Numbered from the stretch's first letter, positions 1 through 64,000 are shown. The stretch is 64,000 nucleotides of DNA from Eledone cirrhosa (GCA_964016885.1 OZ024742.1:17794001-17858000), one strand, 5' to 3'. Notes: a model not told the origin generated them from the sequence alone. Numbers and translations: made by a program.

Positions 1-39
1 GCACACGATCGTAGTCGACAAACTTCTTCCACTTAACTT

Positions 40-962
40 GATGTAAAACTTCAATTATAACATTATTAACAGTAATTGTATTATTATTTATTATATGTAT
101 ATAAATCACTAATATCGTCTTAAGTTTTAAACAGAATACTCTTTATGTATTTAGACAAATGTGTATATCTAGTTTAATAACATCCTTCTAGATACATTTA
201 TAAGTGCCTTAGATACTTAAGGACATTCTAGTGTTATAATTGTTAAATATTTTCTAAATTATATAATGATTATTTTTTAATATAAAATGTGTTTTAATAT
301 AATTAGATTTGGGTTACCTTCGGGTTGATGAAAATCTTAAGTCTTTTCTTTCTCATGTTTGCAGACACTTTAAATATGATATTATACTATAATATAGATC
401 ATTAAAAATGTTCATGTATTTTTAAATTATATAGCTTAGATATTTGACACTTATAGGATCGCAAACCATTTATTTATTTATTTTGAATCTGTGTCTTATC
501 TTTTATGATTCATGAAGTTTGATTTGTATATTTATAGTATATATGTATTACATGATCCTAATATAATAATTGACGTAAAACCTTAATTTTAACAATATTA
601 ACAGTAACTTATTTATTATATTATATTATATATAACTGACTAATATCGTCTTAAACTTTAAACAATATACGCTTTGTATACATTTAGACAAATGCGTATA
701 TCTAGTTTAATAATATCCTTTTTAAGTATAATTATAAGGCCTTTGGATACTTTAGGGCATTCTAATTGTTAATTTAAAATTTTTAAAGTTATAATTGTAA
801 TTACTTTCTAAATTATATAATGATTATTTTTTAATATAAAATCTCTTTAATATAAATTCTTTTAATATAGTTTAATATGGATCACTTTCGGGATGAAGAA
901 AATATTAAGTCTCTTCTCTCTCATGTTTGCAAATACTTTAAATATGATATTATACTATTATA
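40..962. repeat. Diverged AT-rich direct duplication (about 40-395 and 572-962)
   Basis: Shared blocks such as ACTAATATCGTCTTAA, TTTAGACAAATG(T/C)GTATATCTAGTTTAATAA and TCTCATGTTTGCA..ACTTTAAATATGATATTATACTAT recur roughly 530-570 bp apart. Confidence 0.7.
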
Positions 963-1692
963 AATACTTATACATTTTTATAGCCCGAAATATTATACCT
1001 TTAGATTAATTCACTATTTTGAACTAACATAAATGATTCGAAATTTAACGGTCATCCGGATACGTTTGGATATATATAATTAATTAATAGTCTATTTCTA
1101 ATTAACTTAAGGACTAGAAATTAAACTCTCATATAACTACACCCAGATAGATTTGATATTTTGATTGATTGATTATTTCTAGATAATTCAACGATTCGAA
1201 ATTATTCATTCACAAAGCTATGCCCAAATGTATATTTATTTATTTATATATATATATATATTTTTGCATCATCTAATTATACGTTATTTATCCACGACAA
1301 TACAAACCTCCCTCCCTATGCTTTATACTATAACAATTATTCTTCCTTGTCTCTTTATCCTTAATCAATTCTCTTTTGCTTTCGTGCATAAGATATTTCT
1401 ATACTTCTAGTCACTCTCTTTTTCCTCATCTGTTTCTCTCTCTGTCTTTCTTCTTTCTTCAATAATTTAAATTATTTGAATCTCTAACAGTTATGTAAGT
1501 TTATATTATATTAGTAGTTGTTTATTATTATGTATTTTTATAAGCTTTCTCACACGCACCCTCTGTATTATATGTAATCTTTTCATGTCTCAATCTTAAG
1601 GTATATAAATATTGAGTTTTGTCATATCTTATTCACTGCCATGACTGAATCTTAACCATATACTTAGTCAAGGTATGTCAAGCATCGTCTTA

Positions 1693-1755
1693 TTTTATCT
1701 GATGAGGACGTACTGTTGAAGATAGCTCAGTACCTCTGAAATATGTATAATAAAA
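1693..1755 (+). ncRNA. Type I hammerhead ribozyme (family A)
   Basis: Stem I TTTTAT/ATAAAA; core CTGATGA 1699-1705; stem II GGACGTACTG/CAGTACCTCT (one mismatch); GAAA 1738-1741; stem III ATATGTAT; predicted cleavage after A1749. Confidence 0.7.
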
Positions 1756-3170
1756 CATACTTGATCACACGAATGTCTATTTTTGTTAATATTTTGAATT
1801 AATATATATATATAAATATATATATATAAATATATATATATTATATATATATAGAAGTGGTTAGACAACAGTTAGTTCACCATACCGAGAACAATTGTTT
1901 CACCTTACGGATCCTCAACTCGTAATGGGCATGGTTATACGGAATGATTCTCGCATGTGCTTTCATAACCTGCAAGAGTCTGCCGACAGAAGAACAAAAA
2001 TCCGTTGAGAAAGCGATGCCTTGTTCGGTCTCTATACCAAAAGCTTATTTTTATAAGCAGACAGTATTATTGATTTAGGCGTTGCAGAAACCCACTTTCG
2101 GAGCATTCCATCTTCCAAGAAGGGTCCGGGTAAATATTTCAATCATATCTCATTTTGTTTGACCCGTTTTAGCTTGTTCGCTTCTTTGGCTATGGTGGTT
2201 AATGGCTTCTTAACCATCGTCTCAGCGTGTATGACCTTTTTAACTTATGTTTATAGCTCTGGTATCTTCTTCAGTTCCATCGAGCGCTTGTCAGCACAAT
2301 ATGGAAGTTGCGTTTCGCTAATTTCTACCCGCCGAAATGCGATTCTCGCTAAATTATATTTGTATATATATATATATATATTTATTTATTTATATATATT
2401 CCTTTACCCGACAAACACTGCTATAAAATATCTCTTCTCATCTTCTTTTCTTAGATCTAATCCATATCAACAACCTAAAACGTTATTTTATGACAAATGT
2501 GTTAGCTTAGGTAGTACTAGAGACATAATAACGACACTCAGGAGATGAATATATTAATAAAATAAATAAAAATTCGGTCTGAACTATGCTTTATATATGC
2601 AAATCGATTCCCCCAATTTACTTAAGGTGTATTAGTAATGTCTCCGTTGGTGGTTAAAGCGCTTACTGAGTCGCTTATGTAATCCAAAAACAGAATTGAA
2701 ACAAGATCAACTGATGTCTCTTTTTCTGTCTACGAATATATTGTGTATTTAAAGATAAATTACTTACACCTATCTATTATATAGAGTGTTGGCTAAAATC
2801 TACAACTATATATTCTGTAGTACAGTGTAATTATGAAACACAACATTTAATGAACCAAATTATTTGTTGTACAAGTAAGTACCAAGAACGCTTTACGGTT
2901 GGATAATATTCATGAGCTTGACTGGTCACGCTTGGGGATCTGCCGGATCAGTTGGGGACTTTTGCTTCTGACAGGACCCGCTGGAAGATGTGTTTGAGGA
3001 CTCTGCCCGCCGCCACCCTCTCAAGAAGAAGAAGAAGAAGAAGTTTTATAAGGTCGCTCTTTGGGCAGTTAAAGAGTGTACTCCAGTTGTTTTATTCTGT
3101 CAGCGAACATATATACAGTGACAAGACGTTTATATTTCTGTAGCATTCCTTTGGCTAAAATCTACTGTTG

Positions 3171-3214
<44 letters not shown>

Positions 3215-3215
<1 letters not shown>

Positions 3216-3412
3216 TACAGATGCGAGAAAAGCCACAAACCCTCTATCTCAATTCTACTTTTGAAAAGCATAAGAACTGTGAAACCGGTGAAGGAAACAA
3301 ATAAATATTCTTAAAAAGACTCCAGTTGCATTTTCGAGTTCTTTTCATTATACTTTCACTCGTGTAGGGCATCTCGTTTTTCTTTTATCATTTTTAAAAA
3401 ACCTCATTTTCT
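3215..3412 (+). mobile_element. Diverged 3' fragment of the family-C non-autonomous element, with a degenerate U3-A8 HHR at 3257-3294
   Basis: Aligns with the reverse complement of 50897-51110. Retains TTGAAAA...GAAACCGGT, but the cleavage triplet is GTG. Lies between (CA)n and (TA)n tracts. Confidence 0.65.
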
Positions 3413-3485
3413 TATATATATATATATATATAACAGTAGATTTTTAGCGAAAGGAATGTAACAGAAAGGTATAGACGCCTAGTCA

Positions 3486-3555
<70 letters not shown>

Positions 3556-4372
3556 GGGATAACAAATCATTGTTATAGGTAGTCCACTTGGATGTAGTCC
3601 AGTTAGGGTACTCCGAGTAGTGGATAATATCAACGCTTGGCTAAGTTTGACTCAACTAGGCGTTTCCATAGTGATGCTGCGTGTACGCGGTGATTTTATA
3701 TGTTGCTTACACTTGGAGTAATGATAAATCAAGAAAGAAGAGTGACATGCATGTTATTGATGATGTGAAAGCTAAACAACCCCATGATTCGAACTAACAA
3801 TCCCTTCATCTAATACATACCACTTAAATATTGAATCCGCTTTACACCACATAAAAATTACCATCCTCACTACAATGAAAATATTTTATCTGTCAGATAA
3901 TAAATAATTCTTACGGTCAGCAAACCTACGGTAAAGGAAATGGTACATTGTTTAAAGCCCCGGCTTATCTCTACACTATATATAATACACCTCATGAGAG
4001 CTTTTACATGTCAATTTCATACACCTGCCTCATATCAGCTCGTTTGACATGCTAAAGTCATAAGTATACTCTATGTCTTACTTAGATTGATGTTGTGATT
4101 ATTTCAACTAATTTATTGCTAGCATTGTTAGTACTGTTATTATTGTTCTGATTTAATGCCACTACTATATATAGAAGCCATGCCTGTGTATTCCCTTCAT
4201 TCTCGCAAGCTCTGATGGATTGACTGGTTACAACTATGTATTGGTGATCGATTGACGCAGAAACAGGCGGGTAGCGATCTCTAGACCTACCAGTTCAGAG
4301 AAACAATTGTCAGTAATGTAATTAAAGCCCTTATTGTATAGCAAACCGTGTCACTCTTCTTTCTTGATTTAC

Positions 4373-4403
<31 letters not shown>

Positions 4404-4767
4404 CTTATGAGATTGTATATTCCTTTGAAATTCTACGGTAGAATTTATATATGCGGATGACAGATTATACTTCTTAATTACTTTGAATTTCCCATTAAAT
4501 TCAGATTCTGAATGGATGACTGAATCAACTTGTATAATACTAATCTCATCTGATGACGAATAGATTATTAAATATAACTTGTGCTTATCCCGTTGACAAT
4601 GAAACAATTCTGTAATCCATATAGTTTGTCATTCGTATAACGATTAAAGATTCCCACTAGATTTTGAAGCGAAGTACATACACCATGCATGTCTACATGG
4701 TTATTGGCTGTTTTTTATACATATAAATAAATAAGTAAATAAGTGTTGATATTCTCTCTCTTTCATT

Positions 4768-5077
4768 CACTGCCTCCGTCTCTCTAACTCTTCCCATCTC
4801 TCACTATTATACGTAAATGGGGGACTACGTGCTGGACACCCCACAGCATTGAAGGACAGAATAGAGAAGGCGTTTCGCGAGGCTCAAACCTGTGGGTAGC
4901 CAACTCTGTGCCTATGATGGTGGTGAGTAGGGAGGTGGCTCTAGCGCCGAGGACACTAGACGTCTCCACTGCAACGGGCTCGACCACAAACCTGTCGGAG
5001 AACGACCGATATTTGCAGAGTTTACCCTCCTCGACCAGAAGTGCAGCAGAGCCTGGATTAGTCGCACACTGCACCAT
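4768..5077 (-). pseudogene. Remnant of the C-terminal restriction-like endonuclease region of a CRE-type non-LTR retrotransposon
   Basis: Translation PGSAALLVEEGKLCKYRSFSDRFVVEPVAVETSSVLG...EPRE, plus (R)NAFSILS in an adjacent frame, fits the AG.AA..AE..K..KY...F.PVAVET.G...QRGNA motif series of CRE-like elements. Confidence 0.6.
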
Positions 5078-5084
5078 ATAATAA

Positions 5085-5164
<80 letters not shown>

Positions 5165-5419
5165 GTATATCAACACGTTAATTTTCCGAAATAGCTTCAC
5201 GCTTCAATGCATAGAATAACTTCACATAATAGACCAACAGGAAGACATACACGACACACAGACACACGACACACGACACACGACACACGACACACAGATA
5301 TACACACATGCCCACACACTGCTCTTCTTTCTTACTTGCCACCAGTTGCTAACTTCTTCATGGATCAGACATATTTTTCCGTCGGTTACGACGACGAATG
5401 TTCCAGTAGGTATGATCAA

Positions 5420-5693
5420 CGGAACAACCTGCTCGTGAACTTAACCTTCAAGTGGCTGAGCATTCCACGGACACGCGTACCCTTAACGTAGTCCTCAGGG
5501 GGATTCAGCGTGACACATAATATGACAAGGCTGGCCCTTCCAATTACAGATACAACCCGTTTTTGCCAGCTGAGTGGACTGGAGCAGCGTGAAATAAAGT
5601 GTCTTGCTCAAGGAGACAACGCGACGCCCGGAATCGAACTAACGACCTTACGATTGTGAGCTAAATACCCTAACCACAAACAATGCGCCTTCA
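5420..5693 (-). mobile_element. tRNA-derived SINE (family B)
   Basis: Minus strand starts GTGAAGGCGCA..GTGGTTAGGG (A-box-like), has GTTCGATTCC (B box), then TCCTTGAGCAAGACACTTTATTTCAC. Related copy at 24374-24652 and a decayed one near 8790-8850. Confidence 0.75.
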
Positions 5694-6064
5694 CATACAT
5701 ACATACATACATATATATAGAGAGAGAGAGAGGGGGGAGTACACATAGAGATATGTGTTCAATGATAAGGGACCAAGAACCACCCACCGATGAGCTACAA
5801 CTACAATATGGATTCTTCACTTATTATAGCGAAACATGCTCTTATTTGAGCATGTTCAGGTGTTATTGATATAATCGAATGGTTAGTACACTTTAATATA
5901 TTCTTTTTATTGATTTATATTCACCATTCCCCCCGTAGGTAATATGTTTGTCAATCTGGTGGTTTTTGATCTCCTATGATTGAACATATATATCTATGTA
6001 TACTTCCATCTATTTGTTGTTTTTAAAGACCCCGTAATCTATTGTTTGAGGTCATTATATTATA

Positions 6065-6245
6065 GGGGATTGTCAGTATCGGTAGAGAGTCGGAAACCAT
6101 GCTTTGACGTATAGAGTTACGGCCCCTGCCATTCTGTATTCAAATCCCGCCGAGGTTAACTTTAATCTTACGGGGTCGATAAAATAAAGTACCAGTAATA
6201 TACTGCGTAATTGCTGGCCTTGTGCCAAAAGTAGAAACAATTATA
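6065..6245 (+). mobile_element. tRNA-derived SINE (family A)
   Basis: A-box-like head, TTCAAATCCC B box, ACGGGGTCGATAAAATAAAGTACCAGT body and GCCAAAAGTAGAAACAATTAT tail, shared with several other copies in the window. Confidence 0.75.
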
Positions 6246-6283
6246 TCATAGGGATTAATGTGAGTTTTTAACTCTGTTTTTTT

Positions 6284-6344
<61 letters not shown>

Positions 6345-6346
6345 TA

Positions 6347-7563
6347 CTAGATGGCCCGTCCGGCTGGCGCTCGGGTATACCGGCATTTTTCTTTTCAGTA
6401 TGTTAAAGAAAATTGATAGTTACAACAATAAAGGCTGAACAGAGAACACATTTTTTAACAAACAATAATTTGTACAACCTTAATGGAAATTCCAAGTAAC
6501 AGAAAGTATTTAAATTACATTGTTAGAGCCTAAGAGTATACAATATTTTTTGTTCGGCCCTCCGGAGCAAAGATGAAGAGATTGTTTGGCGAGCTCACTC
6601 AAGATCATCCTACATACATTTGATCATGGGAGTAGCTCGTGTCACGGGGAAGCTCTGTAGACGTTGACCTCTGGACACTCCTGTCATGAGCAGGTAAGCT
6701 GTAGTGACTTAGAGGCCTACCACCAACTCCAGGACACTGTTTTCAAGACAAATGAGCGCCCATTGGAAACGACATCGTATGTTACGTTCGGATTACGTCT
6801 GCGTGTGCGGTGGAGGATGCCCTCAGCTAGACTTTCGCAGTGGTTGTTCCACATTGCGAGAGGGTCGGCGAGATCGCAGTTGTGCAGCATAATAGCAAAA
6901 GGTTTTCGCAGCTGAGAAGGAATTTTAGCAGTTGCTGCTTCTTGCATGAGTTCCACACATCTGGAAAGCCAAACGATAAGTGGAACATTGATGGCCATTG
7001 ATGGTTCTCAGATCTTGGAAAGACTGTGGTCCTCTAACCTCGAATAGTAACAATGACGATAAGCCGTCTCTGCTTTCGTGAAATAAATAGGTTTTTGTTT
7101 TTGTGTATACAAAAATATCTGTACACGATATATATATTAGAATAACATTAAAGTTTAAGCAAAAAATCGCTGCTTTCACCCTTAACTAAAAAAATCAGTC
7201 TGTGAACGCAGAAGGAAATATTTCGAAAAAGTGATCAAATGCAGAAAGCCAGACATACAGAGACATATTATAAGGACGCTACGTTATAGCTATGTATCTA
7301 TCTAAAAAGACAGACTAAGAAAAAGAGGGGAATGTTGTGCGACATCATAAGAAAAAGTGAGGAATGACGTATAACCGGAAGTGTTGACATTTGAAATTTT
7401 AAAGAAGTGAATATTTAAATAATGTCTTTAATCTTTTAACAAAATTCAGTCGACAAAAATACCCTCACATTTTACTTTTATATCTATGGTGCAAATTTGG
7501 TGCTGTTTGATCCAGCCGTTTGGCGGAAAGTTTGTTACCTACATACGGCCGTCAGCTTTTTAG

Positions 7564-7575
<12 letters not shown>
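6347..7575 (-). mobile_element. Internally deleted Helitron
   Basis: Minus-strand 3' end is a CCCG...CGGG hairpin followed by CTAG|T (CTAG at 6347-6350). Decayed RepHel peptides: VRGPQSFQDLRTING, EAATAKIPSQLRKPFAIMLHNCDLADPLAMW and the helicase C-terminus SHDQMYVG*S*V...TKNIVY. The 5' end is approximate. Confidence 0.8.
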
Positions 7576-7634
<59 letters not shown>

Positions 7635-7637
<3 letters not shown>

Positions 7638-7772
7638 CAAAGAGAGTATGGAAAGATACCAGGTGGACCATAACGCACAACAGTACTCGATACTTGGAGT
7701 AGTAGAATGGGTAATATGAATCTAGCTGTCGAAACGGCCGGAGCTCAGCCGTCGGGGTCCTGATTCTTTTCA
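7635..7772. mobile_element. Short TA-inserted element, family E (rearranged copy)
   Basis: Contains GTCGAAACGGCCGGAGCTCAGCCGTCGGGGTCC joined to an inverted copy of the family 3' part (TTACCCATTCTACTAC...GTGCGTTATGGTCCACC). Confidence 0.65.
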
Positions 7773-8394
7773 TATATATATATATATAGTCAGATGGAAG
7801 AATAACTGAAGTGGATCAATGTCATGTCATTTTGTCTAATTATATCGATTTACGCAATATATTTTCAATGAATTAGAATTTACTTAACACTTTTAGGGAA
7901 ATATTTCATTACTATTACACCTTATCAGTGTGGCTTAGTCTTCTCAAGTCTCTTAGATCTGTGGACAACCAATAATTTTACAAATAGAAAACGAGTGTTG
8001 ACTAATTTTGATCAGAGTAATTTACATAATTATAAAAATGAACCACATAAAATAAGCAAAGTGGTCTTATGGCATAAATTTAGATATTTCAAGTAGATGA
8101 TCATGATTTTAATGAAATTAAATCTTTTTCTGTTATGAATTATTTCAATTTTTCAAAGATTGCCGCTAGAACGTTGATTTATTCCTCCAGTTAAATGGTA
8201 AATTTCAATTCATTGGGAATAGTTGGCAAACGTTATCAAATAAATCTCCTCCTACTTGAATTAAATTCATGCCATTGACACAGGAAATGGTATTTTTTTG
8301 TAATTATGCGAATTGCTTTCACTAAATATGTTCACAACTCTTTTCCTGAATATAAGATATCTCTGTACAGAGATCGTGCACGATGCTTTGCTAA

Positions 8395-8725
8395 TGAGGA
8401 CTAAAAATCAAGGCCAAATTTAGACCTTGGGGACCCGGGGCACTTCAGGCTTGGTGGAGCCCACTCATACGCAAAAAAATAGAATAGAAGCAAATTTCCC
8501 AATTTTACAGCTTGGCGCAAGTAATTGGAATTCCTGTGGATTTTAGTTTTTGATGGTTACATGTTTTTAATCTAATAACTGTATGTATAACTGTTCAATT
8601 CTAATTACTTTCACCAAACTAACTTTGATGTTTAAAATTGGGGGTTTGTTGTGTATTCTAATATTTAGTGTATGAGGGGCTCCCCAAGGTAAAAAATCTG
8701 ACCCTGATCCTTATTGTAGTTCTTA
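8395..8725. mobile_element. Possible decayed MITE
   Basis: Imperfect terminal inverted repeats AGGACTAAAAATCAAGGCCAAATTTAGACCTTGGGGA and TCCCCAAGGTAAAAAATCTGACCCTGATCC...TAGTTCTT. Confidence 0.4.
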
Positions 8726-8934
8726 CATAGATTCAATGTGATCTAGTGTGCAACAAAGCTATCTCTTTCAATGACAAGTACAATCCATTTTTACCAGTTG
8801 AGATAACTGGAGCAAAGTTAAATTAAGCGTCTTATTTAAGGACACAAAACACCTTAACCACAAGATCTGGAACTAGCTGTTGAAACGGTAAGAGCTCAGT
8901 CGTCGCGTCCCGACTCTCTATAATATATATATAT

Positions 8935-9108
8935 AGGAAAAATTCAGGACCCCGACGGCAGAGCTCAAGCCGTTTAGCCGCCGAAACGGCTTGAGCTCTG
9001 TCGTCGGGGTCCTGAACCTTTTTCTATTACCCACTCTACTACCCAAAGTATCGAGTACTCTGGTGCGTTATTGTCCACCTGGTTCCTTACCACACTTCCT
9101 TCGTTATA
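8935..9108 (+). mobile_element. Family E element with 5' inversion
   Basis: Inverted head (GGACCCCGACGGCAGAGCTCAAGCCGTTT) facing the forward copy; flanked by (TA)n; partial extra copy at 8872-8918. Confidence 0.7.
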
Positions 9109-9316
9109 ATATATATATATATATATATGTAGATAAATCTACCAAGAGTTTACGGTAGTGTCCAATCCGTATGAAGAACTCAATGTATTCCGGATATCAT
9201 GGAAAGAAGAGATGTAATGAAAAATCACTTTCGGTGAAAGATAAACGGTATACAGAGTCAAGATAAAATATTAAACAAATAATGAATAAACAATTCCTTA
9301 TATTAAACAAAAAAAG

Positions 9317-9470
9317 TTCATTATTTAACGATCGTTTCTAGGATATATATGTGTTAGAATTGGCATGCATATTCAACAGATCTATGTACAAAATTATACA
9401 AAATTATACAAACTATCAAGGTTAAATATACATACCAACACATATATACGCCGTCTTCAGAAATAATGAA
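9317..9470 (-). ncRNA. Type I hammerhead ribozyme in the 3' pseudo-LTR (family B, giant stem II)
   Basis: Stem I TTCATTATTT/AAATAATGAA; core CTGAAGA; 115-nt hairpin as stem II; GAAA; palindromic stem III ACGATCGT; cleavage triplet GTT. Confidence 0.75.
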
Positions 9471-10099
9471 GTATATTTATTGATAATAACAACAATTCAA
9501 AATTTCAGGTCCGTTTGGGAACAAAATTGACCAATGAAAACACAAAGGGTTAAATGCAGTTCGGTGTGTGTATATACATGTAAAACCCTTACACATATTT
9601 TACAAAAATGTATGTATAATTTGTATACGCATACTAAAAGGATGGATGCAAATACAAAATTTCAAGGTTAATGTCTCTGTAAGTTTATAATGCACAGATA
9701 AGATGCGTATTGACACACAAATATGAAAATATATTTTTTCATACTCACACATATCCGTACAATCACACATACACGCGCGTATATGCATAAATATACACAT
9801 AACCACGAACATACAAACACACACACACCCCCACTCACATTTATATATGTGGATATAAAATCATAAGCACATGGATATTAATTCACTCACATAAACACTG
9901 GCACACACATTTAGATCAAGATACAGAAATTAGGTGGGAGGGGGGGGGGAGGTCAGTATTCAACGGTCTGAGCAGACTGCCTAATATAGATGTATCTATA
10001 AACTAAGAAAATAAAAAATAATAAATAATAAATAAACATTAAAGAGGAAAGAATAGAAAGAAAAAAGAAAAAAGAAAAAAGAAAAAAGAAATATATCAA

Positions 10100-10103
10100 G
10101 AAA

Positions 10104-10138
<35 letters not shown>

Positions 10139-10355
10139 TACACATACATATATATATATATATATATACACACACATATACATATAATATACATATATAT
10201 ACACATAGACACACACACACACATACATATATATACACACATATACAAACACATACATACATATACACACATCCACACTAAAAACATACATACACACACA
10301 TATATAAACATATACATATACACACATACATACATATACACATATACATACAAAT

Positions 10356-10412
<57 letters not shown>

Positions 10413-10728
10413 TATGTATATACACGTACATATACACACACATATACATATAATCACACATACTATATAGACACACATATATATAACCACACACATACAT
10501 GCACATATACAACACTTACATACTAATATACATACAGATATACACATACATAGCTATATATACACACAAATATATACAGACTTACATATATACATACAGA
10601 CAAATACTTACGCATCTATATATCGGTATATACATACAAACACCACTACACTATCACACAACTTAGACATACAAAGAGAAAGGTATATACCTATACACAC
10701 ATACATATACAAATAGAAAAACATATAG

Positions 10729-10819
<91 letters not shown>

Positions 10820-11057
10820 CATACATATACACATACACACACATACACATACACACACATACATACATGTACACACACATAGAAATATATACGCATACAC
10901 ACATACACACATACATATAAAGTAATACACACACATACACCTACACGAACATACACATACACATATATAAAGATATATATACACACACACACACACACAA
11001 CACATACACACACACACATATATATAAAAAAAATAAATAATAAAGATATATACATAT

Positions 11058-11149
<92 letters not shown>

Positions 11150-11479
11150 ATACACACATACATAGACATACATGTACATACATACACGTACATCGATATA
11201 CATACATATATATATACACACATAGACATATACATACATACACACACAACTTACATACACACATATATATACATGTATATTCATACATAGAATTAGATAT
11301 ATAATCATACATATATAAGCACTTACTTATACTCATATATACAAATACATACGCATCCATATATGCGTATATACATAGAAACACCACTACAACCTCACCT
11401 AACTCAGACATACAAATAAAAATAAAAATAAAAAGGCATATGTATATACATATATACACGCATTAATAGAGATATATAT

Positions 11480-11549
<70 letters not shown>

Positions 11550-11784
11550 ACTCACATATATATATATAGATACCCACACACACATACCACCATAAATACA
11601 CATACAAACACCCACATATACATATATATACACACGTATATATATATATATATATATACACACACATAAAAAACAGACATGCACATATATATATATATTT
11701 TTTTACACTTATATATACACATATTATATACACATACACAACCTCACATATACACACATACACATAAGTTATATTATAATAATA

Positions 11785-11823
<39 letters not shown>

Positions 11824-11910
11824 CATATATATATATATATATATACATTTAAACATATACATACATATATACACACATACGAATATAGACATATATTCAC
11901 ACATAGACAC

Positions 11911-11947
<37 letters not shown>

Positions 11948-12470
11948 TACATATACACAGACACATATACACACTCACATATATATATGTGTGTGCACAC
12001 ACACATATATACACACATACACACATATACACATAAACACATATATGTGCATACATGCACACACACACACATATATCCACATAGATACGAAGATAGACAT
12101 ATAAATAGAGAGACATACACATATATATACACAACACACATACACACACATACATACACACACATATACATATACATATATATACACATATATATATTTT
12201 TATATATACATATATACACATATATATATATATACATATATATATATACATACACATACACATACACACATTCACATACACATACATATATAAATGCATA
12301 TATACACATATATATACATACATACACACACTCATATATACACACACAATCTTACATTCATATTTGCATGCGCATATATGTATTTTTATATTCAGATATA
12401 AATACCCAAACCTATATAGACACCTACCTACATATATATTCATACATACACGCTTACAAATACAGATGAT
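10100..12470. repeat. Degenerate (CA)n/(TA)n low-complexity tract inside the PLE 3' UTR
   Basis: About 2.4 kb of mixed CA/TA/CATA dinucleotide repeats; source of many spurious ORFs. Confidence 0.9.
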
Positions 12471-13606
12471 AATAGTATGGGGGAAAGGGGGGGTTTGGAG
12501 AAGGGGATCATAGTAAATATATGTTTCAAGAAACATAGAATGTTTTCCGTATCTTGATCCAATGTATGTTTTTACATAGTTTCAGTGTTAGGAAATACAA
12601 TAAACAAGAACTAAGGCAAAATCTATGCATCTCAAAATAAACAAGTATACCATTAATTATATGTTAACTAAACCAAAGATAGTTAACATATTGATTTCTA
12701 AGGTGTAAATTAGTTAGGTTTATAATATTTGAAGCAGAATTTTGAAGTTAAATAGTAGTAGAATATTAATTATAGTATAACTAAATTAAAGTTAATAACG
12801 TTATGGTATCAATATTAGGAAATGAGTTTAGTAATAGGGAAAAAACAAATAAAGTATTACATCAGTAGTAGAATATAAATTATAGGTTAACTAAATTAAA
12901 AATTATATATTTATTTCTATAGTATATGTTAATTAGGTATATAATACATAAAACAGATATTGTATTTTATCAATAGCAGAATATAATTATATGCAAATAG
13001 AAATCAAAATCAATACACATACATATACATATACATACACATACATATATACATATATATACACATATATATATATATACATATATACACATATACATAC
13101 ACACACACATACACATACACATATACATATACATATTTTTTCCCAAAAAAAAAAAAAAATTGCATAGAATATATTAACTAGGTATATATCCAAAACACAT
13201 CCCATTCTATGATTACATGACATTCTGCAATTCGTCTGTATAAGGATACTAATTTTAAGCAAATTAAATTAAATTTTTAGGTTGATTAAAATTAAAACCA
13301 AATTATAAATATATTTCTAAAATGTATATTAATTAGGTCTATAATAGTAAAAATTATTTCTCTGTCATTGGATACACGATATTATTTTGTTATATTTTAT
13401 CTGTAAAAAAATTATAATAAAAGGTTTAAATAAATTAAAATTAATCTATAAATTAAATTACTAAGTATATATTAGTAATATTTAAAGGTTTTTCACAATT
13501 TATGATTACATAATATTTTATATTCTCATCTGTAATAAAATTTTAATTAAATTAAATTTATAGGTTAACTAACATTTAAATTAAATTAATTTCTAAAATA
13601 ATGTTA

Positions 13607-16070
13607 TTAATTAGGTTTATAATATTTAAATGTTTTTTTTAGTTTATGATTACACGATATAATTAATTCCTGTCGTTTATTTAATAAGATATCCTTAGAC
13701 TTCATTATTTCAAATAGTTCTTGGGAACATAATCTACATTCATTTCTATTATTTTGATAAGGGGTGGCTCTTTTGAGCACACTCCAGGTCAAATCATATT
13801 CTATATTCTTATTTTTATAACTATTGATTTTTTCTGCTAGAGATGTTGTATTAGCCAGTGCGGCATTTTTAAAAACTATGCTTGTGGGTATTAAACCTTG
13901 TCTTAAAATTGTTAGAGGTAGCTCCTATATATGAGCAAATAGAATCTTTAGTTTTAACATTACATTTATAGACTATGTTGTTAACAAGACAATTCCCTTT
14001 TAATGGGCAGTTTGCTTTGTTTCTACAGTTACATCCTTTCGTTAATTCTATATTTGAGGAGATATTATGGTTAATTTGATGTACTGGTGGTATACTTATG
14101 GTTTTCTTACATTTATATGCATTATAGGCACTTATATTTTGTTTTATGTTATTTGTTGTAGAGTATGAGAATTTAACTGTAGACCTATTTAAGATTTGAT
14201 GGTATTTGTGGTTTGGCGGGAAGTTTTTCTCAAGGATATAAAAAAATTTTTTAGCAATATTATCCTTAACTTGTAAATTAAAAGGAGCATTATACCAAGT
14301 AACCCGTCTATTACGGTTTCTATGTTGTTTATTATTTTTATTATTTTTATAGGTTGTATCGTGATTTTTACTAGGAGGATTAATGTTAATGATCTCACCA
14401 CAACCATTTTTAGTTATATTTGTAGATTTAGGTGTTTTATCCTTTTTATTAGGAGTTTTATTATTAATATTTATTAGAGTTGTATGATGAGTAGTTTTTT
14501 GAGAGTTACTATACTTTATATTAGAAGATTTGGTATTTTGGGGTATAGTGTGGGTGGCATTTAGGTGTGTACTTTTCATTTGGTGTTTGTTGGTAATATT
14601 ATGTTGTATGCTTTCAGTATTTTTAGTAGAAGGTATATACTCTAATCTATTTTTGTGGCCACTTCTATCTAGAGCTTCGTTATAGAAGGTCGCATTTTTA
14701 TCAAATACATCTTGGTTAGAAGAAAGGTTAGAAATTCTAAGTGATATATTATATGCAAGGTTTTTAAGGATAGATTTAGGGTGATTAGATTGTGAGTGTA
14801 TGTAATGTAAGTTTTGGTTAGGTTTATGGTAAGGTTGGTAGATACCCGTAGCTAAATCTAAAGTTATATCTAGGAAATTTACTACTTTACTTATTTTTTC
14901 AAAAGTAATATTAAGATTATAATAGTCTTTAAGGAAAGTTCTAATATGTTTTTTGTTTTTTTCAATTTCTGAAAGGCTAAGGTTGTTAGAAAGAAGAAGA
15001 CAGTCATCACGATATAAACCACCTTTGAGGTGGGGAAAAGAGGCATTTATGTTGAAAAGGAGAAAGAGGCCCACAAGATCAGTAATTTGGGCGGAATCGC
15101 TTGAACCCATAGTAATATCAAAAAGATTACTATATGTGTTTCTGGTCCAGTATTCATTCTGAAATTCAATAAGTGTTAGTCTAGCATGTGTAATAATATT
15201 AATGTCATCCAAAGTTAAGTTAGATCTATTTTTAGCAAATATCAATGCTTTGTTCAGGAGTATAGGTGATATAGAAGAATAGTAATTATCTATATCAAAT
15301 TGTAGGAATGAAGCAGAAGATTTACACCTAATATTTTTAAACCAGTTAATTACCTGGGAGGTGTTTTCCCAGAGTGGTAAAATAACGTGTTTTCTTATTT
15401 GTGGGATGACTCTATCTAAAATTTTTTTGCTAATTATTCCAATATCTGATTTGGAGGGACATATAAGTCTAATAGAAGGATTTGAGTTAAAGTTAGATTT
15501 GTGATCCTTCAGGTTGAAGTGTGGTCTTTTCAATGCCAAAGGTTCAGTTCTATCTTCAATGTTTAGTTTTTTTACTATGTTGTGTGTTTTGTTGTTGATG
15601 TTGGTGAGTGACGCATTATTAGATTTTTTATAATTTTTTCTGAGTTCTTTATATATGAACTCGTTATAATGTTCAATATCCATATGATACAAGTTACCAG
15701 TTTTGTCCGAGTGGACATGGATTTTTTTAGACTTTTTTAGGTCCAATAGGGTAGAATCAAGGTCCTTTTGAAAGACGGATTTATACTTTTTAAATTTGAG
15801 GTGTTTAATTAAATTAAAAAGGTCTTTCTCGAAGTCTTCAAGTAAAAAGTTGTGTGGTGGATTCTTGTAAGTATTGAAATCATACATATATTTCCGATCT
15901 GCTTGTTTAGATTTTCTATCGAAGTGGTAGGCTCTCCATCTAACTCTTCTGATAAAATTATTAGTTTTCTGAATCATAAGGAGTAAGAAGTCATCCTTAG
16001 AAGGTATTGGTATGTTTTTTAAGGAGGTTCCTAAATATTGTTTTTCCATTGTGATATGGATGATGGACAA
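13607..16070 (-). CDS. PLE polyprotein (reverse transcriptase + GIY-YIG endonuclease), about 820 aa if one +1 frameshift at 13866-13875 is corrected
   Basis: RT motifs LQFDIDNYYSSI, ITMGSSDSAQITDLVG and GGLYRDD; thumb YHKPN...HSQSNHP; linker CNCRNKANCPLKGNC; EN motifs IVYKC...YIGATSNNFKTRFNTH. Removing one T gives HSFKNAALANTTSLAEKINSYKNKNIEYDLTWSVL, joining the 13607-13792 ORF (CRLC...LLNKRQELIISCNH). Confidence 0.9.
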
Positions 16071-16392
16071 TTGAAAGAGCTCAACTAAATGTATATGGGT
16101 TTAGAAAATCATACATATATATATGTATATACATAAATATAAAATTAATACACACATACAGTACAAAAATACGAATATTTCCGTGAAAATAGGAGCAAAA
16201 TTATGTAGATAAATCTACCAAGAGTTTACGGTAGTGTCCAATCCGTATGAAGAACTCAATGTATTCCGGATATCATGGAAAGAAGAGATGTAATGAAAAA
16301 TCACTTTCGGTGAAAGATAAACGGTATACAGAGTCAAGATAAAATATTAAACAAATAATGAATAAACAATTCCTTATATTAAACAAAAAAAG

Positions 16393-16546
16393 TTCATTAT
16401 TTAACGATCGTTTCTAGGATATATATGTGTTAGAATTGGCATGCATATTCAACAGATCTATGTACAAAATTATACAAAATTATACAAACTATCAAGGTTA
16501 AATATACATACCAACACATATATACGCCGTCTTCAGAAATAATGAA
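16393..16546 (-). ncRNA. Type I hammerhead ribozyme in the 5' pseudo-LTR (family B)
   Basis: Copy of 9317-9470 (offset 7076). Confidence 0.75.
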
Positions 16547-17065
16547 GTATATTTATTGATAATAACAACAATTCAAAATTTCAGGTCCGTTATCTTGATC
16601 TAAATGTGTGTGCCAGTATTTATGTGAGTGAATTAATATCCATGTGCTTATGATTTTATATCCACATATATAAATGTGAGTGGGGGTGTGTGTGTGTTTG
16701 TATGTTCGTGGTTATGTGTATATTTATGCATATACGCGCGTGTATGTGTGATTGTACGGATATGTGTGAGTATGAAAAAATATATTTTCATATTTGTGTG
16801 TCAATACGCATCTTATCTGTGCATTATAAACTTACAGAGACATTAACCTTGAAATTTTGTATTTGCATCCATCCTTTTAGTATGCGTATACAAATTATAC
16901 ATACATTTTTGTAAAATATGTGTAAGGGTTTTACATGTATATACACACACCGAACTGCATTTAACCCTTTGTGTTTTCATTGGTCAATTTTGTTCCCAAA
17001 CGGACCTGAAATTTTGAATTGTTGTTATTATTAATAAATATACTTCATTATTTCTGAAGACGGCG

Positions 17066-17246
17066 ATGGATTGGCAGTATCGGTAGAGGGTCGGACGCCA
17101 TGCTTTTCAGCACAGTTACGTCCCTTTACGGACCGAGTTCAAATCGCGCCGAGGTTGACTTTGCCTTTCATCCTTACGGGGTCGATAAAATAAAGTACCA
17201 GTAATACACTGGATTAATTGCTGGCCTTGTGCCAAAAGTAGAAACA
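17066..17246 (+). mobile_element. tRNA-derived SINE (family A) inserted in the PLE inverted arm
   Basis: 19-bp target-site duplication ATTATTTCTGAAGACGGCG at 17047-17065 and 17247-17265; A box TGGCAGTATCGG; B box GAGTTCAAATC. Confidence 0.88.
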
Positions 17247-17397
17247 ATTATTTCTGAAGACGGCGTATATATGTGTTGGTATGTATATTTAACCTTGATA
17301 GTTTGTATAATTTTGTATAATTTTGTACATAGATCTGTTGAATATGCATGCCAATTCTAACACATATATATCCTAGAAACGATCGTTAAATAATGAA
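17247..17397 (+). ncRNA. Type I hammerhead ribozyme, inverted-arm copy (family B)
   Basis: ATTATTT, CTGAAGA (17254-17260), GAAA (17376-17379), CGATCG, TT, AAATAAT; stem I is shortened by the SINE insertion. Confidence 0.65.
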
Positions 17398-17442
17398 CTT
17401 TTTTTGTTTAATATAAGGAATTGTTTATTCATTATTTGTTTA

Positions 17443-17527
<85 letters not shown>

Positions 17528-17722
17528 GGAAATAACAAGGCAAACGATACAGCACAATAAAGAGATATATTGGTTTAACGCTTGATATAGTAGGTTGTAT
17601 TATCTTATTCTCATTCATACATACACGGGTGCCAATACATACACTAATATCATAGAAGTTGAGAGAGAGAAAGATTGGATAGCGATGATAGATAAATATC
17701 TATATAAACATATGGATGTGTG

Positions 17723-17770
<48 letters not shown>

Positions 17771-17846
17771 CACACATATATAAATCGTCTTTTTCTCCGT
17801 TTTCATATATATATATATATATATATAAATGAAAATATGTGTGTGT

Positions 17847-17937
<91 letters not shown>

Positions 17938-18005
17938 TATATAAATCGTCTTTTTCTCCGTTTTCATATATATATATATATATATAAATGAAAATATGTG
18001 TGTGT

Positions 18006-18054
<49 letters not shown>

Positions 18055-18555
18055 CACACACACATATATATATACAATATAGATTTATATAGATAGCTAG
18101 CTAATATTCAATTTTCATCGGTAACTTCTCTGTGGCTGTAATCTTTCAACAGTAATATTTTATATGTGATTACTCCATGTTGAATATAAAATATAAAAAT
18201 TAAAGGCGGAAAATCTGTATCTATCTTATTTATGAATTTGTTTCATTATATTTTAGTAGAATGCAGAATATACAGAATATATAATTTCGGATTGTGTATA
18301 TTCTCCTTCGGGATTAGATATATTCTCCTTGTGTGTCTAAAGCCTTCGTGCAGGCACACATTATAGCACGCATGGGCGAATGTCGACTTGGTAGATCAAT
18401 AAAGCCACTCTGGCTAAAAAGAGGAATGCTTAGAACAGAAATAAATATGGGCGATACACACATAAACATACATAAACCTATAAATCTACATTTTGCATAT
18501 TATTTGCATATGTAGATAAACACACGCGTACACATACACACATATAATACGAATA

Positions 18556-18707
<152 letters not shown>

Positions 18708-18835
18708 GGGATAGAGAAATCGGTGTGTATGGTGTAATGTATTTAAACAGGTTTTCCTCAATCTTCCTGGCTAAAACTGTTAAAATCACTCTATAGTTAC
18801 ATGTTTTAGACTACATACTTCAATGACATGGTTTA

Positions 18836-19710
18836 CCTCCATTTACACACACATTACCACGTTCACACGCACACACACGTACACACATGCCTACACATAT
18901 TACCACCTTCACACGCACACACACGTACACACATGCCTACACACATTAGCACGTTCGTACACACATGCCTACACACATTACCACGTTCACACACACACGT
19001 ACACACATGCCTACACACATTAGCACGTTCACACACACAGACACGTACACACATGGCTACACATATTAGCACGTTCACACACACACACACACACGTACAA
19101 ATATGCCTACACACATTACCACGTTCACACACACACACACGTACACACATGCCTACACACATTACCATGTTCACACACACACGTACACACATGCCTAAAC
19201 ACATTAGCACGTTCACACGCACACACACACACGTACATACATGCCTACATACATTAGCACGTTCACACACACACACACACACACACACGTACATACATGC
19301 CTACATACATTAGCACGTTCACACACACACACACGTACACACATGCCACACACATTAGCACGTTCACACACACACACAGGTACACCGCATGCCTACACAC
19401 ATTAGCACGTTCACACACACACACACACATACTTACACACATGCCTACACACATTACCACGTTCACACACACACACACGTACATACATGCCTACACACAT
19501 TACCACGTTCACACACACACACGTACACACATTCCTACACACATTAGCACGTTCACACACACACACACGTACACACATGCCTACACACATTACCACGTTC
19601 ACACACACACGTACATACATGCCTACACACATTAGCACGTTCACACACACACACGTACACACATGCCTACACACATTACTACGTTCAAACACACACACAC
19701 GTACACACAT
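18836..19710. repeat. Minisatellite of about 40-46 bp, followed by (GGT)n at 19711-19783
   Basis: Unit ACACACATTA(G/C)CACGTTC(AC)nGTACACACATGCCT repeated about 20 times. Confidence 0.9.
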
Positions 19711-19844
19711 TGGTAGTGGTGGTGGTGGTGGTAGTGCTGGTGGTGGTGGTGGTGGTGGTGGTGATGGTGGTGATGGTGGTGGTGTGTGTGTTTTAGCTTG
19801 TCAAGGGAGATGAAATGGGAAAATATATATACTTTCAACTGCAT

Positions 19845-20892
19845 ATCTAAACTATAATAAAGTAAGAAGCGCGGGACTGCGTACGGTTTATAATTGTTTA
19901 TCCCCTTAGTAAAATAAGTTGGATTACTTTGAATAAATAATTGTTTCTACTTTTGACACAAGGCCAGAAATTACCCAGTACATTACTGGTACCTTATTTT
20001 ATCGACCCCGTAAGGATGAAAGGCAAAGTTAACCTTGGCGGGATTTGAACTCAGATCATAAAGGGACGTAACTCTATGCTTCAAAGCATGGCGTCCGACT
20101 CTCTACCAATACTGCCAATCCACCGCCTTTACTTTGAATAAATAATGAATGAATATTACATAATTTATCCACTAAATTTCGTGGCTGTTCATTAAATATA
20201 CTTACAGAAAAACCACTCTCGAGTGGTTTTCTGCTAGCATGTGTAGTGTGTATATTGATATTATACACAGAAATTGAACGAAGACTGTGTTACACTGTCT
20301 TATGTAATCAGTAACGTAATCCATGATACATTAAAAAAAAGACGATATTATATATAGGAGAAAATTAGTGACAGAAAATTAATATGTTTATTTAAGCGAT
20401 CGCCACCAGAAGTGTTGACATTTGAAAATGTTAAAGAAGTAAATCTTTCAATAAATAATAAAATATATTTAATGAACAGCCACGAAATCTAGGAGATAAA
20501 TTATGTAATATTCATTCATTATTTATTCAAAGTAATCCAACTTATTTTACTAAGGGGATAAACAAAATTATAAACCGTACACAGTCCCGCGCTTCTTACT
20601 TTATTATAGTTTAGATGTTATTACTTATTTAAAGATACACTTCTTTAAAATTTTCAAATGTCAACACTTCCGGTTAGTGATCGTTTAAATAAATATTCAT
20701 AGATTTCTGTCACTAATTTTCTCCTAATGCAGTTTATATATAATATCGTCTTTTTTTTAATGTATCATGGATTACGTTACTGATTACATAAGACAGTGTA
20801 ACGCAGTCTTCGTTCAATTTCTGTGTATAATATCAATATACACACTACACATGCTAGCAGAAAACCACCCGAAGGGTGGCCTTTCTGCTACT
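19845..20892. mobile_element. Two opposed copies of a ~430-bp non-autonomous Helitron-like element
   Basis: 20463-20892 (+) ends in hairpin CCACCC-GAA-GGGTGG then TTTCTGCTAC. 19845-20460 is its reverse complement in permuted order. A GAAGTGTTGACATTTGAAA block is shared with the Helitron at 7375-7410. Confidence 0.55.
19942..20128 (-). mobile_element. tRNA-derived SINE (family A)
   Basis: 18-bp TSD TTACTTTGAATAAATAAT at 19924-19941 and 20129-20146; family A body. Confidence 0.88.
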
Positions 20893-20935
20893 ATATATAA
20901 CTACAGTATATATATATGGGTGTGTGTGTGTATGT

Positions 20936-21098
20936 ATGTTGGCGTTAGTAAGGGCATCCAGCCGTAGAAAACCAGCCAGAAACAGTTCTATTCGAGCGAG
21001 ACATGGTCACCCGACCAATCTTGCTTCAAATGGGACAAACCCGTCTAATCCATGCTAGCGTGGAAGTTAGACGTTAAACGATGATGATGATAATGATG
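20936..21098 (+). mobile_element. 3' UTR fragment of the RTE-clade LINE
   Basis: GTTAGTAAGGGCATCCAGCCGTAGAAAA...ACCCGTCTAATCCATGCTAGCGTGGAAG...(GAT)n matches 61095-61263. Confidence 0.75.
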
Positions 21099-21114
21099 AT
21101 ATATATATATATAT

Positions 21115-21300
21115 AGGAAAAAGTATGACCCCGACGGCAGAGCTCAAGCCGTTTCGACGGCTATTTCTGAAATAGCCGTCGAAACGGCTTGAGCTCTGCC
21201 GTCAGGGTCATACTTTTTCCTATTACCCACTCTACTAGCCTAAGTATTGAGTACTTTTGTGCGTTATGGTCCATCTGGTTCCTTACCACAATTCCTTTGT

Positions 21301-21302
<2 letters not shown>
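21115..21302 (+). mobile_element. Family E element with inverted head
   Basis: Palindrome at about 21116-21222 centred near 21169, followed by the family 3' part; (TA)n on both sides. Confidence 0.7.
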
Positions 21303-21336
<34 letters not shown>

Positions 21337-21672
21337 TACATATTAATATAGAAAGGCTTCTACAGGACTAGAACTGTTTCATTCAAATGAAATACTTCTA
21401 GTCCTGTAGAAACCTTTCTATATTAAATATATATACTCTGCTTTGTATTGAGTACCTTACTTACTGTGGTTACTCCCGATTGAACCCGGGATAAACTTAT
21501 ATATATATATATATATATATATATACCATAGTTTTCAACTCACTTTAAGATAGCATGTTAGCGTTAATATATACATATAATATATCCAGGATGTCCCACA
21601 AAATGTATATACACTTTCATTACAATATTTATTAGAATGCTGTTGAAGTGAGTCTTCATTTTGAGGGATACC

Positions 21673-21722
<50 letters not shown>

Positions 21723-22380
21723 GGGGGGGGGTAAGTGTGTGTATGTGTTTATGAATATATGATTTATGGCTTTTTAATGCTATACATACAAACAGAGATA
21801 AACTATATAAATCTCTGTAAATTTGAAACTTAAATAAGAGAACTATTTAAATATATATGCTACCGTTAAAAAGTTTAAAACGAAGTTCTATAAATCAGTA
21901 CAGACGACAAATTAGTTCTTATGATATGAAGACATGTATGAAACTCTTAAGAAATGTGTTAGCATTAAATATTGTTTAATGAGCAGGCTAACAAAATAGA
22001 ATTCATTAATGCTCACAAAGACGAGCCGTGTGATTCATTAATCAATCAAATATTTCTACAAAATTTGTTAATGAACCGAGAATATCATATCTAATGTTTC
22101 TTAACGAAGTGAATGTCAGAACATTGCTTCTTAATTAAGTAGTTTTCTGATTCTCTGAAATCAATGTAGATTTTTTGACATTGCTACTTCTTCTCGACTC
22201 ACCTGTTGGTTTAGTAACTAGAAGTACTTTTGCATGATACTGTGACGTTCAAATATGATGTGATGTATCTCAGACAAAACCCCAGGAGACAAAGTTGTTT
22301 AATTTATATACGACCATCTTGGTCATCATCGTCGTAACTGGGGCGGAGAGGGTCATATCGTATCGCTATCTTCATGGTTT

Positions 22381-22843
22381 GGAATGGTTGCCAGAATTGG
22401 TAGAGCGTCCGAGAAAATGTCTGTGTTATTTATTTCGTTACGGACCTTTACGTTCTGAGTAAAATCCTGCTGAGGATAGCTTTGCATTTCATCTTCACGA
22501 GGATCGATAAAATAAAGTACCAGTTACGCACTGGGGTCGAATTAATCGACTTTCCCCTCCCCCAAAATTGTTGGCCTTGTACCTAAATCAGAAACCATTA
22601 CTGTCATCGTTCTTTGGAATGGTGGTCACCAGAATTAGTAGAGCGTCCGAGAAAATATTTTGTATTATTTATTTTGTTACAGACCTTTACGTTCTGAGTT
22701 CAAATCCCACCAAAGTCAGTTTTGCATTTCATTCTCCTTGGGTTTATAAAATAAAGTACCAGTAAATATTGGTGTCAATTTAATCGACTTTCCCCTCCCC
22801 AAAAATTGTTGGTCATGTGACTAAATCAGAAACAATTATTATG
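22381..22843 (+). mobile_element. Two tandem family A-related SINEs (22381-22602 and 22616-22843)
   Basis: Each has a CAGAATT(G/A)GTAGAGCGTCCGA head, ATAAAATAAAGTACCAGT body and AAATCAGAAAC.ATTA tail. Confidence 0.75.
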
Positions 22844-23667
22844 ATGGTAACTGTACGGGGGAATATTTACTATAGTACAGGGGAATATTTACTCTAGTAC
22901 TTCAGACACTGGATGTAGTTTAATGAACATCTAATGTCCTGTCGTTAGTTATGAAATCTTATAAATACATTTAGATTACATAATAATTAGGCTATAAAAT
23001 AACGATGAAAAGCATATAAAATCATATAAAATATTTTCTAATGTATGACAAATAAAATACTTCACCACACATCTATATCAGTGTAACAGTTCGTTATGAT
23101 CAGAACAGATCAGTGTAACAGCTCGTCATGATTTGTAGATAAAATATTGATCAGAGTAGCAATAGAGGACAGATGTCGATATTACTCACAGTTGTATGAT
23201 TAACAATCCAACATAGGTTAGTTAGAAAGGTTAAAGACTTGGGGGTGGGGGGTGACCGTAACCTTACCTTAATACATTACCAACTTAGCCAAATAGAATT
23301 TATCAATAAAAGAAAGATTACGGGTGGGATTAAGATATAATAGCGCCGGACTGAATATATTACAGCAACCGACTTTGCCTTTTACCCCCCGCCCTGGTGT
23401 CAATAGAATAAATATCAATGTAGTATTGATTGTTTCAATATTTTATATTCTCATCCCAGATTAGTTATGATCTCATGAAAGACAATTAGGAAGAATTTAC
23501 TGCTAAAATCTAGAAGTAACACGGCTTAAATCACCGCCCCCTCACGGCCACGTAACACCCTCAGTGCCACCACCACAATTTCCAGAGAGACCTGCCTACA
23601 TGCAAATTGTAAATAATATATAATAATTAAAATCGTTAATTTATATATAATAAATAATATAATATAT

Positions 23668-23848
23668 AATTGTTTCTACTTTTTGGCACAAAAAGTACAT
23701 TACTGGTACTTTATTTTATCGACCTTGTAAAGATGAAAGGCAAAGTTAACTTCGGCAAGATATTGAACACAGACCGCAAAGGGACGTAATTCTATGCTGC
23801 AAAGCATGGCGTCCGACCCTCTACCGATACTGCCAATCCACCTCCCTT
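23668..23848 (-). mobile_element. tRNA-derived SINE (family A)
   Basis: Reverse complement closely matches 17066-17246. Confidence 0.8.
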
Positions 23849-24182
23849 AAAATTATAATAAATAGTATAATAGATATGTATAAATAAATATTTATTTTTA
23901 TTTTACTATATTTATATATATGTATCATTTGATATTTAATATTCTATTATATCTTCTCTAACACCGACCCATCTCCACAGCCCTCTTAGGCCCCAGCACC
24001 CCCTGGACCTTCTCAATACTCCCCGGGGGGCGGTAGAGCATACTTTGAGAACCTCTGACTTAAATGGAAGCTGTGAGTTTACCTTTAGACCTTTGGTTCT
24101 AAACACAATGACTCAATGATTAAGGCTGAGTGGTCGTTTTTAAAGCAGTATATTGAATTCCATTCATAAGGTTTTAGAGGAT

Positions 24183-24698
24183 AAATAATAGTTTCAAATT
24201 TAGAAACACGGCCTACAGTTTTGTGAGGAAGGGGAAAGTCGATTATATCCTCCATCCCAGTATACAACAGATACTTTATTTTATCGACCTCGGAAGGATG
24301 AAAGACAAAGTGTACCTTGGAGGGATTTGAACTCAGAACATAGAAATCGTAATTGAATGCCACAAAGCATTTTGTGTGTGTGTGTGATAGCTTACACCTA
24401 TGTGTGTGTGTGACAGCTTACCTATGCAGGTTTAGCTGGCCTCCTCCAAGGTATATCTCGTTGGGGGTGACTTGGGTGATTTAATGATAGGGACCTCAGT
24501 CCTATCATCTCATTTCTACAGCTGAGTAAACTGGAGCAAGTTGAAATAAAGTGTCTTGCTCAAGGAAACAACACATCACCCGTCCAAGAATTAAACTTAC
24601 AACCTTTCGATTGCAAGCCCAATGCTCTAACCAGTAAGCCATGCGCCTTCACAAGCATTTTTCCCGACACTCTAACAATTCTGCCAATTCACCCCCTT
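24183..24698 (-). mobile_element. Family A-related SINE interrupted by a family B SINE (24374-24652)
   Basis: Family A body stops at about 24373 and resumes at 24653; AAGCATTTT is duplicated at both junctions; the insert has a family B head and a (CA)-rich tail. Confidence 0.7.
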
Positions 24699-24761
24699 TA
24701 GTCGGTAGATAATGCCACGATACCACCATTTCTGTCGGAAACGAATATTATTAAATAGATT

Positions 24762-24876
24762 ATTCAAATCCCGCCGAGGTTAACTTTGCCTTTCATCCTT
24801 ACGGGGTCGATCAAATAAAGTACCAGTAATGTACTGGGTAATTGCTGGCCTTGTGCCAAAAGTAGAAACAATTATT
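24762..24876 (+). mobile_element. 5'-truncated family A SINE
   Basis: TTCAAATCCCGCCGAGGTTAAC...GCCAAAAGTAGAAACAATTATT, flanked by a duplicated ATTATTAAATAGATTA. Confidence 0.75.
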
Positions 24877-25952
24877 AAATAGATTATTACATGTTTGATG
24901 GTAGAGGAATGGTTTACTAACAGACAGTTTCGCCTCTCCATGTATATAGGGATTTGTGACGGGTGCATCGCAATGTCTGAACTTTCAAATGTGTAAGTGT
25001 TAAGAGACTCCTGGAATAGATTACTAGATTTGTCAAATATGTAACTTGTTTCCGCCAAATTTGACTAAAATCATGAGGAATTGAGACATTTAAACTCAGG
25101 ATTCTACAGCATGTACTACGTTAGTATTGGACTGTTTGGTTTTAGAGTCACATGCTCAGGTTGCAGTAAAAATATTTTCCAATCAAGTTAAACATAAAAG
25201 TAGAAATACTACATTACGAATATAAACTTTGTTAGCACTCTGAGGCAGACTTTACTCGACACACGTTCAAACCATATCTCATTCAGTGAGTAATTGTGAG
25301 CAAATGGATTTATGTCTAATACTAACTATAACCTATATGATGGCTACAAACTCTGCTAAGAGTATTGCAATCGTTTGTCAGATTATAGAGTTTGGTGCAC
25401 TTTTAGGCTACGGCCAGCCACACGAACCTGTAACAGATCCTGAACAAGCAATGCCTGTGCTTTGAAGGTTTTTTAAGTGGAGAAAGGCCTTGCACTCGAC
25501 CAATCCCACTTGCTGAGCATCGAAAACGCTAACCGAATATGAGAGATGGTCAACATCATCGGATAATATATATATAAACACACATACACACATAAACATA
25601 CACACAAATACACACACACACGGGTGTTGGTAAGTTGATGTACAAGCAGATGTGTGAACAACTTTCTTCAACTACCATTTAGTAATAGATAATGTATCAA
25701 ACTAACACCATCAGGTGAAAGAAACTTTAACCGGTCTCTCCTTAATTCCTAGCTCAGGCTGTACAAGAAAATCATAAAATGTTGTATTCTTTATCTCTTC
25801 TGGTCTTCAAACACCATCAATCCATTCCTCCTCCTCCATTTACGATACAGAAGTCAATTTCACTTGCTCACATATATCGTTAACATTCCTTATCTTAAAG
25901 CTGTTCACGGATGAGCTTCGGAACCTATCAACACCTGTGTACGTTTCTAGAG

Positions 25953-28900
25953 GTGTGTGTGTGTGAATGTCAGTGGAGTTGTTGTGTGCGTGTGTGTGTG
26001 AATGTCAGTGGAGATGTTGTGTGCGTGTGTGTGTGAATGTCAGTGGAGATGTTGTGTGCGTGTGAATGTCAGTGGAGATGTTGTGTGCGTGTGTGTGTGA
26101 ATGTCAGTGGAGATGTTGTGTGCGTGTGTGTGTGAATGTCAGTGGAGTTGTTGTGTGTGTGTGTGTGTGAATGTCAGTGGAGATGTTGTGTGCGTGTGTG
26201 TGTGAATGTCAGTGGAGATGTTGTGTGCGTGTGAATGTCAGTGGAGATGTTGTGTGCGTGTGTGTGCGAATGTCAGTGGAGATGTTGTGTGCGTGTGTGT
26301 GTGAATGTCAGTGGAGATGTTGTGTGCGTGTGAATGTCAGTGGAGATGTTGTGTGCGTGTGTGTGTGAATGTCAGTGGAGATGTTGTGTGCGTGTGTGTG
26401 TGAATGTCAGTGGAGTTGTTGTGTGTGTGTGAATGTCAGTGGAGATGTTGTGTGCGTGTGTGTGTGAATGTCAGTGGAGATGTTGTGTGCGTGTGTGTGT
26501 GAATGTCAGTGGAGATGTTGTGTGCGTGTGTGTGTGAATGTCAGTGGAGATGTTGTGTGTGTGTGAATGTCAGTGGAGATGTTGTGTGTGTGTGTGGGAA
26601 TGTCAGTGGAGATGTTGTGTGTGTGTGAATGTCAGTGGAGATGTTGTGTGTGTGTGTGTGTGAATGTCAGTGGAGATGTTGTGTGTGTGTGAATGTCAGT
26701 GGAGATGTTGTGTGTGTGTGAATGTCAGTGGAGATGTTGTGTGTGTGTGTGAATGTCAGTGGAGATGTTGTGTGTGTGTGTGTGAATGTCAGTGGAGATG
26801 CTGTGTGTGTGTGTGTGAATGTCAGTGGAGATGTTGTGTGTGTGTGTGTGTGAATGTCAGTGGAGATGTTGTGTGTGTGTGAATGTCAGTGGAGATGTTG
26901 TGTGTGTGTGTGTGAGTGTCAGTGGAGATGTTGTGTGTGTGTGTGTGTGAATGTCAGTGGAGATGTTGTGTGTGTGTGTGTGTGAATGTCAGTGGAGATG
27001 TTGTGTGTGTGTGTGTGAATGTCAGTGGAGATGTTGTGTGCGTGTGTGTGTGAATGTCAGTGGAGATGTGTGCGTATGTGTGTGAATGTCAGTGGAGATG
27101 TTGTGTGTGTGTGTGTGTGAATGTCAGTGGAGATGTTGTGTGCGTGTGTGTGTGAATGTCAGTGGAGATGTTGTGTGCGTGTGTGTGTGAATGTCAGTGG
27201 AGATGTTGTGTGTGTGTGAATGTCAGTGGAGATGTTGTGTGTGTGTGAATGTCAGTGGAGATGTTGTGTGTGTGTGTGAATGTCAGTGGAGATGTTGTGT
27301 GTGTGTGTGTGAATGTCAGTTGAGATGTTGTGTGCGTGTGTGTGTGAATGTCAGTGGAGATGTTGTGTGTGTGTGTGTGTGAATGTCTGTGGAGATGTTG
27401 TGTGCGTGTGTGTGTGAATGTCAGTGGAGATGTTGTGTGTGTGTGTGTGAATGTCAGTGGAGATGTTGAGTGTGTGTGTGTGTGTGAATGTCAGTGGAGA
27501 TGTTGTGCGTGTGTGTGTGTGAATGTCAGTAGAGATGTTGTGTGTGTGTGTGTGTGTGTGTGTGAATGTCAGTGGAGATGTTGTGTGTGTGTGTGTGTGA
27601 ATGTCAGTGGAGATGTTGTGTGTGTGTGTGTGTGAATGTCAGTGGAGATGTTGTGTGTGTGTGTGTGTGAATGTCAGTGGAGATGTTGTGTGTGTGTGTG
27701 TGAATGTCAGTGGAGATGTTGTTTGCGTGTGTGTGTGAATGTCAGTGGAGATGTGTGCGTATGTGTGTGAATGTCAGTGGAGATGTTGTGTGTGTGTGTG
27801 TGTGAATGTCAGTGGAGATGTTGTGTGTGTGTGAATGTCAGTGGAGATGTTGTGTGTGTGTGTGAATGTCAGTGGAGATGTTGTGTGTGTGTGTGTGAAT
27901 GTCAGTGGCGATGTTGTGTGTGTGTGTGTGAATGTCAGTGGAGATGTTGTGTCTGTGTGTGTGTGAATGTCAGTGGAGATGTTGTGTGTGTGTGAATGTC
28001 AGTGGAGATGTTGTGTGTGTGTGTGTGTGAATGTCAGTGAAGATGTTGTGTGTGTGTGTGTGAATGTCAGTGGAGATGTTGTGTGCGTGTGTGTGTGAAT
28101 GTCAGAGGAGATGTTGTGTGCGTATGTGTGTGAATGTCAGTGGAGATGTTGTGTGCGTGTGTGTGTAAATGTCAGTGGAGATGTTGTGTGTGTGTGTGAA
28201 TGTCTGTGGAGATGTTGTGTGTGTGTGTGTGAATGTCAGTAGAGATGTTGTGTGTGTGTGTGTGAATGTCAGTAGAGATGTTGTGTGTGTGAATGTCAGT
28301 GAAGATGTTGTGTGTGTGTGTGAATGTCAGTGAAGATGTGTGTATGTGTGAATGTCTGTGGAGATGTTGTGTGTGTGTGTGTGAATGTCAGTGGAGATGT
28401 TGTGTGCGTGTGTGTGTGAATGTCAGTTGAGATGTTGTGTGTGTGTGTGTGTCTGTGTGTGTGTGTGTGTGTGTGTGAATGTCAGTGAAGATGTTGTGAG
28501 TGTGTGTGTAAATGTCAGTGGAGATGTTGTGTGTGTGTGTGAATATCAGTGGAGATGTTGTGTGTGTGTGTGTGTGAATGTCAGTGGAGATGTTGTGTGC
28601 GTGTGTGTGTGAATGTCAGTGGAGATGTCGTGTGTGTGTGTGAATGTCAGTGGAGATGTTGTGTGTGTGTGTGTGAATGTCTGTGGAGATGTTGTGTGTG
28701 TGTGTGTGAATGTCAGTGGAGATGTTGTGTGTGTGTGTGAATGTCAGTGGAGATGTTGTGTGTATGTGTGAATGTCTGTGGAGATGTTGTGTGCGTGTGT
28801 GTGTGATTGTCAGTTGAGATGTTGTGTGTGTGTGTGTGTGTGTGAATGTCAGTGAAGATGTTGTGAGTGTGTGTGTAAATGTCAGTGGAGATGTGTGTGT

Positions 28901-31900
28901 GTGTGTAAATGTCAGTGGAGATGTTGTGTGTGTGTGTGAATGTCAGTGGAGATGTTGTATGTGTGTGTGAATGTCAGTGGAGATGTTGTGTGTGTGTGTG
29001 AATGTCAGTGGATATGTTGTGTGTGTGTGTGTGAATGTCAGTGGAGATGTTGTGTGTGTGTGTGTAAATGTCAGTGGAGATGTTGTGTGTGTGTGTGTAT
29101 GTGAATGTCAGTGGAGCTGTTGTGTGTGTAAATGTCAGTGGAAATGTTGTGTGCGTGTATGAATGTCAGTGAGATGTTGTGTGTGTGTGTGTGAATGTCA
29201 GTGGAGATGTGTGTGAATGTAGTGGATATGTTGTGTGTGTGTGTGTGTATGTGAATGTCAGTGGAGATGTTATGTGTGTGTGTTAATGTCACTGAAGACC
29301 TTGAGTGTGTGTGTGAATGTCAGTGGAGCTGTGGTGTGTGTGTGTGAATGTGTATGTAGATGTGTGTGTGTGTGAATGTCAGTGGAGATGTGTGTGAATG
29401 TCAGTGAAGATGTTGTGTGTGTGTGTGTGAATGTAAGTGGTGATGTTGTGTGTGTGTGTATGTGAGTGAATGTCAGTGGAGATGTTGTGTGTGTGTGTGA
29501 ATGTAAGTAGAAGTGATGTGTGCATGTGTGAATGTCAGTGGAGATGTTGTGTGTATGTGTGAATGTTAGTGGAGATGTTGCGTGTGTGTATGAATGTCAG
29601 TGGAGATGTTGTGTGTGTGTGTGAATGTCAGTTGAGATGTTGTGTGTGTGTGTGTGAATGTCAGTGGAGATGTTGTGTGTGTGTGTGAATGTCAGTGGAG
29701 ATGTTATGTGTGTGTGTCAATGTCAGTGAAGATGTTGTGTGTGTGTGTGAATGTCAGTGGAGATGTTGTGTGTGTGTGAGTGAATATCAGTGGAGATGTG
29801 GTGTGTGTGGGTGAATGTCAGTGGAGATGTTGTGTGTGTGTGTGTGAATGTCAGTGGAGGTATTGTGTGTGTGTGTGTGTGAATGTCAGTGGAGATACTG
29901 TGTGTGTGAATGTCAGTGGAGATGTTGTGTGTGTGTGTGTGAATGTCAGTGGAGGTGTTCTGTGTGTGTGAATGTCAGTGGAGATGTTGTGTGTGTGTGT
30001 GTGTGAATGTCAGTGGAGATGTTGTGTGTGTGTGTGTGTGAATGTCAGTGGAGATGTTGTGTGTGTGTGTGAATGTCAGTGGAGATGTTATGTGTGTGTG
30101 AATGTCAGTGGAGATGTTGTGTGTGTGTGTGAATGTCAGTGGAGATGTTATGTGTGTGTGAATGTCAGTGGAAATGTTGTTTCTGTGTGAATGTCAGTGG
30201 AGATGTGTGTGTGTGTGAATGTCAGAGAAGATATTGTGTGTGTGTGTGTGTGTGAATGTGAGTGGAGATGTTGTGTATGTGTGTGTGTGTGAATGTCAGT
30301 GGAGATGTTGTGTGTTTGTGTGTATGAATGTCAGTGATGATGTTGTGTGTGTGTGTGAATGTCAGTTGAGATGTTCTGTATGTGTGTGAATGTCAGTGGA
30401 GATGTTGTGTGTGTGTGAATGTCAGTGAAGATGTTGTGTGTGTGTATGTGTGAATGTCAGTGGAAATGTTGTGTGTCTGTATATGAATGTCAGTGGAGAT
30501 GTTGTGTGTGTATGTGTGAATGTGAGTGGAGATTTTGTGTATGTGTCTGAATGTCAGTGGAGATGTTGTGTGTGTAAATGTCAGTGGAGATGTTGTGTGT
30601 GTGTGCGTGTGAATGTCAGTGGAGATGTTGTGTGTGTGTGTATGAATGTCAGTTGAGATGTTGTGTGTGTGTGTGAATGTCAGTGGAGATGTTGTGTGTG
30701 TGTGTGAATGTAAGTAGAAGTGATGTGTGCATGTGTGAATGTCAGTGGAGATGTTGTGTGTATGTGTGAATGTTAGTGGAGATGTTGCGTGTGTGTATGA
30801 ATGTCAGTGGAGATGTTGTGTGTGTGTGTGAATGTCAGTTGAGATGTTGTGTGTGTGTGTGTGAATGTCAGTGGAGATGTTGTGTGTGTGTGTGAATGTC
30901 AGTGGAGATGTTATGTGTGTGTGTCAATGTCAGTGAAGATGTTGTGTGTGTGTGTGAATGTCAGTGGAGATGTTGTGTGTGTGTGAGTGAATATCAGTGG
31001 AGATGTGGTGTGTGTGGGTGAATGTCAGTGGAGATGTTGTGTGTGTGTGTGTGAATGTCAGTGGAGGTATTGTGTGTGTGTGTGTGTGAATGTCAGTGGA
31101 GATACTGTGTGTGTGAATGTCAGTGGAGATGTTGTGTGTGTGTGTGTGAATGTCAGTGGAGGTGTTCTGTGTGTGTGAATGTCAGTGGAGATGTTGTGTG
31201 TGTGTGTGTGTGAATGTCAGTGGAGATGTTGTGTGTGTGTGTGTGTGAATGTCAGTGGAGATGTTGTGTGTGTGTGTGAATGTCAGTGGAGATGTTATGT
31301 GTGTGTGAATGTCAGTGGAGATGTTGTGTGTGTGTGTGAATGTCAGTGGAGATGTTATGTGTGTGTGAATGTCAGTGGAAATGTTGTTTCTGTGTGAATG
31401 TCAGTGGAGATGTGTGTGTGTGTGAATGTCAGAGAAGATATTGTGTGTGTGTGTGTGTGTGAATGTGAGTGGAGATGTTGTGTATGTGTGTGTGTGTGAA
31501 TGTCAGTGGAGATGTTGTGTGTTTGTGTGTATGAATGTCAGTGATGATGTTGTGTGTGTGTGTGAATGTCAGTTGAGATGTTCTGTATGTGTGTGAATGT
31601 CAGTGGAGATGTTGTGTGTGTGTGAATGTCAGTGAAGATGTTGTGTGTGTGTATGTGTGAATGTCAGTGGAAATGTTGTGTGTCTGTATATGAATGTCAG
31701 TGGAGATGTTGTGTGTGTATGTGTGAATGTGAGTGGAGATTTTGTGTATGTGTCTGAATGTCAGTGGAGATGTTGTGTGTGTAAATGTCAGTGGAGATGT
31801 TGTGTGTGTGTGCGTGTGAATGTCAGTGGAGATGTTGTGTGTGTGTGTATGAATGTCAGTTGAGATGTTGTGTGTGTGTGTGAATGTCAGTGGAGATGTT

Positions 31901-34900
31901 GTGTGTGTCTGTGAATGTCAGTGGAGATGTTATGTGTGTGTGTGAATGTCAGTGGAGATCTTGTGTGTATGTGTAAATGTCGGTGGAGATGTTGTGTGTG
32001 TGTGTGTGAATGTCAGTGGAGATGTTGTGTGTGTATGTGTGAATGTCAGTAGAGATGTTGTGTGTGTGTGTGAATGTCAGTGGAGATGTTGTGTGTATGT
32101 GTGAATGTCAGTGGAGATCTTGTGTGTGTGTAAATGTCAGTGGAGATGTTGTGTGTGTGTGTGTGAATGTCAGTTGAGATGTTGTGTGTGTGTGTGTGAA
32201 TGTCAGTGGAGATGTTGTGTGTGTGTGTGAATGTCAGTGGAGATGTTGTGTGTGTGTGTGTATGTGAATGTCAGTGGAGCTGTTGTGTGTGTGAATGTCA
32301 GTGGAGATGTTGTGTGTGTGTATGAATGTCAGTGAGATGTTGTGTGTGTGTCTGTGAATGTCAGTGGAGATGTGTGTGAATGTAGTGGATATGTTGTGTG
32401 TGTGTGTGTGTGTGAATGTCAGTGGAGATGTTATGTGTGTGTGTGTGTTAATGTCACTGAAGATCTTGAGTGTGTGTGTGAATGTCAGTGGAGATGTGTG
32501 TGAATGTCAGTGAAGATGTTGTGTGTGTGTGTGTGAATGTGAGTGGTGATGTTGTGTGTGTGTGTATGTGAGTGAATGTCAGTGGAGATGTTGTGTGTGT
32601 GTGTGAATGTCAGTAGAAGTGATGTGTGCATGTGTGAATGTCAGTGGAGATGTTGTGTGTATGTGTGAATGTTAGTGGAGATGTTGCGTGTGTGTGTGAA
32701 TGTCAGTGGAGATGTTGTGTGTGTGTGTGAATGTCAGTGGAGATGTTGTGTGTGTGTGTGAATGTCAGTGGAGATGTTGTGTGTGTGTGAGTGAATATCA
32801 GTGGATATGTGGTGTGTGTGGGTGAATGTCAGTGGAGATGTTGTGTTTGTGTGTGTGAATGTCAGTGGAGATGTTGTGTGTGTGTGTGAATGTCAGTGGA
32901 TATGTTGTGTGTGTGTGTGTGAATGTCAGTGGAGGTGTTGTGTGTGTGTGTGTGTGTGAATGTCAGTGGAGATGTTCTGTGTGTGTGTGTGTGAATGCCA
33001 GTGGAGATGTTGTGTGTGTGTGTGTGTGAATGTCAGTGGAGATGTTGTGTGTGTGTGTGAATGTCAGTGGAGATGTTATGTGTGTGAATGTCAGTGAAGA
33101 TGTTATGTGTGTGTGAATGTCAGTGGAAATGTTGTTTCTGTGTGAATGTCAGTGGAGATGTGTGTGTGTGTGAATGTCAGTGAAGATATTGTGTGTGTGT
33201 GTGTGTGAATGTTAGTGGAGATGTTGTGTATGTGTGTGTGTGTAAATGTCAGTGGAGATGTTGTGTGTTTGTGTGTATGAATGTCAGTGGTGATGTGTGT
33301 GTGTGTGAATGTCAGTTGAGATGTTCTGTACGTGTGTGAATGTCAGTGGAGATGTTGTGTGTGTGTGAATGTCTGTGAAGATGTTGTGTGTGTGTATGTG
33401 TGAATGTCAGTGGAAATGTTGTGTGTATGTATATAAATGTCAGTGGAGATGTTGTGTGTGTATGTGTTAATGTCAGTGGAGATTTTGTGTATGTGTCTGA
33501 ATGTCAGTGGAGATGTTGTGTGTGTAAATGTCAGTGGAGATGTTGTGTGTGTGTGCGTGTAAATGTCAGTGGAGATGTTGTGTGTGTGTGTGAATGTCAG
33601 TGGAGATATTGTGTGTGTGTGTGTGTGTGAATGTCAGTGGAGATGTTGTGTGTGTGTTTGAATGTCAGTGGAGATGTTGTGTGTGTGTGTGTGAATGTCA
33701 GTGGACATGTTGTGTGTGTGTGTGTGTATGTCAGTGGAGATGTTGTGTGTGTGTGTGAATGTCAGTGGAGATGTTGTGTGTGTGTGTGTGTGTGTGAATG
33801 TCAAGGAAGATGTTGTGTGTGTGTGTGAATGTCAGTGGGGATGTTGTGTGTGTGTGTGTGTGAATGTCAGTGGAAATGTTGTGTGTGTGTGTGAATGTCA
33901 GTGGAGATGTTGTGTGTGTGTGTGTGAATGTCAGTGGAGATGTTGTGTGTGTGTGAATGTCAGTGGAGATGTTGTGTGTGTGAATGTCAGTGGAGATATT
34001 GTGTGTGTGTGTGAATGTCAGTGGAGATGTTGTGTGTATGTGTGTGTGAATGTCAGTGGAGATGTTGTGTGTGTGTTTGTGAATGTCAGTTGAGAAGTTG
34101 TGTGTGTGTGTGTGAATGTCAGTTGAGATGTTGTGTGTGTGTGTGTGAATGTCAGTTGAGATGTTCTGCGTCTGTGTGAATGTCAGTGGAGATGTTGTGT
34201 GTGTGTGTGAATGTCAGTGGAGATGTTGTGTATGTGTGAATGTCAGTGGAGATGTTGTGTGTGTGTGTGTGTGTGAATGTCAGTGGAGATCTTGTGTGTG
34301 TGTAAATGTCAGTGTAGATGTTGTGTGAGTGTGTGTGAATGTCAGTTGAGATGTTGTGCGTGTGTGTGAATGTCAGTGGAGATGTTGTGTGTGTGTGAAT
34401 GTCAGTGGAGATGTTGTGTGTGTGTGTGTAAATGTCAGTGGAGATGTTGTGTGTGTGTGAATGTCAGTGGAGACGTTGTGTGTGTGAGTGTGTGAATGTC
34501 AGTGGAAATGTTGTGTGTGTGTGAATGTCAGTGGAGATGTTGTGTGTGTGTGTGTGTGTGTGTGAATGTCAGTAGAGATGTTGTGTGTGTGAATGTCAGT
34601 GGAGATGTTATGTGTGTGTGTGAATGTCAGTGGAGATGTTGTGTGTCTGTGTGTGTGAATGTCAGTGGAAATGTTGTGTGTGTGTGTGTGTGAATGTCAG
34701 TGGAGATGTTGTTTGTGTAAATGTCAGTGGAGATGTTGTGTGTGTTTGTGTGTGAATGTCAGTGGAGATGTTGTGTTTGTTTGTGTGTGTGTGTGAATGT
34801 CAGTGGAGATATTGTGTGTGTGTGTCAATGTCAGTGGAGATGTTGTGTGTGTGTGTCAATGTCAGTGGAGATGTTGTGTGTGTGTGTGTAAATGTCAGTG

Positions 34901-37900
34901 GAGATGTTGTGTGTGTGTGTGAATGTCAGTGGAGATGTTGTGTGTGTGTGAATGTCAGTGAAGATGTGTGTATGTGTGAATGTCAGTGGAGATGTTGTGT
35001 GTGTGTGTATGAATGTCAGTTGAGATGTTGTGTGTGTGTGTGAATGTCAGTGGAGATGTTGTGTGTGTGTGTGAATGTCAGTGGAGATGTTGTGTGTGTG
35101 TGTGAATGTCAGTGGAGATCTTGTGTGTATGTGTGTAAATGTCGGTGGAGATGTTGTGTGTGTGTGTGTGAATGTCAGTTGAGATGTTGTGTGTGTGTGT
35201 GTGAATGTCAGTGGAGATGTTGTGTGTGTGTGTGTGAACGTCAGTGGAGATGTTGTGTGTGTATGTGTGAATGTCAGTAGAGATGTTGTGTGTGTGTGTG
35301 AATGTCAGTGGAGATGTTGTGTGTATGTGTGAATGTCAGTGGAGATCTTGTGTGTGTGTAAATGTCAGTGGAGATGTTGTGTGTGTGTGTGAATGTCAGT
35401 TGAGATGTTGTGTGTGTGTGAATGTCAGTGGAGATGTTGTGTGTGTGTGTGAATGTCAGTGAAGATGTTGTGTGTATGTGTGAATGTCAGTGGAGATGTT
35501 GTGTGTGTGTGTGTGAATGTCAGTGGAGATGTTGTGTGTGTGTGTGTGAATGTCAGTGGAGATGCTGTGTGTGTGTGTGAATGTCAGTGGAGATGTTGTG
35601 TGTGTGTGTGAATGTCAGTGGAGATGTTGTGTGTGTGTGTGTGAATGTCAGTGGAGATGTTGTGTGTGTGTGTGAATGTCAGTTGAGATGTTGTGTGTGT
35701 GTGTGTGAATGTCAGTGGAGATGTTGTGTGTGTGTGTGAATGTCAGTGGAGATGTTATGTGTGTGTGTCAATGTCAGTGAAGATGTTGTGTGTGTGTGTG
35801 AATGTCAGTGGAGATGTTGTGTGTGTGTGAGTGAATATCAGTGGAGATGTGGTGTGTGTGGGTGAATGTCAGTGGAGATGTTGTGTGTGTGTGTGTGAAT
35901 GTCAGTGGAGGTATTGTGTGTGTGTGTGTGTGAATGTCAGTGGAGATACTGTGTGTGTGAATGTCAGTGGAGATGTTGTGTGTGTGTGTGAATGTCAGTG
36001 GATATGTTGTGTGTGTGTGTGTGAATGTCAGTGGAGGTGTTGTGTGTGTGTGAATGTGAATGTCAGTGGAGATGTTCTGTGTGTGTGAATGTCAGTGGAG
36101 ATGTTGTGTGTGTGTGTGTGTGAATGTCAGTGGAGATGTTGTGTGTGTGTGTGTGTGAATGTCAGTGGAGATGTTGTGTGTGTGTGTGAATGTCAGTGGA
36201 GATGTTATGTGTGTGTGAATGTCAGTGGAGATGTTGTGTGTGTGTGTGAATGTCAGTGGAGATGTTATGTGTGTGTGAATGTCAGTGGAAATGTTGTTTC
36301 TGTGTGAATGTCAGTGGAGATGTGTGTGTGTGTGAATGTCAGTGAAGATATTGTGTGTGTGTGTGTGTGTGAATGTGAGTGGAGATGTTGTGTATGTGTG
36401 TGTGTGTGAATGTCAGTGGAGATGTTGTGTGTTTGTGTGTATGAATGTCAGTGGTGATGTTGTGTGTGTGTGTGAATGTCAGTTGGGATGTTCTGTATGT
36501 GTGTGAATGTCAGTGGAGATGTTGTGTGTGTGTGAATGTCAGTGAAGATGTTGTGTGTGTGTATGTGTGAATGTCAGTGGAAATGTTGTGTGTCTGTATA
36601 TGAATGTCAGTGGAGATGTTGTGTGTGTATGTGTGAATGTGAGTGGAGATTTTGTGTATGTGTCTGAATGTCAGTGGAGATGTTGTGTGTGTAAATGTCA
36701 GTGGAGATGTTGTGTGTGTGTGCGTGTGAATGTCAGTGGAGATGTTGTGTGTGTGTGTATGAATGTCAGTTGAGATGTTGTGTGTGTGTGTGAATGTCAG
36801 TGGAGATGTTGTGTGTGTCTGTGAATGTCAGTGGAGATGTTATGTGTGTGTGTGAATGTCAGTGGAGATCTTGTGTGTATGTGTAAATGTCGGTGGAGAT
36901 GTTGTGTGTGTGTGTGTGAATGTCAGTGGAGATGTTGTGTGTGTATGTGTGAATGTCAGTAGAGATGTTGTGTGTGTGTGTGAATGTCAGTGGAGATGTT
37001 GTGTGTGTGTGTGAATGTCAGTGGAGATGTTGTGTGTATGTGTGAATGTCAGTGGAGATCTTGTGTGTGTGTGTGTAAATGTCAGTGGAGATGTTGTGTG
37101 TGTGTGTGTGAATGTCAGTTGAGATGTTGTGTGTGTGTGTGTGAATGTCAGTGGAGATGTTGTGTGTGTGTGTGAATGTCAGTGGAGATGTTGTGTGTGT
37201 GTGTGTATGTGAATGTCAGTGGAGCTGTTGTGTGTGTGAATGTCAGTGGAGATGTTGTGTGTGTGTATGAATGTCAGTGAGATGTTGTGTGTGTGTCTGT
37301 GAATGTCAGTGGAGATGTGTGTGAATGTAGTGGATATGTTGTGTGTGTGTGTGTGTGTGAATGTCAGTGGAGATGTTATGTGTGTGTGTGTGTTAATGTC
37401 ACTGAAGATCTTGAGTGTGTGTGTGAATGTCAGTGGAGCTGTTGTGTGTGTGTGTGAATGTGTATGGAGATGTGTGTGTGTGTGAATGTCAGTGGAGATG
37501 TGTGTGAATGTCAGTGAAGATGTTGTGTGTGTGTGTGTGAATGTGAGTGGTGATGTTGTGTGTGTGTGTATGTGAGTGAATGTCAGTGGAGATGTTGTGT
37601 GTGTGTGTGAATGTCAGTAGAAGTGATGTGTGCATGTGTGAATGTCAGTGGAGATGTTGTGTGTATGTGTGAATGTTAGTGGAGATGTTGCGTGTGTGTG
37701 TGAATGTCAGTGGAGATGTTGTGTGTGTGTGTGAATGTCAGTGGAGATGTTGTGTGTGTGTGTGAATGTCAGTGGAGATGTTGTGTGTGTGTGAGTGAAT
37801 ATCAGTGGATATGTGGTGTGTGTGGGTGAATGTCAGTGGAGATGTTGTGTTTGTGTGTGTGAATGTCAGTGGAGATGTTGTGTGTGTGTGTGAATGTCAG

Positions 37901-40900
37901 TGGATATGTTGTGTGTGTGTGTGTGAATGTCAGTGGAGGTGTTGTGTGTGTGTGTGTGTGTGAATGTCAGTGGAGATGTTCTGTGTGTGTGTGAATGTCA
38001 GTGGAGATGTTGTGTGTGTGTGTGTGTGAATGTCAGTGGAGATGTTGTGTGTGTGTGTGTGTGAATGTCAGTGGAGATGTTGTGTGTGTGTGTGAATGTC
38101 AGTGGAGATGTTATGTGTGTGAATGTCAGTGAAGATGTTATGTGTGTGTGAATGTCAGTGGAAATGTTGTTTCTGTGTGAATGTCAGTGGAGATGTGTGT
38201 GTGTGTGAATGTCAGTGAAGATATTGTGTGTGTGTGTGTGTGAATGTTAGTGGAGATGTTGTGTATGTGTGTGTGTGTAAATGTCAGTGGAGATGTTGTG
38301 TGTTTGTGTGTATGAATGTCAGTGGTGATGTTGTGTGTGTGTGTGAATGTCAGTTGAGATGTTCTGTACGTGTGTGAATGTCAGTGGAGATGTTGTGTGT
38401 GTGTGAATGTCAGTGAAGATGTTGTGTGTGTGTATGTGTGAATGTCAGTGGAAATGTTGTGTGTATGTATATAAATGTCAGTGGAGATGTTGTGTGTGTA
38501 TGTGTTAATGTCAGTGGAGATTTTGTGTATGTGTCTGAATGTCAGTGGAGATGTTGTGTGTGTAAATGTCAGTGGAGATGTTGTGTGTGTGTGCGTGTAA
38601 ATGTCAGTGGAGATGTTGTGTGTGTGTGTGAATGTCAATCGAAATCTTGTGTATGTGTGTATGAATGTCAGTGGAGATGTTGTGTGTGTGCGTGTGAATG
38701 TCAGTGGAGATGTTGTGTGTGTGTGTGTGTGAATGTAAGTGGAGATGTTGTGTGTGTGTGTGAATGTCAGTGGAGATATTGTGTGTGTGTGTGTGTGTGA
38801 ATGTCAGTGGAGATGTTGTGTGTGTGTTTGAATGTCAGTGGAGATGTTGTGTGTGTGTGTGTGAATGTCAGTGGACATGTTGTGTGTGTGTGTGTGTATG
38901 TCAGTGGAGATGTTGTGTGTGTGTGTGAATGTCAGTGGAGATGTTGTGTGTGTGTGTGTGTGTGTGAATGTCAAGGAAGATGTTGTGTGTGTGTGTGAAT
39001 GTCAGTGGGGATGTTGTGTGTGTGTGTGTGTGAATGTCAGTGGAAATGTTGTGTGTGTGTGTGTGAATGTCAGTGGAGATGTTGTGTGTGTGTGTGTGAA
39101 TGTCAGTGGAGATGTTGTGTGTGTGTGAATGTCAGTGGAGATGTTGTGTGTGTGAATGTCAGTGGAGATATTGTGTGTGTGTGTGAATGTCAGTGGAGAT
39201 GTTGTGTGTATGTGTGTGTGAATGTCAGTGGAGATGTTGTGTGTGTGTTTGTGAATGTCAGTTGAGAAGTTGTGTGTGTGTGTGTGAATGTCAGTTGAGA
39301 TGTTGTGTGTGTGTGTGTGAATGTCAGTTGAGATGTTCTGCGTCTGTGTGAATGTCAGTGGAGATGTTGTGTGTGTGTGTGAATGTCAGTGGAGATGTTG
39401 TGTATGTGTGAATGTCAGTGGAGATGTTGTGTGTGTGTGTGTGTGTGAATGTCAGTGGAGATCTTGTGTGTGTGTAAATGTCAGTGTAGATGTTGTGTGA
39501 GTGTGTGTGAATGTCAGTTGAGATGTTGTGCGTGTGTGTGAATGTCAGTGGAGATGTTGTGTGTGTGTGAATGTCAGTGGAGATGTTGTGTGTGTGTGTG
39601 TAAATGTCAGTGGAGATGTTGTGTGTGTGTGAATGTCAGTGGAGATGTTGTGTGTGTGAGTGTGTGAATGTCAGTGGAAATGTTGTGTGTGTGTGAATGT
39701 CAGTGGAGATGTTGTGTGTGTGTGTGTGTGTGTGTGAATGTCAGTAGAGATGTTGTGTGTGTGAATGTCAGTGGAGATGTTATGTGTGTGTGTGAATGTC
39801 AGTGGAGATGTTGTGTGTCTGTGTGTGTGAATGTCAGTGGAAATGTTGTGTGTGTGTGTGTGTGAATGTCAGTGGAGATGTTGTTTGTGTAAATGTCAGT
39901 GGAGATGTTGTGTGTGTTTGTGTGTGAATGTCAGTGGAGATGTTGTGTTTGTTTGTGTGTGTGTGTGAATGTCAGTGGAGATATTGTGTGTGTGTGTCAA
40001 TGTCAGTGGAGATGTTGTGTGTGTGTGTCAATGTCAGTGGAGATGTTGTGTGTGTGTGTGTAAATGTCAGTGGAGATGTTGTGTGTGTGTGTGAATGTCA
40101 GTGGAGATGTTGTGTGTGTGTGAATGTCAGTGAAGATGTGTGTATGTGTGAATGTCAGTGGAGATGTTGTGTGTGTGTGTATGAATGTCAGTTGAGATGT
40201 TGTGTGTGTGTGTGAATGTCAGTGGAGATGTTGTGTGTGTGTGTGAATGTCAGTGGAGATGTTGTGTGTGTGTGTGAATGTCAGTGGAGATCTTGTGTGT
40301 ATGTGTGTAAATGTCGGTGGAGATGTTGTGTGTGTGTGTGTGAATGTCAGTTGAGATGTTGTGGGTGTGTGTGTGAATGTCAGTGGAGATGTTGTGTGTG
40401 TGTGTGTGAACGTCAGTGGAGATGTTGTGTGTGTATGTGTGAATGTCAGTAGAGATGTTGTGTGTGTGTGTGAATGTCAGTGGAGATGTTGTGTGTATGT
40501 GTGAATGTCAGTGGAGATCTTGTGTGTGTGTAAATGTCAGTGGAGATGTTGTGTGTGTGTGTGAATGTCAGTTGAGATGTTGTGTGTGTGTGAATGTCAG
40601 TGGAGATGTTGTGTGTGTGTGTGAATGTCAGTGAAGATGTTGTGTGTATGTGTGAATGTCAGTGGAGATGTTGTGTGTGTGTGTGTGTGAATGTCAGTGG
40701 AGATGTTGTGTGTGTGTGTGTGAATGTCAGTGGAGATGCTGTGTGTGTGTGTGAATGTCAGTGGAGATGTTGTGTGTGTGTGTGAATGTCAGTGGAGATG
40801 TTGTGTGTGTGTGTGTGAATGTCAGTGGAGATGTTGTGTGTGTGTGAATGTCAGTGAAGATGTTGTGTGTATGTGTGAATGTCAGTGGAGATGTTGTGTG

Positions 40901-43900
40901 TGTGTGTATGAATGTCAGTTGAGATGTTGTGTGTGTGTGTGAATGTCAGTGGAGATGTTGTGTGTATGTGTGTGTGAATGTCAGTTCAGATGTTGTGTGT
41001 GTTTGTGTGTGAATGTCAGTGGAGATGTTGTGTGTGTTTGTGTGTGTGTGTGAATGTCAGTGGAGATGGTGTGTGTGTGTGTCAATGTCAGTGGAGATGT
41101 TGTGTATGTGTGTCAATGTCAGTGGAGATGTTGTGTGTGTGTGTGTGTAAATGTCAGTGGAGATGTTGTGTGTGTGAATGTCAGTGGAGATGTTGTGTGC
41201 GTGTGTGAATGTCAGTTGAGATGTTGTGTGTGTGTGAATGTCAGTGGAGATGTTGTGTGTGTGTGAATGTCAGTGGAGATGTTGTGTGTGTGTGAAAGTC
41301 AGTGAAGATGTTGTGTGTATGTGTGAATGTCAGTGGAGATGTTGTGTGTGTGTGTATGAATGTCAGTTGAGATGTTGTGTGTGTGTGAATGTCAGTGGAG
41401 ATGTTGTGTGTGTGTGAATGTCAGTGGAGATGTTGTGTGTGTGTGAAAGTCAGTGAAGATGTTGTGTGTATGTGTGAATGTCAGTGGAGATGTTGTGTGT
41501 GTGTGTGAATGTCAGTGGAGATGTTGTGTGTGTGTGTGAATGTCAGTGGAGATCTTGTGTGTATGTGTGTAAATGTCGGTGGAGATGTTGTGTGTGTGTG
41601 TGTGAATGTCAGTTGAGATGTTGTGTGTGTGTGTGTGAATGTCAGTGGAGATGGTGTGTGTGTGTGTGTGTGAATCTCAGTGGAGATGTTGTGTGTGTAT
41701 GTGTGAATGTCAGTAGAGATGTTGTGTGTGTGTGTGAATGTCAGTGGAGATGTTGTGTGTATGTGTGAATGTCAGTGGAGATCTTGTGTGTGTGTGTGTA
41801 AATGTCAGTGGAGATGTTGTGTGTGTGTGTGTCAATGTCAGTTGAGATGTTGTTTGTGTGTGAATGTCAGTGGAGATGTTGTGTGTGTGTGTGAATGTCA
41901 GTGAAGATGTTGTGTGTATGTGTGAATGTCAGTGGAGATGTTGTGTGTGTGTGTGTGTGAATGTCAGTGGAGATGTTGTGTGTGTGTGTGTGAATGTCAG
42001 TGGAGATGTTGTGTGTGTGTGTGTGTGTGTCAGTGGAGATGCTGTGTGTGTGTGTGAATGTCAGTGGAGATGTTGTGTGTGTGTATGTGTGAATGTCAGT
42101 GGAAATGTTGTGTGTATGTATATGAATGTCAGTGGAGATGTTGTGTGTGTATGTGTGAATGTCAGTGGAGATTTTGTGTATGTGTCTGAATGTCAGTGGA
42201 GATGTTGTGTGTGTAAATGTCAGTGGAGATGTTGTCTGTGTGTGCGTGTGAATGTCAGTGGAGATGTTGTGTGTGTGTGTGAATGTCAATCGAAATCTTG
42301 TGTATGTGTGTATGAATGTCAGTGGAGATGTTGTGTGTGTGCGTGTGAATGTCAGTGGAGATGTTGTGTGTGTGTGTGTGTGAATGTAAGTGGAGATGTT
42401 GTGTGTGTGTGTGAATGTCAGTGGAGATATTGTGTGTGTGTGAGTGTGTGAATGTCAGTGGAGATGTTGTGTGTGTGTGTGTGTATGTCAGTGGAGATGT
42501 TGTGTGTGTGTGTGTGTGTGAATGTCAGTGGAGATGTTGTGTATGTGTGTGTGTGTGAATGTCAAGGAAGATGTTGTGTGTGTGTGTGAATGTCAGTGGG
42601 GATGTTGTGTGTGTGTGTGTGTGTGTGAATGTCAGTGGAAATGTTGTGTGTGTGTGTGAATGTCAGTGGAGATGTTGTGTGTGTGTGAATGTCAGTGGAG
42701 ATGTTGTGTGTGTGAATGTCAGTGGAGATATTGTGTGTGTGTGGTAATGTCAGTGGAGATGTTGTGTGTACGTGAATGTCAGTGGAGATGTTGTGTGTGT
42801 GTGTGTGAATGTCAGTCGAGATGTTGTGTGTGTGTGTGTGAATGTCAGTTGAGATGTTGTGTGTGTGTGTGTGAATGTCAGTTGAGATGTTGTGTGTGTG
42901 TGTGTGAATGTCAGTTGAGATGTTGTGCGTGTGTGTGAATGTCAGTGGAGATGTTGTGTGTGTGTGTGAATGTCAGTGGAGATGTTGTGTGCGTGTGTGT
43001 GAATGTCAGTTGAGATGTTGTGTGTGTGTGTGTGAATGTCAGTTGAGATGTTGTGCGTGTGTGTGAATGTCAGTGGAGATGTTGTGTGTGTGTGTGAATG
43101 TCAGTGGAGATGTTGTGTATGTGTGAATGTCAGTGGAGATGTTGTGTGTGTGTGTGTGTTAATGTCAGTGGAGATCTTGTGTGTGTGTAAATGTCAGTGG
43201 AGATGTTGTGTGTGTGAATGTCAGTTGAGATGTTGTGCGTGTGTGTGAATGTCAGTGGAGATGTTGTGTGTGTGTGTGAATGTCAGTGGAGATGTTGTGT
43301 GTGTGTGTGTGAATGTCAGTGGAGATGTTGTGTGTTTATGTGTGTGAATGTCAGTGGAAATGTTGTGTGTGTGTGAATGTCAGTGTAGATGTTGTGTGTG
43401 TGTGTGTGTGTGAATGTCAGTAGAGATGTTGTGTGTGTGTATGTCAGTGGAGATGTTATGTGTGTGTGTGAATGTCAGTGGAGATGTTGTGTGTGTGTGT
43501 GTGTGAATGTCAGTGGAGATGTTGTGTGTGTGTGTGTGAATGTCTGTGGAGATTTTGTGTGTGTGTCTGAATGTCAGTGGAGATGTTGTGTGTGTAAATA
43601 TCAGTGGAGATGTTGTGTGTGTGTGCGTGTGAATGTCAGTGGAGATGTTGTGTGTGTGTGTGAATGTCAATCGAAATCTTGTGTATGTGTGTATGAATGT
43701 CAGTGTAGATGTTGTGTGTGTGCGTGTGAATGTCAGTGGAGATGTTGTGTGTGTGTGTGAATGTCAGTGGAGATATTGTGTGTGCGTGTGTGAATGTCAG
43801 TGGAGATGTTGTGTGTGTGTTTGAATGTCAGTGGAGATGTTGTGTGTGTGAATGTCAGTGGACATGTTGTGTGTGTGTCTGTGAATGTCAGTGGAGATGT

Positions 43901-46900
43901 TGTGTGTGTGTGTGCATGTCAGGGAAGATGTTGTGTGTGTGTGTGAATGTCAGTGGAGATGTTGTGTGTATGTGAATGTCAGTGGAGATGTTGTGTGTGT
44001 GTGTGTGAATGTCAGTTGAGATGTTGTGTGTGTGTGTGTGAATGTCAGTTGAGATGTTGTGTGTGTGTGTGAATGTCAGTGGGGTTGTTGTGTGTGTGTG
44101 AATGTCAGTGGAAAAGTTGTGTGTGTGTGAATGTCAGTGGAGATGTTGTGTGTGTGTGTGTGAATGTCAGTGGAGATGTTGTGTGTGTGTGAATGTCAGT
44201 GGAGATGTTGTGTGTGTGAATGTCAGTGGAGATGTTGTGTGTGTGTGTGTGTGAATGTCAGTGGAGATGTTGTGTGTATGTGTGTGGGAATGTCAGTTCA
44301 GATGTTGTGTGTGTTTGTGTGTGAATATCAGTGGAGATGTTGTGTGTGTTTGTGTGTGTGTGTGAATGTCAGTGGAGATGTTGTATGTGTGTGTCAATGT
44401 CAGTAGAGATGTTGTGTGTGTGTGTCAATGTCAGTGGAGATGTTGTGTGTGTGTGTGTGTAAATGTCAGTGGAGATGTTGTGTGTGTGTGTGAATGTCAG
44501 TGGAGATGTTGTGTGTGTGTGTGAATGTCAGTGGAGATGTTGTGTGTATGTGTGAATGTCAGTGGAGATGTTGTGTGTGTGTGTATGAATGTCAGTTGAG
44601 ATGTTGTGTGTGTGTGTGAATGTCAGTGGAGATGTTGTGTGTGTGTGTGAATGTCAGTGGAGATGTTGTGTGTGTGTGTGAATGTCAGTGGAGATCTTGT
44701 GTGTATGTCTGTAAATGTCGGTGGAGATGTTGTGTGTGTGTGTGTGAATGTCAGTTGAGATGTTGTGTGTGTGTGAATGTCAGTGGAGATGTTGTGTGTG
44801 TGTGAAAGTCAGTGAAGATGTTGTGTGTATGTGTGAATGTCAGTGGAGATGTTGTGTGTGTCTGTGAATGTCAGTGGAGATGTTGTGTGTGTGTGTGAAT
44901 GTCAGTGGAGATCTTGTGTGTATGTGTGTAAATGTCGGTGGAGATGTTGTGTGTGTGTGTGTGAATGTCAGTTGAGATGTTGTGTGTGTGTGTGTGAATG
45001 TCAGTGGAGATGGTGTGTGTGTGTGTGTGTGAATCTCAGTGGAGATGTTGTGTGTGTATGTGTGAATGTCAGTAGAGATGTTGTGTGTGTGTGTGAATGT
45101 CAGTGGAGATGTTGTGTGTATGTGTGAATGTCAGTGGAGATCTTGTGTGTGTGTGTGTAAATGTCAGTGGAGATGTTGTGTGTGTGTGTGTCAATGTCAG
45201 TTGAGATGTTGTGTGTGTGTGAATGTCAGTGGAGATGTTGTGTGTGTGTGTGAATGTCAGTGAAGATGTTGTGTGTATGTGTGAATGTCAGTGGAGATGT
45301 TGTGTGTGTGTGTATGAATGTCAGTTGAGATGTTGTGTGTGTGTGAATGTCAGTGGAGATGTTGTGTGTGTGTGAATGTCAGTGGAGATGTTGTGTGTGT
45401 GTGAAAGTCAGTGAAGATGTTGTGTGTATGTGTGAATGTCAGTGGAGATGTTGTGTGTGTGTGTGAATGTCAGTGGAGATGTTGTGTGTGTGTGTGAATG
45501 TCAGTGGAGATCTTGTGTGTATGTGTGTAAATGTCGGTGGAGATGTTGTGTGTGTGTGTGTGAATGTCAGTTGAGATGTTGTGTGTGTGTGTGTGAATGT
45601 CAGTTGAGATGTTGTGTGTGTGTGTGTGAATGTCAGTTGAGATGTTGTGTGTGTGTGTGTGAATGTCAGTTGAGATGTTGTGCGTGTGTGTGAATGTCAG
45701 TGGAGATGTTGTGTGTGTGTGTGAATGTCAGTGGAGATGTTGTGTGCGTGTGTGTGAATGTCAGTTGAGATGTTGTGTGTGTGTGTGTGAATGTCAGTTG
45801 AGATGTTGTGCGTGTGTGTGAATGTCAGTGGAGATGTTGTGTGTGTGTGTGAATGTCAGTGGAGATGTTGTGTATGTGTGAATGTCAGTGGAGATGTTGT
45901 GTGTGTGTGTGTGTGAATGTCAGTGGAGATCTTGTGTGTGTGTAAATGTCAGTGGAGATATTGTGTGTGTGAATGTCAGTTGAGATGTTGTGCGTGTGTG
46001 TGAATGTCAGTGGAGATGTTGTGTGTGTGTGAATGTCAGTGGAGATGTTGTGTGTGTGTGTGTGAATGTCAGTGGAGATGTTGTGTGTGTGTGAATGTCA
46101 GTGGAGATGTTGTGTGTTTGTGTGAATGTCAGTGGAAATGTTGTGTGTGTGTGAATGTCAGTGTAGATGTTGTGTGTGTGTGTGTGAATGTCAGTAGAGA
46201 TGTTGTGTGTGTGAATGTCAGTGGAGATGTTATGTGTGTGTGTGAATGTCAGTGGAGATGTTGTGTGTCTGTGTGTGTGAATGTCAGTGGAAATGTTGTG
46301 TGTGTGTGTGTGTGAATGTCAGTGGAGATGTTGTGTGTGTGTGTGTGAATGTCTGTGGAGATTTTGTGTGTGTGTCTGAATGTCAGTGGAGATGTTGTGT
46401 GTGTAAATATCAGTGGAGATGTTGTGTGTGTGTGCGTGTGAATGTCAGTGGAGATGTTGTGTGTGTGTGTGAATGTCAATCGAAATCTTGTGTATGTGTG
46501 TATGAATGTCAGTGTAGATGTTGTGTGTGTGCGTGTGAATGTCAGTGGAGATGTTGTGTGTGTGTGTGAATGTCAGTGGAGATATTGTGTGTGTGTGTGT
46601 GAATGTCAGTGGAGATGTTGTGTGTGTGTTTGAATGTCAGTGGAGATGTTGTGTGTGTGAATGTCAGTGGACATGTTGTGTGTGTGTGTGTGAATGTCAG
46701 TGGAGATGTTGTGTGTGTGTGTGTGTGAATGTCAGGGAAGATGTTGTGTGTGTGTGTGAATGTCAGTGGAGATGTTGTGTGTATGTGAATGTCAGTGGAG
46801 ATGTTGTGTGTGTGTGTGTGAATGTCAGTTGAGATGTTGTGTGTGTGTGTGTGAATGTCAGTTGAGATGTTGTGTGTGTGTGTGAATGTCAGTGGGGTTG

Positions 46901-48735
46901 TTGTGTGTGTGTGAATGTCAGTGGAATTGTTGTGTGTGTGTGAATGTCAGTGGAGATGTTGTGTGTGTGTGTGTGAATGTCAGTGGAGTTGTTGTGTGTG
47001 TGTGAATGTCAGTGGAGATGTTGTGTGTGTGAATGTCAGTGGAGATGTTGTGTGTGTGCGTGTGTGAATGTCAGTGGAGATGTTGTGTGTATGTGTGTGG
47101 GAATGTCAGTTCAGATGTTGTGTGTGTTTGTGTGTGAATGTCAGTGGAGATCTTGTGTGTATGTGTGTAAATGTCGGTGGAGATGTTGTGTGTGTGAATG
47201 TCAGTTGAGATGTTGTGTGTGTGTGAATGTCAGTGGAGATGTTGTGTGTGTGAATGTCAGTAGAGATGTTGTGTGTGTGTGTGAATGTCAGTGGAGATGT
47301 TGTGTGTGTGTGTGAATGTCAGTGGAGATGTTGTGTGTGTGTGTGAATGTCAGTGGAGATGTAGTGTGCGTGAATGTCAGTGGAGATGTTGTGTGTGTGT
47401 GAATGTCAGTGAAGATGTTGCGTGTATGTGTGAATGTCAGTGGAGATGTTGTGTGTGTGTGTATGAATGTCAGTTGAGATGTTGTGTGTGTGTGTGTGTG
47501 AATGTCAGTGGAGATGTTGTGTGTATGTGTGTGTGAATGTCAGTTCAGATGTTGTGTGTGTGTGTCAATGTCAGTGGAGATGTTGTGTGTGTGTGTCAAT
47601 GTCAGTGGAGATGTTGTGTGTGTGTGTGTAAATGTCAGTGGAGATGTTGTGTGTGTGTGTGACTGTCAGTGGAGATGTTGTGTGTGTGTGTGAATGTCAG
47701 TTGAGATGTTGTGTGTGTGTGTGAATGTCAGTTGAGATGTTGTGTGTGTGTGAATGTCAGTGGAGATGTTGTGTATGTGTGTGAATGTCAGTTGAGATGT
47801 TGTGTGTGTGTGAATGTCAGTGAAGATGTTGTGTGTATGTGTGAATGTCAGTGGAGATGTTGTGTGTGTGTGTATGAATGTCAGTTGAGATGTTGTGTGT
47901 GTGTGTGAATGTCAGTGGAGATGTTGTGTGTGTGTGTGAATGTCAGTGGAGATGTTGTGTGTGTGTGTGAATGTCAGTGGAGATCTTGTGTGTATGTGTG
48001 TAAATGTCGGTGGAGATGTTGTGTGTGTGTGTGTGAATGTCAGTTGAGATGTTGTGTGTGTGTGAATGTCAGTGGAGATGTTGTGTGTTTGTGCGTGAAT
48101 GTCAGTGGAGATGTTGTGTGTGTATGTGTGAATGTCAGTAGAGATGTTGTGCGTGTGTGTGAATGTCAGTGGAGATGTTGTGTGTATGTGTGAATGTCAG
48201 TGGAGATGTTGTGTGTGTGTGTGTGAATGTCAGTTGAGATGTTGTGTGTGTGTGAATGTCAGTGGAGATGTTGTGTGTGTGTGTGAATGTCAGTGAAGAT
48301 GTTGTGTGTATGTGTGAATGTCAGTGGAGATGTTGTGTGTGTGTGTGTGTGAATGTCAGTGGAGATGTTGTGTGTGTGTGTGAATGTCAGTGGAGATGTT
48401 GTGTGTGTGTGTGAATGTCAGTGGAGATGTTGTGTGTGTGTGTGAATGTCATTGAAGATGTTGTGTGTGTGTGAATGTCAGTTGAGATGTTGTGTGTGTG
48501 TGTGAATGTCAGTGGAGATGTGTGTGTGTGAATGTCAGTGGAGATGTTGTGTGTGTGTGAATGTCAGTGAAGATGTTGTGTGTATGTGTGAATGTCAGTG
48601 GAGATGTTGTGTGTGTGTGTAATGAATGTCAGTTGAGATGTTGTGTGTGTGTGTGAATGTCAGTGGAGATGTTGTGTGTGAATGTCAGTGGAGATGTTGT
48701 GTGTGTGTGTGAATGTCAGTGAAGATGTTGTGTGT
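25953..48735. repeat. 22.8-kb composite satellite array, unit AATGTCAGTGGAGATGTT(GT)n
   Basis: Roughly 700 units (estimate) of about 24-45 bp with a constant core and variable GT run; higher-order duplications visible from diagnostic variants. Confidence 0.97.
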
Positions 48736-49099
48736 CTTAAATACATCTGTTCTGTTTTCTCTACGTCTTCTCCCTCTTGTTCATACTTTTTTCCTCTCTA
48801 CCTATATATTCTCCCTTTCCCTCCTCAGCTCAGACCCTGTCTTATTTATATTAACTGTGAAATCTCATATATTAACCCTCTTGTTAGCAAACAACCTCAG
48901 GTTCTGGGTTAAAACTGTTTGTTTTAAAATGTCGATATTGCAAGATGCAATTATACAATACAGGTAAATACAAATAAGTTAATATGTGTTGATGTTCTCT
49001 CTCTTTCACTCACTCCCTCCGTCTCTCTCGCTCTACCCATCTCTCACTTTCACTCTCTGCCTCCGTCTCTCTCGCTCTCCCCATCTCTCACTTTCACTC

Positions 49100-49215
49100 A
49101 CTGCCTCCGTCTCTCTCGCTCTCCCCATCTCTCACTATTATAAACAATTGTGGATCACGCGCTTGCCGCCCCGCGGCACTGGCGGACAGAATAGAGAAGT
49201 CGCTTCCCTGGAATG
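49100..49215 (-). mobile_element. Second CRE-like 3' remnant
   Basis: Homologous to 4768-4880 (CACTGCCTCCGTCTCTCT...CCCATCTCTCACTATTATA...GGACAGAATAGAGAAG); minus frame reads GSDFSILSAS. Confidence 0.5.
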
Positions 49216-49384
49216 GCAAGCAAGGTTTCATATTTAAAAGCCCTTGTTAAGTTAAGCTCCAACTTAATAATGAGCATGTTACTTATTTTACTAAATCCCT
49301 TCAAATCCTTTTTTTATTTTCTTTTTTTATTTTTTGAAAATCATAGGTAGTGTATTTCATTAGAAATATATACTTAGGCGAGTA

Positions 49385-49600
49385 ATAGGGGTTTCTGATT
49401 TAGGCACAAGACCATCAATTTGAGGAGAGGGGAAAGTCGATTAACGAGGGGAAAATAGACCTCAGTGTATTACTGGTACTTTATTTTATCAACCCCATAA
49501 GGATGAAAGGCAAAGCTAACCTCGGTGAGATTTAAACTCATAAAGGGCCACAACTATATACTGCAAAGCATATAGTCCGATACTGCCAATTCACCGCCCT
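49385..49600 (-). mobile_element. Family A-related SINE, with a partial copy at 49612-49692
   Basis: TACTGGTACTTTATTTTATC..CCCC..AAGGATGAAAGGCAAAG body and CTGCCAATTCACCGCC head; TTAGGCGAGTAATA is duplicated on both sides. Confidence 0.75.
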
Positions 49601-50502
49601 ATTAGGCGAGTAATAATGGTTTCTGATTAAGGCGCAAACCAAAGATTTTGGTGGGAGGGGTAAGTCGATTAAATCGACCCCAGTGTGTTACTGAAGCTAA
49701 AATCCAATTAATCTCCTGGGTAGTCCCGACGAACCTTAGGAGTTGATATCGACCACTTTTGTGACCCCTGGATTAATCCAAACAAGCGTGCGCTCATATA
49801 TATTCTTTCACATTCCCTAACTGTTCGTTAATAAAGTTTCAGCTTTTTCAAACAAGCTGAATTGCATAAGTCTTATATATTCATCTCAAACATATTCTAA
49901 GTCTTTTATTTTCTTTCTTAATCAGGCACAAGTTTAACAATTAGTTATACGTCTGAGCGGAGTTTTATTCTTTTGAAAGATAACGATGTTCCCAATGTTG
50001 AAACAGATACATTAGACTGCAGTGAAATTCAAAGGTTATCTTTAAGAAAGCGAAATATATATAATTTGTTTCATGAAACTTCCCGTGTATAATCAGGAAT
50101 AAATATAAACGAAGAAATTTAAACGTTTGCTCCTTTCGCCTATGTCAGGATTCTTTCATTCTTTCTTTATTTATTCATTTATTTATTTATTCATTCATTC
50201 GTTTATTTTAATTGTGGATGTCTTCGTGAAAATGATCTTAATTTTGATAAAGCTTCTCTAATGACAGAGTTTTCATTTCATTAGATTGTTTAACCGAATC
50301 CGTGTGTCGCTGTAATGTAATTAACATTATCGACTGCTTATCATATTATGCAATCACATTCGACATTTATTCGTGTAAACATGCACAGATAGCGACATGA
50401 AAATATACATAAACACACTCTCACAACACCCACTTACACATACACATATGTATGTATTGTTCGATATACACACATATGCATATACATACATAAACATATA
50501 TT

Positions 50503-50565
<63 letters not shown>

Positions 50566-50567
<2 letters not shown>

Positions 50568-50755
50568 TGGAAGAATCAGGACCCCTACGGCTGAGCTACG
50601 GCCGTTCGACAGCTAGATCCAAACGGTTCGGATCTAGCTATCGAACTCAGGCGTTGGGGTCCTGACTTTTCTCCTATTACCCACTCTACTACCCTAAATA
50701 TTGAGTACTCTGGTGCGTTATGGTCCACCTGGTATCTTATCACACCCTCTTTGTT
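50566..50755 (+). mobile_element. Family E element with inverted head (diverged)
   Basis: CAGGACCCC..CGGCTGAGCT head facing GGGGTCCTGA, then TTACCCACTCTACTACCC...GTGCGTTATGGTCCACC; lies in (TA)n. Confidence 0.65.
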
Positions 50756-50829
50756 ATATATATATATATATAAAAATGCAAGTATGTATGTATACGTACA
50801 TACATATATGCATACAGACGTACAGTAGC

Positions 50830-50901
<72 letters not shown>

Positions 50902-51031
50902 GTGAGGTTTTTTTTACAAAATGAAAAATAACCGAGGTGTCCTACACGAGTGGAAGTATAAAGAAAAAGGGATGAAATCGAAAATGCAACTGAAGTCTTA
51001 TTTTTTTTTAAATATATATATTTATTTGGTT

Positions 51032-51069
51032 CCTTTACCGGTTTCGCAGTTCTTCTGCTTTTCAAAAGG
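51032..51069 (-). ncRNA. Minimal type I hammerhead with U3-A8 core (family C)
   Basis: Reverse complement of 52186-52223. Confidence 0.65.
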
Positions 51070-51579
51070 TGAGTTGAGATGGAGGGTCTGTGGTTTTTCT
51101 CACATCTGGTTGGTCTCTAAATGTTACTTGTTTTATATGGAAAAACTGGCTCGAAAACCAGGTTTTTCGAGAAGTAATTTGATTGGTTTGTCAATAATTA
51201 TAATAAATTTCGCGCCAGTTCGCGTTACAATAGTTCTTCAAATAAGAGAGGGGGGTGGTTGTCACAGGTTGTTTTTTCATATATGAGTGTTTGAATTTCT
51301 TTTTACTTGAAAAAATGAGGCTCACGAAGGCTTTTTTTTGGTTGGTTATAAATGAAATTTGGCTGTCACGTGAACAAGTTTTCATTACATTTTTGCGCCC
51401 TTATTTGGAAAACTATTCTGTAGTCTATAGTGAATGTTATGACAATGGAGAGATAGTGGTCAAGGGAAAAGGGATTGGGAGAAATGTTCTGGTTCAGTGA
51501 ATATGGCCAGCTGTCAGAGTTCAGGTGTCAGAGTTCAGATTTTCTATTGAGACTGAAGATATGTGTTTATTTGTGTGCT

Positions 51580-51616
<37 letters not shown>

Positions 51617-52185
51617 ATGTGTGTATTGGAAGATGATTCTATTAGTAGACACACACACACATATACACACACACAAGCACACAAATAAACACATATCTTC
51701 AGTCTCAATAGAAAATCTGAACTCTGACACCTGAACTCTGACAGCTGGCCATATTCACTGAACCAGAACATTTCTCCCAATCCCTTTTCCCTTGACCACT
51801 ATCTCTCCATTCTCATAACATTCACTATAGACTACAGAATAGTTTTCCAAATAAGGGCGCAAAAATGTAATGAAAACTTGTTCACGTGACAGCCAAATTT
51901 CATTTATAACCAACCAAAAAAAAGCCTTCGTGAGCCTCATTTTTTCAAGTAAAAAGAAATTCAAACACTCATATATGAAAAAACAACCTGTGACAACCAC
52001 CCCCCTCTCTTATTTGAAGAACTATTGTAACGCGAACTGGCGCGAAATTTATTATAATTATTGACAAACCAATCAAATTACTTCTCGAAAAACCTGGTTT
52101 TCGAGCCAGTTTTTCCATATAAAACAAGTAACATTTAGAGACCAACCAGATGTGAGAAAAACCACAGACCCTCCATCTCAACTCA

Positions 52186-52223
52186 CCTTTTGAAAAGCAG
52201 AAGAACTGCGAAACCGGTAAAGG
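52186..52223 (+). ncRNA. Minimal type I hammerhead with U3-A8 core (family C)
   Basis: CCTT-TTGAAAA-GCAG-AAGAA-CTGC-GAAA-CCGG-T-A-AAGG: 4-bp stems I and II, palindromic ACCGGT stem III, GTA cleavage after 52219. Confidence 0.65.
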
Positions 52224-52312
52224 AACCAAATAAATATATATATTTTTAAAAAAAATAAGACTTCAGTTGCATTTTCGATTTCATCCCTTTTTCTTTATAT
52301 ATATATATATAT

Positions 52313-55020
52313 AAATTGGAATAAATGCTCTGAAATAGCGATATATATGTGAATATAGACATAGAATATTCGAAAATATTCTGTATGTTTACAATAAACA
52401 TTTTGAAGACCTAATCGCTATAGAATAGAATACGTCACGTATTACAATTAGATTCTCGATAAAAGCAAGGGAAGTAAGTCTACGCGTTTCATTCTTGTTA
52501 GAATTCATCAGGACTACATATCCAGTGCTTTCATCGAGAATGACACAGCTAGAGACTTATAGAATACTTAGCTGTGTACAGGAACTGGTTTGAAAGAGCT
52601 CTTTCAAACCAGTTCCTGTACACAGCTAAGTATTCTATAAGTCTCTAGCTGTGTCATTCTCGATGAAAGCACTGGATATGTAGTCCTGATGAATTCTAAC
52701 AAGAATGAAACGCGTAGACTTACTTCCCTTGCTTTTATCGAGAATCTAATTGTAATACGTGACGTATTCTATTCTATAGCGATTAGGTCTTCAAAATGTT
52801 TATTGTAAACATACAGAATATTTTCGAATATTCTATGTCTATATTCACATATATATCGCTATTTCAGAGCATTTATTCCAATTTCTAATTTCTGCCGGAC
52901 CGGCAACCGCTCTTTCAAACCAGTTCCTGTACACAGCTAAGTATTCTATAAGTCTCTAGCTGTGTCATTCTCGATGAAAGCACTGGATATGTAGTCCTGA
53001 TGAATTCTAACAAGAATGAAACGCGTAGACTTACTTCCCTTGCTTTTATCGAGAATCTAATTGTAATACGTGACGTATTCTATTCTATAGCGATTAGGTC
53101 TTCAAAATGTTTATTGTAAACATACAGAATATTTTCGAATATTCTATGTCTATATTCACATATATATCGCTATTTCAGAGCATTTATTCCAATTTCTAAT
53201 TTCTGCCGGACCGGCAACCGCTCTTTCAAACCAGTTCCTGTACACAGCTAAGTATTCTATAAGTCTCTAGCTGTGTCATTCTCGATGAAAGCACTGGATA
53301 TGTAGTCCTGATGAATTCTAACAAGAATGAAACGCGTAGACTTACTTCCCTTGCTTTTATCGAGAATCTAATTGTAATACGTGACGTATTCTATTCTATA
53401 GCGATTAGGTCTTCAAAATGTTTATTGTAAACATACAGAATATTTTCGAATATTCTATGTCTATATTCACATATATATCGCTATTTCAGAGCATTTATTC
53501 CAATTTCTAATTTCTGCCGGACCGGCAACCGCTCTTTCAAACCAGTTCCTGTACACAGCTAAGTATTCTATAAGTCTCTAGCTGTGTCATTCTCGATGAA
53601 AGCACTGGATATGTAGTCCTGATGAATTCTAACAAGAATGAAACGCGTAGACTTACTTCCCTTGCTTTTATCGAGAATCTAATTGTAATACGTGACGTAT
53701 TCTATTCTATAGCGATTAGGTCTTCAAAATGTTTATTGTAAACATACAGAATATTTTCGAATATTCTATGTCTATATTCACATATATATCGCTATTTCAG
53801 AGCATTTATTCCAATTTCTAATTTCTGCCGGACCGGCAACCGCTCTTTCAAACCAGTTCCTGTACACAGCTAAGTATTCTATAAGTCTCTAGCTGTGTCA
53901 TTCTCGATGAAAGCACTGGACATGTAGTCCTGATGAATTCTAACAAGAATGAAACGCGTAGACTTACTTCCCTTGCTTTTATCGAGAATCTAATTGTAAT
54001 ACGTGACGTATTCTATTCTATAGCGATTAGGTCTTCAAAATGTTTATTGTAAACATACAGAATATTTTCGAATATTCTATGTCTATATTCACATATATAT
54101 CGCTATTTCAGAGCATTTATTCCAATTTCTAATTTCTGCCGGACCGGCAACCGCTCTTTCAAACCAGTTCCTGTACACAGCTAAGTATTCTATAAGTCTC
54201 TAGCTGTGTCATTCTCGATGAAAGCACTGGATATGTAGTCCTGATGAATTCTAACAAGAATGAAACGCGTAGACTTACTTCCCTTGCTTTTATCGAGAAT
54301 CTAATTGTAATACGTGACGTATTCTATTCTATAGCGATTAGGTCTTCAAAATGTTTATTGTAAACATACAGAATATTTTCGAATATTCTATGTCTATATT
54401 CACATATATATCGCTATTTCAGAGCATTTATTCCAATTTCTAATTTCTGCCGGACCCGCAACCGCTCTTTCAAACCAGTTCCTGTACACAGCTAAGTATT
54501 CTATAAGTCTCTAGCTGTGTCATTCTCGATGAAAGCACTGGATATGTAGTCCTGATGAATTCTAACAAGAATGAAACGCGTAGACTTACTTCCCTTGCTT
54601 TTATCGAGAATCTAATTGTAATACGTGACGTATTCTATTCTATAGCGATTAGGTCTTCAAAATGTTTATTGTAAACATACAGAATATTTTCGAATATTCT
54701 ATGTCTATATTCACATATATATCGCTATTTCAGAGCATTTATTCCAATTTCTAATTTCTGCCGGACCGGCAACCGCTCTTTCAAACCAGTTCCTGTACAC
54801 AGCTAAGTATTCTATAAGTCTCTAGCTGTGTCATTCTCGATGAAAGCACTGGATATGTAGTCCTGATGAATTCTAACAAGAATGAAACGCGTAGACTTAC
54901 TTCCCTTGCTTTTATCGAGAATCTAATTGTAATACGTGACGTATTCTATTCTATAGCGATTAGGTCTTCAAAATGTTTATTGTAAACATACAGAATATTT
55001 TCGAATATTCTATGTCTATA

Positions 55021-55024
<4 letters not shown>
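52313..55024 (+). mobile_element. 311-bp hammerhead-containing tandem array with inverted head copy (non-LTR retrozyme-like, family D)
   Basis: Units start at 52599, 52910, 53221, 53532, 53843, 54154, 54465 and 54776 (last one partial). 52313-52598 is an exact inverted copy of 52599-52884. Flanked by (TA)n. Confidence 0.93.
52656..52745 (+). ncRNA. Type I hammerhead ribozyme, first of eight plus-strand array copies (inverted copy at 52452-52541)
   Basis: CTGATGA 52686-52692; stem II ATTCT-AACA-AGAAT; GAAA 52707-52710; stem III ACGCGT; GTA cleavage after 52716; stem I GTAGTC/GACTTAC extended by ATTCTCGATGAAAGCA/TGCTTTTATCGAGAAT. Confidence 0.9.
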
Positions 55025-55083
<59 letters not shown>

Positions 55084-55087
<4 letters not shown>

Positions 55088-55520
55088 GCACACATACATA
55101 TATGTACGTATCAGTTTAGCGAACATTTATTATAATGCTCGCTTTGTCCGTTTGTAAACAAACGGACAGCCTGATTTATGCCGTACGGTGTTAAGGCAAC
55201 CACGTCACCTTTTTGTTCAACACTGACACAGGAACGATGTACTAGTTTCAAGCTTGTTAGCTATCGTCAGCACCGTATACCCTTCTGCCAGATGGTTGAA
55301 CGTTCGAAAGTATATACTGGCAGAAGGGTATACGGTGCTGACGATAGCTAACAAGCTTGAAACTAGTACATCGTTCCTGTGTCAGTGTTGAACAAAAAGG
55401 TGACGTGGTTGCCTTAACACCGTACGGCATAAATCAGGCTGTCCGTTTTTTTACAAACGGACAAAGCGAGCATTATAATAAATGTTTGCTAAACTGATAC
55501 GTACATATATATATGTGTGC

Positions 55521-55576
<56 letters not shown>

Positions 55577-55995
55577 GCTACTGTACGTCTGTATGCATAT
55601 ATGTATGTACGTATACATACTTGCATTTAAGTAAGTGCCGTACTAAGAGTGAGAAATGAAATTTCATTTCATTCTATTCCATTTTATCGTTTTCGGTGCG
55701 CCTGGCCGACTGAACTCACTCGATATGCAAATTACGCTGCTCAGCCGTTAATTTTCATAAGGAAAGTATATACTTTCGAACGATCAACCATCTGGCAGAA
55801 GGGTATACGGTGCTGACGATAGCTAACAAGCTTGAAACTAGTACATCGTTCCTGCGTCAGTGTTGAACAAAAAGGTGACGTGGTTGCCTTTACACCGTAC
55901 GGCTTAAATCAGGCTGTCCGTTTGTTTACAAACGGACAAAGCGAGCATTATAATAAATGTTCGCTAAACTGATACGTACATATATATATGTATGC

Positions 55996-56041
<46 letters not shown>

Positions 56042-56147
56042 GCTACTGTACGTCTGTATGCATATATGTATTACGTATACATACATACTTGCATTTAAGT
56101 AAGTGCCGTACTAAGAGTGAGAAATGAAATTTCATTTCATTCTATTC

Positions 56148-56152
<5 letters not shown>
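55084..56152 (+). mobile_element. 475-bp hammerhead-containing tandem dimer with inverted head (family F)
   Basis: Plus-strand units start near 55317 and 55792; 55084-55305 is an inverted partial copy; a further inverted piece lies at 50774-50833. Confidence 0.82.
55332..55374 (+). ncRNA. Type I hammerhead ribozyme (family F; other copies 55807-55849 on + and 55234-55276 on -)
   Basis: ACGGTG-CTGACGA-TAGCT-AACA-AGCTT-GAAA-CTAG-T-A-CATCGT; palindromic stem III ACTAGT; GTA cleavage after 55368. Confidence 0.82.
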
Positions 56153-56183
<31 letters not shown>

Positions 56184-56790
56184 TTATTTATTTATTTATA
56201 TATAAATATGTGTGTGTATATATATATATATATACACATATATTTATTTTTTTATATCCAATTGAGTTCTTCACGCATGGTTAAAATTCTTGACAGAATT
56301 AATTGACCTGCGTGCATATTATTTTATCCTTTAATGTTTTGCGATGACCTCCCCTTCCCGCTTGGTGACGGTGTGAGATTTCTCTTTGGAGACTGCTGGA
56401 ATTTCAAATTTGGCGGTCACTCTAACACTGACGGGTACCATCGCTGAATGTTAATATCGGTAGGGTTTTGTTTATATCGATATTGTTGGGCATCCACTGA
56501 TGATTTATAAGTGCCCACCTGCATATATTCCTATAGACTATGTGTAGGCTTCTACATAACCTGGACATTATTTTCCCAACTTGTAGAAAACTTATAATGA
56601 AACGATCGTTTGGAAAGAGGGATGTATTTAATTATGTCTCATATAAAATAATACAACTGGCTATCTGCAAAATACGTAGAGTTAGCACCCCAAACGTATA
56701 ATTGGGATTATACTAAGGTATATCCTAATGTTTGTTGAGTGAGATGGAAGTCGGTCGGAGTATTGATTAAAGCTTTCTCTGTTAATGTAT

Positions 56791-56859
<69 letters not shown>

Positions 56860-57032
56860 TAATGAATTAACCTTACGTTACTGTTGGTTCACTAGCTTGA
56901 GTACTCAATACACAGGTGGATCCATTTAAGTATAGTGCGCAGGGTTGTATATTAAAGCGGGATCTTCTGAAACTGTGAAATATTAATCTGTGAACACCGA
57001 TGTAAATATTTCAAAAAGATTACAAAATATTG

Positions 57033-57099
<67 letters not shown>

Positions 57100-57102
<3 letters not shown>

Positions 57103-57660
57103 AGGGTTTATGATTTTTCTCGCATCTGGTTGGTGTTCGAATGTAACTTCTGTTTTATGTGGAAAAAATGAGTTGAAATGCTAGGTTTTTTAGAAAAGTA
57201 ATTTGGTTGGTTGATGACTGTCACATAAATAAATATAATAAATTTCGCGCCAGTTCGCGTTACAAAGTTCTTATTGTATATGCGTTTAAAGGGGGGGGGG
57301 GCTCAGATTGTTTTTTCATATATGCGTGAAATCTAGTTGGTTGATGCAGTCACGTGAATAAGCACATCAACTTTCTCACCAGTTCGTGTTTGAAGGTTCT
57401 TTATTGTCATTTTCACTTAAAAAAGTGGCTCAAAAATGTATATTTGATTGGTTATGACTGTCACGTGAATAAGTACATTAAATTTCGCGCCAGTTCGTAT
57501 TTGGAGGTTCTTTGTAGCCGTTTTCACAGTCACATGATTTGTCATAGAGTTTTGTGCCAAACAAAAAATAATGGTCAAGAAAAAAGGAATGTGTGTCGGA
57601 AAATAATTCTATTAGTAGAAATAGGGGAGGGAGTTATGTGTGTGTGTATGGGTGTTATAT
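57100..57660 (-). mobile_element. Diverged internal fragment of family C
   Basis: Shares CATCTGGTTGG and ATAAATTTCGCGCCAGTTCGCGTTACAA with 51080-51400, and ATTCTATTAGTAGA with the 51636-51649 spacer. Confidence 0.65.
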
Positions 57661-57810
57661 GTGTGTGTACGTATGTTGCTTCATATGACACTACTATGAC
57701 AACTTACACTTGGGTCTCCAATAGTCGTCGCTGAGCATATAAAAAAATCTAAATCACAGAAGTAAGCTTTATTCCATCGTTATATTTTTGTTTTTTCTGT
57801 TCAAATTCTA

Positions 57811-57869
57811 GCTGTCTGATGAGGTCACAACAGTTGTATAATGGTTATCACCGAAATATATATAATAGT
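57811..57869 (+). ncRNA. Type I hammerhead ribozyme (family G)
   Basis: Stem I GCTGT/ATAGT (two G-U pairs); CTGATGA 57816-57822; stem II closed by GGT/ACC; GAAA 57853-57856; stem III ATATATAT; cleavage after A57864. Confidence 0.62.
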
Positions 57870-58050
57870 GACTATGAATAAACGTAAATAATGTTAACCT
57901 GTTCACTTACACTTCTTATATATAAATATTCTCCGTAGTAAACAGACCCACATGCGATATGTCGATACTGATGTGTCGGTAATTAACCAACACTTACATG
58001 AATTAATTATATATATATATATAATTAATTCGAGTATGTATTGGTTAATA

Positions 58051-58084
<34 letters not shown>

Positions 58085-58181
58085 CAGAATGAAGGGGGTA
58101 AAAGCCAGTTAGACAATTAACCACCAGAGTACTCGATACTTGGGGTAATAGAGTGGGTAATATGAATTTTTCATATAGATG

Positions 58182-58224
<43 letters not shown>

Positions 58225-59372
58225 CGTTTCTGAATTTGTTTAGCAAGATTCTTTATCTGAAATCGTGTGTTGAGACCGATATTGTTATACTTTGGGAGGG
58301 TCATGTTGCCAATAAGAAACACACGCACCAGTTGCTTTCACTTCAATTTATTATAATAAATTTATAATAAGTTTATAAATTTATAAATTTCTGGTTGGTT
58401 GGTTGGTTCCACAACCAGATAGTTGTTTATATATTGTCAAAGTTCCTTCGTCACACATTCTGTGACCTCCTCAGTGACTGGGGATTCTTTTCTTTGTTTT
58501 TTGTGCCTCTCCTTTGTTCTGTCCTATGCCATCTTGTTTTTATGTGTGTCAAAACAAAGAAAAGAATCCCCAGTCACTAAAGAGGTCACAGAATGTGTGA
58601 CGAAAGAACCCCGAGAATATATAAACAACCATCTGGTTGTGGAACCAACCAACCAACCGCAAATTTATAAATTCCTAAATTTATAAATTTATTATAATAA
58701 ATTGAAGTGAAAGCAACTGGTGCGTGTGCTTCCTATTGGCAACATGACCCTCCCAAGCATAACAATATCGGCTTCAACACACGCCCTCAGACAAAGAATC
58801 CTGCCAAACAAATTCAGAAACGAGATATATATATATATGTATATATATATATCATCATTGTCGTTTAATGTCTACTTTCCACCCTAGCGTGGGTTAGAAG
58901 GGTTTGTCCCATATGAGGCAAATTGGGTTGGGTGACCATGTCTTGGTTCATATAGGACTGTTTCTGGCTGGTTTTCTACGGCTGGATGCCCTTCCTAACA
59001 CCAACCACATTTACTGTGTGTGCTGGGGGCTTTCTGCTGTGTCTCCTACACAACCACTTTACAGTGTGGGCTGGATAAAAATGTATGATGCATGTATATG
59101 TGTATAAACTGTTGAGTTACCACAAGGCCTCTTCCCCATCTTGAAGATTCTATGCACAATCTTCAATATATGACTACCTATATTAGTAACATATCTTTGT
59201 CTTCTCTCTCTCTTTATCAGTTACAGGTTTCTCCCTCTGGTACTCAATCCTCAGTGTTGGTCTCGTCTGTACATTTTACACATCACTGGTAAGGCACCTC
59301 TTTTCTTTCTTTCTCCTCCCCCCCTCTATATGGATGCTGTGTGTGTGTATATATATATATATGTATATATAT

Positions 59373-59417
<45 letters not shown>

Positions 59418-59574
59418 TATATATAACGAAGGAAATGTGGTAAGGAACCAGATGGACCATAACGCACCAAAGTACTCAATACTTAAGGTAGTAGAGTGGG
59501 TAATAGGAACGAGTAGGACCCCGACGGCTGAGCTCAAGCCGTTTCGACGGCTAATTCTGGACTAATATATATAC

Positions 59575-59698
<124 letters not shown>

Positions 59699-60173
59699 GT
59701 GTGTGTGTGTGTGTAGTGTAGATCTATAGCGAAGGTAGGTCCATAACTCCTATGTGTGACCTTGAGCCAATCCGCTATGAAACGTGCAATCACAATAAAT
59801 ATCTTATACATGTAAACGAAACTTCCACGTTTTTTCTAATATATATATATATATATATATTTCGCCCCTGAATATGCCTAGCAAGATTCTTCATCTGAAA
59901 TCGTGTGTTGAAACCGATATTGTTATACTTTGGGAGGGTCATGTTGCCTATAAGAAACACACGCACCAGATGAAGAATCTTGCTAGGCAGATTCAGGGTC
60001 GAAATATATATATATATATATATATTAGAAAAAACGTGGAAGTTTCGTTTACATGTATAAGATATTTATTGTGATTGCACGTTTCATAGCGGATTGGCTC
60101 AAGCTCACACATAGGAGTTATGGACCTACCTTCGCTATCGATCTACACTACACACACACACACATATATATAT

Positions 60174-61263
<1,090 letters not shown>

Positions 61264-61430
61264 TATATATATATATATATATATTAGTCCAGAATTAGCC
61301 GTCGAAACGGCTTGAGCTCAGCCGTCGGGGTCCTACTCGTTCCTATTACCCACTCTACTACCCTAAGTATTGAGTACTTTGGTGCGTTATGGTCCACTTG
61401 GTGCCTTACCACATTTCCTTCGTTATATAT

Positions 61431-61502
<72 letters not shown>

Positions 61503-62020
61503 ATATATACATATATATATACACACACACACACAGCATGCATATAGAGGGGGGGAGGAGAAAGAAAGAAAAGAGGTGCCTTACCAGTGATGTGTAAAAT
61601 GTACAGACGAGACCAACACTGAGGATTGAGTACCAGAAGGAGAAACCTGTAACTGATAAAGAGAGAGAGAAGACAAAGATATGTTACTAATATAGGTAGT
61701 CATATATTGAAGATTGTGCATAGAATCTTCAAGATGGGGAAGAGGCCTTGTGGTAACTCAACAGTTTATACACATATACATGCATCATACATTTTTATCC
61801 AGCCCACACTGTAAAGTGGTTGTGTAGGAGACACAGCAGAAAGCCCCCAGCACACACAGTAAATGTGGTTGGTGTTAGGAAGGGCATCCAGCCGTAGAAA
61901 ACCAGCCAGAAACAGTCCTATATGAACCAAGACATGGTCACCCAACCCAATTTGCCTCAAATGGGACAAACCCTTCTAACCCACGCTAGGGTGGAAAGTA
62001 GACATTAAACGACAATGATG

Positions 62021-62060
<40 letters not shown>

Positions 62061-62598
62061 CTCGTTTCTGAATTTGTTTGGCAGGATTCTTTGTCTGAGG
62101 GCGCGTGTTGAAGCCGATATTGTTATGCTTGGGAGGGTCATGTTGCCAATAGGAAGCACACGCACCAGTTGCTTTCACTTCAATTTATTATAATAAATTT
62201 ATAAATTTAGGAATTTATAAATTTGCGGTTGGTTGGTTGGTTCCACAACCAGATGGTTGTTTATATATTCTCGGGGTTCTTTCGTCACACATTCTGTGAC
62301 CTCTTCAGTGACTGGGGATTCTTTTCTTTGTTTTGACACACACAAAAACAAGATGGCATAGGACAGAACAAAGGAGATGCACAAAAAACAAAGAAAAGAA
62401 TCCCCAGTCACTGAGGAGGTCACAGAATGTGTGACGAAGGAACTTTGACAATATATAAACAACTATCTGGTTGTGGAACCAACCAACCAACCAGAAATAT
62501 ATAAATTTATAAATTTATTATAAATTTATTATAATAAATTGAAGTGAAAGCAACTGGTGCGTGTGTTTCTTATTGGCAAAATGACCCTCCCAAAGTAT

Positions 62599-62639
<41 letters not shown>

Positions 62640-62644
<5 letters not shown>

Positions 62645-64000
62645 ATGCTTTGGGAGGGTCATGTTGCCAATAAGAAACACACGCACCAGTTGCTTTCACT
62701 TCAATTTATTATAAATTAAATTTATAAATGTAGGAATTTATAAATTTCCGGTTGGTTGGTTGGTTGGTTCCACAACCAGACGATTGTTCATATATTGTCA
62801 AAGTTCTTTCGTCACACATTCTGTGACCACTTCAGTGACTGGGGATTCTTTTCTTTGTTTTTGTGCCTTTCCTTTGTTCTGTCATACGCCATCTTGTTTT
62901 TGTGTGTGTTGTGTGCTTAGTTTGCGCATGTGTTACATCCGGGTGTCTGTGTGTGTTTATATTTGTTTATTTATTTGTTTATTTACATGTTACTGGTTGG
63001 TTGTTTGTTCTATGTGTGTGTGTGTTTTCATTTGTCCTTAATTGTAAGTTGTGATGTTGCTATTCCATTCATGTTTTCTATTTAATTTTGGTTGGAGTTC
63101 ATTTATGTTTATTGCCTCTGTGATTTGTCTAAACATTGCGTCTTTTCTGTGTGTAGATTCTATTTTTATTTCTATGTTCTCTAATTTACCCTTATGTTCT
63201 ATTTTAGCATGTTGGTGGAGTACAGATGATTCTTTACTATCTTGAAGCTCTCGCCAGTGTTCATTTATCCGTTCCCCTATACTACGAGCTGTCTCACCTA
63301 TGTACACTATATTTTTGTGTCTACATTGTCCTTCAGTACATCTTATGCTATATACTACATTTGTAGTTTTACAGTTAATATGGGGGCTTAGTTTACAGAT
63401 TATAGATTTCTTATCAATACAGGGAGGTATTGCTAATAAATGTTTTTATGGAGGTACCTGGTCTTTCTACTATCTTAATATTGAGTTTATGTTTATCTAG
63501 GGCCCTTCTAAATTTGTAAGCTAATTCACCTCTAGGGGTTGTATCGATGAACATTACATCTGGTATTTATTGCTATCATACCATGAGTTTATTCTATTAA
63601 CCTTATTCCTAGTTCTTTCTATTCTATTCCAAAATTTGCTCCTATACAAGGGGCAGGTCCCATTTGTATCATTATTTACCATTTTTCCCATTCGGTTCTG
63701 GCCCCTCTATATACTCTGATTTTATCTCTCTGATTGTAACCAGAGAACTGCATACGGTGGATGAAGTGTTGTATGTGTCTCTCTAGTTCTTTGGGGTTGC
63801 ACATGCGGGACACGTTTCTCATCACCCGTACCAAATCCGCAATCAGTATGTTGATTTTGGTATGGTCCGAAACAGCTGAGTTTCGGTGGATCAGATATTT
63901 TGAAGTCATGGGTTTGGCATAATGGGAATGGAGGATTTTTTTTTTGTTATTAATGGTACCTAACAAGAGCTCTGTGTCTAGTACAGGTAATCGATGGTTG
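62640..64000 (-). mobile_element. 3' part of a decayed Penelope-like element (Nematis-like) with its pseudo-LTR
   Basis: 62640-62910 is homologous to the repeats at 58280-58550 and 62120-62330; coding remnants lie upstream; the element runs off the window edge. Confidence 0.85.
63038..64000 (-). pseudogene. Frameshifted PLE RT-thumb/linker/GIY-YIG coding region
   Basis: Fragments across frames: LPVLDTE..HYAKPMTS..SA..RVMRN..MQFSGY; CPLYRSKFW; VMFIDTTPRGEL; CKTTNVVYSIRC..C..VYIGETARSIGERINEH..RQITEA..LNRKHEW. At least three frame breaks. Confidence 0.87.

What the first reader, a model, noticed from the sequence alone, without database searches (positions are those of the whole stretch)
52313..55024. 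Near-identical 311-bp hammerhead tandem array: a candidate self-cleaving circular-RNA (retrozyme) element
Seen: 7.8 head-to-tail monomers of exactly 311 bp, with only two variants found by eye (T>C at 53921, G>C at 54457). Each has a canonical type I HHR, with predicted cuts after 52716, 53027, 53338, 53649, 53960, 54271, 54582 and 54893. The rest of the monomer is rich in hairpins (ACACAGCTA/TAGCTGTGT; AGAATATT-TTCG-AATATTCT; ATAGCGAT/ATCGCTAT; TGCCGG-A-CCGGCA) and has no ORF of 60 aa or more. Established: metazoan non-LTR retrozymes are tandem 150-400-bp type I HHR repeats that yield circular RNAs, and a short palindromic stem III (ACGCGU here) favours dimeric cleavage between neighbouring copies. 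Inference: the array is a very recent rolling-circle reverse transcript of a 311-nt circRNA, integrated into (TA)n by a PLE RT/EN such as the one at 13.6-16.1 kb. I do not know whether this family has been described.
Basis: partly seen in the sequence, partly recalled or inferred. Interest (0 to 1): 0.9.

Follow-up and report, generated by a model that had tools for sequence, protein, structure and literature searches.

The report
Two-armed hammerhead retrozyme insertion
A 311-base repeat carrying a hammerhead-ribozyme motif sits at more than a thousand places in this animal genome, mostly as two back-to-back runs of near-identical copies, a layout likely made when a Penelope-type retrotransposon enzyme copied one small RNA circle round and round from both sides of a DNA cut.

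Summary
The array is real, but it has two arms: an inverted 0.92 copy (52313-52598) back-to-back with 7.8 forward copies (52599-55024), inside a (TA)n run. It belongs to a young family: 15,301 hammerhead copies, about 1,260 tail-type ends. Most loci are head-to-head multimers (27 of 37 loci not picked for both ends). One outer end lies near monomer position 166, the other near 131-140 (84 of 85; one masked): the inverted copy plus one-sided 30-40-bp tail of Penelope-like elements (PLEs). Both arms share one haplotype (71 of 73; 13% expected), locus-private variants fill every copy of both arms, single-copy variants are hardly ever mirrored (1 versus about 34), and arms cross the cleavage site cleanly (837 of 844). 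Best reading: twin-primed rolling-circle reverse transcription of one monomeric RNA circle by a PLE enzyme. Retrozymes and their PLE link are in print; this insertion anatomy was not found in 8 searches. Cleavage and circles are untested. The likeliest partner is a Neptune-like PLE with a similar 38-nt tail, not the PLE at 13.6-16.1 kb.

The parts
52313..52598 (-). Inverted arm, 0.92 monomer; outer end at monomer position 168 (tailed, T-type end)
   Evidence: perfect 286-bp palindrome arm; phase map
52599..55024 (+). Forward arm, 7.8 head-to-tail 311-bp monomers; outer end at monomer position 131 (short, S-type end)
52598..52599 (.). Inversion junction, 2-nt GC microhomology, both arms stop at position 193; the same junction recurs independently at L103
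52664..52742 (+). Type I hammerhead motif of first forward copy: CTGATGA 52686-52692, stem II ATTC/GAAT with loop TAACAA, GAAA 52707-52710, palindromic stem III ACGCGT, predicted cut after 52716; repeats every 311 bp
52455..52533 (-). Ninth hammerhead motif, in the inverted arm
52847..52882 (+). Tail segment between the two family-wide end sites (positions 131 and 166), inferred reverse-transcription start sites; conserved in the older family 3 (33 of 46 nt) and similar to the tail of a Neptune-like PLE (24 of 46 nt)
52296..52312 (.). Left (TA)n target remnant
55025..55084 (.). Right (TA)n target remnant
50895..52296 (.). Neighbour in the same TA run: 5'-truncated head-to-head insertion of a Neptune-like PLE, with a U3/A8 hammerhead-like motif in each arm, one tailed and one short end
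50773..50832 (-). Outer remainder (short end) of the left arm of an older hammerhead retrozyme (family 2), whose internal (TA)n hosts the PLE fragment and the array
55085..56153 (.). Rest of the family-2 retrozyme (475-nt monomer, head-to-head, tailed end at 56153)

Best explanation
This is one insertion of a young, dispersed hammerhead-repeat family, built of two back-to-back multimer arms, that was likely made by twin-primed rolling-circle reverse transcription of a single 311-nt circular RNA by a Penelope-like element (PLE) enzyme. Shown in the sequence: two arms, fixed unequal outer ends in (TA)n, one haplotype per locus, microhomology at the inner junction. Inferred steps: (1) an array is transcribed, the hammerheads cut it into monomers (probably as dimers) and a host ligase closes them; (2) a PLE RT/GIY-YIG protein, probably a dimer, binds the circle near positions 120-170 and cuts both strands of a (TA)n site; (3) the two target 3' ends prime at positions about 166 and about 131-140 of the same RNA; (4) each RT runs round the circle for 0.3 to 27 turns, through the sealed cleavage site; (5) the two cDNA ends are joined by microhomology or short fill-in and second strands are made. 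The most likely partner among the PLE families examined is a Neptune-like family with 796-aa RT+GIY-YIG frames (about 45% odds).
For: Copy number: 15,301 exact hammerhead matches, control 0; 1,262 tail-type and 1,249 short-type ends, controls 0. On the listed part of contig C1, 63 of 63 facing end pairs combine one end of each type, none like-with-like. Loci not picked for both ends: 15 of 17 (BLAST set) and 12 of 20 (one-end set) are two-armed; 26 of these 27 have one end of each type, one is N-masked. 164 of 170 outer ends abut TA-rich flank. Same haplotype on both arms in 71 of 73 loci with at least one full turn per arm, 12.6% expected from 25 haplotypes. 13 variants private to one locus fill every copy of both arms in 12 of 85 loci, e.g. 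24 of 24 copies in L088; this rate (0.15 per locus) matches the single-copy substitution rate per monomer (0.14), as a one-monomer bottleneck predicts. Single-copy substitutions in the span read by both arms: 62, with 1 mirrored pair against about 34 expected for multimer templates. 837 of 844 passes through the cut site are identical to the locus majority over 12 nt; only 1 of 160 arm inner ends lies at the cut site, 2.6 expected. Microhomology of 2 nt or more at 38 of 56 insert-free junctions against 18% for random joins. Fixed variants keep predicted pairs more often than single-copy ones (7 of 13 against 13 of 57, p = 0.03). PLE papers describe the inverted 5' copy and one-sided 30-40-bp tail (PMC8557442; PMC3846280) and show a PLE protein that cuts and extends both strands and starts at two adjacent internal RNA sites (PMC11167929). 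Neptune-like partner: RVT_1 + GIY-YIG, short end TGTCTTAA|TA, tailed end CATTTTCCAA|TA, 38-nt tail, 24 of 46 nt identical end-anchored, p = 0.0006, copies 98.8% alike against 1.0% divergence between family-1 loci.
Against: No RNA evidence of cleavage, circles or expression. Rfam score far below cut-off. Exceptions that fit a multimer template or a template switch: L071 (variant mirrored in the first turn only), L082 (both arms carry haplotype A for two turns, then B), L120 (arms differ), L059 (two variants repeat 7 turns apart), L056 and L060 (recurrent variants). 10 of 97 loci are one-armed as mapped. The mirrored-variant test loses force if single-copy variants are assembly errors or arose after insertion. 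Catalytic-core conservation is not significant (0 of 25 fixed against 4 of 104 single), nor is broken-versus-rest (p = 0.07). Partner similarity is short, AT-rich and post hoc (46-nt window chosen after seeing it; local-alignment p = 0.027); not all PLE families were seen. In the Anolis PLE the hammerhead cut was not needed for insertion in vitro.
Confidence: 0.68

Rival explanations
1. PLE twin priming as above, but on an uncleaved linear multimeric read-through transcript of an existing array; the hammerhead and circles are not needed for copying.
For: L071 and L082 show the same first-turn variants on both arms, as a mixed multimer would give; the Anolis PLE uses uncleaved RNA in vitro (PMC11167929); clean passage through the cut site is also expected.
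Against: Only 1 mirrored pair against about 34 expected; private variants fixed in all copies arise at the per-monomer rate; 25 haplotypes, each homogeneous per locus, need repeated one-monomer bottlenecks; fixed variants favour the RNA fold.
Confidence: 0.17
2. A short head-to-head insertion (or a DNA circle) was expanded afterwards at the DNA level by unequal crossing-over, conversion or rolling-circle DNA replication, as Li et al. 2026 suggest for retrozyme arrays.
For: Block repeats of variants in a few long arms (L059, L056, L060); Li et al. discuss local amplification.
Against: Both arms are multimeric and of unrelated length (Spearman 0.12, p = 0.26); nearly all single variants occur once, with no nested sharing; arrays are about 0.05% diverged inside, leaving little time; private variants fill both inverted arms.
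Confidence: 0.07
3. The inversion comes from self-priming or fold-back: one arm is a copy of the other arm's cDNA or of an antisense transcript (Arkhipova et al. 2013 model).
For: The window's own junction is a perfect palindrome; the model is in print for PLEs (PMC3846280).
Against: Only 3 of 80 junctions have both arms at the same position (window, L046, L103); single-copy variants are not mirrored; the two outer ends are different fixed sites.
Confidence: 0.05
4. Assembly or amplification artefact (fold-back chimeras, collapsed or expanded repeat).
For: The window holds several perfect inverted repeats; the window's own junction was not bridged by any listed contig.
Against: Fixed unequal ends at more than 1,200 sites, locus-specific haplotypes, the same layout with diverged arms in older families 2 and 3 and in PLEs; the monomer is held by runs of 4 studies.
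Confidence: 0.03

Closest known systems
Metazoan non-LTR retrozymes (Cervera and de la Pena 2020, PMC7229834; Li, Clavereau and Pollet 2026 preprint 10.64898/2026.07.22.740005)
   Same: Tandem 150-450-bp units, type I hammerhead in each, low GC, no ORF, self-paired fold, weak palindromic stem III like the axolotl ribozymes that cut as dimers; the common variant has a U.U mismatch at the base of stem II as in axolotl HHR_Amex2; PLE partner proposed.
   Different: In the sections read, retrozymes are described as head-to-tail tandems; there is no head-to-head two-arm layout, no fixed tailed/short end pair, no evidence on the template molecule and no named partner from end sequences. Their circles and cleavage were shown by experiment; here they are not.
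EN+ Penelope-like elements, insertion signature (Craig et al. 2021 PMC8557442; Arkhipova et al. 2013 PMC3846280; Frangieh et al. 2024 PMC11167929)
   Same: Inverted 5'-truncated copy head-to-head, 30-40-bp tail at one end only, (TA)n target, two adjacent internal start sites, hammerhead upstream of the start sites.
   Different: No ORF; both arms are multimers of up to 27 and 19 turns of a 310-nt unit, not partial tandems; canonical C3/G8 hammerhead with extended stem I instead of the minimal PLE type.
Non-autonomous Chlamys PLEs such as MRC1 (PMC8557442 passage)
   Same: Non-autonomous, multicopy head-to-tail insertions, 3'-end similarity to autonomous families.
   Different: Most Chlamys lack hammerheads; no circle or two-arm analysis in the passage seen.
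L1 twin priming (recalled from own knowledge, no call)
   Same: Both target strands prime on one RNA and the cDNAs are joined by microhomology, giving a 5' inversion.
   Different: L1 primes first at a poly(A) end and second at a variable internal site on a linear RNA; here both sites are fixed, internal and 26-40 nt apart, and each arm is a multimer.

Membership tests
Non-LTR retrozyme | Tandem repeat with 150-450-bp unit | tested here: met
   311-bp unit, 7.8 copies; median 9.1 copies per locus in 85 loci
Non-LTR retrozyme | Type I hammerhead motif in every unit | tested here: met
   full core, stems I-III by motif and fold; Rfam below cut-off
Non-LTR retrozyme | GC below 50%, no protein coding, no LTR layout | tested here: met
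   GC 35%, longest stop-free frame 59 aa; PBS and PPT not searched for
Non-LTR retrozyme | Dispersed at many loci | tested here: met
Non-LTR retrozyme | Highly self-paired monomer | tested here: met
   circular fold z = -3.8, 59% paired
Non-LTR retrozyme | Self-cleavage in vitro | not testable with these tools
   bench test; only 1 of 9 Xenopus dimers cut in Li et al., so it cannot be assumed
Non-LTR retrozyme | Accumulation of unit-length circular RNA | not testable with these tools
   needs Northern blot, RNase R or raw RNA reads
Non-LTR retrozyme | Target-site duplication, long when present | tested here: inconclusive
   both flanks are (TA)n, so a duplication cannot be read
PLE-mobilised insertion | Inverted copy head-to-head at the 5' side | tested here: met
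   27 of 37 loci not picked for both ends
PLE-mobilised insertion | 30-40-bp tail at one end only | tested here: met
   63 of 63 end pairs; 84 of 85 mapped loci, one masked; offset 26-40 nt, mode 35
PLE-mobilised insertion | AT-rich or (TA)n target | tested here: met
   164 of 170 ends; 29 of 30 in the BLAST set
PLE-mobilised insertion | End sequence shared with an autonomous PLE pLTR | tested here: inconclusive
   24 of 46 nt with the Neptune-like 796-aa family, 10-16 of 46 with three other PLE families; post hoc; no BLAST-level homology
Autonomous PLE | RT and GIY-YIG ORF | tested here: not met
   no ORF in the monomer

The most novel reading that the evidence does not exclude
Each of more than a thousand insertions is a frozen record of one PLE enzyme dimer copying one ribozyme-made RNA circle from two start sites at once. 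This would be direct genomic evidence for rolling-circle reverse transcription of a natural circular RNA into an animal genome, would explain the PLE inverted repeat and one-sided tail by twin priming on a single RNA, and would name the Neptune-like PLE that drives it.
Probability: 0.55. Interest if true: 0.82.

Novelty: new variant of a known kind. Interest (0 to 1): 0.68.

Why it matters
How animal retrozymes move is open: the PLE link rests on co-occurrence and pLTR trees, and copying from circles is a hypothesis (PMC7229834 discussion; 10.64898/2026.07.22.740005). How PLEs form inverted repeats and tails is also open (PMC8557442, PMC11167929). This family gives countable answers to both from sequence alone and supplies a compact test system: a 310-nt RNA, two mapped start sites, a (TA)n target and a candidate enzyme with intact frames. 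About 15,000 copies (roughly 4.7 Mb) of a likely self-cleaving RNA also matter for this genome's repeat load. If true, a circle-to-multimer integration reaction is of interest for genome-writing tools.

Tried and rejected
No RNA holder listed; this says nothing on expression. Laying contigs: X4, X5 and X6 each gave one 340-nt contig (310 + 30, cyclic), run kind unknown; a tandem gives the same shape, so it is not used as evidence for circles; X1 may be the source sample; the window's junction was not bridged by a listed piece. Apparent junction hot spots at positions 4, 90 and 261, first read as run-off at the cut site, were artefacts of using the window monomer as yardstick and vanished with each locus's own copy. 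32 one-base deletions at positions 260 and 287 were chunk-edge artefacts, removed. The Hydra-like PLE at 9127-17451 as partner: young (99.0% DNA identity, many 830-aa frames) and TA-flanked, but no hammerhead found, ends about 136 nt apart, best BLAST E 0.07; a 22-nt look-alike motif lies in the opposite orientation and scores like the reverse control (89 against 81). Two other Neptune-like families: tails of about 58 and 65 nt, no end similarity. No earlier scan notes. Lunse et al. 2017 (PMC5785218) not held; supplement of PMC7229834 unreadable: its figures S6 and S9 may show related elements or a similar model.

Full report
Observation. The interval 52313-55024 holds two arms. 52599-55024 is a head-to-tail run of 7.8 monomers of 311 bp with two variants, 53921 and 54457. 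52313-52598 is a perfect inverted copy of 286 bp, so the element starts with a palindrome centred at 52598|52599. Both outer ends meet (TA)n. Every monomer has CTGATGA, stem II ATTC/GAAT with loop TAACAA, GAAA, the palindrome ACGCGT and a GTA cut site; the inverted arm adds a ninth motif. The circular monomer folds at -67.3 kcal/mol, z = -3.8 against 100 shuffles, with stems I and II formed at 0.76-0.99 probability. Rfam gives nothing at gathering score and Hammerhead_HH9 at 17.8 of 52 bits. Below, position 1 is the first base after the cut (window 52717).

Family size. The window lies at C3:17794001-17858000 of a 3.0-Gb genome. A degenerate pattern over the hammerhead has 15,301 exact matches, control 0. 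Two junction patterns count 1,262 ends at position 165-168 followed by TATATA and 1,249 ends at 131 or 140 followed by TATATA, controls 0. These are lower bounds. The organism was not given; the repeat make-up suggests a marine invertebrate (guess from own knowledge, not tested).

Architecture. Of the 92 and 100 ends listed on C1 up to 217.8 Mb, 63 facing pairs lie within 20 kb; all 63 combine one tailed (T) and one short (S) end. I mapped 97 loci: the window, 16 from the BLAST list, 60 of the 63 pairs and the first 20 of 66 unpaired ends. Among loci not picked for both ends, 15 of 17 and 12 of 20 have two head-to-head arms; 26 of these 27 are S+T and one is cut by an N gap. 85 of 97 are simple minus-then-plus; dropped were 10 one-armed loci, L047 (extra inner inversion) and L075 (stray block). 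Arms reach 27 and 19 turns, medians 4.5 and 3.4, lengths uncorrelated. 164 of 170 outer ends face TA-rich flank. Inner junctions (80 of 85 resolved) spread over all positions, with 1 of 160 arm ends at the cut site against 2.6 expected; 38 of 56 insert-free junctions have 2 nt or more of microhomology against 18% for random joins; 24 of 80 carry inserts; only 3 of 80 are true palindromes. The window's palindrome is therefore the exception. This layout is the PLE signature: an inverted 5'-truncated copy and a 30-40-bp tail at one end (PMC8557442 Fig. 2 legend; PMC3846280). A purified Anolis PLE cuts and extends both strands, is predicted to be a dimer, and starts at two adjacent internal RNA sites that bracket the tail (PMC11167929).

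Template. In 73 loci where each arm covers a full turn there are 25 haplotypes; both arms match in 71, against 12.6% for independent draws. 13 variants seen at one locus only fill all copies of both arms in 12 of 85 loci. Non-fixed substitutions occur at 0.14 per monomer (116 in 249,687 bp, 81 loci; L040, L064, L082 and L120 left out); if each insertion passes through one monomer, private fixed variants should arise at about this rate per locus, and 0.15 is seen. If templates were multimer transcripts, about 34 variants should be mirrored in the 234 turns read by both arms; 1 is. 837 of 844 passes through the cut site are clean, which argues against jumps between cut linear monomers. Fixed variants keep predicted pairs more often than single-copy ones (7 of 13 against 13 of 57, p = 0.03), while broken-versus-rest (p = 0.07) and core conservation (0 of 25 against 4 of 104) are not significant. 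Against the simple picture: L071 and L082 share first-turn variants on both arms, L120 has unlike arms, and L059, L056 and L060 repeat variants within an arm. L071 and L082 favour one template molecule and one start unit for both arms, but a multimer or a switch between circles. All four combinations of the variants at 89 and 260 occur (63, 12, 5, 1 loci, plus one 89T; the window is the single G/G one), which points to recombination or recurrent change. The mirrored test fails if single-copy variants are assembly errors.

Local history and relatives. The array sits in the internal (TA)n of an older hammerhead retrozyme (family 2, 420-540-nt monomer; 50773-56153), beside a truncated head-to-head Neptune-like PLE (50895-52296). 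Family 2 also forms head-to-head multimers with two end types about 60 nt apart (read by eye in 15 loci, not counted formally). Family 3 (2,518 first-look candidates, 95-98% alike) is 77% identical to positions 60-156, ends at the same ATTCA|TA site and at an analogous tailed site, so the start region is the conserved part.

Partner. Four PLE families were compared by their ends. A Neptune-like family with 796-aa RVT_1 + GIY-YIG frames has a U3/A8 hammerhead-like motif (that this is a natural active variant is recalled, not checked), head-to-head copies, a short end TGTCTTAA|TA, a tailed end CATTTTCCAA|TA and a 38-nt tail. End-anchored identity to the monomer's last 46 nt is 24 of 46 (p = 0.0006), against 10-16 for the three other PLEs and family 2; the window was chosen after seeing the likeness. 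Its best-scoring copies are 98.8% alike, like the 1.0% spread of family 1. This is a lead, not an assignment; other PLE families were seen only in passing.

What is known. Non-LTR retrozymes, their circles, dimer cleavage and a proposed PLE-driven copying of circles are in print (PMC7229834, parts 2-4 of 6 read, supplement unreadable; 10.64898/2026.07.22.740005, parts 1-3 of 5 read, supplements closed; PMC7761336 and PMC5680766, passages). PMC11167929: parts 1-2 of 4 read. PMC8557442: passages and section 11. PMC3846280: passages. Eight full-text searches (listings and abstract starts only) found no report of two-armed retrozyme insertions, of the S/T end pair in a retrozyme, or of same-template evidence; hammerhead + Penelope + head-to-head gave 0 papers. 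Subscription papers, Repbase and Dfam were not searchable, so the family may already have a repeat-library entry.

Verdict. A real, young non-LTR retrozyme by every sequence test; cleavage and circles untested. Odds: retrozyme with working ribozyme 0.9; PLE-mobilised 0.9; both arms from one RNA 0.85; monomeric circle as usual template 0.7; named partner 0.45. The class is known; the insertion anatomy makes two open mechanisms directly testable. Interest 0.68.

Noticed in passing
window 9127-17451: Young Hydra-clade-like PLE (743-aa frame here, EN frameshifted; 830-aa frames elsewhere) with no hammerhead found, although Craig et al. call hammerheads universal in that clade; ends about 136 nt apart; full 6.65-kb units occur in tandems of 4-5 (C1:183.74 Mb, C6:49.53 Mb), hinting at rolling-circle copying of a large unit without a canonical hammerhead.
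   Followed up: partly
window 50773-56153: Family-2 retrozyme (about 2,200 first-look candidates) with an internal (TA)n that is itself a target: here it took up a PLE fragment and the family-1 array. Its monomer holds an octamer ATGCAAAT, a possible snRNA-type promoter element (recalled from newt satellite 2, untested).
   Followed up: partly
window 51001-52254 and L199, L200-L225, L308-L313: Several Neptune-like PLE families carry hammerhead-like motifs with a TTGANAA (U3/A8) core and palindromic ACCGGT stem III; a CTGANGA search misses them.
   Followed up: partly
window 61900-64000: Older Neptune-like PLE end (GIY-YIG 63038-63445) with hammerhead motif, inverted repeat and about 58-nt tail; duplicated in inverted form at 58279-59425.
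   Followed up: partly
window 25953-48735: 22.8-kb satellite of a 31-bp unit with strong strand skew (GC skew 0.82).
   Followed up: no
L082, L071: Both arms change haplotype after the same number of turns: either a mixed multimer template or a coupled switch of both RT sites.
   Followed up: partly
L060 junction: 272 bp of unrelated sequence captured between the two arms.
   Followed up: no
L233, L236, L239: A further small hammerhead element (CTGATGA TTTC TAAA GAAT GAAA) with stem II close to family 1, also in head-to-head form.
   Followed up: no
runs X4, X5, X6: Runs labelled as three other organisms each hold a single cyclic 310-nt contig; two carry a haplotype that is rare in this genome. 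Run kind unknown.
   Followed up: no
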